DNA of 64,000 nt, from sequence record PZ583739.1, one strand, 5' to 3'. Numbering within the stretch: position 1 is the first letter of the stretch; each line of letters starts with the position of its first letter. Source of the DNA: a phage. Under the pieces are notes generated by a model. It did no database searches and was not told where the DNA came from. It saw only the letters and a program-made list of their open reading frames with translations. The translations under genes were made by a program, and so were the position numbers. Shown here one piece after another: positions 1-64,000 of this stretch.

Positions 1-384
1 ACTTCGTGACTTAACACCATCTAATGCAGCGCTACAGAAGTCCTGGAGCAGTGTCCAATACTGAATTGACGTATCAATCTTCAGTACGCTTGAATCTGCG
101 GCCATGACTGTTTTCAATTCTGACTTCTCGTACACATCCATGCATACTTCTTCCCCTGGGTCACCCCTTCCTGTATAATGGTCTAGTCGTTTTTTCAGTG
201 CAGTTTTCTTCTGAATCTCAAGACGCATTATTTCTTTCTTGCAGTTGGTATACAATCTCAACCATTTGCTATGCAACAAAACGTTGTTTTGTGTTTCATA
301 TTGAAGTTGTGTACCATCAATTTTTAAATCTGCATCTAACTCATCCTGAAAGACTTCTAACTTATATTCAATCTCTGTTTTCAT
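1..384 (-). CDS. uvsY: UvsY recombination mediator (partial; 3' end beyond window start)
   Basis: Minus-strand frame open from ATG at 382-384 to position 1; translation MKTEIEYKLEVFQDELDADLKIDGTQLQYETQNNVLLHSKWL... resembles T4 UvsY; adjacent to gene 25 as in T4. Confidence 0.8.
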   Translation of the reverse strand, partial: MKTEIEYKLEVFQDELDADLKIDGTQLQYETQNNVLLHSKWLRLYTNCKKEIMRLEIQKKTALKKRLDHYTGRGDPGEEVCMDVYEKSELKTVMAADSSVLKIDTSIQYWTLLQDFCSAALDGVKSRS

Positions 385-412
385 AATGTATCCAATGTAA
401 GGGTCTAGAACC

Positions 413-438
413 ATTATACAGCCATAAAATTAAAGCAT
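413..438 (-). promoter_or_regulatory. MotA-box middle promoter upstream of uvsY
   Basis: Minus strand reads aTGCTTTA, 12 nt spacer, TATAAT, about 30 nt upstream of the uvsY ATG. Confidence 0.5.
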
Positions 439-827
439 TAACCGTTTTGACTTAGCTGAATCCTGATTTGTTCGAGGGTATCAGGGTCATCAACAATGCT
501 GAACTGAACTGTTACGATAATGGAGTTATCATCATACATAGGGACAACTGCCACCTGTAGATTGCTTATCCTTGGTTCGAAGTTCCGCACCGCGGAGACG
601 ATGTTGCGTTTAATGGTATCTGTGATTAATGGAGTGATATTCTCGAAAAGCTGATTACTTATATCACATCCAAATTCAGGCATAAAAGGCCTTGACCCTT
701 TTCTTGTGGTGATTATTCCCAAAAGACTGTTCTTAACAGACCTTGCACCAGTTACTTTAGCAACGTCTTTATCCCAACTTGTAGATAAGTCGGGAGACAC
801 ATCGCTATACATTTTGTTTATATTCAT
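438..827 (-). CDS. 25: baseplate wedge subunit gp25
   Basis: 129 aa; MNINKMYSDV...LLGIITTRKGSRPFMPEFGCD... matches T4 gp25 (lysozyme-like GPW family) in sequence and length. Confidence 0.9.
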   Translation of the reverse strand: MNINKMYSDVSPDLSTSWDKDVAKVTGARSVKNSLLGIITTRKGSRPFMPEFGCDISNQLFENITPLITDTIKRNIVSAVRNFEPRISNLQVAVVPMYDDNSIIVTVQFSIVDDPDTLEQIRIQLSQNG

Positions 828-1451
828 TTACATAAACTTAAAGAATTCTTTAAGCCCCTTAATTACATGGACAGAATGTGCTCCGCACTCGCAAGAGATA
901 GGAATAGCCATTTGGACCTGTGGCTTGAGAAGTTCTTCTGTTAGTGCATTTATATCATCGAGGGTAATTGCATTGTACAGGTCCTCGATTTCAGCTTCAT
1001 TTAAGTCATCAACAACGATGCGCTCACCGCCTTCCGTGATAATATATTCGATACAACAAGCAATCATTTTTCCTTTATCACCATCTTCAAACAGTCCAGG
1101 ATAACGGAATTTAATTTTAAACGCCCCGAAATCACGAATAACTTCAGACTCATCCACGATGCTTGCGCGACTTATAGTCACAGGAATATCTTGTTCCTTT
1201 CCGCACTCACATACCCATGTATGCTCGACGTTAACAGCTCCGAGACTATTTGCCCAGAGATTAATAAGAAGCAGCTCGGCTTCCTGTTTGTTTAACCCTT
1301 TAGCATCAGTGCATTTATTAAGCAGTTCAATTATTGCAGGTTCCATACGCTTTTCTAATTTTGCCTGAAGCAAATCTTTGTATTCGCGCAAGGTAAAAGC
1401 CCTACAATTTATAGTTTTATTTTTAATTTGGACAATAAATTCATAAGTCAT
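828..1451 (-). CDS. 26: baseplate hub subunit gp26
   Basis: Track ORF 828..1484 starts at TTG; first ATG at 1449-1451 has SD AAGGAG and lies downstream of a late promoter; 207 aa fits T4 gp26 size and position. Confidence 0.75.
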   Translation of the reverse strand: MTYEFIVQIKNKTINCRAFTLREYKDLLQAKLEKRMEPAIIELLNKCTDAKGLNKQEAELLLINLWANSLGAVNVEHTWVCECGKEQDIPVTISRASIVDESEVIRDFGAFKIKFRYPGLFEDGDKGKMIACCIEYIITEGGERIVVDDLNEAEIEDLYNAITLDDINALTEELLKPQVQMAIPISCECGAHSVHVIKGLKEFFKFM

Positions 1452-1468
1452 AATTTGCTCCTTTACTG

Positions 1469-1476
1469 TATTTATA
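1469..1476 (-). promoter_or_regulatory. T4-type late promoter (TATAAATA) for gene 26
   Basis: Plus-strand tatttata at 1469-1476 is TATAAATA on the minus strand, just upstream of the gene 26 SD/ATG. Confidence 0.6.
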
Positions 1477-1480
1477 AATA
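1473..1480 (+). promoter_or_regulatory. T4-type late promoter (TATAAATA) for gene 51
   Basis: tataaata at 1473-1480, 25 nt upstream of the gene 51 ATG; overlaps the divergent gene 26 late promoter. Confidence 0.6.
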
Positions 1481-1504
1481 TCAATAAAGATAAAAGGGGA
1501 TTCT

Positions 1505-2257
1505 ATGGCCAATATCGTAAGATGTGAAATGCCAGACGGAGTTCATCGTTTCAAACCGTTTACAGTCGCTGATTACCGTGATTTACTGCTTGTGCGAAAC
1601 GACATGAACAACAAACCCGTCGAAGAACAAAAACAATTATTAGACGAACTGTTGGAAGATTATTTTGGAGAGTATCCAAAAGCATGGAGGCCTTACATAT
1701 TTCTGAAGGTATTCACTTCCTCTATCGGTAAGACAAAAGTCCCGGTAGCGTTTGAATGTCAAAAATGTAAAAAGACAAAGCAGACTTTGTTTAACCTGAA
1801 TCAGGGTCCATTAGTAAATCCAACGATGGAAACCGCCGGGATAAAAATACAATTTAAGTTCCCTGAAGTGGAATATAAAGATAAGTCAGAGCTTGTCTTG
1901 AATACCATCCAGACTGTCGAAGACTCGGAACAAAAATACAATTGGGAAGACCTTCCTGAAGAAACAAAGATGCAGGTTATCGATGCAATTGATATAGAGA
2001 GCCTCGAAGCACTCCTTAAGAAAATGCATTCGGTTTATATTCCATTTACATATGGCTGTTGTGAAAAGCACAAAACCGAATACACTGACCTGCTTGACGT
2101 CTTTAAGCTTATCCTTAACCCGGATGAAGTCTTTGTATTTTATCAAATTAACCACTTGCTGGTAAAGAATCAATATTCGCTGGATAGCATCATGCATATG
2201 ATTCCTATTGAACGAGGTATTGCTTTATCACTAGTTGAGAAGGACTTGAAAAAATGA
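1505..2257 (+). CDS. 51: baseplate hub assembly protein gp51
   Basis: 250 aa; size and position as T4 gp51; Cys-pair motifs; shares conserved blocks with gp26. Confidence 0.75.
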
Positions 2258-3423
2258 CAGTTAAATCTATGCAGCGCGAAGGCTTTCCTAATATCAGCAT
2301 CCGCCTTTACGAAGATTATGATGCATGGCTTGAGCACCGTTTTGTGGAACTAGCTGCTACCTTTACAACGTTAACCATGCGCGATTCCCTTTACGGAAGA
2401 AATGAAGGTCTCTTGCAATTCTATGATACGAAAAACCTACATACAAAAATGAATGGTGAACAGGTTATTCAGATTTCCGTTAAGAATGCCAACTCTGACC
2501 GAACCCAATCTAGAATATATGGAAGTAAACACTTTGCCGTTTCCGTGGATTCAAAGGGTGATAACATAATTACAATTCAGTTGGCTCCTATTCACGAAAT
2601 TGAAGACTTGAAATTTAGTCGTATGTTTTACCCGAGCGTACAGGAAACATTAGTCGAAATGGCCGGGGTAATTTATCAAGATAGACCATTACTTTCCCCA
2701 CCAATAAACGGCATAAACGTTTATGCTCCTAACGTTCCATGGTGTGATTCGATGCACCAATATATGGAATTCATAAGGGAAGTTGGCCTGTCGGTAGAAA
2801 CTGATAAATTTGTTTTTGTATGGGAAGATATTGATGGGATAAGTATCCAGGATTATGAATGGTTAACATCACAAGAGCCAATTAATTTTGTGGTGGGGGA
2901 ACCTCGATTGGTTGGGCAATTTGTACAAAACCTGACTACTCCTTTAGCCTTCGATTTTGAATGGTTAACAAAGGCAAACCAACACACAAGAAAACCATAC
3001 GAAAACGCAACTGTGTATGCGCATTCATTCCTTGATAAGAACGCAACCAGAATAACTTTTGGGGAAGGACAAAACAGTATTCTGGTATCTCGTTCCGGTG
3101 GCTATGCAGATTACACATACCGAAATGGTTTCGAGGAAGCACAACGATTGATAACTATGTCACAATACGACGGTTACGCGCATTGCAAAACATACGGGAA
3201 CTTTGAACTGACCCCGGGTGATAAGATAAATTTCTTTGACCCTAAGAACCAATTCAAATATGATTTTTACGTAGACGAAGTTATTCATGAAGTGAGTAAC
3301 AATACATCAATTACAAACCTCTATATGTTTACCAATGGTAAGCCTATCGAAGTTGAAGAACCACCGAAGGTTAAAAATGAACTTAAAACTGATTCTGCCG
3401 ACGAAGAAAATACAGCTGGGTGA
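2254..3423 (+). CDS. 27: baseplate hub subunit gp27
   Basis: 389 aa; length and position match T4 gp27; ATGA overlap with gene 51 stop. Confidence 0.85.
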
Positions 3424-3895
3424 TAAAGAGATTCATGTTCCTAAGCTTGGTCTCAAGCATCACAATCTGATTAAAAACGAACCTAACCCATACGCTGCAT
3501 TAAGAAAGATTATGCAATCGATATTCCCTAATCTTACAGCAGCCGAATCCGACTTTGTATCTTTACATCTCCTGGAATTCAATGGTAAGCTAAAAGACAA
3601 ACGCGAGATTAATGGATTTACATATAAGCTGGATGATGTTTATATCTGTCAGCGCCTTGAATTTTCTTATCAAGGGAAGACATTTAAATTCCGCTCCAAT
3701 AAACCGTATGAAGAATTCGGACCAGTTGACAATCTCCTGGAGACCCTTTATCTCGGGGAAGATGTTCCAGACTTTCTGGATATGCCTGCTTTTGTTGCTA
3801 AGTGGGCAGACGATATCACAAGCACATTAGCAATCCCGGGCCCGAATGGTCCTGTTAAGGGGTTACTGAAAATAATGGAACTCCTAAATGAATAA
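3377..3895 (+). CDS. 28: baseplate hub distal subunit gp28
   Basis: Track ORF starts at ATG 3335 with no SD; ATG at 3377 has SD GAAGG and gives 172 aa, close to T4 gp28 (177 aa); start uncertain. Confidence 0.7.
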
Positions 3896-5633
3896 GAACT
3901 CCGAACAAACAAGCTTCAGACGCGGTGGACCTAATAAAAAGCTTATCGAAGAATTAGCACCACAAAGGAGGGCGGAAGCCCTCTCTGCTGAACAGAATGA
4001 TGAATTATCGAATCTGAATACAACCCTTACAAATACTCAGGCTGCAACCGAACTTGTATCGGAAGCTATTGAGGATAAGGGTAATCAGATTATTGAGAAT
4101 ATCCAAACCAATAATGGAGTCCTCCAGGATATCAGTGCTGGGGTCGAACTGACGGCCGAAGCCACCGAGAAGACTCAACAAGGGATTAAAAACCTCACGG
4201 ATATTCTCTCGGATAAGCTCGACAAACTCAGTGCAATGATAAGCGGTAAAATAGGCGTCACGTCTCCTGTGGCTGGTTCTGAAAGCCTTAAACCTGTGGA
4301 AAATGCACTACCAGAGCCTGAAGAGAATAAGCCCACAGCGAGCGTTCCGGCGCTCATACCGCCAGAAGAACAAAAGCCCGACGCTGACTTCATTCCGGAA
4401 CCAGAACAGCCAAAAACCGATGCAGAAGGTAAAGAGACTAATACCTGGTCACTTGGTGATAAGCTTGATACCCTTTCGAAGATAACCGAAAAAGGATTTA
4501 AGGCATCGGTTTCTGTTGCTGACCGAATCTCCGGGATGCTGTTCAAATATACAATTACGGCAGCAGCCGAAGCAGCCAAGCTTATTGGTGGATTATTGTT
4601 GTTGGTATTCGGTATCGATGCGATACGAGTTTACTTCCAATATTTCATGAAGCAATTCGAAAAAGGATGGGCCGAATTTAATGATAAGTTCAAAGAATGG
4701 GGTCCGTTGCTCGAAGGGTTAATGACCTGGGCTAAGAACGCTGAAGCTATGTTCAGTGAAAGAAATTGGCTTGGACTGGCAGAAGCTATTATCCGTGGAA
4801 TGGTCAACTTAACGAAGAATATGGCTCAACTTCTTATGCTTGGTATTTCAAAATTAATCTCGGCTATTTTAAGTAAAATCCCTGGGATGGGTGATTTAGC
4901 AGATAATGTGGAAGCCTCAGCTTTGATGTCTTATCAGCAAAATACAGGGGCAACTCTGGATGATGAAGACCAAACCAAGATAGCAAAATATCATGACAAA
5001 CGTTCGGCCGAAGCAATGGAAGCTGCAGAGAAGATGAATAAGAAGTATAAGGATAAACCTGAACTAATTAATCAAGCCGAAAAATATGGTAACCTTACCA
5101 AGGAACAAGCTGACCAGCTTCGCGCGGGTGGGATTGACACAAGCTTCAGAGACCTTCCGGAAGAAGAACGTCTGGACTATTTCAAGAAGCGTGACAAAGC
5201 ACAGGCTGATATTATTCGTTTGACCCAAACTGCTGACAACCTAATGAAGCCAGACGCAACCGATAAAAAGAATGCGATGGAAATGAGAGCTAACATTGAA
5301 AAACAATTAGCTGACCCAGCTATGGCAAAAGGTGGAGCTCCGAAAGACCTGAATATGCGCACCCTGTTGGAAAAACTTGATAAGTCTCTCGAGAAGTTCA
5401 AAGACGAACCGAAAGTTAAACCGCCGGATGTTAAGACTTCTCCGGATGCACAACAAGCTGCGAAGGTTGACGAAGGTATGAAGGCCAAAGAAAATAAATA
5501 CAAGGATGCACCAGCTCAGGCACAAATTAACACGGTCAATAATATTCAGAAGACTTCCAGGACGCAATACAATATGCCTCCTCAAAGTTCAACCCCTGCC
5601 CCTGGCATGAGACAGGCCACGAGAATTAACTAA
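3888..5633 (+). CDS. 29: baseplate hub subunit / tail length determinant gp29
   Basis: 581 aa; coiled-coil and hydrophobic central segment; length and position match T4 gp29. Confidence 0.8.
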   Translation: MNKNSEQTSFRRGGPNKKLIEELAPQRRAEALSAEQNDELSNLNTTLTNTQAATELVSEAIEDKGNQIIENIQTNNGVLQDISAGVELTAEATEKTQQGIKNLTDILSDKLDKLSAMISGKIGVTSPVAGSESLKPVENALPEPEENKPTASVPALIPPEEQKPDADFIPEPEQPKTDAEGKETNTWSLGDKLDTLSKITEKGFKASVSVADRISGMLFKYTITAAAEAAKLIGGLLLLVFGIDAIRVYFQYFMKQFEKGWAEFNDKFKEWGPLLEGLMTWAKNAEAMFSERNWLGLAEAIIRGMVNLTKNMAQLLMLGISKLISAILSKIPGMGDLADNVEASALMSYQQNTGATLDDEDQTKIAKYHDKRSAEAMEAAEKMNKKYKDKPELINQAEKYGNLTKEQADQLRAGGIDTSFRDLPEEERLDYFKKRDKAQADIIRLTQTADNLMKPDATDKKNAMEMRANIEKQLADPAMAKGGAPKDLNMRTLLEKLDKSLEKFKDEPKVKPPDVKTSPDAQQAAKVDEGMKAKENKYKDAPAQAQINTVNNIQKTSRTQYNMPPQSSTPAPGMRQATRIN

Positions 5634-5641
5634 GGAATAAC

Positions 5642-6736
5642 ATGAAAGTAAAAGAACTCGATATTGATATTGCGGGTTTATTTAACGGAGGTTCTAAGAC
5701 CTCCGCTGGGCAGTCAAAAGCTGCCCAGACTCAAGCTACTATTGTGGCGCAATATCCAGCAGAACGAGCTTCCGGTAATGATTCTTCAGATGATATGCGA
5801 GTTAATGACCTTTATAAAAATGGTCTGTTATTCACGGCATACAATTTCAGTTCAAGAACATCTCCGGAATTACGCTCAGACAGGTCAAGCCAATTGACTT
5901 CATTAAAGAAAGTTTCCAATGGTGCTTCATTTAACCCGGTTAAAAGTTTAACATCTTTTGCTAAATCGAAATTAACCGGCGCTGGCTCAACCGGTAAAAG
6001 TTTTGATTCAAACGCTGTTGCAAATATCCTGTTGCCTCGTTCGAAGTCCGATGTAGAATCCGTATCGCATCGATTCAACGATGTTGGTGAGTCTCTTATT
6101 ACGAAAGGTGGTGGCTCAGCTACAGGTATTCTTAGTAACATCGCATCGACTGCAGTTTTCGGCGCACTCGAATCAGTTACAAACGGTGTAATGGCCGACC
6201 ATGGCGAACAGATTTACACAACCGCGCGAAGCATGTATGCTGGTCCCGATAACAGGACAAAAGTTTATACCTGGGAAATGACTCCACGTTCGGCCCAGGA
6301 CTTAATCCAGATAGTGAAGATATACGAGATTTTTAACTATTACTCCTATGGGGAAACCGGTAAAAGTTCGTTTGCTTCCGAGCTGAAAGATAAAATCGAT
6401 ACATGGTATAAATCCACCTTCAAAAAGGAAGCAATCGATAACTTTGACGGCAAGTTGCTCGGTGAAGAGATAACAAGCTTCCTAACGAACGTTCTGGTGG
6501 TCTCTAACCCTACTATCTGGTATATCCGCAACTTCGGTGATACAAGCTCGTACGATGGCCGTGGGGAGCTATTTGGGCCGTGCCAGATTCAGAGCATAAG
6601 ATTCGATAAATCCCCGGATGGTCATTTCGGTGGATTAGCTATTGCTCCTAACCTGCCATCGACTTTTGTACTTGAAATCACTTTCCGTGAAATCATTACG
6701 CTTAACCGTGGCTCATTATATGCGGAAGGTTTCTAA
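5642..6736 (+). CDS. 48: baseplate tail tube cap gp48
   Basis: 364 aa, same length as T4 gp48; syntenic. Confidence 0.8.
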   Translation: MKVKELDIDIAGLFNGGSKTSAGQSKAAQTQATIVAQYPAERASGNDSSDDMRVNDLYKNGLLFTAYNFSSRTSPELRSDRSSQLTSLKKVSNGASFNPVKSLTSFAKSKLTGAGSTGKSFDSNAVANILLPRSKSDVESVSHRFNDVGESLITKGGGSATGILSNIASTAVFGALESVTNGVMADHGEQIYTTARSMYAGPDNRTKVYTWEMTPRSAQDLIQIVKIYEIFNYYSYGETGKSSFASELKDKIDTWYKSTFKKEAIDNFDGKLLGEEITSFLTNVLVVSNPTIWYIRNFGDTSSYDGRGELFGPCQIQSIRFDKSPDGHFGGLAIAPNLPSTFVLEITFREIITLNRGSLYAEGF

Positions 6737-7695
6737 TGTTTACTTTACAAGAATTTCAAACACAAGCGATTAATATCGACTTACAAAGGAATAACCTTTT
6801 TAGTGTGGTCTTCGCGACCACACCTTCCTCCAAATCTCAGAATCTTCTGGACCAGTTTGGTGGCGCATTATTCAGCAACCTTCCTGTTAACTCAGATTGG
6901 TTCGGATTAACACAAGGTGACTTAACTCAAGGGATAACAACTCTTGTTACTGCCGGGACACAAAAGCTTATTCGCAAATCAGGGATAAGCAAATATCTTA
7001 TCGGGGCAATGAGTAACCGTGTTGTGCAATCATTATTGGGGGAATTTGAGGTTGGTACTTACCTGCTTGATTTCTTTAATATGGCATATCCAACGGCTGG
7101 TCTATTAGTTCACTCTGTTAAGCTTCCGGATAACACATTGAACTACGAAATGGACCTTAACCATAATGCACCAAATATCAAGATAACAGGGAGAGAATAT
7201 TCTCCATTGGTATTGAGCTTCAGAATGGATTCAGAGGCAGGGAACTTTAGAGCATTTAACGATTGGGTCAACTCTGTACAGGACCCAGTTACCCAGCTAA
7301 GGGCCTTGCCTGAAGACGTTGAAGCTGATATTCAGGTTAACCTTCATTCGCGTAACGGATTGCCGCATACGGTTGTTATGTTAACTGGTTGTGTTCCTGT
7401 AAGTGTATCAGCGCCTGAATTGAGTTATGAAGGGGATAATCAGATAGCTACATTTGATGTAACTTTTGCTTATCGCGTTATGTCAACTGGTGCGGTGGGA
7501 AGAGCTGCGGCATTGGAATGGTTGGAAGATAAGGTTATTAAGGGTGTATCTGGTATTAGTTCAGATAACAACTTGAACTCAGAAGTTGCCAAATTGAGCC
7601 GCTTGTCTGGTGCTCAATCTGGATTAACAAGTCTATACAATACGTTTACTGGTTCTGGGAGAACAGTCTCTGGTGGAAGTCAACGTATATTATAA
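6736..7695 (+). CDS. 54: baseplate tail tube initiator gp54
   Basis: 319 aa; T4 gp54 is about 320 aa; syntenic; followed by terminator. Confidence 0.8.
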   Translation: MFTLQEFQTQAINIDLQRNNLFSVVFATTPSSKSQNLLDQFGGALFSNLPVNSDWFGLTQGDLTQGITTLVTAGTQKLIRKSGISKYLIGAMSNRVVQSLLGEFEVGTYLLDFFNMAYPTAGLLVHSVKLPDNTLNYEMDLNHNAPNIKITGREYSPLVLSFRMDSEAGNFRAFNDWVNSVQDPVTQLRALPEDVEADIQVNLHSRNGLPHTVVMLTGCVPVSVSAPELSYEGDNQIATFDVTFAYRVMSTGAVGRAAALEWLEDKVIKGVSGISSDNNLNSEVAKLSRLSGAQSGLTSLYNTFTGSGRTVSGGSQRIL

Positions 7696-7702
7696 AAAGA
7701 AA

Positions 7703-7724
7703 GGGACCCGAAGGTCCCTTTTTT
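7703..7724. terminator. bidirectional rho-independent terminator
   Basis: gggacc-cgaa-ggtccc hairpin flanked by an A-run and a T-run, between convergent gene 54 (+) and the 7723..8013 ORF (-). Confidence 0.7.
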
Positions 7725-8013
7725 ATTTGCGGAATGAAATGAAACCTGCTGCAGTCATTACAACTTCTTTCTTAGCAAAGACTGTAATTGCAATTGGTGC
7801 TTCAGATTCAAGTTGCCCAGTTACTACACCATTAAAAATATTTTCTGTTTGTTCAGAATTTACAAAGTTTTCAACAGGGCGAAGGTCAAACTTCTTATCT
7901 TCGCCAAACACGCGCCGCAGTTCATTACCCACCGCGCTGTCAAACTCTTCTGAAGCCGGGATAACATTCTCAACTACCAGTTCCTGACCATTAAAGCGAA
8001 AAGATGATTTCAT
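7723..8013 (-). CDS. hypothetical protein (alt.-1-like by position)
   Basis: Track ORF start ATG 8044-8046 lies inside the promoter -10 box; ATG at 8011-8013 has leader catgaggaaaacaaaATG; 96 aa. Confidence 0.5.
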   Translation of the reverse strand: MKSSFRFNGQELVVENVIPASEEFDSAVGNELRRVFGEDKKFDLRPVENFVNSEQTENIFNGVVTGQLESEAPIAITVFAKKEVVMTAAGFISFRK

Positions 8014-8044
8014 TTTGTTTTCCTCATGTGCAATTGATATGAAC

Positions 8045-8074
8045 ATTGTATCGCACTTCCTTGTGCCTGTAAAC
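8045..8074 (-). promoter_or_regulatory. early promoter, T4-type -35 GTTTAC / -10 TACAAT
   Basis: Minus strand GTTTAC, 18 nt, TACAAT, immediately after the alt stop codon. Confidence 0.5.
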
Positions 8075-8076
8075 CC

Positions 8077-10143
8077 CTACGAAAGGAATTTAGGAGGAAT
8101 AGCTTCCAAATTAATACAACTAGCAAGAATACCAAGCCCTTGATTGACTTTCTTCGTTACCCCAGAGGATGCAAACGATGCAAAGTCAACAGATTCTACT
8201 GGCTCTTCTGTTTCCTCGCCCTGATAAACGACAAGCTCACCAGTTTCCATCAACACATCACCATCATAGATAACTGCATTTTCAGCCAGCATTTCGGTAG
8301 TCTGGATATCAGCTTCCAACAGTTTGACGTTTGCGTTTCCTTTATACGATGCATCGGTAATCTTGGTAATCTTAACTACAGTCCCACGAGGAAGAATAAC
8401 TTCCTGCTCGGATGTGTTGTTAGATAATTGACCAGGAAGAATGACGTTAATTAAATCAGCTCCAGAGATTTTCCAACCGACATGCATCATTGCATTATCA
8501 GGATTTGCCCCAGGAATATTAGGAAGCACAATTTCCTCGTCACCCTGGAAAGTGGTTCCATCGCGATAATCCTGATGAACTGCAGCCATAGCAACGTTTG
8601 CAACCCAACCGCCAAAGATAATCGGTTTAAGGGATGTTGATACATAGTTACGGAAATAAAATAACTTCGACTGCTTAATTTTATTAAACGTAGGAACGTT
8701 TAGATATTGACCACGCCATAGAGTAATATCTGGAGGTAGTTTTTGACCAACCTCAAATGCCGAGTCCATCACTTTTATTTTATGTGCAACATCTTTAGCG
8801 CTATTAAGGAATTCAGCTTCTTCCTCGTAATAATTACCCATCAAATAATTGTTGATGTCAATATAGTTAACGCCACAATAGCCCATGATTGTTCCTTTTT
8901 GACTTACGGTAAAACGGGCTGCTTCATTGTAGCTACTAACGAAATTCAAGATACTTTCGGTGGAGTCGTCTGCAAAATCATTAACTGCCGCACGAATTCC
9001 CGCAGTATATTCTTTTTCCCAAAGCTCTGCTGCATATTCGGCTGCATTTAGATTTGGTGGAGCAGAAGCCATTTGTTTTTCGATAAATGCGGCTTTACGT
9101 AGATTAAGAACCTCAGCACATGACTCAGCAAAAATCTGCATCTGCTTCATACTGCCAACCGGAGCACGTTTAAGTTCACGGTGCATGCGATTAAAAATAG
9201 GGTCAGTATCTTCAATACGAATTTCTTCTTTCCACACCCCGTTAGAACGCATAGCATAATCTGCTGCTTTCATACGGAACATCGCATTAGCATCCGATGG
9301 TTTAATAATAGTTTGTAATTCTTTATAATTCTTTATTGGTTCAGCAGTTACCGGTTTGCTAAATTTAGCAGCTTCTGCATCAATTTCATCCCAACCTTCG
9401 GGAACTTCATCTCGAGGTGCATACTGGGCCTGTGCGATAGCTCTGCGACTGATTTTTGTTTTCTGTGCAACAGAAGCATCAGTCTTTTTGTTTGCTGCAT
9501 CAATCAGAATCTCGGCCGCGATTTCTTGGTTGGAAACCTGTGTACCTGTATCTTTATCAGTGAATACATCGCCAACTTTAGTTTCGACTTTTTGATATTT
9601 CGCAGGGACTGGTGGCATACCATCAACCGAAAGCAGGTCAACACCTTTTTTGTACATAATTACGTATGCGTTCTTTTTACCAAGGCCAGAAGCATTCGGA
9701 AGAACACGATAACGGCCACCAGTTTTCATCTGAATCAGTCGAGTCATAATACGAATAACAGCTTGCTCTTGTCCTTTCATCTTTTTGGATGGGAAACGGA
9801 ACAATACTACATCTGGTTTGCCTAGTTTAATGCTTTCCCAGACAGTAGTAAAAATCAGGTTAATCGCATCAATAGGTTTTTCACCTAAACCGCCTTTCAG
9901 AGGAACAGCATGACCGTGTGAAGTACCGGAGAGCAGGAATACCTCAGCAATCGCATCGCCACGTTTATATTGTTTAACAGTTTCTTTGCCCGTGAATTGC
10001 ATCAAACGAGCCATAAGAGAATCTGTACCAGGAACAGCGAAGTGCCACACCTGTGGTACTTTATATTTCGGGTTCATATCAATGACAGGGTAGTTCAGAC
10101 CTTCTGTATCGGTGTCAAAGAGTTCATTTAATTGTTCAGACAT
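8077..10143 (-). CDS. alt: Alt ADP-ribosyltransferase (virion-packaged)
   Basis: 688 aa vs T4 Alt 682 aa; position between gene 54 and gene 30 as in T4; preceded by late promoter. Confidence 0.8.
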   Translation of the reverse strand: MSEQLNELFDTDTEGLNYPVIDMNPKYKVPQVWHFAVPGTDSLMARLMQFTGKETVKQYKRGDAIAEVFLLSGTSHGHAVPLKGGLGEKPIDAINLIFTTVWESIKLGKPDVVLFRFPSKKMKGQEQAVIRIMTRLIQMKTGGRYRVLPNASGLGKKNAYVIMYKKGVDLLSVDGMPPVPAKYQKVETKVGDVFTDKDTGTQVSNQEIAAEILIDAANKKTDASVAQKTKISRRAIAQAQYAPRDEVPEGWDEIDAEAAKFSKPVTAEPIKNYKELQTIIKPSDANAMFRMKAADYAMRSNGVWKEEIRIEDTDPIFNRMHRELKRAPVGSMKQMQIFAESCAEVLNLRKAAFIEKQMASAPPNLNAAEYAAELWEKEYTAGIRAAVNDFADDSTESILNFVSSYNEAARFTVSQKGTIMGYCGVNYIDINNYLMGNYYEEEAEFLNSAKDVAHKIKVMDSAFEVGQKLPPDITLWRGQYLNVPTFNKIKQSKLFYFRNYVSTSLKPIIFGGWVANVAMAAVHQDYRDGTTFQGDEEIVLPNIPGANPDNAMMHVGWKISGADLINVILPGQLSNNTSEQEVILPRGTVVKITKITDASYKGNANVKLLEADIQTTEMLAENAVIYDGDVLMETGELVVYQGEETEEPVESVDFASFASSGVTKKVNQGLGILASCINLEAIPPKFLS

Positions 10144-10168
10144 AATAGGTTCCTTATAAAATATGATG

Positions 10169-10176
10169 TATTTATA
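10169..10176 (-). promoter_or_regulatory. T4-type late promoter (TATAAATA) for alt
   Basis: Minus strand TATAAATA about 25 nt upstream of the alt ATG. Confidence 0.6.
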
Positions 10177-10178
10177 CT

Positions 10179-10200
10179 AAAAAAGGGCCGAAGCCCTTTT
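10179..10200 (-). terminator. rho-independent terminator after gene 30
   Basis: gggc-cgaa-gccc hairpin with a flanking T-run on the minus strand, directly after the ligase stop. Confidence 0.6.
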
Positions 10201-10201
10201 G

Positions 10202-11734
10202 TTATTTTAACCCGGTCTTTGACCAGTCGCCAAATACATCTTCGAATGTGTCTGCATGGTCTTTATCGAAACGGAACCCTTTGATAATCGGCAGGAACAA
10301 TGCAACCGTATTATCTTTACGAGTCTCGGAAGTCAACCAACCATTACATTCACAGTCAGCAATCATTCCAACCAATTCACCTTTACGGGCTTTAACCATC
10401 AAGGCTTCACGGTCCATTTCATGACGCTCATCAATCGGAATAGAAACCCATTTTTTGGTTTTCTTATCTTTAACTTGAGTTGTGTCTTTAAAACCAGAAC
10501 CACAGTTATTTGTAATCTTACCGCAAGAAGAACGAAGCACAACACCGCCAATCTTATTCGGGTCTTTATCGTGCTCGTAATATCCAATGATTTCCATTGC
10601 AATGTCAATTACTTCTTTGAACTTGTACAAGTTCTTTGAGCGCTTGTTTTCCCAAATCGATGCCATGTTCTTAAGGATAATACCTTCAAGACCTTCATCC
10701 ACATATTTCTTATAGATAACCTTCGCTTCATCGAGATTGTTAACAACATGGTTTTCAATCAGAATCATGCGGTCGAAACCATGCAGCACCACGTTATCTG
10801 CAATCATCTTTTCCAGAACAGCAAAACGCACATCGTATTTCAACGGATTGAGAATCTTAACATCAGAATAGACTTCAATCAGTGGAACATAATCCCAAAC
10901 CTGGAATTTCATACAAGCAGCTTCTGTTGCAGAAATAGTTCCTTTCAATGATTTGTTTGCCAGACCATTTGAAAAGGTTCTTGATTCCGCAGTTTCTTGT
11001 GCAGGGGCAATCTCATCTGTATCGTCAAAAAGGAAGCCCAAACCATCATTCTGGGAAGCTATTTTCTGTTCATGATATACTAACTCGCCGTCAATCAAAA
11101 CGCCCTCAGGATGTCTCTCACGCGCTTCACGGGTAGCTTCAATCAATTCCTTTTTAAGAAGGTCAAGCTTGAGGTATTCGTTGCCAGCTCGGGATAACAA
11201 TCGAACATCATCCAACTCATCACCACGAACTTCTGCGAAACACCGAGCGCCGTCGGCTTTCAATTGCGCAAAGGCCGGGAACTTAATGTTCTTGGCAATA
11301 CCGGCTTCATCATAGGAAGAAGCGAGCATCTGCGGTTGTTCAGGAATTAAACCTTTCCAAACCTTATTTGCAATTGATACGGATGCCCCGCATTCCAGGT
11401 CACGCATCATCACACGGCGAAGAACTTCAACATCTGCTTTTTTACCATCAGCAATATAGCCAGATAATTCCTCGATTGCAGCATTACCTGTTAATTTACG
11501 AGAGGCTAATGTAAATTCGATAAAGTCAAGCATATCATCGATATTCAACATGCCAAAGCTTTGAGACGTTGTCCCAGGTTTTGGCCATTTCTTGATATAG
11601 AACTGGATGCCTTTGGAATATGTCAAACGATACACACGTTTGAGGGTTTCATTGTCAGAATACGATTCCAGAATAGCTTGTTTCTCTTTAGTGGAATCGG
11701 TTGCAGCAATTTCATTTAAAATATCTAAAATCAT
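10202..11734 (-). CDS. 30: ATP-dependent DNA ligase gp30
   Basis: Track start is GTG at 11740; ATG at 11732-11734 with SD AAGAGGTGA gives MILDILNEIA...; ligase KADGAR adenylation motif; about 510 aa. Confidence 0.9.
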   Translation of the reverse strand: MILDILNEIAATDSTKEKQAILESYSDNETLKRVYRLTYSKGIQFYIKKWPKPGTTSQSFGMLNIDDMLDFIEFTLASRKLTGNAAIEELSGYIADGKKADVEVLRRVMMRDLECGASVSIANKVWKGLIPEQPQMLASSYDEAGIAKNIKFPAFAQLKADGARCFAEVRGDELDDVRLLSRAGNEYLKLDLLKKELIEATREARERHPEGVLIDGELVYHEQKIASQNDGLGFLFDDTDEIAPAQETAESRTFSNGLANKSLKGTISATEAACMKFQVWDYVPLIEVYSDVKILNPLKYDVRFAVLEKMIADNVVLHGFDRMILIENHVVNNLDEAKVIYKKYVDEGLEGIILKNMASIWENKRSKNLYKFKEVIDIAMEIIGYYEHDKDPNKIGGVVLRSSCGKITNNCGSGFKDTTQVKDKKTKKWVSIPIDERHEMDREALMVKARKGELVGMIADCECNGWLTSETRKDNTVALFLPIIKGFRFDKDHADTFEDVFGDWSKTGLK

Positions 11735-11743
11735 AATCACCTC

Positions 11744-12022
11744 TTAGTCGTTGGCTCTATTATATGCCACATCTTCCAAAAGCAAATCCAGACGTTTGTG
11801 ATAAGTGAACACAAATTTAGTCGCCCCATCTGGTTTCATTTTAGTCATGAAGTGAACATAGATAAATCCTTGCTCAACACATTCCCGCCAGATTGGGTTA
11901 TCCTTGACCGGATTAATATCAAACGAGTAATTATGATTCACATGACGAATAAACTGGTTAACATGACCGTAATCCATCGTGGTGACTGGACCACGGTCTG
12001 AAATAGTATGAACGACAAACAT
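11744..12022 (-). CDS. hypothetical protein (30.1-like)
   Basis: Track ORF starts at TTG; first ATG at 12020-12022 with SD AGGGGG; ATGA overlap with upstream stop; 92 aa. Confidence 0.45.
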   Translation of the reverse strand: MFVVHTISDRGPVTTMDYGHVNQFIRHVNHNYSFDINPVKDNPIWRECVEQGFIYVHFMTKMKPDGATKFVFTYHKRLDLLLEDVAYNRAND

Positions 12023-12846
12023 CAATTGCCCCCTTGTCCGCCGGTCGGTTGATTGTACCAATATTCAATACCAGTACCCACGCGTGGGCCATATTGATAT
12101 GGATATGCTGGATTATAACCAGGAGTCCACGGTTGTCCAGGCTGCCAGCCCTGCTGCATTTGTTGCTGAAGACGGCGAGTTTCACGAAACAGCTCTTCCA
12201 GTTTACGGAGTTCATCTGGGGTGAATTCTGGTTTGACTGGTTCATCTTTGTGTTTCAGTTTAAGCTGTCCGGCTACATCGTCCCAATTAAAAACTTTGGA
12301 AGCTGTTTTAGGAATAGCATCACGTTCGCCGCGGGCCATCCAATAAACCGGGACTTCAAGAATTTCACTCGCATGGTCGCAATGGTGTGCAAGGTCATCA
12401 ATATAACAAATGACATTATATTTGTCTTTTGCCTTCTGAAATAACTCCTCTTTAGAGGCTGTATGGCCGCACATCATCACTTCTTTAAATGCGCCAGGGA
12501 ACAAAGCGTTCAGGTTGAATTGACGATTCAGACGGGCATCAATGGAATCACCCAGAGCCGTAACAGCCACAAAATCATATTGCTCTTTGAGGTTATTAAT
12601 AACCCTTAACGCATCCGTGTAAGGAGACAAATAGCGAATAAAATCTGAACAGTTATATTTCTCAATCAACTGTGCTCCCAACTCTTCATCACAATTGAAC
12701 AGTTTACCAGGGGTCACAAATTTTTCATCCTGAATCATTTTAAGGATATGTTCCAGGGGTAAATTATATTTTTGAGCGAAATAAGGCAAGCCTGACTGCC
12801 ATGACAAACATACGCCATCAATATCTGTTAAAATAACGGGTTTCAT
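12022..12846 (-). CDS. HAD-superfamily phosphatase-like protein with Q/P/G/Y-rich C-terminal tail (30.2-like)
   Basis: 274 aa; N-terminal ILTDIDGV (HAD motif I DxDG); last about 50 aa are low complexity QQQMQQGWQPGQPWTPGYNPAYPYQYGP...GGQGGN. Confidence 0.55.
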   Translation of the reverse strand: MKPVILTDIDGVCLSWQSGLPYFAQKYNLPLEHILKMIQDEKFVTPGKLFNCDEELGAQLIEKYNCSDFIRYLSPYTDALRVINNLKEQYDFVAVTALGDSIDARLNRQFNLNALFPGAFKEVMMCGHTASKEELFQKAKDKYNVICYIDDLAHHCDHASEILEVPVYWMARGERDAIPKTASKVFNWDDVAGQLKLKHKDEPVKPEFTPDELRKLEELFRETRRLQQQMQQGWQPGQPWTPGYNPAYPYQYGPRVGTGIEYWYNQPTGGQGGN

Positions 12847-13301
12847 AATGCATCTCTCAATTGGTTAAGTATGTCAATAAATTCTTGTTCAGTCAATATT
12901 GTATCATGAACAGTAAGGTGGCTCGCCATCGAATGCTTTAAAACTTTGCCCTTTGTAGCTTGTAATGCGTCGCGGAATCCTTTGTTTTGGAGCGCTGCTT
13001 CAAAATAAGCATTTGTATACAACTCTTTCCATGATGCAGAGTATCTTGAAAAGGGAATTCCAAGCCAGAAAAGCGTCCCACGGTCCGCAGCTCTTGCATA
13101 AGCTCTTCCACTTTGCTGGGCGGCCAATCCGGACATCCCAAATATACGTTTTTGTTGTTCATTATTTCTCACCTTGCACCCTTGTAGGAAGCATTCAAGA
13201 CCCCCAAACTGGATACCCTCCATAACAAAAGGCCATTTAGCAAAGTTACTTAATGCACATGATGGCCACGGAAAATTACTTCTGATTTCTAACTCAGACA
13301 T
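12843..13301 (-). CDS. NADAR/YbiA-like protein (30.3-like)
   Basis: First ATG at 13299-13301 (track start is GTG); FPWPSCALSNFAKWPFVMEGIQFGGLECFLQGCK resembles NADAR family signature by eye; 152 aa. Confidence 0.5.
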   Translation of the reverse strand: MSELEIRSNFPWPSCALSNFAKWPFVMEGIQFGGLECFLQGCKVRNNEQQKRIFGMSGLAAQQSGRAYARAADRGTLFWLGIPFSRYSASWKELYTNAYFEAALQNKGFRDALQATKGKVLKHSMASHLTVHDTILTEQEFIDILNQLRDAL

Positions 13302-13506
13302 CTTTGACACTGATAATATCTACATCAGCCCAATGACCATAACCAGGTAGACGGTCTTTAATAGATAATCCACCGTCAGATTTCAGCATTTTAATTGTTT
13401 TAGTATATGGTTCAATATTTCGGGCCCATGGGCTCACGTCTGTTACACGATAAGTAACTTCAACCATTTCTGTGCCCAAAATTTTCTGAATCAGTTTCTT
13501 AAACAT
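13294..13506 (-). CDS. hypothetical protein
   Basis: 70 aa ORF packed in the minus-strand early gene run with short overlaps to its neighbours. Confidence 0.45.
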   Translation of the reverse strand: MFKKLIQKILGTEMVEVTYRVTDVSPWARNIEPYTKTIKMLKSDGGLSIKDRLPGYGHWADVDIISVKDV

Positions 13507-13507
13507 A

Positions 13508-13702
13508 TTATCCTCGCTTTAAGCATTTGATTACAGACAACTCACCACCCATGCGAACGTCTTCAGTTCCATCAACCCACAAGACTGCATATGCTTCTTT
13601 AATTCGGGTATTGCCTAATTTAAACGCAGGCAGGACCTTTGAAATCATTCCAGGAATACCCACACCTTTTAACTGAACTGTTTGTGATAAGAATAGTTGC
13701 AT
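13508..13702 (-). CDS. hypothetical protein
   Basis: 64 aa ORF, tightly packed in the same operon. Confidence 0.4.
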   Translation of the reverse strand: MQLFLSQTVQLKGVGIPGMISKVLPAFKLGNTRIKEAYAVLWVDGTEDVRMGGELSVIKCLKRG

Positions 13703-13989
13703 TAGAACCTCGTCAGGAAACCGCGTGATTTAACATTACCGCCATTAATATCAGATGAATTAATTTCCCGCGCCGCAATTGGGTCAATATCAATGTCGCG
13801 TCTAAGCTTGGTGATTGCCAGAGTATCACGTCCATTAACAGTCCTGAATTCAACTGGGCAAACTACATCAACATAGTTCTTAATGGAATCGCGTGTTGGT
13901 TCACACCCAGCAGGAACATTAGGGCCTTTTTTAGAGAAAACAACTTCACAGAAATTTTTACGTGTATCAAAGTAAGTAGTCATAAACAT
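13702..13989 (-). CDS. hypothetical protein
   Basis: 95 aa ORF, tightly packed in the same operon. Confidence 0.4.
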   Translation of the reverse strand: MFMTTYFDTRKNFCEVVFSKKGPNVPAGCEPTRDSIKNYVDVVCPVEFRTVNGRDTLAITKLRRDIDIDPIAAREINSSDINGGNVKSRGFLTRF

Positions 13990-14030
13990 AGTATTTTCCT
14001 CAAGGGGCTTTCGCCCCCCCCCATTTAAGA

Positions 14031-14396
14031 TTAGATATCAAATTCATTAAGAACTACATCAAAGATTGCTTCCAGGTGTTCAGGTTTTGCTTTGTTGCTC
14101 AGGATGTGACGAATCCAAGTTTTAACCAGAAGCTTGCGATTAACACCATTCCAGCAAGGATGAGTCCCTAAATCACGTTCACGGAAATCATCATCTAAAG
14201 CAATTTTAAAAGTTGAACCAGTCATAGTGATTGAAAGAGTGATACCATTTTCAAATCGCATATAAACGTAGTTAGGAGTCATATACTGTTCAATTTCGCA
14301 CACTGAACCATTTTTATGTTTCCATAAGCAAATAAATTCAGAAGAACCTGGGATGCAGTTAGAAACATATTTGCGTTCAAAGTTGATGTAGTTCAT
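14031..14396 (-). CDS. hypothetical protein
   Basis: 121 aa ORF preceded by a promoter/hairpin element at 14400-14460. Confidence 0.5.
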   Translation of the reverse strand: MNYINFERKYVSNCIPGSSEFICLWKHKNGSVCEIEQYMTPNYVYMRFENGITLSITMTGSTFKIALDDDFRERDLGTHPCWNGVNRKLLVKTWIRHILSNKAKPEHLEAIFDVVLNEFDI

Positions 14397-14467
14397 TTTA
14401 TTCTCCAGTTGTTTTCATTTGTTGGTACAGGTCTATAATATCATAACCTGTACCAAAGTAAACTGTT

Positions 14468-14836
14468 TTATGCGACTTTAATCCAATTATCTAAATTTAA
14501 TTCACCCTTAGCTTTCATTTTTTCAATCAAATCATCAGCAGTAGTGCGACCATTTTGATACCATGTAACATCTTCAGAATAACCAGTTTCTTCATCTTCA
14601 TAGGTCTTACAACGAATCTTACCAAGAATCAAAGTTTTCAGTTCGTAGGTATCACCAGTAAAAAAGTTTGTTACCATAATTTTCCAAGAGAAGTCATCAG
14701 AAGGACCTTCTGGAGTCATACAAGAAACGAATTCAAATTGTTCTTTATACAAGTGCCATTGCATTTCTTTAGTTTCAATGGCTTTGTAACCGTCGTGGTC
14801 TTTACCTTTGATGTATGAGTTAAGATTGATTTTCAT
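14468..14836 (-). CDS. hypothetical protein
   Basis: 122 aa; ATG preceded by the conserved leader ...actggagaataaaATG shared with three other loci. Confidence 0.5.
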   Translation of the reverse strand: MKINLNSYIKGKDHDGYKAIETKEMQWHLYKEQFEFVSCMTPEGPSDDFSWKIMVTNFFTGDTYELKTLILGKIRCKTYEDEETGYSEDVTWYQNGRTTADDLIEKMKAKGELNLDNWIKVA

Positions 14837-14877
14837 TTTATTCTCCAGTGTTTTATTGTGTAACTCAGTATGGAATC

Positions 14878-14907
14878 ATTATGCACTGGTCAAACCCTGT
14901 TGTAAAC
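14878..14907 (-). promoter_or_regulatory. early promoter (GTTTAC / CATAAT) with conserved leader
   Basis: Minus strand GTTTAC, 18 nt, CATAAT, followed by the leader gattccatactgagttacacaat...ggagaataaaATG. Confidence 0.5.
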
Positions 14908-14918
14908 CCCTTTATGGA

Positions 14919-14948
14919 AAATAAAAAAGGGACTCCGAAGAGTCCCTG
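14919..14948 (-). terminator. rho-independent terminator
   Basis: gggactc-ttcg-gagtccc hairpin plus T-run on the minus strand after the small ORF 14952..15113. Confidence 0.6.
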
Positions 14949-14951
14949 AAC

Positions 14952-15113
14952 TTATGCTTTCGGCTTACCAAAGCAAGCTGCATCGGCACGCAATACCGCA
15001 CGAGCACGAGCCTGAAGTTTATCAGTTACCTGATTGATTCGCTGGTTGGACGCACGCTTGTAACCAGCGCGTTTGGAGGAGCCATCAACAACTTTAACTT
15101 CTTTCTTAGCCAT
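14952..15113 (-). CDS. small basic protein (53 aa), not in the ORF track
   Basis: ATG at 15111-15113; translation MAKKEVKVVDGSSKRAGYKRASNQRINQVTDKLQARARAVLRADAACFGKPKA; followed by terminator. Confidence 0.4.
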   Translation of the reverse strand: MAKKEVKVVDGSSKRAGYKRASNQRINQVTDKLQARARAVLRADAACFGKPKA

Positions 15114-15144
15114 ATTAAATTCTCTTTAAAATAGAATGCAGGAC

Positions 15145-15435
15145 TTATTGACATTGCCTGCGCAAGCCCTCAAGGGGGAACATAGGTTTTGTATATTTAA
15201 CGACAGGATAACCATAAACCTCGTCATCATACCAACCACGACTTAGACAGATAACCTTTTTCTGACGCGTGATAGTACAAAATACATTCAAGAGGTACAC
15301 CACAAAATTATCGGGGTCTAAAACTATAATGATTCGCAAACCATTAATCAGATAATTCGGTGGCTCCTCGGATGATATTAAAGACAATATACAAGCAGGT
15401 ATCATATTATAGTGGAGGTACCTGCCAACATCCAC
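15145..15435 (-). CDS. questionable ORF
   Basis: 96 aa ORF in a region that may be largely regulatory; no clear SD; composition not convincing. Confidence 0.2.
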   Translation of the reverse strand: MDVGRYLHYNMIPACILSLISSEEPPNYLINGLRIIIVLDPDNFVVYLLNVFCTITRQKKVICLSRGWYDDEVYGYPVVKYTKPMFPLEGLRRQCQ

Positions 15436-15442
15436 CTAAAGC

Positions 15443-15697
15443 TTACTTCAGGGTTACGACAAAATGGCGAACAGCTTTACGGGCAGCAGATGCCAGTGGC
15501 TTAGCAAATTTCAGTTCATCTTTTGCTTCGAGCACTGCGCGAAGGTCGGTTTGAACCGGGTTAAGATGTTTGAAATACTGCAGAATTTCCAGTGCTTCGG
15601 CTTCAACATCAATAGATGCGCCGTAGTTTTCGTGACCGTTATTCCATGCAGTGCGTTGCAGTTCAAGAGCGTGTTGTAATTGTTTGTTTAAAGACAT
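15443..15697 (-). CDS. rIII: rIII lysis-inhibition accessory protein
   Basis: Track ORF starts at TTG; first ATG at 15695-15697 gives an 84 aa protein (T4 RIII is 82 aa); position between the 30.x genes and gene 31 as in T4. Confidence 0.55.
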   Translation of the reverse strand: MSLNKQLQHALELQRTAWNNGHENYGASIDVEAEALEILQYFKHLNPVQTDLRAVLEAKDELKFAKPLASAARKAVRHFVVTLK

Positions 15698-15851
15698 TTT
15701 AGAAGCCTCAATATGAGGTGAATATTTGGTGGACACGTTCTTCTGAATTTCACTTCCTTTCGGCAAGTCTCTCAGTTGTAGTCCACCGTTTAGGATTAGC
15801 TAACCCCATACACCAGCAAAGCTCTGTATGACATCAACCAATCCATATTAT

Positions 15852-15859
15852 TATTTATA
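15852..15859 (-). promoter_or_regulatory. T4-type late promoter (TATAAATA) upstream of rIII
   Basis: Minus strand TATAAATA about 155 nt upstream of the rIII ATG. Confidence 0.45.
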
Positions 15860-15868
15860 ACGCTAATT

Positions 15869-16216
15869 TTACTTATAAAGACAAGGAACAGCTTTATAAT
15901 GACAGGTCACAAATTTCTGCTTAACTTCTTTAGCCTGCTTAAGTCCCAGAGCAACCAGAGGATGTGGAACGTTTGCAATCTTGCCAACCGGAAGAGGAGT
16001 CAAATCACCCACTTCACAGAAACCTTCAGGAACATCCGGACCAATCGAAAATACTTCACACATCTCTGGGATTTCACCCTGATGGAGTTTTCCGATAACG
16101 ATACCTGATGCCGTAGTTTCTTCATCACCAGCTTGCTTTGGCTCAGAAACCAAAATAATATATTCACCTACTGCTTTAATTGGTAATTCCATATTTAATC
16201 CATGTTGTTTGGTCAT
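15869..16216 (-). CDS. 31: co-chaperonin gp31 (GroES-like)
   Basis: [16 protein letters not shown]...[14 protein letters not shown] matches T4 gp31; alternative ATG at 16190-16192 may be the true start. Confidence 0.8.
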
Positions 16217-16222
16217 GTATTA

Positions 16223-16247
16223 ATAATAACACGCACCGTTTGAAGCA
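16223..16247 (-). promoter_or_regulatory. MotA-box middle promoter for gene 31
   Basis: Minus strand aaTGCTTCA, 12 nt, TATTAT, just upstream of the gene 31 start. Confidence 0.45.
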
Positions 16248-16547
16248 TTAAAGGACAAGCAGAGTCTCGGTCTGTAGCCCATTCACGGAAATCAATTTAT
16301 TGAAACAGAATGAACGCCATTCATTAAGCTTGGTATCAAATACCCGGATATAGCTAACTGGTTCTTTATTGGCTTCTGGTCCAGGGGCCTGGATTTCTTT
16401 ATACGGTAGCAGGTCCAGGTCGCGAGTACAAGTCATACGACGGATGCTACCATCTGCTTTTTCAAACAGAACTTCGTGAAAACCAACAGACAAAATAGTC
16501 TTGACTTTTTCACGGAGACGAATTGTTTCTTGTTCAGTTAAAATCAT
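16248..16547 (-). CDS. hypothetical protein
   Basis: 99 aa ORF between gene 31 and cd. Confidence 0.45.
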   Translation of the reverse strand: MILTEQETIRLREKVKTILSVGFHEVLFEKADGSIRRMTCTRDLDLLPYKEIQAPGPEANKEPVSYIRVFDTKLNEWRSFCFNKLISVNGLQTETLLVL

Positions 16548-16549
16548 AA

Positions 16550-16783
16550 TTATTCCAGAATAGTTTTGATAGTGGTTGCATTACGCTCTTTTAGAGCTCT
16601 TAATAGGCTATGGCAATTATCAAGAATAGGCACCGTTTTATATTTCATTTCGGGGCGAACCCACTCGGATTTATAGTACGATTTCCAACGAGAGAAAAAG
16701 TATTTTTTATATTCTACTGAATAGGCTACCAGGTTTTCACCTTTTGAGTTCAGACCTGAAAACTTAACTAGACGAAATTTCAT
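16550..16783 (-). CDS. hypothetical protein
   Basis: 77 aa ORF, 2 nt after the neighbouring gene. Confidence 0.45.
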   Translation of the reverse strand: MKFRLVKFSGLNSKGENLVAYSVEYKKYFFSRWKSYYKSEWVRPEMKYKTVPILDNCHSLLRALKERNATTIKTILE

Positions 16784-17364
16784 TATTCACCACAAAATTC
16801 GTTAATGTTTTCCCAGTTCAATTTGTCTAGACTACGCTTAGGCACATTGAACACCTCAATTCCCGCGTTCTTCAGGATATCATCCCAACCAGGAATATTC
16901 TTATCATACGTTTCACAGTAAACCAATTTCTTGATTCCTGATTGAGAAATTGCCTTTGCACAATCAGGACAAGGAGAAAGCGTCACATACATAGTAGCGC
17001 CTTCAATTGACGAACCCATTCTGGCTGCGAACAGAATCGCATTAAGCTCAGCATGAATTTCGTTGTTCTTTGACCATGCAGAATGTTCTTCGCGATGAGC
17101 TTTCGCCAATACAAAACGGTCAACCTGACTGAATCTCACGCATTCTGGCTTATGACCAGGGATGAGAACAGGTTTAGGTTTATTCAGTAACCAACCTTGC
17201 TCTTCCGCATGCTCGCAACAGTTAACCCCACCTGCAGGGGAACCATTATACCCTGTAGAAATAATGCGGCCATTCTTTTCAATAACAGCTCCCACTTTCC
17301 AGGAGCAACATTTGGATTCTTGAGATACAAGGTATGCGATTTGCAGAACAGTAGTTGGTTTCAT
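16783..17364 (-). CDS. cd: dCMP deaminase
   Basis: 193 aa (same as T4 Cd); zinc-binding CCEHAE and PCPDC motifs of the cytidine/dCMP deaminase family. Confidence 0.9.
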   Translation of the reverse strand: MKPTTVLQIAYLVSQESKCCSWKVGAVIEKNGRIISTGYNGSPAGGVNCCEHAEEQGWLLNKPKPVLIPGHKPECVRFSQVDRFVLAKAHREEHSAWSKNNEIHAELNAILFAARMGSSIEGATMYVTLSPCPDCAKAISQSGIKKLVYCETYDKNIPGWDDILKNAGIEVFNVPKRSLDKLNWENINEFCGE

Positions 17365-17700
17365 TTACATCACCACGAGATAATTGGTTTTAATAGTTTC
17401 AACACGATATAATTCATGTCGCAATTTAGTAATGCTCTTAACATGTGTTGTAATTATACTATCACCGTCGCTGAAGCGTTTTTTCTTATCGCCAAAAATC
17501 ACCCCAAACATTCGCTCACCAATTTCTACAGGAGCTTCTGTGATAACAACCGCATCATAATTACTTGGGTGAATACTTTTAAACAGAGCATCATTCACAA
17601 GCGTTACTTTGATAAATGCAGCTGTCTCCGGGTCCAACTTACGATGGTCACCCAAATCATTTTTAAGTGCTTCCTGAAAAATATCCATTAAATTCATCAT
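17365..17700 (-). CDS. hypothetical protein
   Basis: 111 aa ORF contiguous with cd. Confidence 0.45.
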   Translation of the reverse strand: MMNLMDIFQEALKNDLGDHRKLDPETAAFIKVTLVNDALFKSIHPSNYDAVVITEAPVEIGERMFGVIFGDKKKRFSDGDSIITTHVKSITKLRHELYRVETIKTNYLVVM

Positions 17701-17942
17701 TGAATATACACTCGCTGCGCTTCAACCAGACCGTCAGAACCCAATTTCAGTTGGGTCAACTGGTCACCACCTTTTAGAGTAATTTTCGGATTAATGACAA
17801 TCATAAAACTGCGTGCAGATTCCTGAATAACTTGCAAAGTCGCAGCAGGGAATCGCTGTGATACGCGGTTAATCATCTCTTGAGCAAATGCCTTCACTTT
17901 TTCGTGGAACTCTTCAACAGTAATTGGGGTTTCGCTAAGCAT
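17697..17942 (-). CDS. hypothetical protein
   Basis: 81 aa ORF with 4-nt overlap to its neighbour. Confidence 0.45.
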   Translation of the reverse strand: MLSETPITVEEFHEKVKAFAQEMINRVSQRFPAATLQVIQESARSFMIVINPKITLKGGDQLTQLKLGSDGLVEAQRVYIQ

Positions 17943-18484
17943 CAGATTGTCTCCTGTTTTACTTGTTTAACGATAGAAGCTTTTGTGATATCGCCTTTGA
18001 TAATATAGCAATCTTCAACAGTACCACGGTTTAACAGACGCTCTGCTTCGCCTTCCGCATATTCTTTTGACACATGACGAGAGTTAATCTCAATCTTGCC
18101 ATTTTTAACCACAAGCAATTTCCAAACTGATGCAAGTTTTACTGGCACAGGTTCAACTTCTGGCTTAACACCAACTTCTGCCTGGATGAAATAATCAAAT
18201 TCATCAGACAATGGACCAGCAGAAACAAACATTGCCCCATGATGCCTGTTCTGTGTGCCAGATATTTTTGGCAAATCCACAAAATCATTTTCATCAATCA
18301 AACGAATCTCACAAACTTTTTTACCGCCGCTGATGTCATCGGATAAAATCTTAACTTCAAACGGAGTCATACCGATGTATCCAGCAATTTGGTAATTGGC
18401 TGCCCAGCCTCCGGCAATAAACTGTTTTTTGGCATTTTCAGATACAAATTTGTAAAACTTACCTTCTTCAAAGAAATCGCTCAT
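17942..18484 (-). CDS. hypothetical protein
   Basis: 180 aa; ATG preceded by leader catgaggaaaacaaaATG and an early promoter. Confidence 0.5.
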   Translation of the reverse strand: MSDFFEEGKFYKFVSENAKKQFIAGGWAANYQIAGYIGMTPFEVKILSDDISGGKKVCEIRLIDENDFVDLPKISGTQNRHHGAMFVSAGPLSDEFDYFIQAEVGVKPEVEPVPVKLASVWKLLVVKNGKIEINSRHVSKEYAEGEAERLLNRGTVEDCYIIKGDITKASIVKQVKQETI

Positions 18485-18513
18485 TTTGTTTTCCTCATGT
18501 GTTGATGAAATTC

Positions 18514-18542
18514 ATTATACACCATCCATGGTGAAAGTAAAC
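18514..18542 (-). promoter_or_regulatory. early promoter (GTTTAC / TATAAT)
   Basis: Minus strand GTTTAC, 17 nt, TATAAT, then leader ...catgaggaaaacaaaATG. Confidence 0.6.
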
Positions 18543-18544
18543 AC

Positions 18545-18823
18545 TTAAATTGCTTCGACAACTACCGTTTGTTTCTGGAAGTCCATTTTGCATGAAATAG
18601 CCAAAATATGGTTATCAATTTTAAATGGAACAATTGCAAATGCTGCACCAGGCGTGAGTTGAACAGTGATTGCATCAACTGCATCCGGGAACATGATTTC
18701 CAGAATAGCAGACAAACGACCGTGCACTTTTAGTTCAGTCGACACGTCGACGCTTTCGTATAGATAATCAGATACAATCTGACTAAAAAGTACTTTAACA
18801 ATTTCAGAATATGTAGGAAACAT
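18545..18823 (-). CDS. hypothetical protein
   Basis: 92 aa ORF. Confidence 0.45.
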   Translation of the reverse strand: MFPTYSEIVKVLFSQIVSDYLYESVDVSTELKVHGRLSAILEIMFPDAVDAITVQLTPGAAFAIVPFKIDNHILAISCKMDFQKQTVVVEAI

Positions 18824-18894
18824 TTCTTTTCTCGCTTAGTTATTGGGGTATCCAAAGGACCTAGACCCCATTATATCATAAAATTTTTAAAGCG

Positions 18895-19110
18895 TTAATG
18901 GACGGTATGCACCTTGACATTAACGATAAATCGGTCAATGACTTCAGTCAGCGGAACGAATTCAACATAATATTCGCCCTTGTACCGTTCGTTGATGTCA
19001 TTACGCAGTGCAGCCAGGTTATTGATAAGAGCAGGAGACATATTCTGACCTACCAGTTTCTGAAGCTCTTTATAAGCTTCTTCTTCAACTTCATGGTGTT
19101 TGTTATACAT
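18895..19110 (-). CDS. hypothetical protein
   Basis: Track ORF 18895..19179 overlaps its neighbour by 77 nt; internal ATG at 19108-19110 with SD GGAAG gives 71 aa; start uncertain. Confidence 0.35.
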   Translation of the reverse strand: MYNKHHEVEEEAYKELQKLVGQNMSPALINNLAALRNDINERYKGEYYVEFVPLTEVIDRFIVNVKVHTVH

Positions 19111-19300
19111 AATGTTCTTCCAAGAAGGCCAAGAGTTCTGGAGCGGATTTAAAGATACCGCCATCGACCTTGTCTTCATCTTTATAGTCCATTACATCCA
19201 GGCCAATACGTCCATCAGTTAAAGGCCATACACTGAAAAAGTATTCGTAACGTTTTTCAATCTCTTCGATTGTACGAAAAATCTTTTCGATATTATTCAT
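19103..19300 (-). CDS. hypothetical protein
   Basis: 65 aa ORF. Confidence 0.4.
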   Translation of the reverse strand: MNNIEKIFRTIEEIEKRYEYFFSVWPLTDGRIGLDVMDYKDEDKVDGGIFKSAPELLAFLEEHYV

Positions 19301-19492
19301 AGGTTTTCCATGGTAATTGGATTCGAGTTTGTTTTACAGTAAGCTCGACCTCGGGATTCAATTTTTTCAATCGGAGACATTCTTCCCAGGCGTCTGATTC
19401 GTTACTGAACGTATAGAAACGGCCGTCAATAACTACAATCTTTTTCTGATTGGTAATATTAACAATGGCCCAGGTATCGCAATAATAGCCCA

Positions 19493-19493
<1 letters not shown>
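19293..19493 (-). CDS. hypothetical protein
   Basis: 66 aa ORF immediately upstream of pseT. Confidence 0.4.
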
Positions 19494-20715
<1,222 letters not shown>

Positions 20716-20743
20716 AATAATTTCCCCAATTTTATAATCCGTA

Positions 20744-20777
20744 GGAGCATTATACTCTGCTCCCATGAGTTTGTACA
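20744..20777 (-). promoter_or_regulatory. early promoter embedded in stem-loop (PeSL-like)
   Basis: Minus strand TGTACA, 17 nt, TATAAT; inverted repeat ggagca/tgctcc brackets the -10 box. Confidence 0.5.
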
Positions 20778-20881
20778 CTACTTTCCAAAAAGACCTTGAA
20801 CACATAAAGTGGCCGCAATTCCAAAACAAAAACAGAATGCACCAAATCTAACAATATCCCAACCAAGGCTACAGTTCTCTA

Positions 20882-21172
20882 TCATTTACAACGTTCCTCT
20901 TTTAGTTCAGAACGATAATAACATAACATACCTTTTTGGTCATGTACATATCTTTTTACATCATTCATCCAAATCCGGAATTCTTGCGATGCTTCAAAAG
21001 GCATACCAACCCAGGCTTGACCCTCAATTACCTTAACTTCCCATTGCTGTTTGTAATCAGCCAATGCAACAGGCCAATTGGGATGAACTTGGATTGTGGG
21101 CTCCACAACGGGCTTCTGGGCACATGAAACGAGTCCAATAGCCAAACATACTGCCATGATAGATTTCATCAT
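20882..21172 (-). CDS. o-spanin (outer-membrane lipoprotein spanin subunit; pseT.2-like)
   Basis: 96 aa; signal peptide with lipobox LVSC; 4-nt overlap with the upstream i-spanin gene. Confidence 0.7.
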   Translation of the reverse strand: MMKSIMAVCLAIGLVSCAQKPVVEPTIQVHPNWPVALADYKQQWEVKVIEGQAWVGMPFEASQEFRIWMNDVKRYVHDQKGMLCYYRSELKEERCK

Positions 21173-21522
21173 TTGGTGAGCTCCTGGAAGTCCCGGGCGA
21201 ACTTATCAAAAGACTGATTAATCTGTTTTTCAACTAATTTAGGCTTCGCTACCACAACCTTAGTACGTTTTGCATCTGCACGGAGTTTATCATTTTCCTT
21301 CTGCAGAAGTTCAACATATTCCTGCCGCTCCTGGTCAAGGAGATTAATTTGATTAATTTGGTCTTTTACTGATTGCAGATTTTTCGCGTTATCTTCTGCA
21401 ACTTTGGTGACCGCAGCCACCTCTGTCTTGAGATTATCTACTTTTGCTTTTAGATAGAAACCACTACCAGCAGTTACTACCAGGGCGAGCATAAGCCCTG
21501 CAGTGAGATTACTTATTTGCAT
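21169..21522 (-). CDS. i-spanin (inner-membrane spanin subunit; pseT.3-like)
   Basis: 117 aa; N-terminal transmembrane segment LTAGLMLALVVTAGSGFYL followed by a long coiled-coil-like region. Confidence 0.7.
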   Translation of the reverse strand: MQISNLTAGLMLALVVTAGSGFYLKAKVDNLKTEVAAVTKVAEDNAKNLQSVKDQINQINLLDQERQEYVELLQKENDKLRADAKRTKVVVAKPKLVEKQINQSFDKFARDFQELTK

Positions 21523-22016
21523 AACTTGATGATTACCTCAACAATATCATCCTGGGATAAACCATTCAGGAGGATGTGATTTGTACTGTCAGACGCTGAA
21601 ATGCGGAACTGATTACCAACTTCATCCGCCATATCATCCTGGGTTAACACTGGGTGTTTAATTCCCAGGCGGTGTTGAAGTGTCAGGGGTTCAACCACAA
21701 CATAACAAACACATCCATTGATATGTACATTAGGTTGGGTCTGGTTAATGAACACTTCTGCATCATATTTAACCAAATGGTTCTTTAAGAATTCAACCAT
21801 TTCAGGAACAGATTCATGCAGTGCTTCTTTCCGCTCTTCTGATTTTTTATCGCGATATTCTTTTTGTTTCGCCTTCAACTTTTTGTTAGAGGCGAGTTTT
21901 TTCCGCAGGTCAGTCATAAGACCAATTTTCTTGGTCCCTTTATAGACATAAATTCCGTCATGACGGTCACCATATTCATTGACAATCATTTCATTTGAAA
22001 TCAGTTGCATATCCAT
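21513..22016 (-). CDS. alc: Alc-like protein (assignment by position and size only)
   Basis: ATG at 22014-22016 gives 167 aa (T4 Alc is 167 aa); lies between rnlA and the spanins as T4 alc does. Confidence 0.4.
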   Translation of the reverse strand: MDMQLISNEMIVNEYGDRHDGIYVYKGTKKIGLMTDLRKKLASNKKLKAKQKEYRDKKSEERKEALHESVPEMVEFLKNHLVKYDAEVFINQTQPNVHINGCVCYVVVEPLTLQHRLGIKHPVLTQDDMADEVGNQFRISASDSTNHILLNGLSQDDIVEVIIKLCK

Positions 22017-22029
22017 AATATTTTCCTCA

Positions 22030-22263
22030 TTAGTAGCGGTTATAACCCCGGGGACCAAAAGAGTTGGCACCCAGGCGCTCATCTTTCTTTTTGGCTCTTG
22101 CTCTAAACCCGGAATCACCTGTTTGAGCTTTCAGTTCTTTTAACAATTTGGCCTTTAGGTCAGTAATGAAACCAATCCGGCGGTCTCCCTTATAGACATA
22201 GATTCCATCATTTCTGTCACCATATGCCTTTGTAACTCTGTCATTTGTAATTAAGTTTAACAT
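22030..22263 (-). CDS. short paralog of the Alc-like N-terminus
   Basis: 77 aa; MLNLITNDRVTKAYGDRNDGIYVYKGDRRIGFITDLKAKL parallels MDMQLISNEMIVNEYGDRHDGIYVYKGTKKIGLMTDLRKKL of the downstream gene. Confidence 0.45.
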   Translation of the reverse strand: MLNLITNDRVTKAYGDRNDGIYVYKGDRRIGFITDLKAKLLKELKAQTGDSGFRARAKKKDERLGANSFGPRGYNRY

Positions 22264-22294
22264 GTTTTGGTCCTCATCAGTAGTTGATGGAACC

Positions 22295-22332
22295 ATTATG
22301 TATAGAAAGAAGGGGCTTGTACACCCCTTTTT
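22295..22332 (-). promoter_or_regulatory. terminator hairpin overlapping early promoter (PeSL-like)
   Basis: Minus strand gggg-tgtacaag-cccc hairpin with T-run after the rnlA stop; TGTACA, 17 nt, CATAAT, then leader caactactgatgaggaccaaaacATG. Confidence 0.5.
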
Positions 22333-22333
22333 A

Positions 22334-23470
22334 TTATTCAGGAAGGATTACTTCCGCCTGGTAGTCTAACGGAATGTAAAGTTTATGATTTTTAAGGAAA
22401 ACTTTATTGATTTGAGCAATCGTTTGTTCAGTTTCCTGTGGGCGTTGATAGGTGTTCATTAATACGGAGAACAATCCCGGATATGGTTTACATAACTCTT
22501 GACCTTTAATCGCAAACTCGCGACGGTCTTTTCCTGCTAACTGTTTTTGTGCATCAAGCAACAGTCCAAGAGTGTTGGACAGATAATCCAGATGTGTTGC
22601 AGTAAAGGCAGTAACTTTTTCACGAGCATAAGTATCGCCAGTAAACATGGCAATAACATCATCCGCGCCGCCAGCAACAACAACTTCAAACAGTCGCTCA
22701 TTATTATTAATGGAGTCTTTAGTATGATGCAGAGCACAATACCATTCTGTTTTCATCTTGAACTTCTGACCGTTAGCCATCTCATAGACGAAGCCTTCAA
22801 TCTCTTTCATACCGCGAACATTCTCAATGGTTGCCGGGTCATATGCTTCAACCAGGAAAGGACGAAGCGCTGCATCTTTGAACAGCTCCTGATAAGGAAT
22901 ATATTCACCAGTTTCATTATGACGAACGTTCAGTAAAATCAGGTCACGTTCCTGGTAAGGCAAAACAATGCGGTTGGTCGGTGCAACATATTCCATGTTG
23001 CATGTATAACCAGCTTCAGTGATTTCAGTCACACGAGCCCTGAATGCACTGCGATGTTCTTGTTTAAACACCTGCAAGGATTCAGCTGCTTGGGAGCTTT
23101 TGATTGACCCTTTGGATTTAAAGGCGATATTGGTCTGGTCCATATAAGTGGAAACCAAACTACCATCAGCTTTTGCAGTAACCAGGACAACTTCATCAAG
23201 GTTAAGGTCCATGGTCATTGGATTCTCACCCAGATTAAAGAATTTTTCCATAGGACGAGCAGCAATGCGAACTGGACCATTGTCATCCATTTCAAACATA
23301 ATGCCACGGCACTCCAGCGCATCATCAAGGAGCCAATCACTATAGGAAGCATAGTTATAGCTAAAGATGCGGAACTTAGTTTCAAATGGAGAAACAAAAT
23401 CCGTATAGAAAAACTTACCTTTATCAGATTCGGCGCAAAGCTTCATTAAGTTATCATATAATTCAATCAT
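22334..23470 (-). CDS. rnlA: RNA ligase 1
   Basis: 378 aa; FRIFSYNYASYSDWLLDDALECRGIMFEMD and KADGSL (adenylation lysine motif) match T4 Rnl1 (gp63). Confidence 0.9.
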   Translation of the reverse strand: MIELYDNLMKLCAESDKGKFFYTDFVSPFETKFRIFSYNYASYSDWLLDDALECRGIMFEMDDNGPVRIAARPMEKFFNLGENPMTMDLNLDEVVLVTAKADGSLVSTYMDQTNIAFKSKGSIKSSQAAESLQVFKQEHRSAFRARVTEITEAGYTCNMEYVAPTNRIVLPYQERDLILLNVRHNETGEYIPYQELFKDAALRPFLVEAYDPATIENVRGMKEIEGFVYEMANGQKFKMKTEWYCALHHTKDSINNNERLFEVVVAGGADDVIAMFTGDTYAREKVTAFTATHLDYLSNTLGLLLDAQKQLAGKDRREFAIKGQELCKPYPGLFSVLMNTYQRPQETEQTIAQINKVFLKNHKLYIPLDYQAEVILPE

Positions 23471-23877
23471 TTCTTCACCTTATGTTGGTAATTCCACGGG
23501 GGATTAAAAAGCTTGATGAACATCGGCTCTTCCAGTGACATAGTTTCGACTGACATTGTGCCAAGTTCATTGGTCATTGACAGATTGAAACACTGTCGAG
23601 CATAGAATACCACCTTTTTACCTTCTTGTAAAGCTTCGTGTATCATCCGGGATTTGTTTGAATCGCTCGTCTGGTCGATTCGGTTAATTGCAGTCCGGTA
23701 ATAGTTGATACGCTTCTTAAGGTTGTTCGTCTTACCAATATACACTAGTTCATCATCAACTGAAATAGCATAGATAACATTTTTCTTGTTCGCGAGAGTA
23801 AGGGTAGGGATTGTACCATTGACTAACTCCAACTCCGCGTATTTTATAAAACTATATTCGTCAGCGATTTGTTTCAT
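23467..23877 (-). CDS. denA: endonuclease II (GIY-YIG)
   Basis: Track start is TTG; ATG at 23875-23877 gives 136 aa as in T4 EndoII; GIY-YIG-type motif VIYAISVDDELVYIGKTNNLKKRINYY. Confidence 0.75.
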   Translation of the reverse strand: MKQIADEYSFIKYAELELVNGTIPTLTLANKKNVIYAISVDDELVYIGKTNNLKKRINYYRTAINRIDQTSDSNKSRMIHEALQEGKKVVFYARQCFNLSMTNELGTMSVETMSLEEPMFIKLFNPPWNYQHKVKK

Positions 23878-23881
23878 AGAC

Positions 23882-23900
23882 AAAAAGGGCCGGAGCCCTT
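23882..23900 (-). terminator. rho-independent terminator after nrdB
   Basis: gggc-tccg-gccc hairpin followed by TTTTTG on the minus strand, between nrdB and denA. Confidence 0.55.
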
Positions 23901-23903
23901 TCC

Positions 23904-25082
23904 TTATAGATATTTACGGAAACCAGCAAGAACGTTCTCATCGACGTCATTGTCAATCTGGGCTACCAGGTAAGCAGACAACTCAACTTCTTGTGGTGCT
24001 GATTGCACATTATCAGAGTTCAGATATTCGCGAATCCATGGAATCGGGTGCTTAGTAGATTCTAACACGATTTCACACGGGAGACCGCATTGCTTCATAC
24101 GAGAAACTGTAAGGTAATCGATGAACCGGTTAAGAATCTCGACGCTCAGACCAGGGAGTCCACCATCTTTAAACAGATGCACGGCCCATTCTTTTTCCTG
24201 GCGATTAACTTCCATGAAAATGGAAGCGGCTTCTGCTTCACATTCGTGCGCGATTTTAACCCATTCGTCACCGTCAACACCAGTCTGCAGCTGACGAAGA
24301 ATATATTGGGTCCCCTTAAGGTGGAGCTGTTCATCACGGGCGATGAACTTCATTATCTTCGCATTGCCTTCCATGATTTCCATGTTCTTATGGAAGTTGA
24401 AAGTACATGCGAAAGATACATAAAAACGAATAGCTTCCAGGGCGTTAATAACATGCAGGCAGAGATAAAGAGACTTCATCAATGCTCGTTTGGCGATAGC
24501 TTCTTGTTTGATAGCTCGTTCCAAACGTTCGTCCGCTTCGGGAGTTTCTTTGGCCAGTTCAACAAAAGCAATCTGATTTTGCCATTGACGAGTTTTATTC
24601 AGAACATCATCATAGTAATGACCAATGGATTCTGCGCGCTTCATGATTGCATCATCTAACAGGATTTCGTCGAATACCTTCGCCGGGTCCGTATAGAGAT
24701 TTCGCATGATGTGCGTATAAGAACGAGAGTGAATTGTCTCGCTGAATGTCCAGGTCTGAATCCATGTATCAAGACTTGGGTCAGAAACTAATGCGGCTAA
24801 TGCTGCAGCTGGAGCGCGACCCTGAATACTATCCAGAAGTGATTGGTATTTCAGGTTGTTGGTAAAAAGTTTTTGTTGATGGTCAGGAAGCTTATTAAAT
24901 TGAGCTCCGTCCATCATCAGGTTTACTTCCTCTGGACGCCAGAAGAATGATAATTGCTTTTCTGTTAATTCTTCGAAAACTTTATGGCGCTGGATATCAT
25001 AACGGGCGATGCCCAATCCTGAGCCAAAAAACATAGGCTCGGCTAAAACATCCACTGGAGTGGTATTAAAAACTGTACTCAT
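23904..25082 (-). CDS. nrdB: ribonucleotide reductase small subunit (aerobic, class Ia)
   Basis: 392 aa uninterrupted ORF with diiron-ligand EExxH-type blocks; syntenic with T4 nrdB. Confidence 0.9.
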   Translation of the reverse strand: MSTVFNTTPVDVLAEPMFFGSGLGIARYDIQRHKVFEELTEKQLSFFWRPEEVNLMMDGAQFNKLPDHQQKLFTNNLKYQSLLDSIQGRAPAAALAALVSDPSLDTWIQTWTFSETIHSRSYTHIMRNLYTDPAKVFDEILLDDAIMKRAESIGHYYDDVLNKTRQWQNQIAFVELAKETPEADERLERAIKQEAIAKRALMKSLYLCLHVINALEAIRFYVSFACTFNFHKNMEIMEGNAKIMKFIARDEQLHLKGTQYILRQLQTGVDGDEWVKIAHECEAEAASIFMEVNRQEKEWAVHLFKDGGLPGLSVEILNRFIDYLTVSRMKQCGLPCEIVLESTKHPIPWIREYLNSDNVQSAPQEVELSAYLVAQIDNDVDENVLAGFRKYL

Positions 25083-25120
25083 TTTATTTCCTCAATAGCT
25101 CATCCATGAGCATAATTATA

Positions 25121-27376
25121 TCAAAGTTTACAGGCGGAGCAGTCTTCTGCTTTAGGAGCTTCGATTTCGTAATCGTCTGTTCCGGAACCATCTCTAGTGT
25201 TATGATAATAAAGGTTTTTCCCACCAAAATACCAGAAGTACATCAAGTCGTCAAGCATAACTGACATCGGAACTTTTCCTTTCGGATAATTCTGCGGGTC
25301 ATAATACGTATTTGCCGATGCTGACTGACAAATCCATTTCAACATAATCGCGACTTGGGTCAGATAAGGTTTGTTACCCTGCTTAGCCAGTACCCATGCG
25401 TAATCGTACAATCCTTTATTGTGTTCGATATTCGGAACAACCTGGTTAAAGGAACCTTCTTTACTTTCCTTGATACTTACTGGACCGCGCGGAGGTTCGA
25501 TACCGTTTGTACTGTTGGAAACTTGGGAAGATGACTCACAAGGCATAAGTGCTGATAATGTGCTATTACGGATGCCATGTTCAACCAGGTCTTCCCGCAA
25601 CTGCGCCCAGTCACAAACGTAGTTTGGAGCTGCGATTTGGTCAATCTTTTTATTGTACCAGTCGATAGGTAATTCGCCTCGAGCCCAACGAGTGTCTGAA
25701 TAATATTCGCAAGGTCCTTTTTCTTTGGCGAGCTTGATTGATGCTCGGATAAGGCCATATTGTAATCTCTCGAACAGTTCATGCGTTAAATCGTTTGCAT
25801 CAGCGTAGGAAGCGAAATTGCTTGCCAACCATGCAGCATAGTTAGTAACCCCAACACCCAGGTTGCGGCGTTTTTTGGCTTTCAGAGCTTCTTTAACCGG
25901 ATAACCCTGGTAGTCCAACAGGTTATCAAGAGCACGAACCTGAACTTCAGCCAGCTCGTTAATCTTATCTTGGTCCTGCCAGTCAAAACTATCCAAAACA
26001 AATGCAGACAATGTGCACAATCCGATTTCAGCATCTTCGCTGTTCACATCAGTAGTCGGGATTGCAATTTCGCAGCAAAGGTTTGATTGACGAATCGGAG
26101 CCTTGTCGCGGATGAACGGAGTGTAGTCATTCACGTTATCGACGAACTGTGGATAAACCCTGGCCGTACCGGAACGTTCGGTCATGAATAATTCAAATAC
26201 ATCTTTTGCTTTGATGCGCTTCTTACGAACCGTCGGGTCTTTTTCTAAGGCTTCATATAACTCGCGGAATTTATCCGGGTTATCAAAATATGAATAATAC
26301 AATTCACCGCCAGCTTCGTGTGGACTAAACAGAGTGATGTAATCATTCTTAGCCAGTCGTTCCATCATCAGGTTATTCAGCTGGACGCCATAGTCCATAT
26401 GTCTGATGCGGTTTTCTTCAACGCCCTTGTTGTTCTTCAGAACGAGTAAATTTTCAACTTCCAAATGCCAAATAGGATAATAAGCAGTAGCAGCGCCGCC
26501 ACGGATTCCACCTTGTGAACATGATTTAACAGCCGTTTGGAAATGTTTCCAGAACGGAATAACACCAGTATGCTTGACTTCGCCCATACCGATTTTCGAA
26601 CCTTCAGCACGAATCATGCCAACGTTGATACCGATACCCGCACGCTTACTGATATATTCGATGATTGAATTAGCAGTCTTATTAATTGACTTCAGGGAGT
26701 CAGCCGCTTCGATAACCACACAGGAACTGAACTGCCTGGTAGGTGTTCTGGCGCCCGCCATGATAGGTGTGGGCAACGAAACCTGTCGGGTGGATACTGC
26801 ATCATAAAAACGGCAAACGTGCTTCAGGCGGTCCGTTGGTTCATCCTGGTGCAGTGCCATGCCGATAGCCATGATAGCGAATTGTGGAGTCTCGTAGATT
26901 TTACCAGTGGTTTTATCTTTAACCAGGTATTTCTCTTTAAGTTGCATCGCGCCTGCATAAGTCAGGTCAAAATCACGTTCATGCTTGATACGAGATTCCA
27001 GGTAAGTAATCTCTTCGGCGGAGTAGCTTGACAACAGCTCCGGGTCGTATTTACCTTCATTAACACAATAAGAAATCTGGTCAATAAAAGAACGCGGCTC
27101 AAATTGTCCATAAACATCTTTACGCAGAGCAAACATCGTAGCTTTGGCTGCAACATATTGGTAATCTGGTTCTTCAACCGAGATAAGCCCAGCAGACACT
27201 TTGATGATAACCGTCTGAATATCGCGAGTAGTCATACCATCGCGCAGATGTGGTTTGATTGTTTCATATAATTCGTATGGGTCGATATTGGTTCCTTCAC
27301 ATGACCAAGAAAGAACTTTAATAATTTTCTGGCCATCAAAATCTTGGGATACACCACTACTTTTTTGTACTTGCAT
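25121..27376 (-). CDS. nrdA: ribonucleotide reductase large subunit (aerobic, class Ia)
   Basis: 751 aa; conserved NLCCEI/GLCTLSA-type active-site blocks; T4 NrdA is 754 aa. Confidence 0.95.
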   Translation of the reverse strand: MQVQKSSGVSQDFDGQKIIKVLSWSCEGTNIDPYELYETIKPHLRDGMTTRDIQTVIIKVSAGLISVEEPDYQYVAAKATMFALRKDVYGQFEPRSFIDQISYCVNEGKYDPELLSSYSAEEITYLESRIKHERDFDLTYAGAMQLKEKYLVKDKTTGKIYETPQFAIMAIGMALHQDEPTDRLKHVCRFYDAVSTRQVSLPTPIMAGARTPTRQFSSCVVIEAADSLKSINKTANSIIEYISKRAGIGINVGMIRAEGSKIGMGEVKHTGVIPFWKHFQTAVKSCSQGGIRGGAATAYYPIWHLEVENLLVLKNNKGVEENRIRHMDYGVQLNNLMMERLAKNDYITLFSPHEAGGELYYSYFDNPDKFRELYEALEKDPTVRKKRIKAKDVFELFMTERSGTARVYPQFVDNVNDYTPFIRDKAPIRQSNLCCEIAIPTTDVNSEDAEIGLCTLSAFVLDSFDWQDQDKINELAEVQVRALDNLLDYQGYPVKEALKAKKRRNLGVGVTNYAAWLASNFASYADANDLTHELFERLQYGLIRASIKLAKEKGPCEYYSDTRWARGELPIDWYNKKIDQIAAPNYVCDWAQLREDLVEHGIRNSTLSALMPCESSSQVSNSTNGIEPPRGPVSIKESKEGSFNQVVPNIEHNKGLYDYAWVLAKQGNKPYLTQVAIMLKWICQSASANTYYDPQNYPKGKVPMSVMLDDLMYFWYFGGKNLYYHNTRDGSGTDDYEIEAPKAEDCSACKL

Positions 27377-27409
27377 GTTTTCCTCTATAGTTCAAAAGGG
27401 TTGGGAACC

Positions 27410-27655
27410 TTAAATTGTCTCTGGTAGTTCCGAAGTCATTTCATCATTATATTCTTCTTCTGACTGGACAGTGATGTCAAAATATGACTGGACATCACCG
27501 GCTGAATCATGACAGTAGACACGTTCATGTCGTTTGGCCAGAAATTTGATTCCGTCAATAGTGATATAAGAATTTGGCGCAGGTAAATCCTGTTCGGTAA
27601 ATTGTGGCATTTCAAAAATGACTTCGCCTGACTGGCGTTTAAATCGTAAATTCAT
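27410..27655 (-). CDS. hypothetical protein
   Basis: 81 aa ORF between td and nrdA. Confidence 0.45.
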   Translation of the reverse strand: MNLRFKRQSGEVIFEMPQFTEQDLPAPNSYITIDGIKFLAKRHERVYCHDSAGDVQSYFDITVQSEEEYNDEMTSELPETI

Positions 27656-27714
27656 AATTTCCTCTCATTAAATTTTAAATAATTATATCACAGTGCCCTG
27701 AAGCGGAATCGTAT

Positions 27715-28014
27715 TTATGTACCCAAATCCTCGAGCGAAAAGGTGTCTTTGAAAAGTTTGTTAACGACCAGAGCGATAACGTCGCCATGACATGACTTCG
27801 GTTTGCATGTGCAGGCTAATCGCATTCCACGAAGGGTTTCAAGGTGTTCTCTTTTGATTTCACCCGATTTAATCTTTGCTATGAAATATTCTTTAAAGTT
27901 CTTTATGTTTTCTTCTCGGGTACCATCTTTATATGGGTTTCCCCACATGGTACCCCGTTGAATATTCACATCAAAGTCGGATTGATATTTGTTAACAACC
28001 CGACAGGCTTTCAT
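27715..28014 (-). CDS. hypothetical protein with Cys-rich motif
   Basis: 99 aa; conserved-looking WGNPY and CTCKPKSCHGD motifs; family not confirmed. Confidence 0.45.
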   Translation of the reverse strand: MKACRVVNKYQSDFDVNIQRGTMWGNPYKDGTREENIKNFKEYFIAKIKSGEIKREHLETLRGMRLACTCKPKSCHGDVIALVVNKLFKDTFSLEDLGT

Positions 28015-28075
28015 AATAGGAAGTTAAGCCCGACCATTACGGCCAGAAATAAAATACCGACAATTTGAATTTTCA

Positions 28076-28272
28076 TTAGACCTCGACAATAAACCAGATA
28101 GACCGATTGAAATCATCATATTCATACGATTTAATTACACGCATAACATAAAGTTCTTTACCCTGGACAAAAATCGTTGTTTTCTCTTTAGGCAGTTCAT
28201 CGAGACTTATGTTCATTTTTTCAAACAGCACCTCATTGGCGCCGTATCTATTGTTTACTATACGAATATTCA

Positions 28273-28273
<1 letters not shown>
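28076..28273 (-). CDS. hypothetical protein
   Basis: 65 aa ORF abutting td. Confidence 0.4.
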
Positions 28274-30049
<1,776 letters not shown>

Positions 30050-30059
30050 TATATTTTCC

Positions 30060-30299
30060 TCACGCTTTCTTAGCGACTTTCCAGTCAGCTTTAAATTGGT
30101 CAACATCAGAGTGGTGAATCCAGAAACCAGATGAGCTACCATCTTCATAAAGAGGACAACCATCACACTCATCTTTCCAACCCATCGCACATAAAGTTTC
30201 TTCAGCTTTTTCCAGGGCTTCTGGATTGTTACCCTGGATTGTAAAGTACCATTTGCCTTTAACTTCTGAATCTTTGATGCTCTCACGTTGTAATTTCAT
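30060..30299 (-). CDS. hypothetical protein
   Basis: 79 aa; ATG preceded by conserved leader ...actggagaataaaATG. Confidence 0.5.
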   Translation of the reverse strand: MKLQRESIKDSEVKGKWYFTIQGNNPEALEKAEETLCAMGWKDECDGCPLYEDGSSSGFWIHHSDVDQFKADWKVAKKA

Positions 30300-30340
30300 T
30301 TTATTCTCCAGTGTTTTAGTTGTTAACTCAGTATGGGACC

Positions 30341-30369
30341 ATTATGTCATAGCCCCATTTGGTTGTACA
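30341..30369 (-). promoter_or_regulatory. early promoter (TGTACA / CATAAT) with conserved leader
   Basis: Minus strand TGTACA, 17 nt, CATAAT, then leader ggtcccatactgagttaacaac...ggagaataaaATG. Confidence 0.5.
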
Positions 30370-30376
30370 CTACTTT

Positions 30377-30643
30377 TTAAATTTTATCAAGCCATTTGCC
30401 AAGTTTAATCATTTCCTTGGTGGCTTTTTCCATACTTCTGAACTTAACTAATAAAGGATGAGTATCAACCCCCATAACAAGATTGGTTGCAAGACTGTGT
30501 TCACCAACAAGCCATAATGAGTATGTTTGAACATCCAGACCATAATTTCTGTCTTTATGAACTCGTACACCCATTACTTCAAATTGATCGCTTGCTTTTT
30601 CTACTGCATCCAGGAAATCATCTTTAGTCATGTTAGACCCCAA
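30377..30643 (-). CDS. hypothetical protein
   Basis: 88 aa ORF. Confidence 0.45.
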   Translation of the reverse strand: MGSNMTKDDFLDAVEKASDQFEVMGVRVHKDRNYGLDVQTYSLWLVGEHSLATNLVMGVDTHPLLVKFRSMEKATKEMIKLGKWLDKI

Positions 30644-31007
30644 AAGTTGCTTTAATCAGCGCAATGACTTCTGCGGCATTTTTGTGATTGACTTGCACAT
30701 GAATGGTTTGGGTATCAACATCAGGAGCATCGCCATCAACTTCCAGGAAGTGACGGAATTCCCATTCAGCGAGTTCAAAGTACTCATCAGGCCCACCCAT
30801 ACTATTCAGGATAGTGCCATCTTTCATTTCAACTTTTTCAACAAAATAATCACCTTCAATATAACTCATATCCAGGACTTTGAAGGAATTGCCGTGTTGT
30901 TCCATCAACTTGACCATGCATGAATTATAATTATCATCAGCAATGGCAGAAGTGATGAATTGTTTTTTAGCAGCAGGGTCCAATACGTAAAATTTACCGG
31001 TTTCCAT
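30633..31007 (-). CDS. hypothetical protein (paralog of 31356..31718)
   Basis: 124 aa; shares DEYFELAEWEF / DDYFELSEEEF and start motifs with the 120 aa protein at 31356..31718. Confidence 0.5.
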   Translation of the reverse strand: METGKFYVLDPAAKKQFITSAIADDNYNSCMVKLMEQHGNSFKVLDMSYIEGDYFVEKVEMKDGTILNSMGGPDEYFELAEWEFRHFLEVDGDAPDVDTQTIHVQVNHKNAAEVIALIKATFGV

Positions 31008-31065
31008 TTTAATTTCCTCATTTTTGTTGAGGGAACATGATAATATGTTCCCATTGGTTTGTATA

Positions 31066-31293
31066 CTACGCTTGAATTAAGCCCATATAAAATTCAGCGT
31101 CTTCAGCATGCATACCGTCACAATACTCATCAGCCATAAAGCGAGTAAGGTCTTCAAGAGGACCTTGAACTTCAATTTGAATACTAAAGAATTGCGTATC
31201 TTTAATGTAAGTCATACTCAAAGAAGGATAGCGATTACGGATAACTTCGTAAGTGTATTCAAAATCAACGATATCAATATTAACCTTAGCCAT
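31066..31293 (-). CDS. hypothetical protein
   Basis: 75 aa ORF preceded by the promoter-hairpin at 31322-31352. Confidence 0.45.
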
Positions 31294-31321
31294 TTTATTT
31301 TCCTCATGTAGTTGATAGGTC

Positions 31322-31352
31322 TATAATAACATAATCATAGACCCGTTGTAAA
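31322..31352 (-). promoter_or_regulatory. early promoter (GTTTAC) with stem-loop over the -10 region
   Basis: Minus strand GTTTAC, then hairpin ggtctat...atagacc containing a TATTAT-like -10, then leader ...catgaggaaaataaaATG. Confidence 0.45.
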
Positions 31353-31355
31353 CTG

Positions 31356-31718
31356 CTATTTGAAAGCTTTTTGTAGAAGTTCAATGATTTGGTCGACGTT
31401 ATTAGCATCTACAACACAATTAATAGAAACCGCCCCCGAAGGTGTTTTCGTATAATTGGAGTATTCACGGAAGCAATAAAACTCTTCTTCACTAAGTTCA
31501 AAATAATCATCACCCATGCCATCATCATTATAGATTGCACCATTAGCACAAATGATTTCGGTTACATAATCATAGCCGTCTGCACTTGATATTGATTTAA
31601 CTTCAAACCAACCGCCATTTTCTTGGATGATGTCGACCATACTAGCATTCGATGAACTAATATCAATGAAAGATTTAATACGATGTGGATTGAACTCATA
31701 TTTTTTGCCGATTTCCAT
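31356..31718 (-). CDS. hypothetical protein (paralog of 30633..31007)
   Basis: 120 aa; SD GAGGAAA; paralogous to 30633..31007. Confidence 0.5.
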   Translation of the reverse strand: MEIGKKYEFNPHRIKSFIDISSSNASMVDIIQENGGWFEVKSISSADGYDYVTEIICANGAIYNDDGMGDDYFELSEEEFYCFREYSNYTKTPSGAVSINCVVDANNVDQIIELLQKAFK

Positions 31719-31756
31719 TTTTATTTCCTCAGTTGTTATCAGTAGTTGATGGAATC

Positions 31757-31785
31757 ATTATGCCTTAGCTCAAAGGACTTGTACA
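31757..31785 (-). promoter_or_regulatory. early promoter (TGTACA / CATAAT)
   Basis: Minus strand aaaaagtagTGTACA, 17 nt, CATAATgattcc, then leader caactactgataacaactgaggaaataaaATG. Confidence 0.5.
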
Positions 31786-31800
31786 CTACTTTTTGAAAAT

Positions 31801-31824
31801 AAAAAAGGGACCCGAAGGTCCCCT
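31801..31824 (-). terminator. rho-independent terminator after gene 32
   Basis: gggacc-ttcg-ggtccc hairpin followed by a T-run on the minus strand. Confidence 0.65.
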
Positions 31825-31828
31825 TATA

Positions 31829-32740
31829 TTAAAGGCCAGCCAGAAGGTCGTCAAGACCATCATCAGAAGGCTCTGGAGTGCTTGGAGCGGTCGCAGTGCG
31901 TTCAGACTTAGCAGGTTTGCTGGAAGTGAAGTCTTCCATATCTTTATCAAAATCGTCCAGGTCAGCGCCCAGTTTATCGGCTTGCGCAGCAGCTTTAGAA
32001 GCAGCACCACCGAGAGCAGCTGTACCCATTACTTTAGAGAATTTCTTCTGATTCTCTTCAAGGGATTTAAATGTCAGCAATTCATTCAGGTCAGACATTT
32101 CGTCCCAAAGTTTTTTCTGGAATGCTTCATCATTGATACCAGCGATTTCAGACTGGTTCATGAATTTGGAATCATCGTAATTTTTATAACCGGAAACCAT
32201 TTTAGATTTCAGTACGAAGTTCGCACCTTCAAACGGACAAGTTACATCAATAGCTGTTTCGCCCATGTCAACATCAACTTCAACCATCTGGTTGATTTTG
32301 TCCATGATTTTCTTGCCGAAGCGATATTTGAATACTTGACCTTCGTTAGACGGAACTGCAGGGTCTTTAATGACCAGGATGTTAGCCCAGTAAGAAGTAT
32401 TACGCTTCAGTTTACGATATTCGGATTCGTTTGTATTGTACAGGTCATTCTTATTCATGTACGCACACACAGGGCAGTTTTCATAATCACCGTGAGTAGA
32501 AGTACAGTTTTCAATATACCATTGACCAGCATTTTTAAAGCCGTGGTTAACGAGCTTGATGAATGGAGATGGATTTTCTTCATTCTTAGAAGGTAGGAAA
32601 CGAATAACCGCAGAGCCGACGCCATCAGTATCTTTCAGTTTCCATTCTTTTTTATCGTCAGAAGAGAAACCAGCACCACCTTTCAGAGCGTTAAGGGAAG
32701 CAGCCAGGTCAGCAGGGTTTTTACGTTTAAACATAGACAT
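31829..32740 (-). CDS. 32: single-stranded DNA-binding protein gp32
   Basis: MFKRK...[13 protein letters not shown]...VIRFLPSK...CPVC zinc motif...acidic C-terminus; matches T4 gp32; true start may be the second ATG at 32732-32734. Confidence 0.9.
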
Positions 32741-32800
32741 ATGATTTTCCTTAGATTATTTGATTTTTAGCAGTTGTTTTGATTACGTATTAATTATACT

Positions 32801-33469
32801 TCAAAGTGATTGAAGCGTTATTTGACAGTTTTTAACGGTCTCGATGAACAATTTACGAGCTTCAAGAGAATCTATATTTAAGATTTTCTTATAGGCATTT
32901 AGTTTGGTTGAATACTTTTCCCAAACCAAGTCGTTAGTCTGTTCATCATGTTTATTTATAATACCTAAAAATGAATCAAGCAAACAAAACGTTTCAAATG
33001 AGATAACATTCGATTGGAGAAGTTTGAAAATATAACTTGTATTCACTTTAGTATTATACTCGAAAATCTCTTGGAGCGATTTGACTTCGACTTTCTTACT
33101 GAAGTAATAGATGTTCTTTATATCATCTTCGTATACTTGTCTAATTCTTTTAAGTCGGCCAATGTATTCTCTATAAAATATCAGAGCATCGGCATCACTT
33201 ATATCGCCTATCCATGCATCCTGGTTTGCAACCAGGTTTGACATGAATATTAACGTTAATTCTTTAAGAGTGTACTTATCGCTAAGCTTTTCGAAAAAAT
33301 ACTTATCGCGACGTTTTTGATAAGCACTATCGGAGATTCGCATGGTCCAGTTATATTTGATAATATCATAACGACCCGAAAAATGCTGTTTGATGGATAA
33401 GTACAGTTGGTATACTGATTTACCATTTATATATCGGTTGTTATTTGGAGGCATGCGAATCGTAATCAT
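32801..33469 (-). CDS. 59: helicase loader gp59
   Basis: 222 aa; YQKRRDKYFF, LVANQDAWIGDISDADAL, EIFEYN blocks match T4 gp59. Confidence 0.85.
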   Translation of the reverse strand: MITIRMPPNNNRYINGKSVYQLYLSIKQHFSGRYDIIKYNWTMRISDSAYQKRRDKYFFEKLSDKYTLKELTLIFMSNLVANQDAWIGDISDADALIFYREYIGRLKRIRQVYEDDIKNIYYFSKKVEVKSLQEIFEYNTKVNTSYIFKLLQSNVISFETFCLLDSFLGIINKHDEQTNDLVWEKYSTKLNAYKKILNIDSLEARKLFIETVKNCQITLQSL

Positions 33470-33759
33470 AACAAAAAGTCCAGCGTATTAGTTTTCTGTG
33501 TACGAGACATACTAGGACGAAGCAAGTTATCATCATATGCTTCATTCATAATCTTATCGACGATTCCCGCAGGGATATATCGCGCAAAATTACCTTCAGG
33601 AATTCCACGTTCTTCCAACCAGGCAGTCGCAGCTTCCAGATAAGACATTTCAGTTGACTCGACCATGGCTTCAATATCAAGCCCGTTTTGCTGCTTACTA
33701 ATCGCCCCGGAAGGCGATTCAGTTTTCTGTGTATCAAAATTAACTAAAGAGGACATCAT
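33466..33759 (-). CDS. 33: late transcription co-activator gp33
   Basis: Track ORF starts at TTG; ATG at 33757-33759 with SD GGAG gives about 97 aa ending ...DNLLRPSMSRTQKTNTLDFLL; start uncertain. Confidence 0.55.
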   Translation of the reverse strand: MMSSLVNFDTQKTESPSGAISKQQNGLDIEAMVESTEMSYLEAATAWLEERGIPEGNFARYIPAGIVDKIMNEAYDDNLLRPSMSRTQKTNTLDFLL

Positions 33760-34009
33760 AGAGCTCCACAGCTTCGGTTTTTTCATCTTCAAAACGCTCA
33801 CGAGTGCCTTTATGATACAGGCCGAGCTGTGTATTGAACATCTTACCGTCAACGCCTAATTCGGTTTTTGCCTTGTCTTTAAGGTCTTTAATTTCGTCTG
33901 CATATGCTTCCATTTTTAATTTGGTATCGGAAGCAGCTTTAATCAGCTTGGCCAGTTCAGCACCATGAGTATCAGGACAAAATTCAACTTTCACTTTTTT
34001 CTCTTTCAT
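33740..34009 (-). CDS. dsbA: dsDNA-binding late transcription protein DsbA
   Basis: 89 aa, same size and position as T4 DsbA. Confidence 0.6.
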   Translation of the reverse strand: MKEKKVKVEFCPDTHGAELAKLIKAASDTKLKMEAYADEIKDLKDKAKTELGVDGKMFNTQLGLYHKGTRERFEDEKTEAVELYDVLFS

Positions 34010-34017
34010 AATATACC

Positions 34018-34962
34018 TTAATAAAATTCAGCAATGTTTGCAGTTAGTTTAGACAAACCAGACTTAACAAAGTAAGGATAAACTTTACTTTTGGCTGGGA
34101 TAACGTAATTATTATATCGTTCTAAGATTGAAGCGGATATTTCCGTTGGGATAAAGTCCATATCAATCAACAATTGGTTTTCACAGAATCTATTATATTG
34201 CTCTTCTGTTAAAAGCGTTTTCAGCACGTCATGGTCGTAATAGTTGAGAGCAATTTGTTCAAGCTCGGCTGCACGGGTTGGTGGAGTACGTTCACCTTCT
34301 TCATGAGTATAATAAAAATCACCACGAACCTTGATGCTTGACACGTTATCTTTTTTGTCACCTTTAACAACCTTTGTCACGCAATCCATAAGGGCATCGC
34401 CTGATTTAGTTTTGACATATTTTTTCTGCATCGGGGACCATTGTTTCACCCCAGGGAATTTATGCAACTGTGTAAAGTCACCATCCGAAGAAACAATCAT
34501 AACCGGATGTCCTAGACTAGTGAGCAACTTCGTTAATACTGCAATATGGTCATCAGCCTCGACTTTATCCATATTCATCACGATGTAAGGCATGTATTTT
34601 TCCATTTCATCGATGATGATGTGCATGGCAGCATGTAGACCTTCCCAATCGAATTGAGACTCTTCACGAGCCTTTGCACGGTTTTTCTTATAATAATAAG
34701 ATTTAGTCCGGCGCCAATAGCCATTCTTCGAGTTATCAACACAAATAATTGGAATTGTATAACCAAGCTTTTTGAACTGTACGATATTTTTTCGGATAGA
34801 GTTCAGAACCAAGTGTCTGGTCATTGCAGTTGTTACTTTCGGAAAGCCTGCGTCTTTGCCGAATTCCTGAAAGGCTGCAGCCATGATGAGCTGACTAAAA
34901 TCGAGTAACTGAAAACCTTCTTTTTGACGGTCTTCTTCAGGGAGTAAAAAATCTAAATTCAT
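34018..34962 (-). CDS. rnh: RNase H (FEN-1 family 5'-3' exonuclease)
   Basis: 314 aa; blocks CVDNSKNGYWRR, YYKKNRAKAREES, VEADDHIAVL, SSDGDFTQL match T4 RNase H. Confidence 0.9.
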   Translation of the reverse strand: MNLDFLLPEEDRQKEGFQLLDFSQLIMAAAFQEFGKDAGFPKVTTAMTRHLVLNSIRKNIVQFKKLGYTIPIICVDNSKNGYWRRTKSYYYKKNRAKAREESQFDWEGLHAAMHIIIDEMEKYMPYIVMNMDKVEADDHIAVLTKLLTSLGHPVMIVSSDGDFTQLHKFPGVKQWSPMQKKYVKTKSGDALMDCVTKVVKGDKKDNVSSIKVRGDFYYTHEEGERTPPTRAAELEQIALNYYDHDVLKTLLTEEQYNRFCENQLLIDMDFIPTEISASILERYNNYVIPAKSKVYPYFVKSGLSKLTANIAEFY

Positions 34963-35019
34963 ATGAACCTCTGTTCAATTAGTTGACTCGATTATATTAG
35001 CATAAAATTTTTAAAGCAA

Positions 35020-35027
35020 TATAAATA
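35020..35027 (+). promoter_or_regulatory. T4-type late promoter (TATAAATA) for gene 34
   Basis: tataaata 31 nt upstream of the gene 34 ATG. Confidence 0.6.
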
Positions 35028-35057
35028 CACATATACCAATCAATAAGGATAAAGCAC

Positions 35058-38000
35058 ATGGCCGATATTTTAAAACCAGCATTCAGAGCAACATCCGGTC
35101 TCGATGCTGCTGGTGAGAAAGTCATTAATGTCGCAAAAGCTGATTACTCAGTTTTATCAGACGGCGTTAACGTAGGTTTCTTTATAGAAGAAAACACAAT
35201 TCAACAATATGATGCGACGCGCGGATACAAAAAGAACTTTGCGGTTATTAATGATAACCGTATTTGGGTTGCTCAACGTGATATTCCGGCACCAGCTGGA
35301 GCATTTACCCCTCAGTATTGGTTAGCAACTCGTACTGACCCTAAATGGGAAACTGTTGCATCTCCAACTCGTCAGCTTAGCTCCGGGGAATTTATCGCAG
35401 TCGACTCAGCTGCAAGCTTTACCACATTTACATTGCCTCCGAACCCGACTGATGGTGATACCATCGTTATTAAAGATATCGGCGGTAATACCGGTTATAA
35501 TGAAATTAAAGTTCAATCGAGCAATGTGCCTGGTCAAGGTAACCAAAAGATTGTTCGCTTTGGTAATCAGTATCCGGAAATTTTAATTACCAAACCATTC
35601 TCTTATAACATGCTTATCTTTTCAAACCGCTTATGGCAATTTTGGGAAGCTGGCAACGAAGAACGTGGCATCAGAATAGAACCATCGACAGGTCGTTTCC
35701 ATGCACAAGCTGGCGACTTTATTATGCGTCGTTATACAACTGGTGCACCGATTACTTTCATTCTTCCTAAGTATGCAAACCAGGGTGATATTGTCAAATC
35801 TGTTGATATCGATGGCATGGGACCAACGTTCCACCTGATGGTTGAAACCTTTGACACCAGTTCCAGTCTTGGGAAAGCTGGCCAGCATCAAATGGAATTC
35901 CGTACCACAGGTGATGGTTTCTTCGTTTATGATGCTGCCGAAAAACTCTGGCATGTTTGGGACGGTGATTTTAAAACTCGTCTTCGCGTTATTCGCGACA
36001 GCGTTAAACTTTTACCAAACGAAAGTGTCATTGTATTTGGCGAAGATAACTCAACTCCGGCAACGATTAATATCGATTTGCCAACTAATGTTTTGCAAGG
36101 CGATATTGTTAAGATTGCGCTGAACTATCTCCGTAAATCGCAGACTGTTAATATAAGAGCTGCTGTTGGCGATAAGATTGCAACTGACATTAAATTGCTG
36201 CAATTCCCTAAACGTTCCGAGTATCCACCAGATACAACTTGGGTGATGGTTGATTCATTGACCTTTAATGGCAACATCAGTTATACTCCGGTTATTGAAT
36301 TATCATATGCAGAAGATGCAGTGTCTGGAACAAGTTATTGGGTTGTCGCTCAGAACGTCCCGACTGTCGAACGAGTTGACTCATTAAATGATTCCACGCG
36401 TACACGTCTTGGTGTTATTGCTCTGGCAAACCAGACTCAGGCAAACGTTGACCATGAAAATAACCCAGAAAAAGAACTCGCAATTACCCCTCAGACTTTA
36501 GCCAACCGTGTTGCTAAAGAGAACCAACGAGGCATTGCCAGAATCGCAACGACTGCTCAAGTAAATCAGAACAGTGATTTTGCATTTGTTGATGATGTAA
36601 TTATTTCTCCGAAAAAACTCAATGAACGTACGGCAACAGAAACGAGACGCGGGCTCGCAGAACTCGCCACACAGCAAGAAACCGATGCGGGTGTAGATGA
36701 TACCACAATTATAACTCCAAAGAAACTGCAAGCTCGCCAGGGCTCAGAATCGCTATCCGGTATTGTAACTTACGTTTCAACGACTGGTGCAACTCCTGCT
36801 GCTTCGCGTGAATTAAATGGTACAAACGTTTATAATAAAAATACGGTTAATCTGGTTGTTTCTCCGAAAGCTCTTGACCAGTACAAAGCTACTTACACCC
36901 AACAAGGTGCGGTTATTCTTGCGGTTGAAAGTGAAGTAATTGCTGGTACTTCTCAATCTGGATGGGCAAACGCAGTCGTTACTCCAGAAATGTTGCATCG
37001 CAAAACTGCTCTTGATTCCCGTATCGGTTTAATCGAGATTGCAACTCAAGTAGAAACAGATGCAGGAACCGATTATACCAGAGCTGTGACTCCTAAAACG
37101 TTAAATGACCGTAAAGCATCAGAAACGTTAACCGGCATAGCCGAGATTGCTACGCAATCAGAATTTGATACTGGAACTGATGATACTCGTATCTCAACTC
37201 CATTAAAAATTAAAAATAGATTTAATAATACTGCTCGTACTTCTGTTAATGCATTAAGTGGTTTAGTAGAAACAGGGACGCTCTGGGACCATTATAGCCT
37301 GAATATTCTTGAAGCAAATGAGACTCAGCGTGGTACGGCAAGATTAGCAACTCAGGGTGAAGTCAATACCGGCACTGACGATAAAACAATCGTTACCCCG
37401 CTTAAATTGATGTCGAAAAAAGCCACTGAAAATGCCGAAGGTATTGTTCGCATCGCGACAAACGCAGAAGCAACAGCAGGTACATCAAAAGTCTTGGCCA
37501 TCAGTCCGTCAGCGCTGAAATATATTGCACAAACGGAAACAACCTGGGAAGCATCTGAAACCCTACGTGGATTTGTTCGTTTATCTTCTGGTACAGCTAC
37601 TTCGGCCGCAACTACAACGACTGGTGCAGGATTTACATATGCAAATGGCGTGTATACTCCGGACCCAAGTAAACTGGTTAGCTACGCAAAATCTGGATAT
37701 GCAGTTTCACCTTACGAATTAAACCGCGTATTGCAAAACTTCCTACCGATAAATGCGATGGCTGTTAATGCTGAAAAACTGGATAACCTTGATTCGACCC
37801 AGTTTATTCGTCGTGATATTGCTCAGACTGTTGAAGGTGTGTTAACTCTTACCAAACAGACAAATATATCTGCTCCGGTTGTATCGACGAGCACTGCAGT
37901 GTTTACTGATGTAACGGCTGGCACTTCGACGTTCGGAACTGTGAACGTTGTTAACGGAACTAACAAGTGGAAAATCACCGCTCCTTCCACCGGAACGACA

Positions 38001-39014
38001 ATGACTATTGGCGATACGACTAACGTATTGACATTAAACACCGCCTCGGGTAATGCTGCTGTACTGAACAACCTTAGCGCCGGAAATGATGTTCAAGCCA
38101 AAAATAATTACGTTCTAAATGGTCGTACTATCGCAACCACAACGGGTGAAGCTTCTGGTGCAACTCTGGCTCTGGGTGATAACTCGCAGAATTTAGTGCT
38201 TAAAACTCTTGATGCTGGTAATATCATAGCAAATGGTGGCGGTGCATTTAAAGTCCTGACCGAGAAAAACGCTGTTGAGATTGTAGATAGAAACTTTGTT
38301 AACCAAGGCGGTGATACAATGTCTGGTGTGCTCCATGTGAATGCTCCGGTCCGTGTATTCGGTACGAAACCAAGTCTTATCGCACAAGCTCCGACTGCAG
38401 ATACTGTTGGCTTCTGGTCTGTCGATATCAATGATGAACCGACTTATAGTCAGTTCCCTGGTTATTGGACAATGAAGTTAAAACGTCAGGTAAACATTGA
38501 TACAGTTCAAACTAAACCTGCTGGGGTAACTGATGAAGTTTGGAATGCTTCTGGTTGGTTAACTGAAAATGGAACTTTCGCCTCGCCTGTTATTCGTTAT
38601 CGTAATGACGATGGTACACTCGGTGATGAAGTATTAGGTAGCTCTGGCCAAAAACTGCGCGGAACCTGGTTTGACTATTCGGTTCGTGATAAGGAAGTTA
38701 AATACCCTGGTACGTTAACTCAGTTTGGTAATACATTGGATTCATGTTATCAGGATTGGGTGTGTTATCCAACTGGATTGAACGGTGGTACTATTCGTTA
38801 TACTCGTACATGGCAGAAAAATAAATCTGCATGGACGACTTTTGCAATGGTTTACACCGCGGATAACCCTCCGTCTGCAGAGGATGTTGGTGCATTACCG
38901 GCCGACAACACAACAATGGGGAACTTAACCATTCTCGATTGGTTGCGTATCGGTAACGTGCGCATCATCCCAGACCCGACCACTAAATCCGTTAAGTTTG
39001 AATGGGTTGAATAA
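35058..39014 (+). CDS. 34: long tail fibre proximal subunit gp34
   Basis: 1318 aa (T4 gp34 is 1289 aa); repetitive fibre sequence; first gene of the 34-35-36-37-38 operon. Confidence 0.85.
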   Translation: MADILKPAFRATSGLDAAGEKVINVAKADYSVLSDGVNVGFFIEENTIQQYDATRGYKKNFAVINDNRIWVAQRDIPAPAGAFTPQYWLATRTDPKWETVASPTRQLSSGEFIAVDSAASFTTFTLPPNPTDGDTIVIKDIGGNTGYNEIKVQSSNVPGQGNQKIVRFGNQYPEILITKPFSYNMLIFSNRLWQFWEAGNEERGIRIEPSTGRFHAQAGDFIMRRYTTGAPITFILPKYANQGDIVKSVDIDGMGPTFHLMVETFDTSSSLGKAGQHQMEFRTTGDGFFVYDAAEKLWHVWDGDFKTRLRVIRDSVKLLPNESVIVFGEDNSTPATINIDLPTNVLQGDIVKIALNYLRKSQTVNIRAAVGDKIATDIKLLQFPKRSEYPPDTTWVMVDSLTFNGNISYTPVIELSYAEDAVSGTSYWVVAQNVPTVERVDSLNDSTRTRLGVIALANQTQANVDHENNPEKELAITPQTLANRVAKENQRGIARIATTAQVNQNSDFAFVDDVIISPKKLNERTATETRRGLAELATQQETDAGVDDTTIITPKKLQARQGSESLSGIVTYVSTTGATPAASRELNGTNVYNKNTVNLVVSPKALDQYKATYTQQGAVILAVESEVIAGTSQSGWANAVVTPEMLHRKTALDSRIGLIEIATQVETDAGTDYTRAVTPKTLNDRKASETLTGIAEIATQSEFDTGTDDTRISTPLKIKNRFNNTARTSVNALSGLVETGTLWDHYSLNILEANETQRGTARLATQGEVNTGTDDKTIVTPLKLMSKKATENAEGIVRIATNAEATAGTSKVLAISPSALKYIAQTETTWEASETLRGFVRLSSGTATSAATTTTGAGFTYANGVYTPDPSKLVSYAKSGYAVSPYELNRVLQNFLPINAMAVNAEKLDNLDSTQFIRRDIAQTVEGVLTLTKQTNISAPVVSTSTAVFTDVTAGTSTFGTVNVVNGTNKWKITAPSTGTTMTIGDTTNVLTLNTASGNAAVLNNLSAGNDVQAKNNYVLNGRTIATTTGEASGATLALGDNSQNLVLKTLDAGNIIANGGGAFKVLTEKNAVEIVDRNFVNQGGDTMSGVLHVNAPVRVFGTKPSLIAQAPTADTVGFWSVDINDEPTYSQFPGYWTMKLKRQVNIDTVQTKPAGVTDEVWNASGWLTENGTFASPVIRYRNDDGTLGDEVLGSSGQKLRGTWFDYSVRDKEVKYPGTLTQFGNTLDSCYQDWVCYPTGLNGGTIRYTRTWQKNKSAWTTFAMVYTADNPPSAEDVGALPADNTTMGNLTILDWLRIGNVRIIPDPTTKSVKFEWVE

Positions 39015-39022
39015 GAGGTAAT

Positions 39023-40153
39023 ATGGAAAAATTTATGGCAGAGTTTGGACAAGGATACGTCCAAACGCCAGTTATATCAGAAAATAATGCCGTTAAATTT
39101 AAAATGAGTATAGCAGGGAGCTGTACTCTTTCCACGGTGAAATCGTATATCAAATTTCAGGATGAACAAATCGGACCAACTACTTTTGGCAATGGTTTGA
39201 CTCTATTAGAAATTGATACAACTACGAATAAAATTGTTAACACGAAAAACTATTCATTGACCAGCACACATGATGTAATCAGTCAGGCATTAATCACCTT
39301 TGTGGAATCTGTTCCAGCTGGAAGATTGATTGCTTTTATTTCTTCTGGGAAACTAAATGCCTCGCAAACATTAATTGACTGGCTTCGTAAATGTGGCTCA
39401 AGAGCATTCCCCGAGAAATGGCTGATTGATAAAGTTGATACATCGTACTCGGCTTTTTACATAACCGGCCGGAACGTAATTGTTTCGGAGCATGTTAAGT
39501 ATAATGACGGGAAGTTAGTTGAGGATGTTTCGACTCCGCTTGAAGTCGTTTATGATACCTTTAGTGATATAGGAGCAACAGGCTATCCTGTGCGCATAAC
39601 GGAAGACGAGAGCACGTATTCATCAACAGGTGATGGAACATCAACCTCAATTAGAAGGTTCCCCACAGAGGACCTGGTGACTCCTATGAGCACATATAAC
39701 CTTTTACCTTTGGATGTGCTTTACCTGAAGTTTCAGATGTCATTTGACGCTGAACTGAAAGCCGCCGGGACTGTAAGGACTTCGGTTCGATTCTTTAAAA
39801 GTCCTAGCACTTCTCCGATATCAAATACAAACATCGATATTGCAGCAAACGTTCCAGCTGGTGCATGGGTAAGTTTCGAAAGATATGTTGAGATTCCAGC
39901 GGGAGCCGATGGCTTTACAGTAGTAACATCAAGGACTGTAGCTGTGGGAACTGGGTCAATACGTAATATTGTTATTGGTGAGATAACCAGAGGTGACTCG
40001 GCATTCAAACCAGCTGAATTTGGTGTCAACGGCATAAGGATGTCATATGCAAACGATGCAACAAATACAGGCAATACAATTGTAACATTACCAGATGCAC
40101 AAGCTCCGAGAGCCGGCAAGATATACGCAGCCGAACTACGAGAAAAACAATAG
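39023..40153 (+). CDS. 35: long tail fibre hinge connector gp35
   Basis: 376 aa (T4 gp35 is 372 aa); syntenic. Confidence 0.75.
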   Translation: MEKFMAEFGQGYVQTPVISENNAVKFKMSIAGSCTLSTVKSYIKFQDEQIGPTTFGNGLTLLEIDTTTNKIVNTKNYSLTSTHDVISQALITFVESVPAGRLIAFISSGKLNASQTLIDWLRKCGSRAFPEKWLIDKVDTSYSAFYITGRNVIVSEHVKYNDGKLVEDVSTPLEVVYDTFSDIGATGYPVRITEDESTYSSTGDGTSTSIRRFPTEDLVTPMSTYNLLPLDVLYLKFQMSFDAELKAAGTVRTSVRFFKSPSTSPISNTNIDIAANVPAGAWVSFERYVEIPAGADGFTVVTSRTVAVGTGSIRNIVIGEITRGDSAFKPAEFGVNGIRMSYANDATNTGNTIVTLPDAQAPRAGKIYAAELREKQ

Positions 40154-40174
40154 GACTCTTCGGAGTCCTTTTTT
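40153..40174 (+). terminator. rho-independent terminator (partial) after gene 35
   Basis: ggactc-ttcg-gagtcc hairpin followed by TTTTTT. Confidence 0.6.
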
Positions 40175-40177
40175 CGT

Positions 40178-40185
40178 TATAAATA
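40178..40185 (+). promoter_or_regulatory. T4-type late promoter (TATAAATA) for gene 36
   Basis: tataaata 36 nt upstream of the gene 36 ATG. Confidence 0.6.
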
Positions 40186-40220
40186 CAAAATATCATATGC
40201 CGGTTGAAGAGGACTTATAA

Positions 40221-40868
40221 ATGGCAGATTTAAAACTAGGCTCAACAGCCGGAGGTTCGGTCCTCTGGCACCAGGGTAATTTCCCATTAACACCAGTCAG
40301 TAATGACTTATATTTCAAAACTTATAAAATTTATTCCGAATATAACAAGCCACAAGCAGTCGATAACGATTTCGTTTCTAAAGCTCTTGGTGGTAATTAT
40401 AAAGCAAACGTATATTTTGAACAAGGCCTGACATTTAATGATTCAAATGGTTACGGGATTAAGTTGGGGGCGAGAACGGGCGGTGCACCATTTACAGCAT
40501 CTTTCCGTATTAAAGGGCCGTTTGGATTTGAGACTGAAACGGGAACACCATTCGTTATTTTTGACCCTGACACTACGACAGGAGCAAAACGTCTTACTGT
40601 TATGGGTGATACGTTAGCTCGACAGATTTATGATGAAACAGGACGTGTATTTTCTCCAGGGAATACTCCGTCAAAAGCTCAAGTTGGTCTTAGTAATGTA
40701 ACTAACCAGCAACAGGTGGAACTAAATAATAGTACATTGCAAACAATGACAGGTAACTTGTCAGCACCTAATTTCTTCTCTAGGAACCCAGCATCAGACC
40801 CGGCTCACGTGCCCCGTTTTGACCAAATCGTTCTTAAAGACTCCGTACAAGATTTTGGATATTATTAA
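40221..40868 (+). CDS. 36: long tail fibre distal connector gp36
   Basis: 215 aa (T4 gp36 is 221 aa); syntenic. Confidence 0.75.
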   Translation: MADLKLGSTAGGSVLWHQGNFPLTPVSNDLYFKTYKIYSEYNKPQAVDNDFVSKALGGNYKANVYFEQGLTFNDSNGYGIKLGARTGGAPFTASFRIKGPFGFETETGTPFVIFDPDTTTGAKRLTVMGDTLARQIYDETGRVFSPGNTPSKAQVGLSNVTNQQQVELNNSTLQTMTGNLSAPNFFSRNPASDPAHVPRFDQIVLKDSVQDFGYY

Positions 40869-40876
40869 GAGGCATT

Positions 40877-43800
40877 ATGGCTACTTTAAAACAAATACAA
40901 TTTAAAAGAAGTAAGGTTGCCGGCGTTCGCCCGGCGCCAACAGTTCTTGCCGAAGGTGAACTGGCTATCAACTTGAAAGACCGCTTACTTTTTACTAAAG
41001 ATGACACCGGCGCCATCATTGACCTTGGCTTTGCTAAAGGCGGTAATATTGATGGTAACGTTATTCATAACGGTAACTACACCCAAACCGGTGCCTATAC
41101 TATAGCCGGAGCTATTTCACAAACGTCTGGACATTTTACTACTACTGGTAATATAATAGCAACCGGTGATGTCACAGCAAAAGCCCGTTTAATGACAGAT
41201 AATGGTGAAGTTCTTGTACGAGGTACAGGAACCACTCATGTTCGATTCCAGGATTTGGCTGATGCTCGAGAAAGAGGTATAATTTATTCTCAAAACCGTA
41301 CTGGGGATACCAAGCAAATCTTGAACGTTCGTGTTCAGGATTACACTAATTCAACATCTAATATTTTTGCATTCAACGGCGATGGTTTATTTTATGCTCC
41401 GTCTATTTCCAGCGGAACATCGGTGAAATCTCCAGTAATTTATACTAATACCGTTGATACTGGTAATAAATCAGCTCTTGATTATGATATATCTTCATTA
41501 GCAAATAATAATCCTGCAAGTTCAAGCGCAACAGCTATTAACTATCTTAGAATAAGTAGACACGCTGTCGATGGAATTAGGTATCGTGAACTTAATAATG
41601 TAAATGGTATTTCATGGCATTCTATTTCTACAGCCGGAACAGCTAAGTATCTTTGGTCATTTAATGCAGATGGCGATGTCAAAACATCAAATTCTCTTTC
41701 CGTTGGCCTACCTGGGGATAGCTCAGGATACTCAACATTAGGTCCGTCTGCTATCGCACTTGGTGACAATAACACAGGTTTGAAATGGAAACAAGACGGT
41801 CAGTTCCATACAATTAATAATGGAGCTTATACTTTACTTACATCTCCAACTGAAGTTACAAGCCTTAAACAGTTAGTTGCGGGTTATTCAACCAACGGTT
41901 CTGATTTAATTCTTCCTACAACTCAAAACTATCCATTAGTTATTGTTAATACTACTAATGATAAAAACGGCTTCGGCGACGGTCAAACTCTTTTAGGTTA
42001 CCACCAAAGCGGCAAATATCACCATTATTTTCGTGGCAAAGGTGTAACAAACGTTAACACCGATGGTGGGTTGTTGGTTACTCCTGGCAACGTTGAAGTC
42101 CGTGGTGGTTCGGTTAATATTGATGGTCTCAGTAATGCTTCGACAGTGCTTTTTAAAGGAAATACAACAGGAAGTAGTTCAGTTGATAATATAGAGCTCA
42201 AAGTTTGGGGTGACACTTTTAATACAGTAGATGGTTCTCGTAAAAACGTAGTGGAAATATCCGATGCTACTAGCTGGATGCACTATATTCAACGAACTAC
42301 AGCAGGTAAAGTCGAATCCTATTTAAATGGTACCATGAATGTAATTGAAGGATTGTCTGTCAATCAAGATACATCCTTAAAACGCAATCTGTATGTTTCC
42401 AATGAAATTAAAGTTCGCGCGGCGAGTGGTCTTCGTATTTGGAACGATAAGTACGGTGTTATTTTTCGAAATTCAGAAGACCAGCTGCATATTATCCCAA
42501 CCAATGTTAATGCCGGCGAAAGTGGCGGATTAGGTCCATTACGCCCATTAAGTATTATGTTAGACACGGGTCTGGTTAAAATCCCTAACTTAGAAGCAGA
42601 CCAGGTTTCTTTTAAGGGTAGCGGCGTATTAGAATTCCCTAATAGTAGCGGCGCATCTTATGCCAACCAGAACACGACTAAAGCTCCGTTGTATCAAGCA
42701 CTTGATGCTGCGACTCAAGCATTTTATCCTATTACTAAGCAGAAAAATATCGATTCGAATGTAACTGTTACGCAAGGTATGGACCGAGCTACGAGCGAAT
42801 ACCGAATTGTTGCCCAAGGTGATTTGCTTGGCGATGGCGTTACAACCGGATTAAAATACTGGCGCTTTACCAAAGAAGGTAACTTCATGGCCCAGAACCG
42901 CTTATATGCCGGTACAGCTTATATGAATACCGATGGTAATATTGCAGGTTCTATTTGGAAAAAGTATAGCGGTGCTACTAACCTTGACGCAGCGGTGAAT
43001 ACTCGTGTAGGTAAAGGCGGCGATACAATGACAGGTAAATTGGTCATTGATGCTCCAGGCGATCCTTTAGTATTAAAAACAACCGCAGGTAATAGCTCGC
43101 ATATCCGTTCTGATGTAAATGGTACCGGCAACTGGTATGTTGGTAAAGGTGGCGATGATAACGGAATAGCTCTTTACAGTTATGCTACCAACTCGGGTAT
43201 GTACATCACTAATGATGGGGCTTTCAACGTAGAACTTTCTGGTGCTGGCTTAGCAATGCAGATGAATTATTATCGCATGTATGTTAATGGCCGAGCATGG
43301 GTTAATACACAAGGTCATGGTTACGGAAACCAATGGCAAACAGAAGCTCCTTATTTCGTCGACTTTGGTGAATCTGTTCCTAAAGATAGCTATATGCCAA
43401 TTATCAAAGGAAAAAGCACTCTAATTACCGACGGATATTCTACTAAAGCAGACTTTGGTATTATTCGATTAGGTGGAGCTGCTACTTGGGGTTCTGCTGT
43501 TATTCGTGTGGGTTCTGCCGAAAGCGGCGATGCAAGCCATCCTAATGCAATATTTGTATTTCAGGCCAATGGTGATTTTGTTGCACCTGCCGGTTTACGA
43601 GCCAGAGCTAACCTAGGCGTGGGCACAATCCCGGTATGGGGCGGCGCATCCATTGCCATTGGGGACGATGACACCGGCTTAGTCCATGGTGGTGACGGTC
43701 GAATTAATATGTATGCTAACTCGCAACATATTGCAAGCTGGGGAGCCGGTTATCAGATTCATGAAGGTCTTTGGGATACCCATGGGGCTTTGTGGACTGA

Positions 43801-44221
43801 AACAGGAAAAGCTATTATTTCTTATGGGCATTTAGTCCAACAAAGTGATGCCTATTCTACATATGTCCGTGATGTGTATGTCCGTTCTGATATTCGTGTT
43901 AAAAAAGACCTTGTTAAATTTGAAAATGCTTCTCGGAAGCTTTCTAAAATTAACGGCTACACATATATGCAGAAACGTGGAACTGACGAAGAAGGTAATC
44001 AGAAATGGGAACCTAATGCTGGTTTAATTGCTCAAGAAGTTCAAGCTATTTTACCTGAATTGGTTGAAGGCGACCCTGATGGTGAAGCTTTACTTCGTTT
44101 GAACTATAACGGTGTAATTGGTTTAAATACAGCTGCAATCAATGAGCACACTGCAGAAATAGCAGAATTGAAATCAGAGATTGAAGAACTTAAAGCTTTA
44201 GTTAAATCATTGTTAAAATAA
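40877..44221 (+). CDS. 37: long tail fibre distal subunit gp37
   Basis: 1114 aa; Gly/Asn/Thr-rich fibre repeats; C-terminal SDIRVKKDL block suggests an autoproteolytic chaperone domain. Confidence 0.85.
43886..44218 (+). other. putative C-terminal intramolecular chaperone (autoproteolytic, S74-like) domain of gp37
   Basis: Last 111 aa begin with SDIRVKKDL (Ser at 43886) and end in a coiled-coil-like [22 protein letters not shown]; resembles the self-cleaving chaperone domains of endosialidases and T5 pb1. Confidence 0.5.
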
Positions 44222-44226
44222 TAAGA

Positions 44227-44240
44227 GGGGCTTCGGCCCC
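44227..44240 (+). other. GC hairpin with UUCG loop between genes 37 and 38
   Basis: ggggc-ttcg-gcccc with no T-run; overlaps the gene 38 SD region. Confidence 0.4.
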
Positions 44241-44252
44241 TTGGAGGTTTAT

Positions 44253-45035
44253 ATGGCAGTAGTAGGACCGTGGGTAGGGTGGTCTGCGAGGGTACAAACT
44301 GGGGACCCTTGGATGGGCGGCGCTGCCCAACGATTGAGAATGGGTATTCCGTTTTGGATGAGTAATATGGTAGGTCGGTCTGTTGAAATAATTCACACAC
44401 TTGGAGCCGACCATAACTTTAACGGGCAATGGTTTAGAGACCGTTGTTTTGAAGCCGGTGCTGCCCCTATTGTGTTTAATATCACAGGTGATTTAGTATC
44501 TTATACTAAAGATGTTCCGTTGTTCTTTATGTATGGCGATACCCCTAATGAATACGTTACTTTGAATATTCACGGCGGGGTCCATATGTGGGGCCGTGGT
44601 GGTAACGGTGGGACCCGTGTTTGGGTAGCGGGTACAAATGGTGGTGATGTAATTCAAAACGACATTGGTGGCAGACTCCGTATCTGGAACTATGGCGTTA
44701 TAGCTTCAGGGGGCGGCGGCGGTGCCGGATGTGCTTCAAATAACTCTTGGCTTGTGGCGGGTACAGCTGGTGGCGGTGGCGGTAGACCATATGGATTAGG
44801 TGGTACTAATGGCGCCGTAAACCCAGGCGGCAACGCTAGTTATACCGGACCAGGTGGCGGTGGTAGCTTTGGTGGACAGTGGGGTGGTGGTAATGGCGGC
44901 GACGCGGGTGGGGCTGGTGGCGGCGCTTACGGACGAAGCGTTACATACGGCTCACAAGGCGGAGCTGGACGAGCTGTATTCGGAAGTTCTCCTTCATGGG
45001 GCGCTACAGGCACTATCTACGGCTCCTGGCTATAG
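44253..45035 (+). CDS. 38: tail fibre adhesin gp38 (T2/S16-type, polyglycine-rich receptor-binding protein)
   Basis: Track start 44241 is TTG; ATG at 44253 with SD GGAGG gives MAVVGPWVG...; Gly-rich motifs ([24 protein letters not shown]) between variable segments; ends GSWL. Confidence 0.85.
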
Positions 45036-45046
45036 TACATAAGCGC

Positions 45047-45054
45047 TATAAATA
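45047..45054 (+). promoter_or_regulatory. T4-type late promoter (TATAAATA) for holin gene t
   Basis: tataaata 19 nt upstream of the t ATG, with SD AAGGAG between. Confidence 0.6.
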
Positions 45055-45072
45055 TCTTTAAAGGAGAAAAGT

Positions 45073-45726
45073 ATGGAACCAAAAGTAGGAATATCAATAC
45101 CCGACCTACTTTTTGGACTTCTTGATAGAATTTTTAAAGATAATGCGACCGGGAAAGTTGTTTTTTCCCGGGTACTAGTTATTGTTCTATTATTTTTAAT
45201 GGCGGTAATCTGGTATAAAGGTGATGCACTTTTAGATGCGTACAGGGATGCTTCATATGCCTCATACACAGAAATGATAAGGCAAGACCAGGACAACAGA
45301 TTTAAAATTGCAGCTATCGAGCAAATCCAGATAGTCCACTCGTCAAGTGGGGCAGACTTTACAGCAATATATTCTTTTAGACCAACTAACCTTAACTACT
45401 TTGTGGATATGGTGGGATACGAGGGGATATTGCCTGATACAGTCGACGAAAAAAATTTAGGTGGGTTTCCAATAGATAAAACTTCGGCGGAATATTTGGC
45501 GGGGGTTAATGGTAATTATTTTGAATCCAGTACGGAATCTGTATTCTTACCAACAAAGAAAAAAAGCAGCTTCTCATATATGTTCAGCTGCCCATTCTTT
45601 AATTTGGAAAACGTTTATGCAGGTACAGTCTCACTGTACTGGTATAAGCAAAAACCTAACCTTGGTTTTGATAGGCTTTCTGCTATGTGTGGACAAGCAG
45701 GTCGTACGCTTGGGCGTACACGTTAG
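45073..45726 (+). CDS. t: holin T (lysis inhibition-sensitive holin)
   Basis: 217 aa; LLFGLLDRIFKDNATGKV, single transmembrane segment, LPTKK...YMFSCPFFNLENVYAGT blocks match T4 holin T. Confidence 0.9.
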   Translation: MEPKVGISIPDLLFGLLDRIFKDNATGKVVFSRVLVIVLLFLMAVIWYKGDALLDAYRDASYASYTEMIRQDQDNRFKIAAIEQIQIVHSSSGADFTAIYSFRPTNLNYFVDMVGYEGILPDTVDEKNLGGFPIDKTSAEYLAGVNGNYFESSTESVFLPTKKKSSFSYMFSCPFFNLENVYAGTVSLYWYKQKPNLGFDRLSAMCGQAGRTLGRTR

Positions 45727-45998
45727 AATCCGGAGGTATACATCATAAGATAACGGTGTATATCTTCGAATCCTTCGTTAAATTGTTCAATGATTTGTTC
45801 AATTTCATCTTCAGATAAACTTTTAAACAACTTGTTAAACGATACATTGTTTAACTCATTCCCATTCTCATTTCTCAATCCCAACTCATTCAAAAACGCG
45901 ATAAACACATCACGCTTCATCGTAATATCTTCCCGGTCGGTTTTAATCAAAATTGAAGTTATAGTAACAATTTCAGAAACGATTTCAAATTTAGTCAT
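45723..45998 (-). CDS. asiA: anti-sigma70 factor AsiA
   Basis: 91 aa; EIVTITSILIK...FIAFLNELG...FNEGFEDIHRYLMMYT matches T4 AsiA (90 aa). Confidence 0.85.
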   Translation of the reverse strand: MTKFEIVSEIVTITSILIKTDREDITMKRDVFIAFLNELGLRNENGNELNNVSFNKLFKSLSEDEIEQIIEQFNEGFEDIHRYLMMYTSGF

Positions 45999-46047
45999 TT
46001 TAATTTACTCAAGTATTCAATAAGACATTCAATTATTCAGTAAGGGT

Positions 46048-46076
46048 ATTATACTATTATTCCTCTGGGTTGTACA
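46048..46076 (-). promoter_or_regulatory. early promoter (TGTACA / TATAAT) for asiA
   Basis: Minus strand TGTACA, 17 nt, TATAAT, about 45 nt upstream of the asiA ATG. Confidence 0.55.
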
Positions 46077-46221
46077 CATGATTTTCCATGTGTACAACAT
46101 ATTCCTGATACATCTGTTCAACTGGTTCCTGGAACTTAAAATCAGCTCCAAGGAATTCCTCAAAGCAAGCCAGCTCGCGTGTACGTTGACCGGTGATGGT
46201 GTTCTCTAAGTTATGACTCAT
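46057..46221 (-). CDS. small acidic ORF (54 aa), not in the ORF track
   Basis: ATG at 46219-46221; MSHNLENTITGQRTRELACFEEF...; overlaps the asiA promoter; speculative. Confidence 0.25.
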   Translation of the reverse strand: MSHNLENTITGQRTRELACFEEFLGADFKFQEPVEQMYQEYVVHMENHVYNPEE

Positions 46222-46310
46222 AATGATTCCCTTTGTGCTTCTGCTTACGTTTGGACTGCATTTTGGTTTTCTTCTTGTCCTTATGGACAGACGCCTTATT
46301 GAAATCGTGC

Positions 46311-46592
46311 TTAGCTACCAGATTGTTCATGCAATTTCCTTAATTGATATTCAAGAGAACTAATAATTTCTTTATTGGTTGCTATATACATATCACGCAG
46401 GAAAGGCTTCAATCCTACCATGCTTTCATGAAATGTCTTAGAACTAATATCCTTTATATATTCATGGTCTAAGGCTATCCATGCAGGTTGGTTAACATAA
46501 GTTCCCCAGTTGTCTTCCATCATAGTGTTCAGACGTTTGATATGATTGATATGGGTTTCGATTGCATCAATCTGGAGTTGTTTAAGGTTCAT
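46311..46592 (-). CDS. hypothetical protein (Arn position in T4)
   Basis: 93 aa ORF near asiA, where T4 carries arn (92 aa); sequence identity not verifiable by eye. Confidence 0.4.
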   Translation of the reverse strand: MNLKQLQIDAIETHINHIKRLNTMMEDNWGTYVNQPAWIALDHEYIKDISSKTFHESMVGLKPFLRDMYIATNKEIISSLEYQLRKLHEQSGS

Positions 46593-47080
46593 TAGTAAAG
46601 GTCCTCTGAATAAAGTTCTTTTTCGCTACCGCCACGTTCAATACGCACCTGATTTGCATAAGTCGCAATAATCATTGCTTCTTCGCGGGTCCAGTAATTG
46701 CTGTATTGGTCAATGAATCCTTGGTCGTCACCACAAACATGGTCCGACACAAGTTTATCACTTACCTGGTCAAGCACTTCTGCCATATCCTTGGAATAAT
46801 GTCTGGCACCAGGAATAACCAGAGTCCCACCATCTTTTAACTTAAAGCGGTTGGCTGCACATACAATCCGTCGCTGATATTTTTCATTATTGTTCCAATG
46901 AGCAATCTGCCAACAGATTTCAGGAACTTCTTCTAAAACATCCTCTTCCGTATATTCGGTGTAGTCACCATAGGCCTGTAATTTAGCTGCTAGACTTTCT
47001 GGAGTTTCACGAGAAAGAGCTTTATCTAATAAAGCCATACGGTCTTTAAAGGATAATTCTTTACCTTTTAATGGATTCAT
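46592..47080 (-). CDS. hypothetical protein
   Basis: Track start is TTG; ATG at 47078-47080 in ATGA overlap with the upstream stop; 162 aa. Confidence 0.45.
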
Positions 47081-47409
47081 TTGAACCAACCTTTAACACG
47101 TTGCCACAGACTTTTCTGTTGAGCTTTATTAACACCAATTGAGCGAATAACTGGTTGTGATTCCTGGTATTCTTTATAGTCAGCTTTATATACTTCATAT
47201 GCTGCTGGAACAAAAGCACCAATCGCTGCCATGAAGTTCTTGCGGACGCCAAACGGTGCTGTCGCATCATCCTGACGATGAATAAGATACTGACCAGCTT
47301 TGACCTTGACAATAGTTCCAAGGTAAGCGCCATGATACCAAACATCCCAACCCTCTTGAGTAGGTTCCGCACAAGCACGCAATTCATTAACAATATTCAG
47401 CTTATTCAT
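47077..47409 (-). CDS. hypothetical protein
   Basis: 110 aa; SD GAGGAAAT; preferred over the overlapping frame 47061..47393. Confidence 0.45.
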
Positions 47410-47416
47410 AATTTCC

Positions 47417-48025
47417 TCACTTTAAGATGTTAATAACATGTTGAATGTTTTCAGTTGACATATGATTGTCAATGTAGGTATTCAATCCACCTACTTTAAC
47501 GCTAAATCCCACGTCTGTAAACTGTTTTACTATCTTTTGTTCAGTATTATACGCATGCACACGAATCTGACCATCACGACGTACATCAATCTGTTTTAAT
47601 GTCTTGATACGCTTGAACTTCACAATCAGATTGCTGCGGTCTTCTGAAATGCTCTTAAAGTCAATACCAATAGACAATAATTGCTCTTTGATATATTCTG
47701 CAGTCGCTTCCATTTCATCAGTCACACCGCGTTTTGTTCTTGTCTTCTTCACTTCCAGAAGGTCGGGATTATTTTCATTCGCCCACAATTCTGCTGCATC
47801 CAGAATAAGGTCAACACCTTTTTCTGTAACCATCAAACCATCACCGGAAGCTTCAACATAGTTGTTATTCAACAATGTCTGTACACTATCAATTGATGTG
47901 TTCTGCTGGTCTAAAACAACTTCTGGACTCACAAAGTTGTTTTTGTATACAAACACCAGAGCATTAACATCAGTCTCATGTAGAGCGTTCTGGGAGCATT
48001 TAACGATATAATTTAACTTGTTCAC
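47417..48025 (-). CDS. motA: middle transcription activator MotA
   Basis: 202 aa aligning with T4 MotA from the N-terminus; apparent GTG start at 48023-48025 with SD AAGGGA. Confidence 0.75.
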   Translation of the reverse strand: MNKLNYIVKCSQNALHETDVNALVFVYKNNFVSPEVVLDQQNTSIDSVQTLLNNNYVEASGDGLMVTEKGVDLILDAAELWANENNPDLLEVKKTRTKRGVTDEMEATAEYIKEQLLSIGIDFKSISEDRSNLIVKFKRIKTLKQIDVRRDGQIRVHAYNTEQKIVKQFTDVGFSVKVGGLNTYIDNHMSTENIQHVINILK

Positions 48026-48027
48026 AA

Positions 48028-48243
48028 TTATCCCTTAATAGATTTCATATAATTTGATGCATATGATTGTACCACAGTACGTTTCATATGGGAAGTAGAA
48101 ACAATCACATCAATCGCTTGTTTACGTTCTTCTTTAGAGTTTGCCAGTTTGAACATGTCAAAGTAGTAATAACAAGCTTCTTTATTAGATTTGAATTTAG
48201 CGTTAATGTATTCTTGACCTTCATTCTGTTGTGCAGTAAACAT
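48028..48243 (-). CDS. hypothetical protein
   Basis: Track start is TTG; ATG at 48241-48243 preceded by conserved leader ...ctttggagaataaaATG; 71 aa. Confidence 0.45.
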   Translation of the reverse strand: MFTAQQNEGQEYINAKFKSNKEACYYYFDMFKLANSKEERKQAIDVIVSTSHMKRTVVQSYASNYMKSIKG

Positions 48244-48292
48244 TTTATTCTCCAAAGTTTTTGTGATTCATTGTGTAACTCAGTATGGAATC

Positions 48293-48321
48293 ATTATGCA
48301 GCGGGTCAAGGGGATTGTACA
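48293..48321 (-). promoter_or_regulatory. early promoter (TGTACA / CATAAT) with conserved leader
   Basis: Minus strand aaaaagtagTGTACA, 17 nt, CATAATgattccatactgagttacacaatgaatcac...ggagaataaaATG. Confidence 0.5.
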
Positions 48322-48334
48322 CTACTTTTTTTAA

Positions 48335-48360
48335 AATAAAAAAGGACCCCGAAGGGTCCT
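48335..48360 (-). terminator. rho-independent terminator
   Basis: ggaccc-ttcg-gggtcc hairpin followed by TTTTTTATTTT on the minus strand; forms a terminator-promoter cassette with the adjacent promoter. Confidence 0.6.
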
Positions 48361-48457
48361 AGTCTTTATCTATCTTATTACCAATAAACATACCAACAAT
48401 CACACCTGCGATTGCCGCGAAAATACAAAGCAATGCAAACTCAACTCCAAAACTCAT
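48359..48457 (-). CDS. small hydrophobic peptide (32 aa), not in the ORF track
   Basis: MSFGVEFALLCIFAAIAGVIVGMFIGNKIDKD directly downstream of gene 52; speculative. Confidence 0.3.
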   Translation of the reverse strand: MSFGVEFALLCIFAAIAGVIVGMFIGNKIDKD

Positions 48458-49833
48458 AGAGCCTCCAAATCATTAAGGTATTCAGTTTTAACATCAGTTG
48501 TCTTCCAGTACTCATGCTCAGCTTTCTTAGCCTTTGCTTCGTCTGCAAGCTTCTTGGCTTCATCAGAGGTCATATGGTAGATGTTCATCGCCACTAACTT
48601 CTCTGCATAATCGCCATATATTTCACTCGCCTGGAGTTCCTCAATCAACTTCTTACGAGGTTTCCCCTGGATAATAACCTTACCATCAATCACTTCTTTA
48701 ATAAAGAAGACTTTCGCACGGGCCAGTTTAAATGCCGCTTCAGTTTCTTTAATCTTGCTGTCAATTCGCACTTGAACATAGGTCTTACGGACATCCACGA
48801 AATCGCGAATCAGGTCAAGCGTGTTGGTGTATTCAGCTAATTTGCCTTTGTGATTAAGCACAGTTAAGTTCTGGGAGAGTTTCTCAATCAGACCAAAGTC
48901 TTTCATGATTTTCTCATGATTCTCTTCTTCAGTGCCATCCAACTTGTATTCTTTGCGGAATTTAATCTTAAACCCAAAACCATGTTCACCGCAGTTATCT
49001 TTCCAGGTGATAAAACCTTTCTCTTCCAGCGGGTCAAGTATTTTACTTGTATATTTTTCCAGGTTCCATTGGACCGGGATTTCAGTAATTTCCATTTGAG
49101 TCCGGGAAGTCATTTTGTATGTGCCATGAAGCTCATACTTACCAGGCTCTTCCAGCTCAACAACTTCACCGCGGAATTCTGGATATTTTACTTTCGGAGC
49201 AACCGGCTCACGACCTTCCACGATAGCTTTAACAGCTTCCTTGACGTCCTGGAACGAATGAGGAAGTATATCAGTAGCGAAGCCAACAGCAATCCCAGAA
49301 GTGGCGTTAAGTAATACAGTAGGAATAACAGGAAGATAAAAAGCAGGAGGCTTATGTTCTTCATCAGGATGGACCGGAGCATATTCTGTATCCTTAAACA
49401 AGTTATAAAAGTTCTTTGAAACCCTTGCGAATACATAACGAGCTGATGATGCTTCTGGCACCATTCTGGAACCAAAGTTGCCTTGTCCATCAAACATGGG
49501 GTATTCATTTTTATATGTTGCGACCAGACCAGAAGTTGCTTCTTCCGCTGATGCTTCGCCATGGTGATAACCATAATCAGCTACGCCACCTGCGATGGAT
49601 GCAACCTTATGGAATTTATTCTTATCACCACGAGCCAGGTCTAATGCTCTCGCCATAACAAATCTGTGAACTGGTTTAAAACCATCAATCATGTTTGGGA
49701 TGGCACGACCTTCCACAGTGTAGATAGCATATGACAATGCTTCCACATCAATAATGTCTTTTAGACTGCGTGGGTTAAGGGTCCCCACGGAATCACTGAA
49801 CTGTTTGGACATCATACTTAAAACGTCAGACAT
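48454..49833 (-). CDS. 52: DNA topoisomerase II medium subunit gp52
   Basis: 459 aa; GyrA-like N-terminal region (GFKPVHRFVMARALD...ASIAGGVADYGYHHGEAS); position after motA as in T4. Confidence 0.9.
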   Translation of the reverse strand: MSDVLSMMSKQFSDSVGTLNPRSLKDIIDVEALSYAIYTVEGRAIPNMIDGFKPVHRFVMARALDLARGDKNKFHKVASIAGGVADYGYHHGEASAEEATSGLVATYKNEYPMFDGQGNFGSRMVPEASSARYVFARVSKNFYNLFKDTEYAPVHPDEEHKPPAFYLPVIPTVLLNATSGIAVGFATDILPHSFQDVKEAVKAIVEGREPVAPKVKYPEFRGEVVELEEPGKYELHGTYKMTSRTQMEITEIPVQWNLEKYTSKILDPLEEKGFITWKDNCGEHGFGFKIKFRKEYKLDGTEEENHEKIMKDFGLIEKLSQNLTVLNHKGKLAEYTNTLDLIRDFVDVRKTYVQVRIDSKIKETEAAFKLARAKVFFIKEVIDGKVIIQGKPRKKLIEELQASEIYGDYAEKLVAMNIYHMTSDEAKKLADEAKAKKAEHEYWKTTDVKTEYLNDLEAL

Positions 49834-49841
49834 ATATCACC

Positions 49842-49982
49842 TTACCAGATTAACGAATGTACTGCCATTATAGCATCAGAAATAAAAAGCACAACCTGCA
49901 CTAATGCAAATACAACTCCATAATACAGCGCTACCAATAAGGCAGCAAGGGCTAACGAGTAGCCCAGGATTTTCTTAATCAT
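49842..49982 (-). CDS. small hydrophobic peptide (46 aa), not in the ORF track
   Basis: MIKKILGYSLALAALLVALYYGVVFALVQVVLFISDAIMAVHSLIW; ATGA overlap with the upstream stop; speculative. Confidence 0.3.
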   Translation of the reverse strand: MIKKILGYSLALAALLVALYYGVVFALVQVVLFISDAIMAVHSLIW

Positions 49983-50143
49983 TTATTAATAGCCGATTCA
50001 AGAAATTTAACTAAGGCATCCAGTACAAACCATGTGCAAATAAATCCTGCAAAAAGAGTACTTGGGACCCATACACCTGTAGCAAAAAGAGTCACAGCAA
50101 CGATAACAGCTACGAGCCAGATAAAAGTAAAAACTGATTGCAT
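49979..50143 (-). CDS. ac: small membrane protein (Ac-like by position)
   Basis: Track start is TTG; ATG at 50141-50143 with SD GAGGAAAAC gives 54 aa with two hydrophobic segments; T4 Ac is 51 aa at this position. Confidence 0.4.
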   Translation of the reverse strand: MQSVFTFIWLVAVIVAVTLFATGVWVPSTLFAGFICTWFVLDALVKFLESAINK

Positions 50144-50150
50144 GTTTTCC

Positions 50151-50231
50151 TCAGGGGCGTCCAAAGACGCCAGTTAATTTCAGATTATGACGATGCCATT
50201 GCATCACGTGCTCATTATGGAAATTACTCAT
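50151..50231 (-). CDS. stp: Stp peptide (suppressor of three-prime phosphatase; anticodon-nuclease activating peptide)
   Basis: 26-codon [29 protein letters not shown]; T4 Stp is 26 aa with a very similar sequence; lies between ndd and ac as in T4. Confidence 0.7.
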
Positions 50232-50232
50232 A

Positions 50233-50682
50233 TTAATAGCTCTGCAGAATGAATTTAAAGTTATCAGCAAGCATGCGATTCATTTCTGAAAGGGTCTGAC
50301 AATCAGAATTATGTGAGCGAGTGAACGCCATCGCAATTTGACCTTTACCGTAACCAGTTGTCAGAGGTTTCATTTTAGAAACTGGGACAAACAGGACTTC
50401 ATAGATAACCCCATTGTTCGCCATTGTGCGAGACAGTTGAGAACGCTGTTTGCGGATGTGACTTAATACAGTGTCAAACCCTTGTTGTGAACGTTGGTTA
50501 CCAACATAAAAACGTGCGGCAACAATACGTGATTCACCTTCACCTTTAACCACGAAATAAAAACCTGGTTGAGTGATAGCTTCTTTAGTTGGACGCCCTG
50601 CAACATAATTGCCATTATGGATGTAAGCAACAGTGGTAGCGCCAGCATTCAGTACGTCACGACGGGTCATGTAAGTAGTCAT
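50233..50682 (-). CDS. ndd: nucleoid disruption protein Ndd
   Basis: 149 aa; [37 protein letters not shown]...[20 protein letters not shown]...[15 protein letters not shown] matches T4 Ndd. Confidence 0.8.
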
Positions 50683-50720
50683 ATTAATTTCCTCAGTAAG
50701 TTAAAGTTTTGTGCTCCAGT

Positions 50721-50755
50721 GGGGTCATTATACTCTGACCCCATGAGTTTGTACA
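50721..50755 (-). promoter_or_regulatory. early promoter embedded in stem-loop (PeSL-like), near-identical copy of 62473..62507
   Basis: Minus strand TGTACA, 17 nt, TATAAT; ggggtca/tgacccc inverted repeat brackets the -10; about 45 bp nearly identical to 62465-62510. Confidence 0.55.
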
Positions 50756-51100
50756 CTATTTTTGAAGTTGTTCTAAAATAAATCCGCTGGTGTAAAGGCT
50801 TGCATTATACAGGCGGTCAAGAGATAACGAATCCAATCCATAAGCTTCACGAATTGCATTGATAACACTTTCATAACTTGTATAATAAACATCGCGATAA
50901 TCGCGGTCCATAGTCATGCGGAACTTAATAAATTTGTAGAAACCAGTTTCAGGGTCCTGATAGAATGCAAATTCTGCAGACATCAAATTTTTAAGGTTAA
51001 CAGCCTTTGTACCACCTGAATAACTTAAATCAAATGCTTCTGATACGCTAATCTGTTTAAAGAACATAATGTTGCGATTACCAAAAAATACTTTAGACAT
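50756..51100 (-). CDS. hypothetical protein
   Basis: Track ORF 50756..51124; ATG at 51098-51100 with SD GGAAAA gives 114 aa. Confidence 0.45.
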   Translation of the reverse strand: MSKVFFGNRNIMFFKQISVSEAFDLSYSGGTKAVNLKNLMSAEFAFYQDPETGFYKFIKFRMTMDRDYRDVYYTSYESVINAIREAYGLDSLSLDRLYNASLYTSGFILEQLQK

Positions 51101-51110
51101 AATATTTTCC

Positions 51111-51323
51111 TTATTCAGCGTCAACAGAAATAGCCATCAGTTCATCAACGGTAAGGCACTGTACACTAGGGCCTACACAAAAACGCTTAGTTGAATCATA
51201 AAGGTCCGTAGCATTAACAGGTTGTAATTCGGTCCCAACTTGCAAAGGAGAAATGCGAATCAGTTGTTGGCCATTATGTAATACAAAGCTCTCGCCGACT
51301 ACCACATCTTTAAAAAGTTTCAT
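51111..51323 (-). CDS. hypothetical protein
   Basis: 70 aa ORF. Confidence 0.4.
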   Translation of the reverse strand: MKLFKDVVVGESFVLHNGQQLIRISPLQVGTELQPVNATDLYDSTKRFCVGPSVQCLTVDELMAISVDAE

Positions 51324-51340
51324 AATGTTTTCCTCAGAAG

Positions 51341-51529
51341 TTAAAGAATTTCTTCAATTTGGATGTATTTGCTATAACCTTCCTCAATGAGGATATCACG
51401 AGCACAATCAGCACTGATATAAGCATTAAAGCTAAGGGTTGCAATCACTTTACCGTGCAGCTTTACTTTATAAATTCGATTACCCATAATATTTTCCTCA
51501 GAAGTTAAAGAATACACGTACATGGTCAA
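51341..51529 (-). CDS. hypothetical protein
   Basis: 62 aa ORF; start may be an internal ATG. Confidence 0.35.
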   Translation of the reverse strand: MTMYVYSLTSEENIMGNRIYKVKLHGKVIATLSFNAYISADCARDILIEEGYSKYIQIEEIL

Positions 51530-51822
51530 TCATAAAAACGATTGGGAAAATGCTCAATACCATTAACAACACAAACATGTTCCAAATGACTTTAAGTAAC
51601 TTTTTCATAATCATCTCCAGCAGTTGATAGGTTCATTATACTACAACCACCGGAGATGTACAACTCTTTTATGCAAGTTTCATTAATAATAAACTAAAAC
51701 AAACGCAAATTACTGGGATACACAACATCCAGATAAGACACCAGGTTTTGCTGCTCAAAATATCACCTCTTTTATTTCAATCAGACCCCTGTGCAATGCG
51801 GTGCGAAGGTCATAAAGAATAT

Positions 51823-52020
51823 CTATGCCATCAACATTATCCAGTTTTCCATCAATAAGCTTTTTAAATCACGCTTTGATGCAACTAGCGGGCGAAGAAA
51901 TTTACATTCAGAAAGAGACAATTCTGTAGTAATATCATCACCATCACCTGACGCATCATACATGGCAGCAACAACCATACCTGTAACTTTGTGCTTGGCG
52001 TAATATAATTTGATATCCAT
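51823..52020 (-). CDS. hypothetical protein
   Basis: ATG at 52018-52020 preceded by leader catgaggaaaacaaaATG (also seen at 8013 and 18484); 65 aa. Confidence 0.4.
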   Translation of the reverse strand: MDIKLYYAKHKVTGMVVAAMYDASGDGDDITTELSLSECKFLRPLVASKRDLKSLLMENWIMLMA

Positions 52021-52030
52021 TTTGTTTTCC

Positions 52031-52186
52031 TCATGCATAACGATTGTATGTATTTTTGCGACACGCGTAAAATTGACGCTCAGTAACTGCAAAACTTTTT
52101 CCGCGCTGTTGCATTAATTTAAAAAATTCAGTAATATCGCCATTAACTTCAAGGTATAAAGTCATTGCATATTGAGCAGGTTTCAT
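52031..52186 (-). CDS. small ORF (51 aa), not in the ORF track
   Basis: ATG at 52184-52186 preceded by conserved leader ...actggagaataaaATG; MKPAQYAMTLYLEVNGD... Confidence 0.35.
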   Translation of the reverse strand: MKPAQYAMTLYLEVNGDITEFFKLMQQRGKSFAVTERQFYACRKNTYNRYA

Positions 52187-52211
52187 TTTATTCTCCAGTC
52201 TGTTTGGTAAC

Positions 52212-52254
52212 TCAGTATGGAATCATTATACAATAGACTCCATACTGATGTACA
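52212..52254 (-). promoter_or_regulatory. early promoter embedded in stem-loop (PeSL-like)
   Basis: Minus strand TGTACA, 18 nt, TATAAT; 10-bp inverted repeat tcagtatgga/tccatactga brackets the -10. Confidence 0.5.
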
Positions 52255-52265
52255 CTACTTTTTAA

Positions 52266-52541
52266 TTAATTGTGCATTTGTTCTTTAACTTCTTTATATG
52301 CGCCAACTGCATTCACGACCCCAGTAAAATCTGCAGTCCCACGATATAGATAGAAAGCAATTTCAGTCAGGTGGTATACTTCAAATTCTGAAAGATAAAT
52401 GATAACGTCATAATATGCAACTTGACCCTGGACTTCGTTGAATGCCACATCAAAAATTTCATGGGTTGGAAAATTGATGTTGTTGTTTTTGAGTGCTTGG
52501 ATAAGGATTTGTTTGATGTTGTGAGTAGTAACGTGTTCCAT
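52266..52541 (-). CDS. hypothetical protein
   Basis: Track ORF 52266..52646 overlaps its upstream neighbour; ATG with SD GAGGA gives 91 aa (MEHVTTHNIKQ...). Confidence 0.45.
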   Translation of the reverse strand: MEHVTTHNIKQILIQALKNNNINFPTHEIFDVAFNEVQGQVAYYDVIIYLSEFEVYHLTEIAFYLYRGTADFTGVVNAVGAYKEVKEQMHN

Positions 52542-52588
52542 GATAATGTCCTCATTTGTTGGTATGAGGACATTATTACACAGTTGGT

Positions 52589-53185
52589 TCAGCTTGTAAA
52601 CCGGTGATAGGGAAATTTTTCTTCTGAACAAGAACGGAGGTACCAACCATCCCCTTGTGACTTCTGCACAAGACCAGACTCAGGAACGAAAGCACCAGGT
52701 CCAGCAAGGAATTTTGGTTTAAATCTATAACCTTTGAGAGTCTCTTTTACATTAAACATAATCATAAGGTCAGCAAGCTTGTGTTGCATAAAAGGACCAA
52801 GATTGACCCCGTAACCATGCGGATAATCACCCTGGTGACCAGTATGCACGGATATCCATTTGGAACCAGACTGATGAGTCTTGACTTCGATTCTTACCCC
52901 TTCCTTCGAAACTACATCAAATGCAAAGGAATAAGGATTATCGTAATCTTCATCACCGCCACATAAAAAACCGGAGGTCCATTTAGCAATAGCTTGTTCA
53001 GCCATTGTGGCCACCATACATCTTTGCATGACTTGCTCACGGTCCTGACCTGGGTCTTTACGCAATGAATACCTAGCCGTGTCTACAATCTTTTGCAGGG
53101 ATTCAGGGGTTAAGTCTTCCTTTGTATAAAGAAAGGAGGGCATCTTTTTCAGATGCTCCCATGTTTTACTCTTCTGAATCATCAG
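52589..53185 (-). CDS. hypothetical protein (T4 denB position; identity unconfirmed)
   Basis: Track start is TTG at 53266; ATG at 53180-53182 (adopted end coordinate 53185 is approximate within a few nt) gives about 198 aa; lies between rIIB and the ndd-proximal genes. Confidence 0.35.
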   Translation of the reverse strand: MMIQKSKTWEHLKKMPSFLYTKEDLTPESLQKIVDTARYSLRKDPGQDREQVMQRCMVATMAEQAIAKWTSGFLCGGDEDYDNPYSFAFDVVSKEGVRIEVKTHQSGSKWISVHTGHQGDYPHGYGVNLGPFMQHKLADLMIMFNVKETLKGYRFKPKFLAGPGAFVPESGLVQKSQGDGWYLRSCSEEKFPYHRFTS

Positions 53186-53186
53186 C

Positions 53187-53507
53187 TCATCCTTTAAAAT
53201 ACATATCGGATTTTTCGACAATATCCAAAGAATTTTGCTCAGCTTGCTCTTGATAATCACTGCCAATATAAACTTTGTCTACATGAACGACGCCATAATA
53301 AATTCTGGCACTTTCGGCTAGAGTGGAATGGTCCAGACTACGAAGTTCTTCTTTCGTTGCAAGAATGATGTCTCTCGCATATAACCGGCCAGTTGACTTT
53401 GTAGAAGCATAATGGCAATCAACACAATAAACAATATCCGCAACATGATTACCATGCAACCGAATTTCGTTAATAGATTCATCACCAACGTTCATATAGT
53501 TAATCAT
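53187..53507 (-). CDS. hypothetical protein
   Basis: 106 aa ORF. Confidence 0.4.
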   Translation of the reverse strand: MINYMNVGDESINEIRLHGNHVADIVYCVDCHYASTKSTGRLYARDIILATKEELRSLDHSTLAESARIYYGVVHVDKVYIGSDYQEQAEQNSLDIVEKSDMYFKG

Positions 53508-53510
53508 AAT

Positions 53511-53708
53511 TTATTCACCAAAATAAGAGATACGAACTGCCAGTATATGAGCATAAGCGCCCATCGCGTCGAGTTGTGCAATCAAAAGACCTTGTTGACG
53601 GATGTCAAGAGTTTCAAAAACACCGCCCTTAATAAATTCTTCAAGAGCATTGATTTTCAAAACCAGCTGGTCGTATTCTTCAACTACACGTGCTTGGAAA
53701 CCTAACAT
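53511..53708 (-). CDS. hypothetical protein
   Basis: 65 aa ORF directly downstream of rIIB. Confidence 0.4.
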   Translation of the reverse strand: MLGFQARVVEEYDQLVLKINALEEFIKGGVFETLDIRQQGLLIAQLDAMGAYAHILAVRISYFGE

Positions 53709-53720
53709 AAAGCCTCATTA

Positions 53721-53734
53721 GGGGCCGAAGCCCC
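53721..53734 (-). other. GC hairpin with tetraloop between rIIB and the next gene
   Basis: ggggc-cgaa-gcccc (UUCG-type loop on the minus strand); no strong T-run, so may be an RNA stability or processing element rather than a terminator. Confidence 0.4.
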
Positions 53735-53741
53735 GATTAAT

Positions 53742-54713
53742 TTAAAATTGTTCAGTTACATCATCAAGGACCAGGTAACCACAGACCCTCATCTTACTAT
53801 CCCCATAATCCACCGGGATACTTACAACATCACGCGGGTGAACTTTACAGGATACGATGCGTCCATCACCATGACCAAAACCACTTCCGATATAGCCTTT
53901 AGAGCAAACATGCAACCCGGTTGAACAGGTCTGTTCGTCATTGTCATTCACACGAGAGCGCGGCATTTTAACATATTGACCAGGGCTGTTGTCGAATGTG
54001 TTTGAGTGACAATCTTTGTAAGTTGCACGAACCATTTTCCATGCGATGAAATGACCGTCTTCGGTGATTTCGATATCGTTTGCAACCAGGAAGTCAAACA
54101 AACGCTGTACAGCTTTCTCACTCGGATTCTCAAGGAGATTCTCAAGGAACGGCAGATAGAATTCAAAGTCTTCACCATTTTGCATTGAATCAATGATACG
54201 AGTAACCAGGCCAGAGCGCAGTTCAATTCCCTGATAGAACAAACTACCACCTTCAATACGCACATCACCTTTCACATATTTTTGTACTGCAGCTTTGATT
54301 GAGATAAACTCGATAGCATCTTCATAACGGAATTCAATCAATGCCTGAATAATATCATCAAAGTGTTTATGGTCTTTTGTTGCGTTCCAGACTGTACGGC
54401 CTTCAGTGATGGAAACGAATTTACTCGATGCGTTCCATACGATTTCCGGGCGGCTTCCACCGATTGTATCAGTAACCGGGACTTCAACCGTTACTGTCAC
54501 CGGAGCATTAATCGCCACGCCAACAGCTGCTTTCAGTGATGCAGAAATGGTTTTAGCTAATTTTGATTCTTTATCATTTTTCAAAACGCGGCGAATGGTG
54601 TCGACGGACACGGCAAAATATTCTGCCAATTCAGGCTGGGTATAATTGCCTGTTGAATACATCTGGACCACATCAGCTTGTTCGGCTTTAGACATACATT
54701 TGATATTAAACAT
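53742..54713 (-). CDS. rIIB: rIIB protein
   Basis: 323 aa; MFNIKCMSKAEQADVVQMYSTGNYTQPELAEYFAVSVDTIRRVLKN and the C-terminal half closely match T4 rIIB. Confidence 0.9.
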   Translation of the reverse strand: MFNIKCMSKAEQADVVQMYSTGNYTQPELAEYFAVSVDTIRRVLKNDKESKLAKTISASLKAAVGVAINAPVTVTVEVPVTDTIGGSRPEIVWNASSKFVSITEGRTVWNATKDHKHFDDIIQALIEFRYEDAIEFISIKAAVQKYVKGDVRIEGGSLFYQGIELRSGLVTRIIDSMQNGEDFEFYLPFLENLLENPSEKAVQRLFDFLVANDIEITEDGHFIAWKMVRATYKDCHSNTFDNSPGQYVKMPRSRVNDNDEQTCSTGLHVCSKGYIGSGFGHGDGRIVSCKVHPRDVVSIPVDYGDSKMRVCGYLVLDDVTEQF

Positions 54714-54714
54714 A

Positions 54715-56949
54715 TTATTCCTTATTGGCCGCTTCCACGGCCTTCATGATTTGAGCAACGTTCTGTACTTGTTCAGTTGACATAGCGTTACGGTTATATA
54801 AAAAGTGTGAAACAATCGGGTGATTCTTTTCAAATTCAAAAACCATTTTATCGCTTGTTACTGAAGCGTTTTTGGTCAGGTCGTAATAAATCTTATTACA
54901 AAGGACCAGTGTTTCCTGCATGGTTTTATCAACCGTTCCACTGTTATATGCGTTATAAGCAAAGAACTTATTGAACTGCATTAGTTCGGCATAGTCAGTA
55001 TTCACATCTTTCTGAACATCTTTTGCATAAAAATACTTGAACATAAAATTCAGTTCTGCATATTCAGACAGGATAGGAATATAATAACGCGAACGGCTTG
55101 AAGCGGCAATGTACTGGTCCACATCAACCGCATCAATCAATTCTACATAACGATTGACCGCAGCTTCAATCAGACAATCACACTGCGTCAGCTTGGTAAC
55201 CTTTTTCTGAAGCTGTGGACGAATAACACAGAATTCATTGATTTCCAACAGGTTTGCCAGTTTACACAATGTCTGGGTCCCGAAGGTCGTGGTGCCATAT
55301 TCCTGATTCAACGGGGAAATGCTACTGCGGTTAATGAATACAGCATAACCATCGATTTCCTCTGCATCAGCTGCACATGTAAATTCTTCAACAGACTGCC
55401 ATTTGCCATTAGTTTTAGTCCAACGAATCACCGATGGAGTCTTTGACTTAACACGCTCTTTCGGGTCCGCAACCGGAATCCAGTCTTTTACAAGGGCAGT
55501 CAGTTCAGACGTACGATAGATATTAACTGTATCGCCTTTAAATCGTTCCTGGAGTTGAACCATCAACCGTGTTTGAATTTCGCTGGTCGGGTCAACAAAC
55601 AGTAAACTACTACCCTGACGAGTCGGGACTTTACCAGATGCAATAAGCTTTTTGGCTTTTGCACTGGTATCATACAACATTGAACTGATACCGCGAATCA
55701 TCGCAATTCGCCCTTTAACATCATCAATAACAATGTTCAAGGTATCATTCTGAATACCAAACATGCTCGTCAGACTTGCTGTGTTCGAGTTTGAGCTTGA
55801 GTTGCGCAGACGTTTCAGACGAGTGTCACGATAGATATCATAAACAACCCCGGCATTAATAAGGTCTTTGTCCAGCTCGAACATTTCGTACATCTGGTTA
55901 AAGGTCAATTGTGATTTCGTAAATTTCGTTTCAGCATTACGAGCTTTCAGAAAATTACGAGCTTCATAATTCAGATTCTGCAATTCGCGATATGTATGGC
56001 GGAGACATTCTGATTCCTGCCATTTCTTACAATCGTCTTCCATGACTTTCTTATCAAGGGTTTCAATACGTTCAACGATATTTGCGACCGTACGTTTGTC
56101 CAGCGATAATGCTTCACGAGAAGGTGCGATATCCAGCGAACCCATCGGGAACTTAATAAAGACAACATCATTTTTGGCAGTCATCCAGGTTTTCTTTGTA
56201 TACCCGCCATCAATCGGATAAACAATTCCGCCATAAATTGCATAAAGTCCATAACGTTCTGGGCTGCTATAATCAATACGCTCTGGAGCATAATAATCAT
56301 CAAATTCCGGGAAATAATTAATTTCGCCTACGCCTTGTACTTCAGCCAGTCCAGCAAATGGGCGCATGATATATGCAATCTCGTGGCGGAACTTACCAAA
56401 ATCATTACTATCAACCGGGACAACAACTTCAATCCCTGTGCGGTCGCCAGGTTTCATTGGTTCGCTAAAGGTTGGCTTAATCTGTGGACCATCGCCGTCC
56501 ATATAAGCGACATAACCATTAACTTGACCATCATGATATGAAATCAGGCTAAACGTCTCTGTATAACTGAACGGAGATTTAGAACCCAGACCAAAGCCAC
56601 CAATAAAATCGTTGGATTCAGCCTTGGATGATGCAAAGAAACTGTTATACAGACCTGGGGTATTTTCATCACCACGAATCTGGAAATCACTCATACCTGG
56701 ACCAAAGTCACGACATACAAAACGTGGGTCCAGTTCGCCAGGAGCTTGAACAATGAATTTATCCTGACAGCCATTGAGCATATGAGCATCAATCATATTG
56801 GTAATCAGCTCACGAACAACCGCGCGCACCTTGTTTGTATAAAGGTCGCTGGTCAGAATCTTAAACACCTTTGGAGATGCCTGGATTGTGAATGCTGATG
56901 CTTTGGCACCATTACCAAGGATTGTTTCTTTTTCAGTTTCTAAAATCAT
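54715..56949 (-). CDS. rIIA: rIIA protein (GHKL-type ATPase fold)
   Basis: 744 aa; ETILGNGAKASAFTIQAS...RELITNMIDAH...FIGGFGLGSKSPF match T4 rIIA. Confidence 0.9.
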   Translation of the reverse strand: MILETEKETILGNGAKASAFTIQASPKVFKILTSDLYTNKVRAVVRELITNMIDAHMLNGCQDKFIVQAPGELDPRFVCRDFGPGMSDFQIRGDENTPGLYNSFFASSKAESNDFIGGFGLGSKSPFSYTETFSLISYHDGQVNGYVAYMDGDGPQIKPTFSEPMKPGDRTGIEVVVPVDSNDFGKFRHEIAYIMRPFAGLAEVQGVGEINYFPEFDDYYAPERIDYSSPERYGLYAIYGGIVYPIDGGYTKKTWMTAKNDVVFIKFPMGSLDIAPSREALSLDKRTVANIVERIETLDKKVMEDDCKKWQESECLRHTYRELQNLNYEARNFLKARNAETKFTKSQLTFNQMYEMFELDKDLINAGVVYDIYRDTRLKRLRNSSSNSNTASLTSMFGIQNDTLNIVIDDVKGRIAMIRGISSMLYDTSAKAKKLIASGKVPTRQGSSLLFVDPTSEIQTRLMVQLQERFKGDTVNIYRTSELTALVKDWIPVADPKERVKSKTPSVIRWTKTNGKWQSVEEFTCAADAEEIDGYAVFINRSSISPLNQEYGTTTFGTQTLCKLANLLEINEFCVIRPQLQKKVTKLTQCDCLIEAAVNRYVELIDAVDVDQYIAASSRSRYYIPILSEYAELNFMFKYFYAKDVQKDVNTDYAELMQFNKFFAYNAYNSGTVDKTMQETLVLCNKIYYDLTKNASVTSDKMVFEFEKNHPIVSHFLYNRNAMSTEQVQNVAQIMKAVEAANKE

Positions 56950-56956
56950 GTTTTTC

Positions 56957-57166
56957 TCACTTTATGTTACGTTTGATTAATTCTGCAACTTCAAGAAGTT
57001 CATCCTTTGTTGCGGTGTCTGAAGCTATTTTAATACGGATTTCTTTGAAGCGTTCTTTAAACTCTTCAGCTTCTCTTATATCAAAAAATCGTTGGATAAC
57101 ACGGTATTCTTTATGGATAGCCTTATCAAACAGTTCCATATTAACTTTGAAGTTCGTCATTTCCAA
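56957..57166 (-). CDS. hypothetical protein
   Basis: 69 aa ORF between gene 39 and rIIA. Confidence 0.4.
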   Translation of the reverse strand: MEMTNFKVNMELFDKAIHKEYRVIQRFFDIREAEEFKERFKEIRIKIASDTATKDELLEVAELIKRNIK

Positions 57167-57425
57167 TCTCCTGCAATATTTTTCTCATACTACGCATGGT
57201 AGCTTTATGTTCTTGGCCATGGTATATCAATGCAAGGAGTGCTTCAATTCGCTCCTCAGGGACCTTCTGGCCAGCCTTAATGCTCATGGCTGTTGTTCTT
57301 ACCGCTAACAAGTAACTTCGCTTCCTGTCGTTATCTGGGAGCCCCTGCACCTTCCTCAGGCCTGCTTCCATAATACACCGTGCGACATTTTGCAGATTAA
57401 CTAAACTTCCGTCAGACATAATCAT
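57141..57425 (-). CDS. hypothetical protein
   Basis: 94 aa ORF downstream of the early promoter at 57443-57471. Confidence 0.4.
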   Translation of the reverse strand: MIMSDGSLVNLQNVARCIMEAGLRKVQGLPDNDRKRSYLLAVRTTAMSIKAGQKVPEERIEALLALIYHGQEHKATMRSMRKILQEIGNDELQS

Positions 57426-57442
57426 ATTTTCACCTCAAAGAC

Positions 57443-57497
57443 ATATTAACACACTTTTTGTGGCTTGTACATAATAAAAAAGGACCCGAAGGTCCTT
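57443..57497 (-). promoter_or_regulatory. terminator hairpin followed by early promoter (PeSL-like cassette)
   Basis: Minus strand aggacc-ttcg-ggtcct hairpin plus TTTTTTATT, then TGTACA, 17 nt, TAATAT. Confidence 0.5.
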
Positions 57498-57501
57498 TTG
57501 G

Positions 57502-57654
57502 CTACTCAACTTTATAGACTTGCCCATATGCGGTATAGTATTCACCATCCCAGGTCTCGCACATAATGGTGACAAAGGATGCAAACAGAGGTTTAGTCTC
57601 GGCCCACAGATAACCGTATTCGCCATTTGACAACGTAACCCACCACTTTTTCAT
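57502..57654 (-). CDS. small ORF (50 aa), not in the ORF track
   Basis: ATG at 57652-57654 with SD AGGAGAAG; MKKWWVTLSNGEYGYLWAETKPLF...; preferred over the overlapping track ORF 57435..57626. Confidence 0.35.
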   Translation of the reverse strand: MKKWWVTLSNGEYGYLWAETKPLFASFVTIMCETWDGEYYTAYGQVYKVE

Positions 57655-57693
57655 GGACTTCTCCTATAAGACGGGAGAATATTCTCCCGTATC

Positions 57694-57701
57694 TATTTAT
57701 A
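57694..57701 (-). promoter_or_regulatory. T4-type late promoter motif (TATAAATA) overlapping the gene 39 stop
   Basis: Minus strand TATAAATA immediately upstream of a 20-bp palindrome and the small ORF at 57502..57654. Confidence 0.4.
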
Positions 57702-59529
57702 GCGTCGCATTCATCCAGTCTTTACGCTGCTGGGAATCTTTACCGAATAGCATTTCGAACAGTTCTTTCCAATTGTCGGGCAATTGAACAACTTCGAATA
57801 CTGGCTCGAGCAATACGCGTTTGTACTCTGAATCTTCCAGAGAACCAAGCCCCTTGATATATCGAATGGTATGCTTCGGAAGTTTATCCTTAGCTTCTTC
57901 GTAATCAGGAAGAGAATAGAACCATTCTTGTTTATCTTTGAGCTGTGCAATAATAACAGGAGTTTTCACAAAGCGAATTCGTCCTTCATGGAACAGCTCT
58001 GGCCAGTTACTGAAAAACGCCAATAACGATGGATAGATACTACCAACACCATCCACATCCGCATCTGTCATGATAGCAATGTTTCGGTAATTCATATTCT
58101 CGGCCGGTTGTCCAATCGTTAAACCAGTAATCGCACACACATCAAAGGCTTCAGCGTTCTTCATAACTTCAACAGCTTTCAGACCCCATGTGTTTTTAAA
58201 CTTACCACGTAACGGATAAGCACCTTGCAATTCACGGTCACGAACCTTGATAAACGGACCCGTTGCAGAATCTCCTTCGGTCAGGAATAGAGTCGTTTCC
58301 AGCTTATCATTACCCCATTCGTTGGCTTTGATATGCTTTTGTACCTTGGCCTTTGAAGCTTTCTTATTTGCTTTAGTCTCTGCTGCTTTCTCTGCAGCCA
58401 ATTTACGAGCCAATGCAGCTTCAATGATAGGCGTCAGAATAGCTTCTGATTTTAACAACGAACCAGCTAACTTTTTGCCATCAACCTGGATATGTGATTT
58501 AATTTCACCGGCAGGTGAAGTCAATCGCTCCTTAGTCTGGGAATCAAATCGCATGTTCTTCATATTGCGAATAAACATCAACAATGTAATACATTCTTTA
58601 ACGCGTGCTTTGGTTACTTCAATTTTATACTTGCGTTTAATCGCCGGGATTAACACATCACACATTTCATCCATAACACATTCAATATGGTGACCACCAT
58701 TTTTTGTATGGATTCCGTTAACATAAGTCACATGACGGAAACCATCGGGTGACCGACCAATTGCAATTGAGCAATTATCTTGTTCCTGAATAATGATTTC
58801 ATCATCGTATTGCTTGGCATATTTTTTAAAGTGACCTTGCACTTTTTTACCATTGAACTTGAATTCGATATCCGGATAAATGACTGCAAGAGTCTGGATT
58901 TGGTCAAGCATAATTTGGACATATGTTTCGTCAAAACCAGACGTTTCAAAATTCGAAAAATCCGGAATAAATTTAACTTTAGTTCCTTGCAACTTTGATG
59001 GTTTTGATTTCCATGAAATATTATCAAGTCCATTTGAACAATTAACGGTTAATTCATTTTTCCCATCTGATGTAGTGCCTGTGAACAATATTGAAAAAAT
59101 ATTGGTAAGACTGGACCCAACTCCGTTCATCCCAGTGGTAACACGATTTGCATCATCACTAAAGTTTCCACCCGAACGAACCTTGGTCCATGCAGCGACC
59201 GGCCCAGGAATTTCTTCGCCTTCTGGGGTTACAACAATCGCCTGTGGAATGCCTCGACCATTATCTTCAACGGTCACTTCGTTTGTTTTGATATCAATAT
59301 TCAATGAAATTTTGTTTGCAAATTTAAAATTGGTGCGAATAGCTTCATCAATAGAGTTATTTGCAATTTCTTCGATTAATTTAATTAAACCTGGAACGTA
59401 TTGAACCTTTTTATATTCACCAAACAGAAAAATTTCTTTGTCTTCATTGGTAACACTACCGATGTACATTGATGGGCGAGCTTTTACGTGAGCTACATCA
59501 GAAAGGATTTGAATTTCATTCTTAATCAT
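57697..59529 (-). CDS. 39: DNA topoisomerase II large subunit, fused gp39/gp60 form (GyrB-like ATPase)
   Basis: 610 aa continuous ORF; GHKL ATPase motifs (NSIDEA, EDNGRGIP) at the N-terminus; longer than T4 gp39 (516 aa), consistent with the gp60 part being fused. Confidence 0.9.
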   Translation of the reverse strand: MIKNEIQILSDVAHVKARPSMYIGSVTNEDKEIFLFGEYKKVQYVPGLIKLIEEIANNSIDEAIRTNFKFANKISLNIDIKTNEVTVEDNGRGIPQAIVVTPEGEEIPGPVAAWTKVRSGGNFSDDANRVTTGMNGVGSSLTNIFSILFTGTTSDGKNELTVNCSNGLDNISWKSKPSKLQGTKVKFIPDFSNFETSGFDETYVQIMLDQIQTLAVIYPDIEFKFNGKKVQGHFKKYAKQYDDEIIIQEQDNCSIAIGRSPDGFRHVTYVNGIHTKNGGHHIECVMDEMCDVLIPAIKRKYKIEVTKARVKECITLLMFIRNMKNMRFDSQTKERLTSPAGEIKSHIQVDGKKLAGSLLKSEAILTPIIEAALARKLAAEKAAETKANKKASKAKVQKHIKANEWGNDKLETTLFLTEGDSATGPFIKVRDRELQGAYPLRGKFKNTWGLKAVEVMKNAEAFDVCAITGLTIGQPAENMNYRNIAIMTDADVDGVGSIYPSLLAFFSNWPELFHEGRIRFVKTPVIIAQLKDKQEWFYSLPDYEEAKDKLPKHTIRYIKGLGSLEDSEYKRVLLEPVFEVVQLPDNWKELFEMLFGKDSQQRKDWMNATL

Positions 59530-60322
59530 TTTTGACCTCTAAATTTTTAGTATAACCTAAACATTTCCAACTGGACCATTTTACATCATCGGAATTGCAG
59601 CGTTTTCGTAATGTAGGATAACTAATACCAAGAACTTCGGCGGCTTCTTTTCGGGTTGTGAATATGACCCCATTTATAGAGTACGTTTTAGCCTCGGGAT
59701 TTTTATCACCAGAGAATAATTTTGATAATTTATCTTTGTGTTCAAGAGAAAGATGTTTGCCAAAGAAATGATGATTTTCGCCTGCTTTACGCAGGGAGAC
59801 ATTATAACCAAAATCATCGGGGTATGGCTTTCTTTTAACACCAGTTCCATATATTCTATTATATTCGGTTTTATCTAACAGTTTATTCCGTTTTTTAACG
59901 GCTTCGCCTTTAAGTAAATTAATTTCCGCTTTTCTTGGATGATTGGACATTGTGTCACCACCAAAATCCGCCAACGTTATATTATAACCGTTTTTGATAG
60001 AATTTAATTCAGTTATCCAGAAACTTTCTCTTTTCAAGAAATATTTTTTATTATAAACTTCTATATTTTCTATTAGTTTGCATACAAATGATTCTTTACC
60101 GTATTTGTCATATGCAAACTGTAAATGGCTGTTTATGCCAACACCTTTGGATAAATTCCGAAAATGCGTGGCAATTCTACGATGAAAATCATTTGAACTT
60201 CCTATATAATATTTTTGAGATATTAAATTATAAATTATATAAATCCCACTATTTCCACTCGATGGTGGAATATAATCAGGAAATTTATTTTTTATTATCC
60301 CGAATACTTCATTAATCATCAT
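59522..60322 (-). mobile_element. GIY-YIG homing endonuclease (Seg-like) gene
   Basis: 266 aa; GIYIIYNLISQKYYIGSS GIY-YIG motif; C-terminal helix-turn-helix-like segment EAAEVLGISYPTLRKR; overlaps the gene 39 start by 8 nt. Confidence 0.75.
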
Positions 60323-60344
60323 CTTTCCTCTTGTGTATGGAGGT

Positions 60345-60370
60345 ATTATAAGTCACATGTTTTAAAGCAA
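60345..60370 (-). promoter_or_regulatory. MotA-box middle promoter upstream of the homing endonuclease gene
   Basis: Minus strand TTGCTTTA, 12 nt, TATAAT, then SD AAGAGGAAAG and ATG. Confidence 0.45.
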
Positions 60371-60388
60371 AAAGGCCCGAAGGCCTTT
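60368..60388 (-). terminator. rho-independent terminator
   Basis: ggcc-ttcg-ggcc hairpin flanked by T-runs, directly after the stop of 60388..60786. Confidence 0.55.
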
Positions 60389-60786
60389 TATTTGAATCGA
60401 AGCTGCTCTAACATTTTAATAGCTTGTAGACGGCCGGCTTCAGTTTTAACCGTAATAATAACATCGCCGCCAGTAACAACGATATCCTCTTTTGATTCCT
60501 GTTCGGTTATTTCAGAATCACATTCCGGGACTTCTTCAAAATATTTAAATTCATCACCAAAAATAAGACCGGTTCCATTACGACTATGGAAAGAAAATCC
60601 AGTTCCATCGATAGTACTAAATTCCGTAACAACATTTGCTTCCATCTTAGTGACTGAAAACTCTTTGGTAGTAACCAAATCAATGATAGAGGTTCCCTGT
60701 TGGTTCAAAATGCTACCAGGCATACCAACATGTTTAAGGAAGCCATCTAAATCTTTAATGTGATAACTCTTTCCAATTTTAAACAT
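60388..60786 (-). CDS. hypothetical protein
   Basis: 132 aa ORF. Confidence 0.45.
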   Translation of the reverse strand: MFKIGKSYHIKDLDGFLKHVGMPGSILNQQGTSIIDLVTTKEFSVTKMEANVVTEFSTIDGTGFSFHSRNGTGLIFGDEFKYFEEVPECDSEITEQESKEDIVVTGGDVIITVKTEAGRLQAIKMLEQLRFK

Positions 60787-60793
60787 AATATCC

Positions 60794-61054
60794 TCATTCG
60801 AATCGGATGGTTGAATTCTTAAACAGCAATCCAGAACAAACAGTTCCTTTAACTTTCTTACCAGTTGGCCCTACGGCCGTAAAGCCTGTGTGTTGGAAAT
60901 CATCTTCAGAGCAACCCAACCAGTTATAACCGGTGATTTGGATTTGTTCATAGCCGTTTGCATCTAATACACGAATGGCATTATCTGCATCAGTACAACT
61001 AGCCAATGAAACCGCCAGTACCAGTGCTGCAATAGAACGATTAATGTATTTCAT
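60794..61054 (-). CDS. small lipoprotein
   Basis: 86 aa; signal peptide MKYINRSIAALVLAVSLASC with lipobox LASC; SD GAGGAT. Confidence 0.55.
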   Translation of the reverse strand: MKYINRSIAALVLAVSLASCTDADNAIRVLDANGYEQIQITGYNWLGCSEDDFQHTGFTAVGPTGKKVKGTVCSGLLFKNSTIRFE

Positions 61055-61060
61055 ATATCC

Positions 61061-61234
61061 TCACTTCAAAAGGTCGTAAAAACCGCCATTAACATGTTTA
61101 GGAGCCGAGACTAACCGAACAGCCAGCCGATGGCAATCAGGACAAACATCATTATCTCTTTCAGAGATTTTCTTGATTTTTTCGTATTCTTTCGCGCAGT
61201 CATTGGATTGACATTTGTAATCATAAAGTGGCAT
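61061..61234 (-). CDS. zinc-ribbon protein (FmdB-like CxxxxC...CxxC), not in the ORF track
   Basis: 57 aa; MPLYDYKCQSNDCAKEYEKIKKISERDNDVCPDCHRLAV...; N-terminal MPxYxYxC pattern typical of FmdB-type zinc ribbons. Confidence 0.45.
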   Translation of the reverse strand: MPLYDYKCQSNDCAKEYEKIKKISERDNDVCPDCHRLAVRLVSAPKHVNGGFYDLLK

Positions 61235-61235
61235 G

Positions 61236-61610
61236 TTATTCCTTAAAGTGTGCTTTCAACATCTGGTAAACGGTCCAGGCTTCAGAGTTATTAGAAATGG
61301 TGATTTTAGTCAAAGGGAATTCGCTTGGTTCAAATGCTTCATCAGCGTCTTCGCATTCATCTTCAGTATCGTCATCTTTTTCTTCTTCAAAGAAACGACG
61401 CTCATCTTCCTTTATGAATATTCTCTCTATTCCACCGGTCGAAAATTCTATCCGATATACATCACCACCTTCAATTCCGACTGGTCTAAATCCTTCACCA
61501 TTGATTATAGCATCAGCTATATTATCATTATCAGAGCATAACAAACGAAATCTGCTTTCAGCAACATTATCTTTAAAATAATACCATTTATCAGTTTCAA
61601 ATTTCAACAT
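61236..61610 (-). CDS. hypothetical protein with acidic C-terminal region
   Basis: Track ORF 61236..61733 overlaps its upstream neighbour; ATG at 61608-61610 with SD GGAAGGA gives 124 aa. Confidence 0.45.
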   Translation of the reverse strand: MLKFETDKWYYFKDNVAESRFRLLCSDNDNIADAIINGEGFRPVGIEGGDVYRIEFSTGGIERIFIKEDERRFFEEEKDDDTEDECEDADEAFEPSEFPLTKITISNNSEAWTVYQMLKAHFKE

Positions 61611-61827
61611 GATAAGTCTCCTTCCAAAAATCTGTGCCATCTTCTGATTCTTCGCGGAACAGCGCATAGCTAGGTAGTTCTGCATCTTTATCTGCGTACA
61701 CATAAATGATGTCAGTGGTACAAAGAAATTCATTGATGTTTTTCTTCACAATCACTTTATCACTTTCAGCAGTGTCCCAGAACTCTTCAGCAGTCAGGGA
61801 AGTGGTCACACAATTTTCATTAAACAT
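61597..61827 (-). CDS. hypothetical protein
   Basis: 76 aa ORF. Confidence 0.4.
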   Translation of the reverse strand: MFNENCVTTSLTAEEFWDTAESDKVIVKKNINEFLCTTDIIYVYADKDAELPSYALFREESEDGTDFWKETYHVEI

Positions 61828-61875
61828 AATATTCTCCTCATTGATAGGGTAATTTTACCCTATCATTTTTATAAT

Positions 61876-62436
61876 TTAGGCACGATGAATATCAGCATAC
61901 TCAACGATAAAGCTTTCAGGAACCACCTTAAAGGTTCCAAGGAACACGATGTTATAGAGCTTAACGCCTTCTTCAACCCACTGGTCTGTGATGTAACCAG
62001 ACATGCTAGTGGTTTCATAAGTACCAAAAGGTTCGTCAACATATTCAAACGGTTTAGGTGAAACAAAAAAGACACCTTTGCCCAATTTCCATTTAAAATC
62101 AACCCCAACATGAGACTGGTCAATGGTTTCAACGTCTTGAGCAATTACGCCACGGATATCATTGCTTTCGCACACATATCCATCATGGGATTCAACTTCT
62201 TCAACCACAGGGAGGTTGGCGGCAGTAATAGCAGTTGATTCCAGGAATTTAGCACGAACATAAGCGAATTGAGTTTCAGTCTGACCATTTTTGGGAATGA
62301 TACGCACCTTTACTTCATTATCAGGATGGTCAACAAAAATATCAGCACGAATACTGACAACCTCAACAAAACGTCCAGCGGCTCTTGAACGAGATTTTTT
62401 GGATACGCGAACGATTTCGCCAGCTTCAACTTTCAT
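61876..62436 (-). CDS. hypothetical protein (paralog of 62516..63268)
   Basis: 186 aa; C-terminal GYITDQWVEEGVKLYNIVFLGTFKVVPESFIVEY parallels GWVTDQWIEDGVELLNVVHAGEFTVVPRSMVVEI of the neighbouring gene. Confidence 0.5.
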   Translation of the reverse strand: MKVEAGEIVRVSKKSRSRAAGRFVEVVSIRADIFVDHPDNEVKVRIIPKNGQTETQFAYVRAKFLESTAITAANLPVVEEVESHDGYVCESNDIRGVIAQDVETIDQSHVGVDFKWKLGKGVFFVSPKPFEYVDEPFGTYETTSMSGYITDQWVEEGVKLYNIVFLGTFKVVPESFIVEYADIHRA

Positions 62437-62472
62437 AATTTTCTCTCTTGGTTAATAAGTTTATTCTCCAGT

Positions 62473-62507
62473 GGGGTCATTATACTCTGACCCCAAGAGT
62501 TTGTACA
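62473..62507 (-). promoter_or_regulatory. early promoter embedded in stem-loop (PeSL-like), near-identical copy of 50721..50755
   Basis: Minus strand TGTACA, 17 nt, TATAAT; ggggtca/tgacccc stem around the -10. Confidence 0.55.
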
Positions 62508-62515
62508 CTTTAAAT

Positions 62516-63268
62516 TTAATTAAAAATTTCAACAACCATGGAACGTGGTACAACAGTAAATTCACCAGCATGGACAACGTTCAGGAGTTCAACACCATCT
62601 TCAATCCACTGGTCTGTTACCCAACCACAAATGGAACTATTAAATGGGCGTTTGATTTGAACTGGTTTGCACAACAAGTCAATAGGGTCACCCAGCTCGC
62701 TAACTTCTTCCAGCAGTACAGATTCACGCGGATAAAGGATAGCTTCAAGATTGTCACCTGATTCATTGACTGCAGTAAATTCAAAGATGCTTTGGTGATT
62801 GTGGTACTTAACTGTTTTAACGGTAAATGGAGCAAATCCAAAAATACCTTTCAGTACCCGCCAACCAGCATTCAATGCATTAGTATTATCAAAATCACCA
62901 TATCCAACAAGTTGATAGGTTTTGTCAACTTTGATAGGAGTTTCTTCAACTTCTTTGAAGAGTTCAATCTCAGCTTCATAAACCGTAATTTTTTCTACTT
63001 CATTTGTATCAAGGCGACGTGCATGTAGAATATATGCTTTATCAAACCAGTTACTTTTTACAAAAGTTTCAACAATAAATTCACCTTCACCTAAAGCATC
63101 AGTCAGAGTATTATACCCAGAAACCATAGCTGCGTTTTGAATAATAGGTTCAATCAGTTGATAAGTTTTGTTAATTTCAATAGTCATATTTTGTTTCTCA
63201 AGTTTTAATGGTTTAATTGGGCGAACATACATACTTACAACATCAAAGTCAATAAATTCTGGTTTCAT
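62516..63268 (-). CDS. hypothetical protein with internal domain repeat (paralog of 61876..62436)
   Basis: 250 aa; two KTYQL-initiated repeats; C-terminal domain homologous to 61876..62436. Confidence 0.5.
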   Translation of the reverse strand: MKPEFIDFDVVSMYVRPIKPLKLEKQNMTIEINKTYQLIEPIIQNAAMVSGYNTLTDALGEGEFIVETFVKSNWFDKAYILHARRLDTNEVEKITVYEAEIELFKEVEETPIKVDKTYQLVGYGDFDNTNALNAGWRVLKGIFGFAPFTVKTVKYHNHQSIFEFTAVNESGDNLEAILYPRESVLLEEVSELGDPIDLLCKPVQIKRPFNSSICGWVTDQWIEDGVELLNVVHAGEFTVVPRSMVVEIFN

Positions 63269-63525
63269 TATGCAACCTTATTGAACATCGCCAGTTGATT
63301 AGGTTGTACAACCATAATTTCACGACGACCTTTTGCGTTTGACACGTTCAGGTAGATGCCTTTGTTCATGTCTGTTTCTTTATCATATACCGCAATTTTA
63401 TTGACAGTAAAGATTTTACCACGAATATTTGTAAATGCACATTCAAACGCTTTGGTCAGACCTGCTTCAGCAGCTTGAAGAGCAGACATTTCATATTGTT
63501 GGCCAATTTCAAAAGAAGTAATCAT
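63268..63525 (-). CDS. hypothetical protein
   Basis: Track start ATG at 63571-63573 lies between the promoter -35 and -10; ATG at 63523-63525 with SD GAGGATAAC gives 85 aa. Confidence 0.4.
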   Translation of the reverse strand: MITSFEIGQQYEMSALQAAEAGLTKAFECAFTNIRGKIFTVNKIAVYDKETDMNKGIYLNVSNAKGRREIMVVQPNQLAMFNKVA

Positions 63526-63556
63526 TTTGTTATCCTCATCAGTAGTTGATGAGATG

Positions 63557-63585
63557 ATTATGTCTCTTTCCATTGGCCTTGTACA
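63557..63585 (-). promoter_or_regulatory. early promoter (TGTACA / CATAAT)
   Basis: Minus strand aaaaagtagTGTACA, 17 nt, CATAATcatctcatcaactactgatgaggataacaaaATG. Confidence 0.5.
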
Positions 63586-63592
63586 CTACTTT

Positions 63593-64000
63593 TTATCGTT
63601 TTTTCGGTAAAGATAACGGGTCTGCATCTTCTTCGGAAGGAACTTCATCTAAACCAAGAGCATAGCGCTGGGCATACTTCAACATCAAAATATCTTTCGC
63701 GCAGTCATGTACCGAATCGTGCGCCACAAATCCATCTAAAGTCCCTTTCGGTAATGGGGTTTCACACATCTTACGGACGAGTGACAGGGCTTCGATGGCT
63801 GTCCTGATATCTCGCTGGTTCCAGAATACAACCGGCTCCAGGTCATAGGTATTCAATTCACGCTCAGGAATCCCCTCATTGCGCTGTAGGTCGCGGATAA
63901 GGTCAACAAATAACGGAAAGTCAAAAGACATTCCACGACACCACATAAGGCTTTCGTATTTGTTAATTCCATTACCATTCAGATAATCAATTGCCTGTTG
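63593..64000 (-). CDS. dexA: DEDDh 3'-5' exonuclease, DexA-like (partial; 5' end beyond window end)
   Basis: Minus-strand frame open to the window edge; C-terminal GFVAHDSVHDCAKDILML resembles the Exo III H-x4-D motif of DnaQ-like exonucleases; T4 dexA lies in this neighbourhood. Confidence 0.45.
   Translation of the reverse strand, partial: QQAIDYLNGNGINKYESLMWCRGMSFDFPLFVDLIRDLQRNEGIPERELNTYDLEPVVFWNQRDIRTAIEALSLVRKMCETPLPKGTLDGFVAHDSVHDCAKDILMLKYAQRYALGLDEVPSEEDADPLSLPKKR

Follow-up and report, generated by a model that had tools for sequence, protein, structure and literature searches.

In phage T4, motB.1 adjoins motB, and a common C-terminal domain (CTD) of the two encoded proteins, together with a probable gene duplication, was described in 2021 (PMC7827196). 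T4 MotB (Patterson-West et al. 2018 and 2021) binds DNA tightly and non-specifically and co-purifies with H-NS and StpA (PMC6070864; PMC7827196); its overexpression is toxic, and a doubled burst size has been reported (PMC6070864). Both domains of MotB have been considered as its possible DNA-binding part, the CTD being called an OB-fold (PMC7827196). The homologues of MotB.1 have been assigned to Categories 2–4, with T4 MotB.1 in 'Category 2' (PMC7827196), and the LSm-like fold of the MotB.1 N-terminal domain was published in 2025 (PMC12152347). T4 MotB.1 has no deletion phenotype and little or no effect in an RNA reporter, runs as a monomer with a dimer band on non-reducing gels, and yields no confident multimer in AlphaFold3 (PMC12152347).

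The window analysed here is a 64-kb stretch of DNA from a Gaprivervirus (SP18-like T-even), with 97.7% DNA identity to Escherichia phage vB_EcoM_RZ, also a Gaprivervirus. An earlier note on this DNA pointed to two adjacent genes for products of 186 and 250 aa. Both ORFs are present, both peptides that it quoted occur in the translations, and the minus-strand pair is motB.1 (250 aa) and motB (186 aa), known early neighbours of T4-like phages. The core of the observation has little discovery value because neighbouring MotB/MotB.1 paralogues with a common CTD are already published. The pair is not a new family; the new detail is that the Gaprivervirus MotB.1 has two N-terminal small barrels instead of one.

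The motB.1–motB locus

The elements of the locus, in the order of transcription, are:

63557–63585, minus strand: early-promoter-like site (TGTACA-17-CATAAT; consensus scan) serving the 85-aa ORF
63268–63525, minus strand: small 85-aa ORF in the motB.2 slot of T4; its stop overlaps the motB.1 ATG (TAATG)
62516–63268, minus strand: motB.1 homologue, 250 aa, with leader, barrel A, barrel B and CTD (phrog_2333, E=3.6e-78)
62479–62507, minus strand: motB early promoter (TGTACA-17-TATAAT), conserved with GTTTACA-17-TATAAT of T4
62473–62494, minus strand: conserved 7-bp hairpin (GGGGTCA/TGACCCC); its loop contains most of the -10 box, and GGAG comes next
61876–62436, minus strand: motB, 186 aa (Pfam PF17613, E=2.6e-57, 193.6 bits; phrog_1671, E=3.5e-69)

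The gene order dexA–small ORF–motB.1–motB–cef matches that of T4 and is the same in RB14 and RB68, and the pair is also syntenic in JS98-type phages. Here motB.1 lies directly upstream of motB, and motB lies upstream of cef behind its own early promoter. A goF homologue is located two genes downstream in the same window. A mechanical ORF listing starts the small ORF at the ATG at 63573 (101 aa), which is upstream of the -10 box; phrog_17795 aligns to residues 17–101 only of this listing, and a GAGGA Shine-Dalgarno sequence (63537–63533) precedes the ATG at 63525. Profile searches within the 64-kb window showed that the 85-aa ORF is not a member of the MotB family.

The earlier note assigned an early promoter to each copy, which holds for motB, with its promoter directly upstream (62507–62479), but not for motB.1, whose nearest site (63585–63557) precedes the 85-aa ORF. 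This site follows the dexA stop at the same place as GTTTAC...TACTAT upstream of T4 motB.2, and the 5' UTR and ribosome-binding site downstream of it are homologous to those of T4 motB.2. No intergenic space precedes motB.1: its start codon overlaps the stop codon of the ORF before it (TAATG at 63268). We infer that the site also serves motB.1, which, judging from the sequence, would be translationally coupled to the 85-aa ORF and use its promoter, like motB.2–motB.1 in T4. In the hairpin over the motB promoter, 100% of the cells are paired across 7 distinct sequences; at two of the pairs there are compensatory double changes, with intermediates of the G-U type, and the RNA fold has a z-score of -3.0. 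An Rfam search of the hairpin and the whole region returned noise only and no family.

Domain architecture of MotB and MotB.1

The two proteins are divided into the following domains:

62233–62436, minus strand: MotB KOW-like barrel, aa 1–68 (AlphaFold2 strands within 8–67)
62116–62232, minus strand: MotB acidic disordered linker, aa 69–107 (AlphaFold2 pLDDT<50)
61879–62115, minus strand: MotB CTD, aa 108–186 (AlphaFold2 strands within 121–180)
63188–63268, minus strand: MotB.1 leader (L), aa 1–27, motif 'IDFDVVSMYVxPIKP', predicted disordered (pLDDT 41–50)
62939–63187, minus strand: MotB.1 barrel A, aa 28–110, an RB14/JS98-type N-terminal domain (block-mean pLDDT 75–90)
62693–62938, minus strand: MotB.1 barrel B, aa 111–192, a homologue of A and of the N-terminal domain of T4 MotB.1
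62519–62692, minus strand: MotB.1 CTD, aa 193–250, a five-stranded small beta-barrel with the core CGWVTDQWIEDGVELLNVVH (AlphaFold2 strands within 202–248)

The 186-aa protein matches PF17613 over its full length, far above the curated cut-off of 25 bits, and phrog_1671 at positions 1–166 of 166. Its N-terminal KOW/SH3-like barrel has five strands and carries the basic VS..SRS.AAG motif; residues G6, V11, S12, S15, S17 and G21 are invariant in 35 sequences. The window MotB thus resembles T4 MotB in its family match, N-terminal barrel and motif, CTD, site upstream of cef and early promoter with hairpin, and is ~51% identical to a T4-type MotB (P0191). It differs in an acidic ~23-aa insertion within the 39-aa linker, common to JS98-type MotB proteins and absent from the 163-aa MotB of most Gapriverviruses. 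The pI of the KOW domain is similar in the two proteins (9.86 here and 9.75 in T4), whereas the overall pI (5.07 vs. 9.23) and that of the CTD (4.95 vs. 7.7) are lower here. Since the window MotB is acidic overall, DNA binding as by T4 MotB might not apply to it, and the function of T4 MotB can be transferred to it only by inference.

The two genes are paralogous through the common CTD, as the earlier note had proposed. BLASTP aligned the proteins over a ~50-aa stretch with 24/52 identical residues (E=2e-12), in which the MotB.1 CTD matches aa 128–179 of MotB, and PF17613 recognizes the 250-aa protein with 35.2 bits at aa 210–246. At the DNA level, the two C-terminal regions are also linked by an in-frame repeat of 60 nt (D1; 73% identity). 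The core GWVTDQWIEDGVELLNVVH is invariant in a 39-sequence alignment, where all columns from C214 to H233 are invariant except positions 222, 225 and 226. By the CTD HMM (E=1.5e-40 for MotB.1 vs. 1.8e-13 for MotB), the CTD of the 250-aa protein is nearer to the MotB.1 type than to the MotB type; the MotB.1 CTD has a pI of 4.5 both here and in T4. That the similarities are short chance motifs without homology is hardly conceivable. The similarity between the proteins is confined to ~50 aa, but the BLASTP E-value, the Pfam and PHROG cross-matches and a bridging protein (P0246) that matches both argue against chance, as does the CTD HMM, which picks exactly motB and motB.1 among the ORFs of the 64-kb window. 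The HMM search of the window revealed no third paralogue.

The two KTYQL-initiated repeats and the internal domain duplication claimed for the longer protein were likewise confirmed. KTYQL occurs at aa 34–38 and 116–120, a period of 82 aa. Barrels A and B share 29% identity over ~80 aa (BLASTP, E=3e-4), their family profiles align with 96.3% probability (HHalign, E=1.6e-9), and the unit HMMs cross-detect A and B (i-E 1.2e-4 and 4.6e-5). The AlphaFold2 model of MotB.1 (mean pLDDT 76) has an identical order of strands (E) and helices (H) in A (E35-38, H46-59, E63-71, E78-85, E91-97, H98-103, E104-106) and B (E117-120, H130-143, E148-156, E161-168, E173-178, H180-185, E186-189). By HHalign, barrel B also matches the T4-type N-terminal domain (81%, E=1.2e-5), although it is nearer to A. 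Barrel A belongs to the RB14/JS98 type, which was treated as a distinct N-terminal domain and is probably 'Category 4' of PMC7827196. By profile, barrel B joins two N-terminal types earlier called distinct into one homologous barrel family.

The MotB.1 here resembles T4 MotB.1 (UniProt P39415, phrog_2333) in its position directly upstream of motB and its near-invariant CTD, and Foldseek matches it to P39415 (E=3.2e-7). However, it has 250 aa vs. 143 aa, and instead of one LSm/SH3-like five-stranded barrel, a linker and a CTD it has a leader and two tandem barrels before the CTD. Each barrel alone fits the T4 description, and the tandem-barrel MotB.1 is a variant architecture within the family. 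The leader motif, with conserved columns D7, D9, K19, P20 and L21, is lacking in T4 MotB.1; in RB68-type and KOW-type relatives it follows the N-terminal domain and precedes the CTD. Every domain of MotB.1 is acidic (pI 4.4–5.0), and the whole protein has a net charge of -16.

The predicted fold class of barrels A and B is shared with the N-terminal LSm-like barrels of T4 GoF and Frd.2 (PMC12152347), the CTDs of which differ from that of MotB.1. The A, B and T4-type HMMs revealed no sequence relation to the goF-like ORF of the window (E>=0.68). This ORF (61236–61610), the 85-aa ORF and a 132-aa ORF (60388–60786) had been suspected by eye as members of the barrel family and were rejected at the level of sequence (E>=0.68). 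No match to Pfam LSM or Hfq was found even at E<=1, and sequence searches for solved structures found none. Eukaryotic tandem Tudor/SH3-like barrels (e.g. 53BP1, PDB 3lgf) show 14–17% identity, a fold analogy only; the comparison gave no sign of common descent or methyl-lysine reading.

Origin of the pair and of the tandem barrels

The family is very small, with 23 clusters at the 50% identity level in a set of 1.84 billion proteins. Barrel A alone retrieved 387 phage records by tblastn, and barrel B alone just 34, of which all those checked are SP18-like Gapriverviruses. Judging from these records, the two-barrel MotB.1 is apparently typical of Gaprivervirus. Single-barrel alleles occur elsewhere, with the architecture L-A-C in RB14 and B'-C in T4; P0101, adjoining motB and cef, is the sole L-B-C sequence known and is A-like up to KTYQL and B-like beyond. 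The extra N-terminal domain (X) found in X-L-A-C proteins of ~248 aa was rejected as a relative of A, B or the T4-type domain: HHalign was not significant, and the idea of a same fold came from the hydrophobic pattern only. Deletion-fusion ORFs (P0254 and P0257) also exist. In more distantly related T4-like phages, those of Klebsiella and Enterobacter, there is one gene in place of the two found here. Its products (P0246–P0253) have a MotB-like KOW barrel and a MotB.1-like L and CTD, with no LSm-like barrel. P0246 is collinear with MotB over the full length (E=6e-12), and its CTD is 68% identical to that of MotB.1. In Klebsiella phage kv_tblp2 (XNL96902) and Enterobacter phage MY742 (XTJ61057), dexA and cef flank the single KOW-L-CTD gene.

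These architectures suggest that one ancestral KOW-L-CTD gene at the locus may have been duplicated. One copy would have retained the KOW barrel while its CTD diverged, giving MotB; the other would have retained L and the CTD and had its KOW barrel replaced by LSm/SH3-like barrels, giving MotB.1. The barrels would later have behaved as cassettes, undergoing duplication, exchange and deletion at the conserved boundary motifs (KTYQL ... EV-x-DPTDLL). The Gaprivervirus motB.1–motB pair, together with this presumed single-gene origin and the mechanism proposed below, is likely the best overall explanation of the locus.

The earlier note instead read the pair as a locally expanding family under selection, and this claim did not stand. 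The genes are adjacent, the locus is in a variable early region, and barrel B has a hypervariable patch after KTYQL, with two allelic versions within the genus and a dN/dS of up to 0.87 in one pair. However, the pair is old and its synteny is kept among T-even phages (T4, RB14, RB68 and JS98-type phages); the family has 23 clusters worldwide, and just two members are present in the 64-kb window. All domains are under purifying selection within the genus (pairwise Nei-Gojobori dN/dS ~0.1–0.5, below 1 everywhere). Likewise, a recent DNA-level tandem duplication of the barrels was rejected, with in-register remnants of just 33 nt and 19 nt at 246-nt spacing (D3, D8). A recent local duplication with adaptive expansion, diversifying under positive selection in this lineage, is therefore very unlikely. 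The 29% identity of A and B and the short DNA remnants indicate either an ancient duplication or a tandem put together from cassettes that had already diverged. The tandem form may have come first and been reduced later by losses, or it may have arisen when cassettes fused. A fusion, in which diverged allelic cassettes (A of L-A-C and B of L-B-C) recombined during co-infection, is a somewhat doubtful but serious possibility. Other phages carry each of the single-barrel alleles at this locus, and every barrel has the same short flanking motifs, xKTYxL in front and EV..DPTDLL behind, by which exchange could be guided. The tandem form is seemingly confined to one genus, and further signs of mosaicism are present in the region (the linker insert of MotB; P0254 and P0257). 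Yet the A-like/B-like junction of P0101 is also that expected from a deletion between in-register repeats of a tandem ancestor, the profile of B is closer to that of A than to the T4 type, and there is only one L-B-C sequence.

Possible functions of the two proteins

By homology with T4, the basic KOW barrel of MotB would coat DNA non-specifically and disturb H-NS/StpA–DNA complexes. From its conservation and charge, the acidic invariant CTD would not be the DNA-binding part but a common docking or self-association module. The acidic MotB.1 would then reach the same partner or complex via its CTD, and its barrels would bind a variable ligand or protein. This joint mechanism, with a DNA-coating KOW barrel, a docking CTD and MotB.1 joining the same partner, is proposed tentatively. 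A published alternative regards MotB.1 as an RNA-binding LSm-like chaperone of a GoF/MotB.1/Frd.2 family and the CTD as a nucleic-acid-binding OB-fold (PMC12152347; PMC7827196); both paralogues would therefore be nucleic-acid binders and the two barrels two RNA-binding surfaces. We consider it rather unlikely, given that MotB.1 is acidic throughout, that its barrels lack any LSM or Hfq match and that the RNA-reporter and AlphaFold3 results for T4 MotB.1 lend little to it (PMC12152347). An even less probable reading takes MotB.1 as a regulator of MotB acting via a docking or oligomerisation CTD, with the barrels and L as specificity cassettes tracking host or phage partners. If so, MotB.1 would hetero-associate or compete with MotB, the toxic protein that coats DNA, or with the H-NS/StpA target of MotB. 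The cassettes (A, B, T4-type and X) would be swappable and the two-barrel MotB.1 a bivalent adaptor, and the ratio in which MotB.1 and MotB are expressed could depend on the conserved hairpin that covers the motB promoter and precedes GGAG.

The additions made by the analysis are modest: a tandem-barrel MotB.1, one barrel family homologous by profile and a plausible ancestral KOW-L-CTD gene; the tandem barrels, the profile link through B and the single KOW-L-CTD gene are absent from PMC7827196 and PMC12152347. The annotation of ~750 phage genomes is improved. The acidic invariant CTD and the basic KOW barrel suggest which domain is the candidate for DNA binding and which for protein docking, and these points could guide work on the interplay of T-even phages with H-NS and the nucleoid.

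The motB.1–motB pair and its shared C-terminal domain

Both open reading frames lie where the earlier note had placed them, and the peptide strings quoted there are present in the translations:

61876–62436, minus strand: motB, 186 aa
62516–63268, minus strand: motB.1, 250 aa

Over 2.5 kb, the DNA here shares 97.7% identity with Escherichia phage vB_EcoM_RZ (Straboviridae, Tevenvirinae, Gaprivervirus), and 93–97% with other SP18-like phages. The gene order in the direction of transcription (dda, a small ORF, dexA, a small ORF, the 250-aa gene, the 186-aa gene, cef, a goF-like gene and 39.2) equals the T4 order dexA–motB.2–motB.1–motB–cef–goF. The two genes are the known motB.1–motB pair.

Sequence comparison of MotB and MotB.1 showed a single significant BLASTP segment (aa 128–179 vs. 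aa 201–247, 24 of 52 residues identical, E=2e-12). The Pfam family motB (PF17613, cut-off 25 bits) matches the whole of MotB (193.6 bits) and MotB.1 at aa 210–246 only (35.2 bits), and an HMM of the C-terminal domain (CTD) matches exactly two of all the ORFs of the 64-kb window, motB and motB.1. Thus, the claimed C-terminal similarity is real. The proteins belong to phrog_1671 (MotB-like) and phrog_2333, respectively, with cross-hits at the C terminus only. At the DNA level the C-terminal regions share an in-frame 60-nt stretch (repeat D1) of 73% identity. The CTD core is invariant in a 39-sequence alignment, while the N-terminal domains are swapped.

Patterson-West et al. (PMC7827196) suggested that one of the two genes arose by duplication of the other. 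[quoted passage not shown] In the study of Kim et al. [quoted passage not shown] The core of the earlier finding is therefore already published.

Tandem barrels in MotB.1

AlphaFold2 models (for MotB.1 from the 39-sequence alignment, mean pLDDT 76) give the following domains:

MotB.1 aa 1–27: disordered leader
MotB.1 aa 28–110: barrel A
MotB.1 aa 111–192: barrel B
MotB.1 aa 193–250: five-stranded C-terminal barrel
MotB aa 1–68: five-stranded N-terminal barrel
MotB aa 69–107 (62116–62232): disordered linker, pLDDT<50
MotB aa 108–186: C-terminal barrel

MotB.1 has the KTYQL motif at aa 34–38 and again, 82 residues further on, at aa 116–120. BLASTP aligns the two units of 82 aa over their full length (29% identity, E=3e-4), the HMM of each unit detects the other, and HHalign comparison of their family profiles gave a probability of 96.3% (E=1.6e-9, 76 columns). 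The modeled units (block means of pLDDT 75–90 for A and 72–85 for B) have an identical order of elements, in which a strand and a long helix are followed by three strands, a short helix and a strand. The internal duplication is thus borne out. It is real but old, since the DNA keeps just a 33-nt match at the unit starts (79%) and a 19-nt match at their ends (74%), spaced exactly 246 nt apart.

Pairwise comparisons of five Gaprivervirus alleles gave dN/dS values of 0.11–0.52 for barrel A, 0.2–0.9 for barrel B and 0.11–0.27 for the CTD, indicating that both barrels are maintained. The changes in barrel B fall mostly in one patch after KTYQL, which has two allelic versions. The earlier note had proposed an expanding family under selection. 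However, these alleles show no sign of gene-wide positive selection by pairwise dN/dS, and the family as a whole is tiny, with only 23 clusters at E≤1e-3 when 1.84 billion representative proteins were searched by profile.

The CTD fold could be SH3-like, or an OB-fold as proposed in 2021, the structure searches having been run with whole models; sequence searches detected no solved structure for MotB or MotB.1. A Foldseek search with the three-barrel model matched ~180 columns in 225-aa A0A1D3RKG6 (Cronobacter phage Pet-CM3-4) and A0A0A0Q2B8 (Pectobacterium phage PM2). Both BFVD matches are uncharacterised (17% identity, E about 1e-5) and may represent distant relatives with several barrels that lie beyond the MotB.1 family as defined by sequence.

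Architectures, origin and flanking elements

Table. Domain architectures at the motB.1–motB locus (the same locus in all rows). L, motif (I/F)D(F/M)D(V/I)xSMYxxx(I/V)KP; A, RB14/JS98-type barrel; B, second barrel of the window; B', T4-type barrel; X, other N-terminal domain; C, CTD.
L-A-B-C: window and other Gapriverviruses, 250–252 aa
L-A-C: RB14, JS98 and many more, ~180 aa
X-L-A-C: several phage and metagenome contigs, ~248 aa
L-B-C: one metagenomic contig, adjoining motB and cef, 165 aa
B'-C: T4, 143 aa
B'-L-C: RB68-like, 164–169 aa
L-C only: two viral contigs, 71–73 aa
KOW-L-C or KOW-C: Klebsiella, Enterobacter and related phages, 125–199 aa

In tblastn searches of the phage collection, whole MotB.1 matched 749 records, barrel A alone 387 and barrel B alone 34; those of the 34 checked for taxonomy or family resemblance are SP18-like Gapriverviruses. 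In profile comparisons B proved to be a homologue of A (E=1.6e-9) as well as of B' (E=1.2e-5), and the comparison of A with B' was not significant. Barrel B therefore joins two N-terminal types described as distinct. The ~80-aa domain X (MNTFDPNAKYIVTP...NEFRILSI...) precedes L-A-C in a second kind of long MotB.1 of ~248 aa (proteins P0008–P0011, P0022, P0038, P0045, P0048 and P0242; loci L009 3255–4004 and L010 3258–4013). Its hydrophobic pattern is like that of A and B, with no significant profile match to the barrels.

T4-like phages of Klebsiella and Enterobacter, among them kv_tblp2 (Klebsiella) and MY742 (Enterobacter), have one MotB-family gene only, between dexA and cef (loci L024 2276–2656 and L025 2231–2725; proteins P0246–P0253). 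Its product combines a MotB-like KOW barrel with a MotB.1-type CTD, and in MY742 also the L motif. P0246 is collinear with the whole of MotB (28% identity, E=6e-12), and its CTD is 68% identical to that of MotB.1 (E=3e-24). This single gene looks like the unduplicated ancestral state. In the simplest reading, an ancestral KOW-L-C gene would have been duplicated; MotB would have retained the KOW barrel while its CTD diverged, and MotB.1 would have retained L and the CTD and gained LSm-like barrels.

The tandem itself may be an old in-gene duplication cut down to one barrel in other lineages, as suggested by the sole known L-B-C protein, which resembles A as far as KTYQL and B from there on, as from a deletion between in-register repeats. 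It may also have been formed later by the joining of two allelic cassettes, and the apparent confinement of the A–B form to one genus favors such a derived tandem. The region is clearly recombinogenic, given the JS98-type linker insert in the window's MotB and the deletion-fusion ORFs elsewhere. Truncated or fused ORFs in other phages (P0254, 43 aa; P0257, 101 aa; P0243, 99 aa; L017 3489–3710; L019 180–395) indicate that deletions are frequent here. In P0254 the motB.2 N terminus runs into the final 28 residues of the MotB.1 CTD, another type has an unrelated N terminus fused to the CTD of MotB, and ORFs consisting of L and the CTD only measure 71–73 aa.

The flanking elements are as follows:

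62507–62479, minus strand: early-type motB promoter (TGTACA 62507–62502, 17-nt spacer, TATAAT 62484–62479), directly upstream of motB
62473–62494, minus strand: 7-bp hairpin GGGGTCA-GAGTATAA-TGACCCC, its loop holding most of the motB TATAAT (62479–62484)
63268–63573, minus strand: small ORF upstream of motB.1 as mechanically listed (101 aa), phrog_17795, unknown function
63585–63557, minus strand: promoter-like site nearest motB.1, before the small ORF
61842–61865: 10-bp near-palindromic hairpin TGATAGGGTA-ATTT-TACCCTATCA between the motB stop and the cef start

The motB promoter is conserved with that of T4 (GTTTACA-17-TATAAT). An own early promoter, claimed for each copy, is thus present for motB but not for motB.1, whose ATG overlaps the preceding stop (TAATG) with zero intergenic space. 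In T4, the promoter that precedes motB.2 has the same position downstream of the dexA stop as the 63585–63557 site. The small ORF probably starts at ATG 63525 (85 aa rather than 101 aa; GAGGA at 63537–63533). It takes the slot of T4 motB.2 (166 aa, phrog_1106) with a different coding sequence, whereas its 5'UTR and Shine-Dalgarno sequence are homologous to those of motB.2. The retained promoter position and 5'UTR suggest a cassette swap of the coding sequence alone.

The promoter hairpin also occurs in T4, RB14, VR20, VR25 and at other loci. In seven distinct sequences every cell is paired. At two of the pairs both partners differ (A-U to G-C, C-G to U-A), G-U pairs being the intermediates, and this pattern suggests a structure formed in RNA, in transcripts that read through from the promoter upstream. 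The RNA fold has a z of -3.0, with no match in Rfam. A conserved GGAG, a possible RegB endoribonuclease motif, follows the stem by 2–3 nt. The hairpin at 61842–61865 owes its resemblance to a terminator to a T-run on the plus strand, the genes lying on the other strand.

Domain charges and possible roles

The KOW barrel of MotB is basic (pI 9.9 in the window, 9.75 in T4), and every domain of MotB.1 is acidic (net charge of the protein -16). The MotB.1 CTD has a pI of 4.5 in both phages, whereas the MotB CTD is acidic in the window (pI 4.95) and near neutral in T4 (pI 7.7). Whole MotB is acidic in the window (pI 5.07 vs. 9.23 in T4) because of the insert in its 39-aa linker (net -8), of which ~23 aa are without counterpart in T4 MotB and the 163-aa MotB of many other Gapriverviruses and are found in JS98-type MotB. 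The linker segment DGYVCESNDIRGV aligns with the L-motif region DGYVVDTDVASMY of KOW-L-CTD proteins.

T4 MotB binds DNA tightly without sequence specificity and co-purifies with H-NS and StpA; it doubles the burst size, and its overexpression is toxic (PMC6070864). Deletion of motB.1 has no phenotype, and the effect of MotB.1 on an RNA reporter is small (PMC12152347). A rival reading, in which MotB.1 may be an LSm-like RNA binder and the CTD an OB-fold nucleic-acid binder, is weakened by the acidity of every MotB.1 domain, the lack of Sm/Hfq profile matches and that negative reporter result. The basic KOW barrel, the acidic MotB.1 and a CTD acidic except in T4 MotB tentatively suggest a different arrangement, one that we regard as possible rather than probable. 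The KOW barrel would carry the non-specific DNA binding of MotB, the shared near-invariant CTD would be a docking or self-association module rather than the DNA-binding part, and MotB.1 would be a partner or adaptor that does not itself bind DNA, with barrels for a variable ligand.

Overall, the earlier observation is confirmed and its interpretation is supported in part. Tandem barrels and duplication go unmentioned in PMC12152347, and no description of the tandem-barrel MotB.1, a variant specific to its lineage within an already known family, was found in that study or in PMC7827196.
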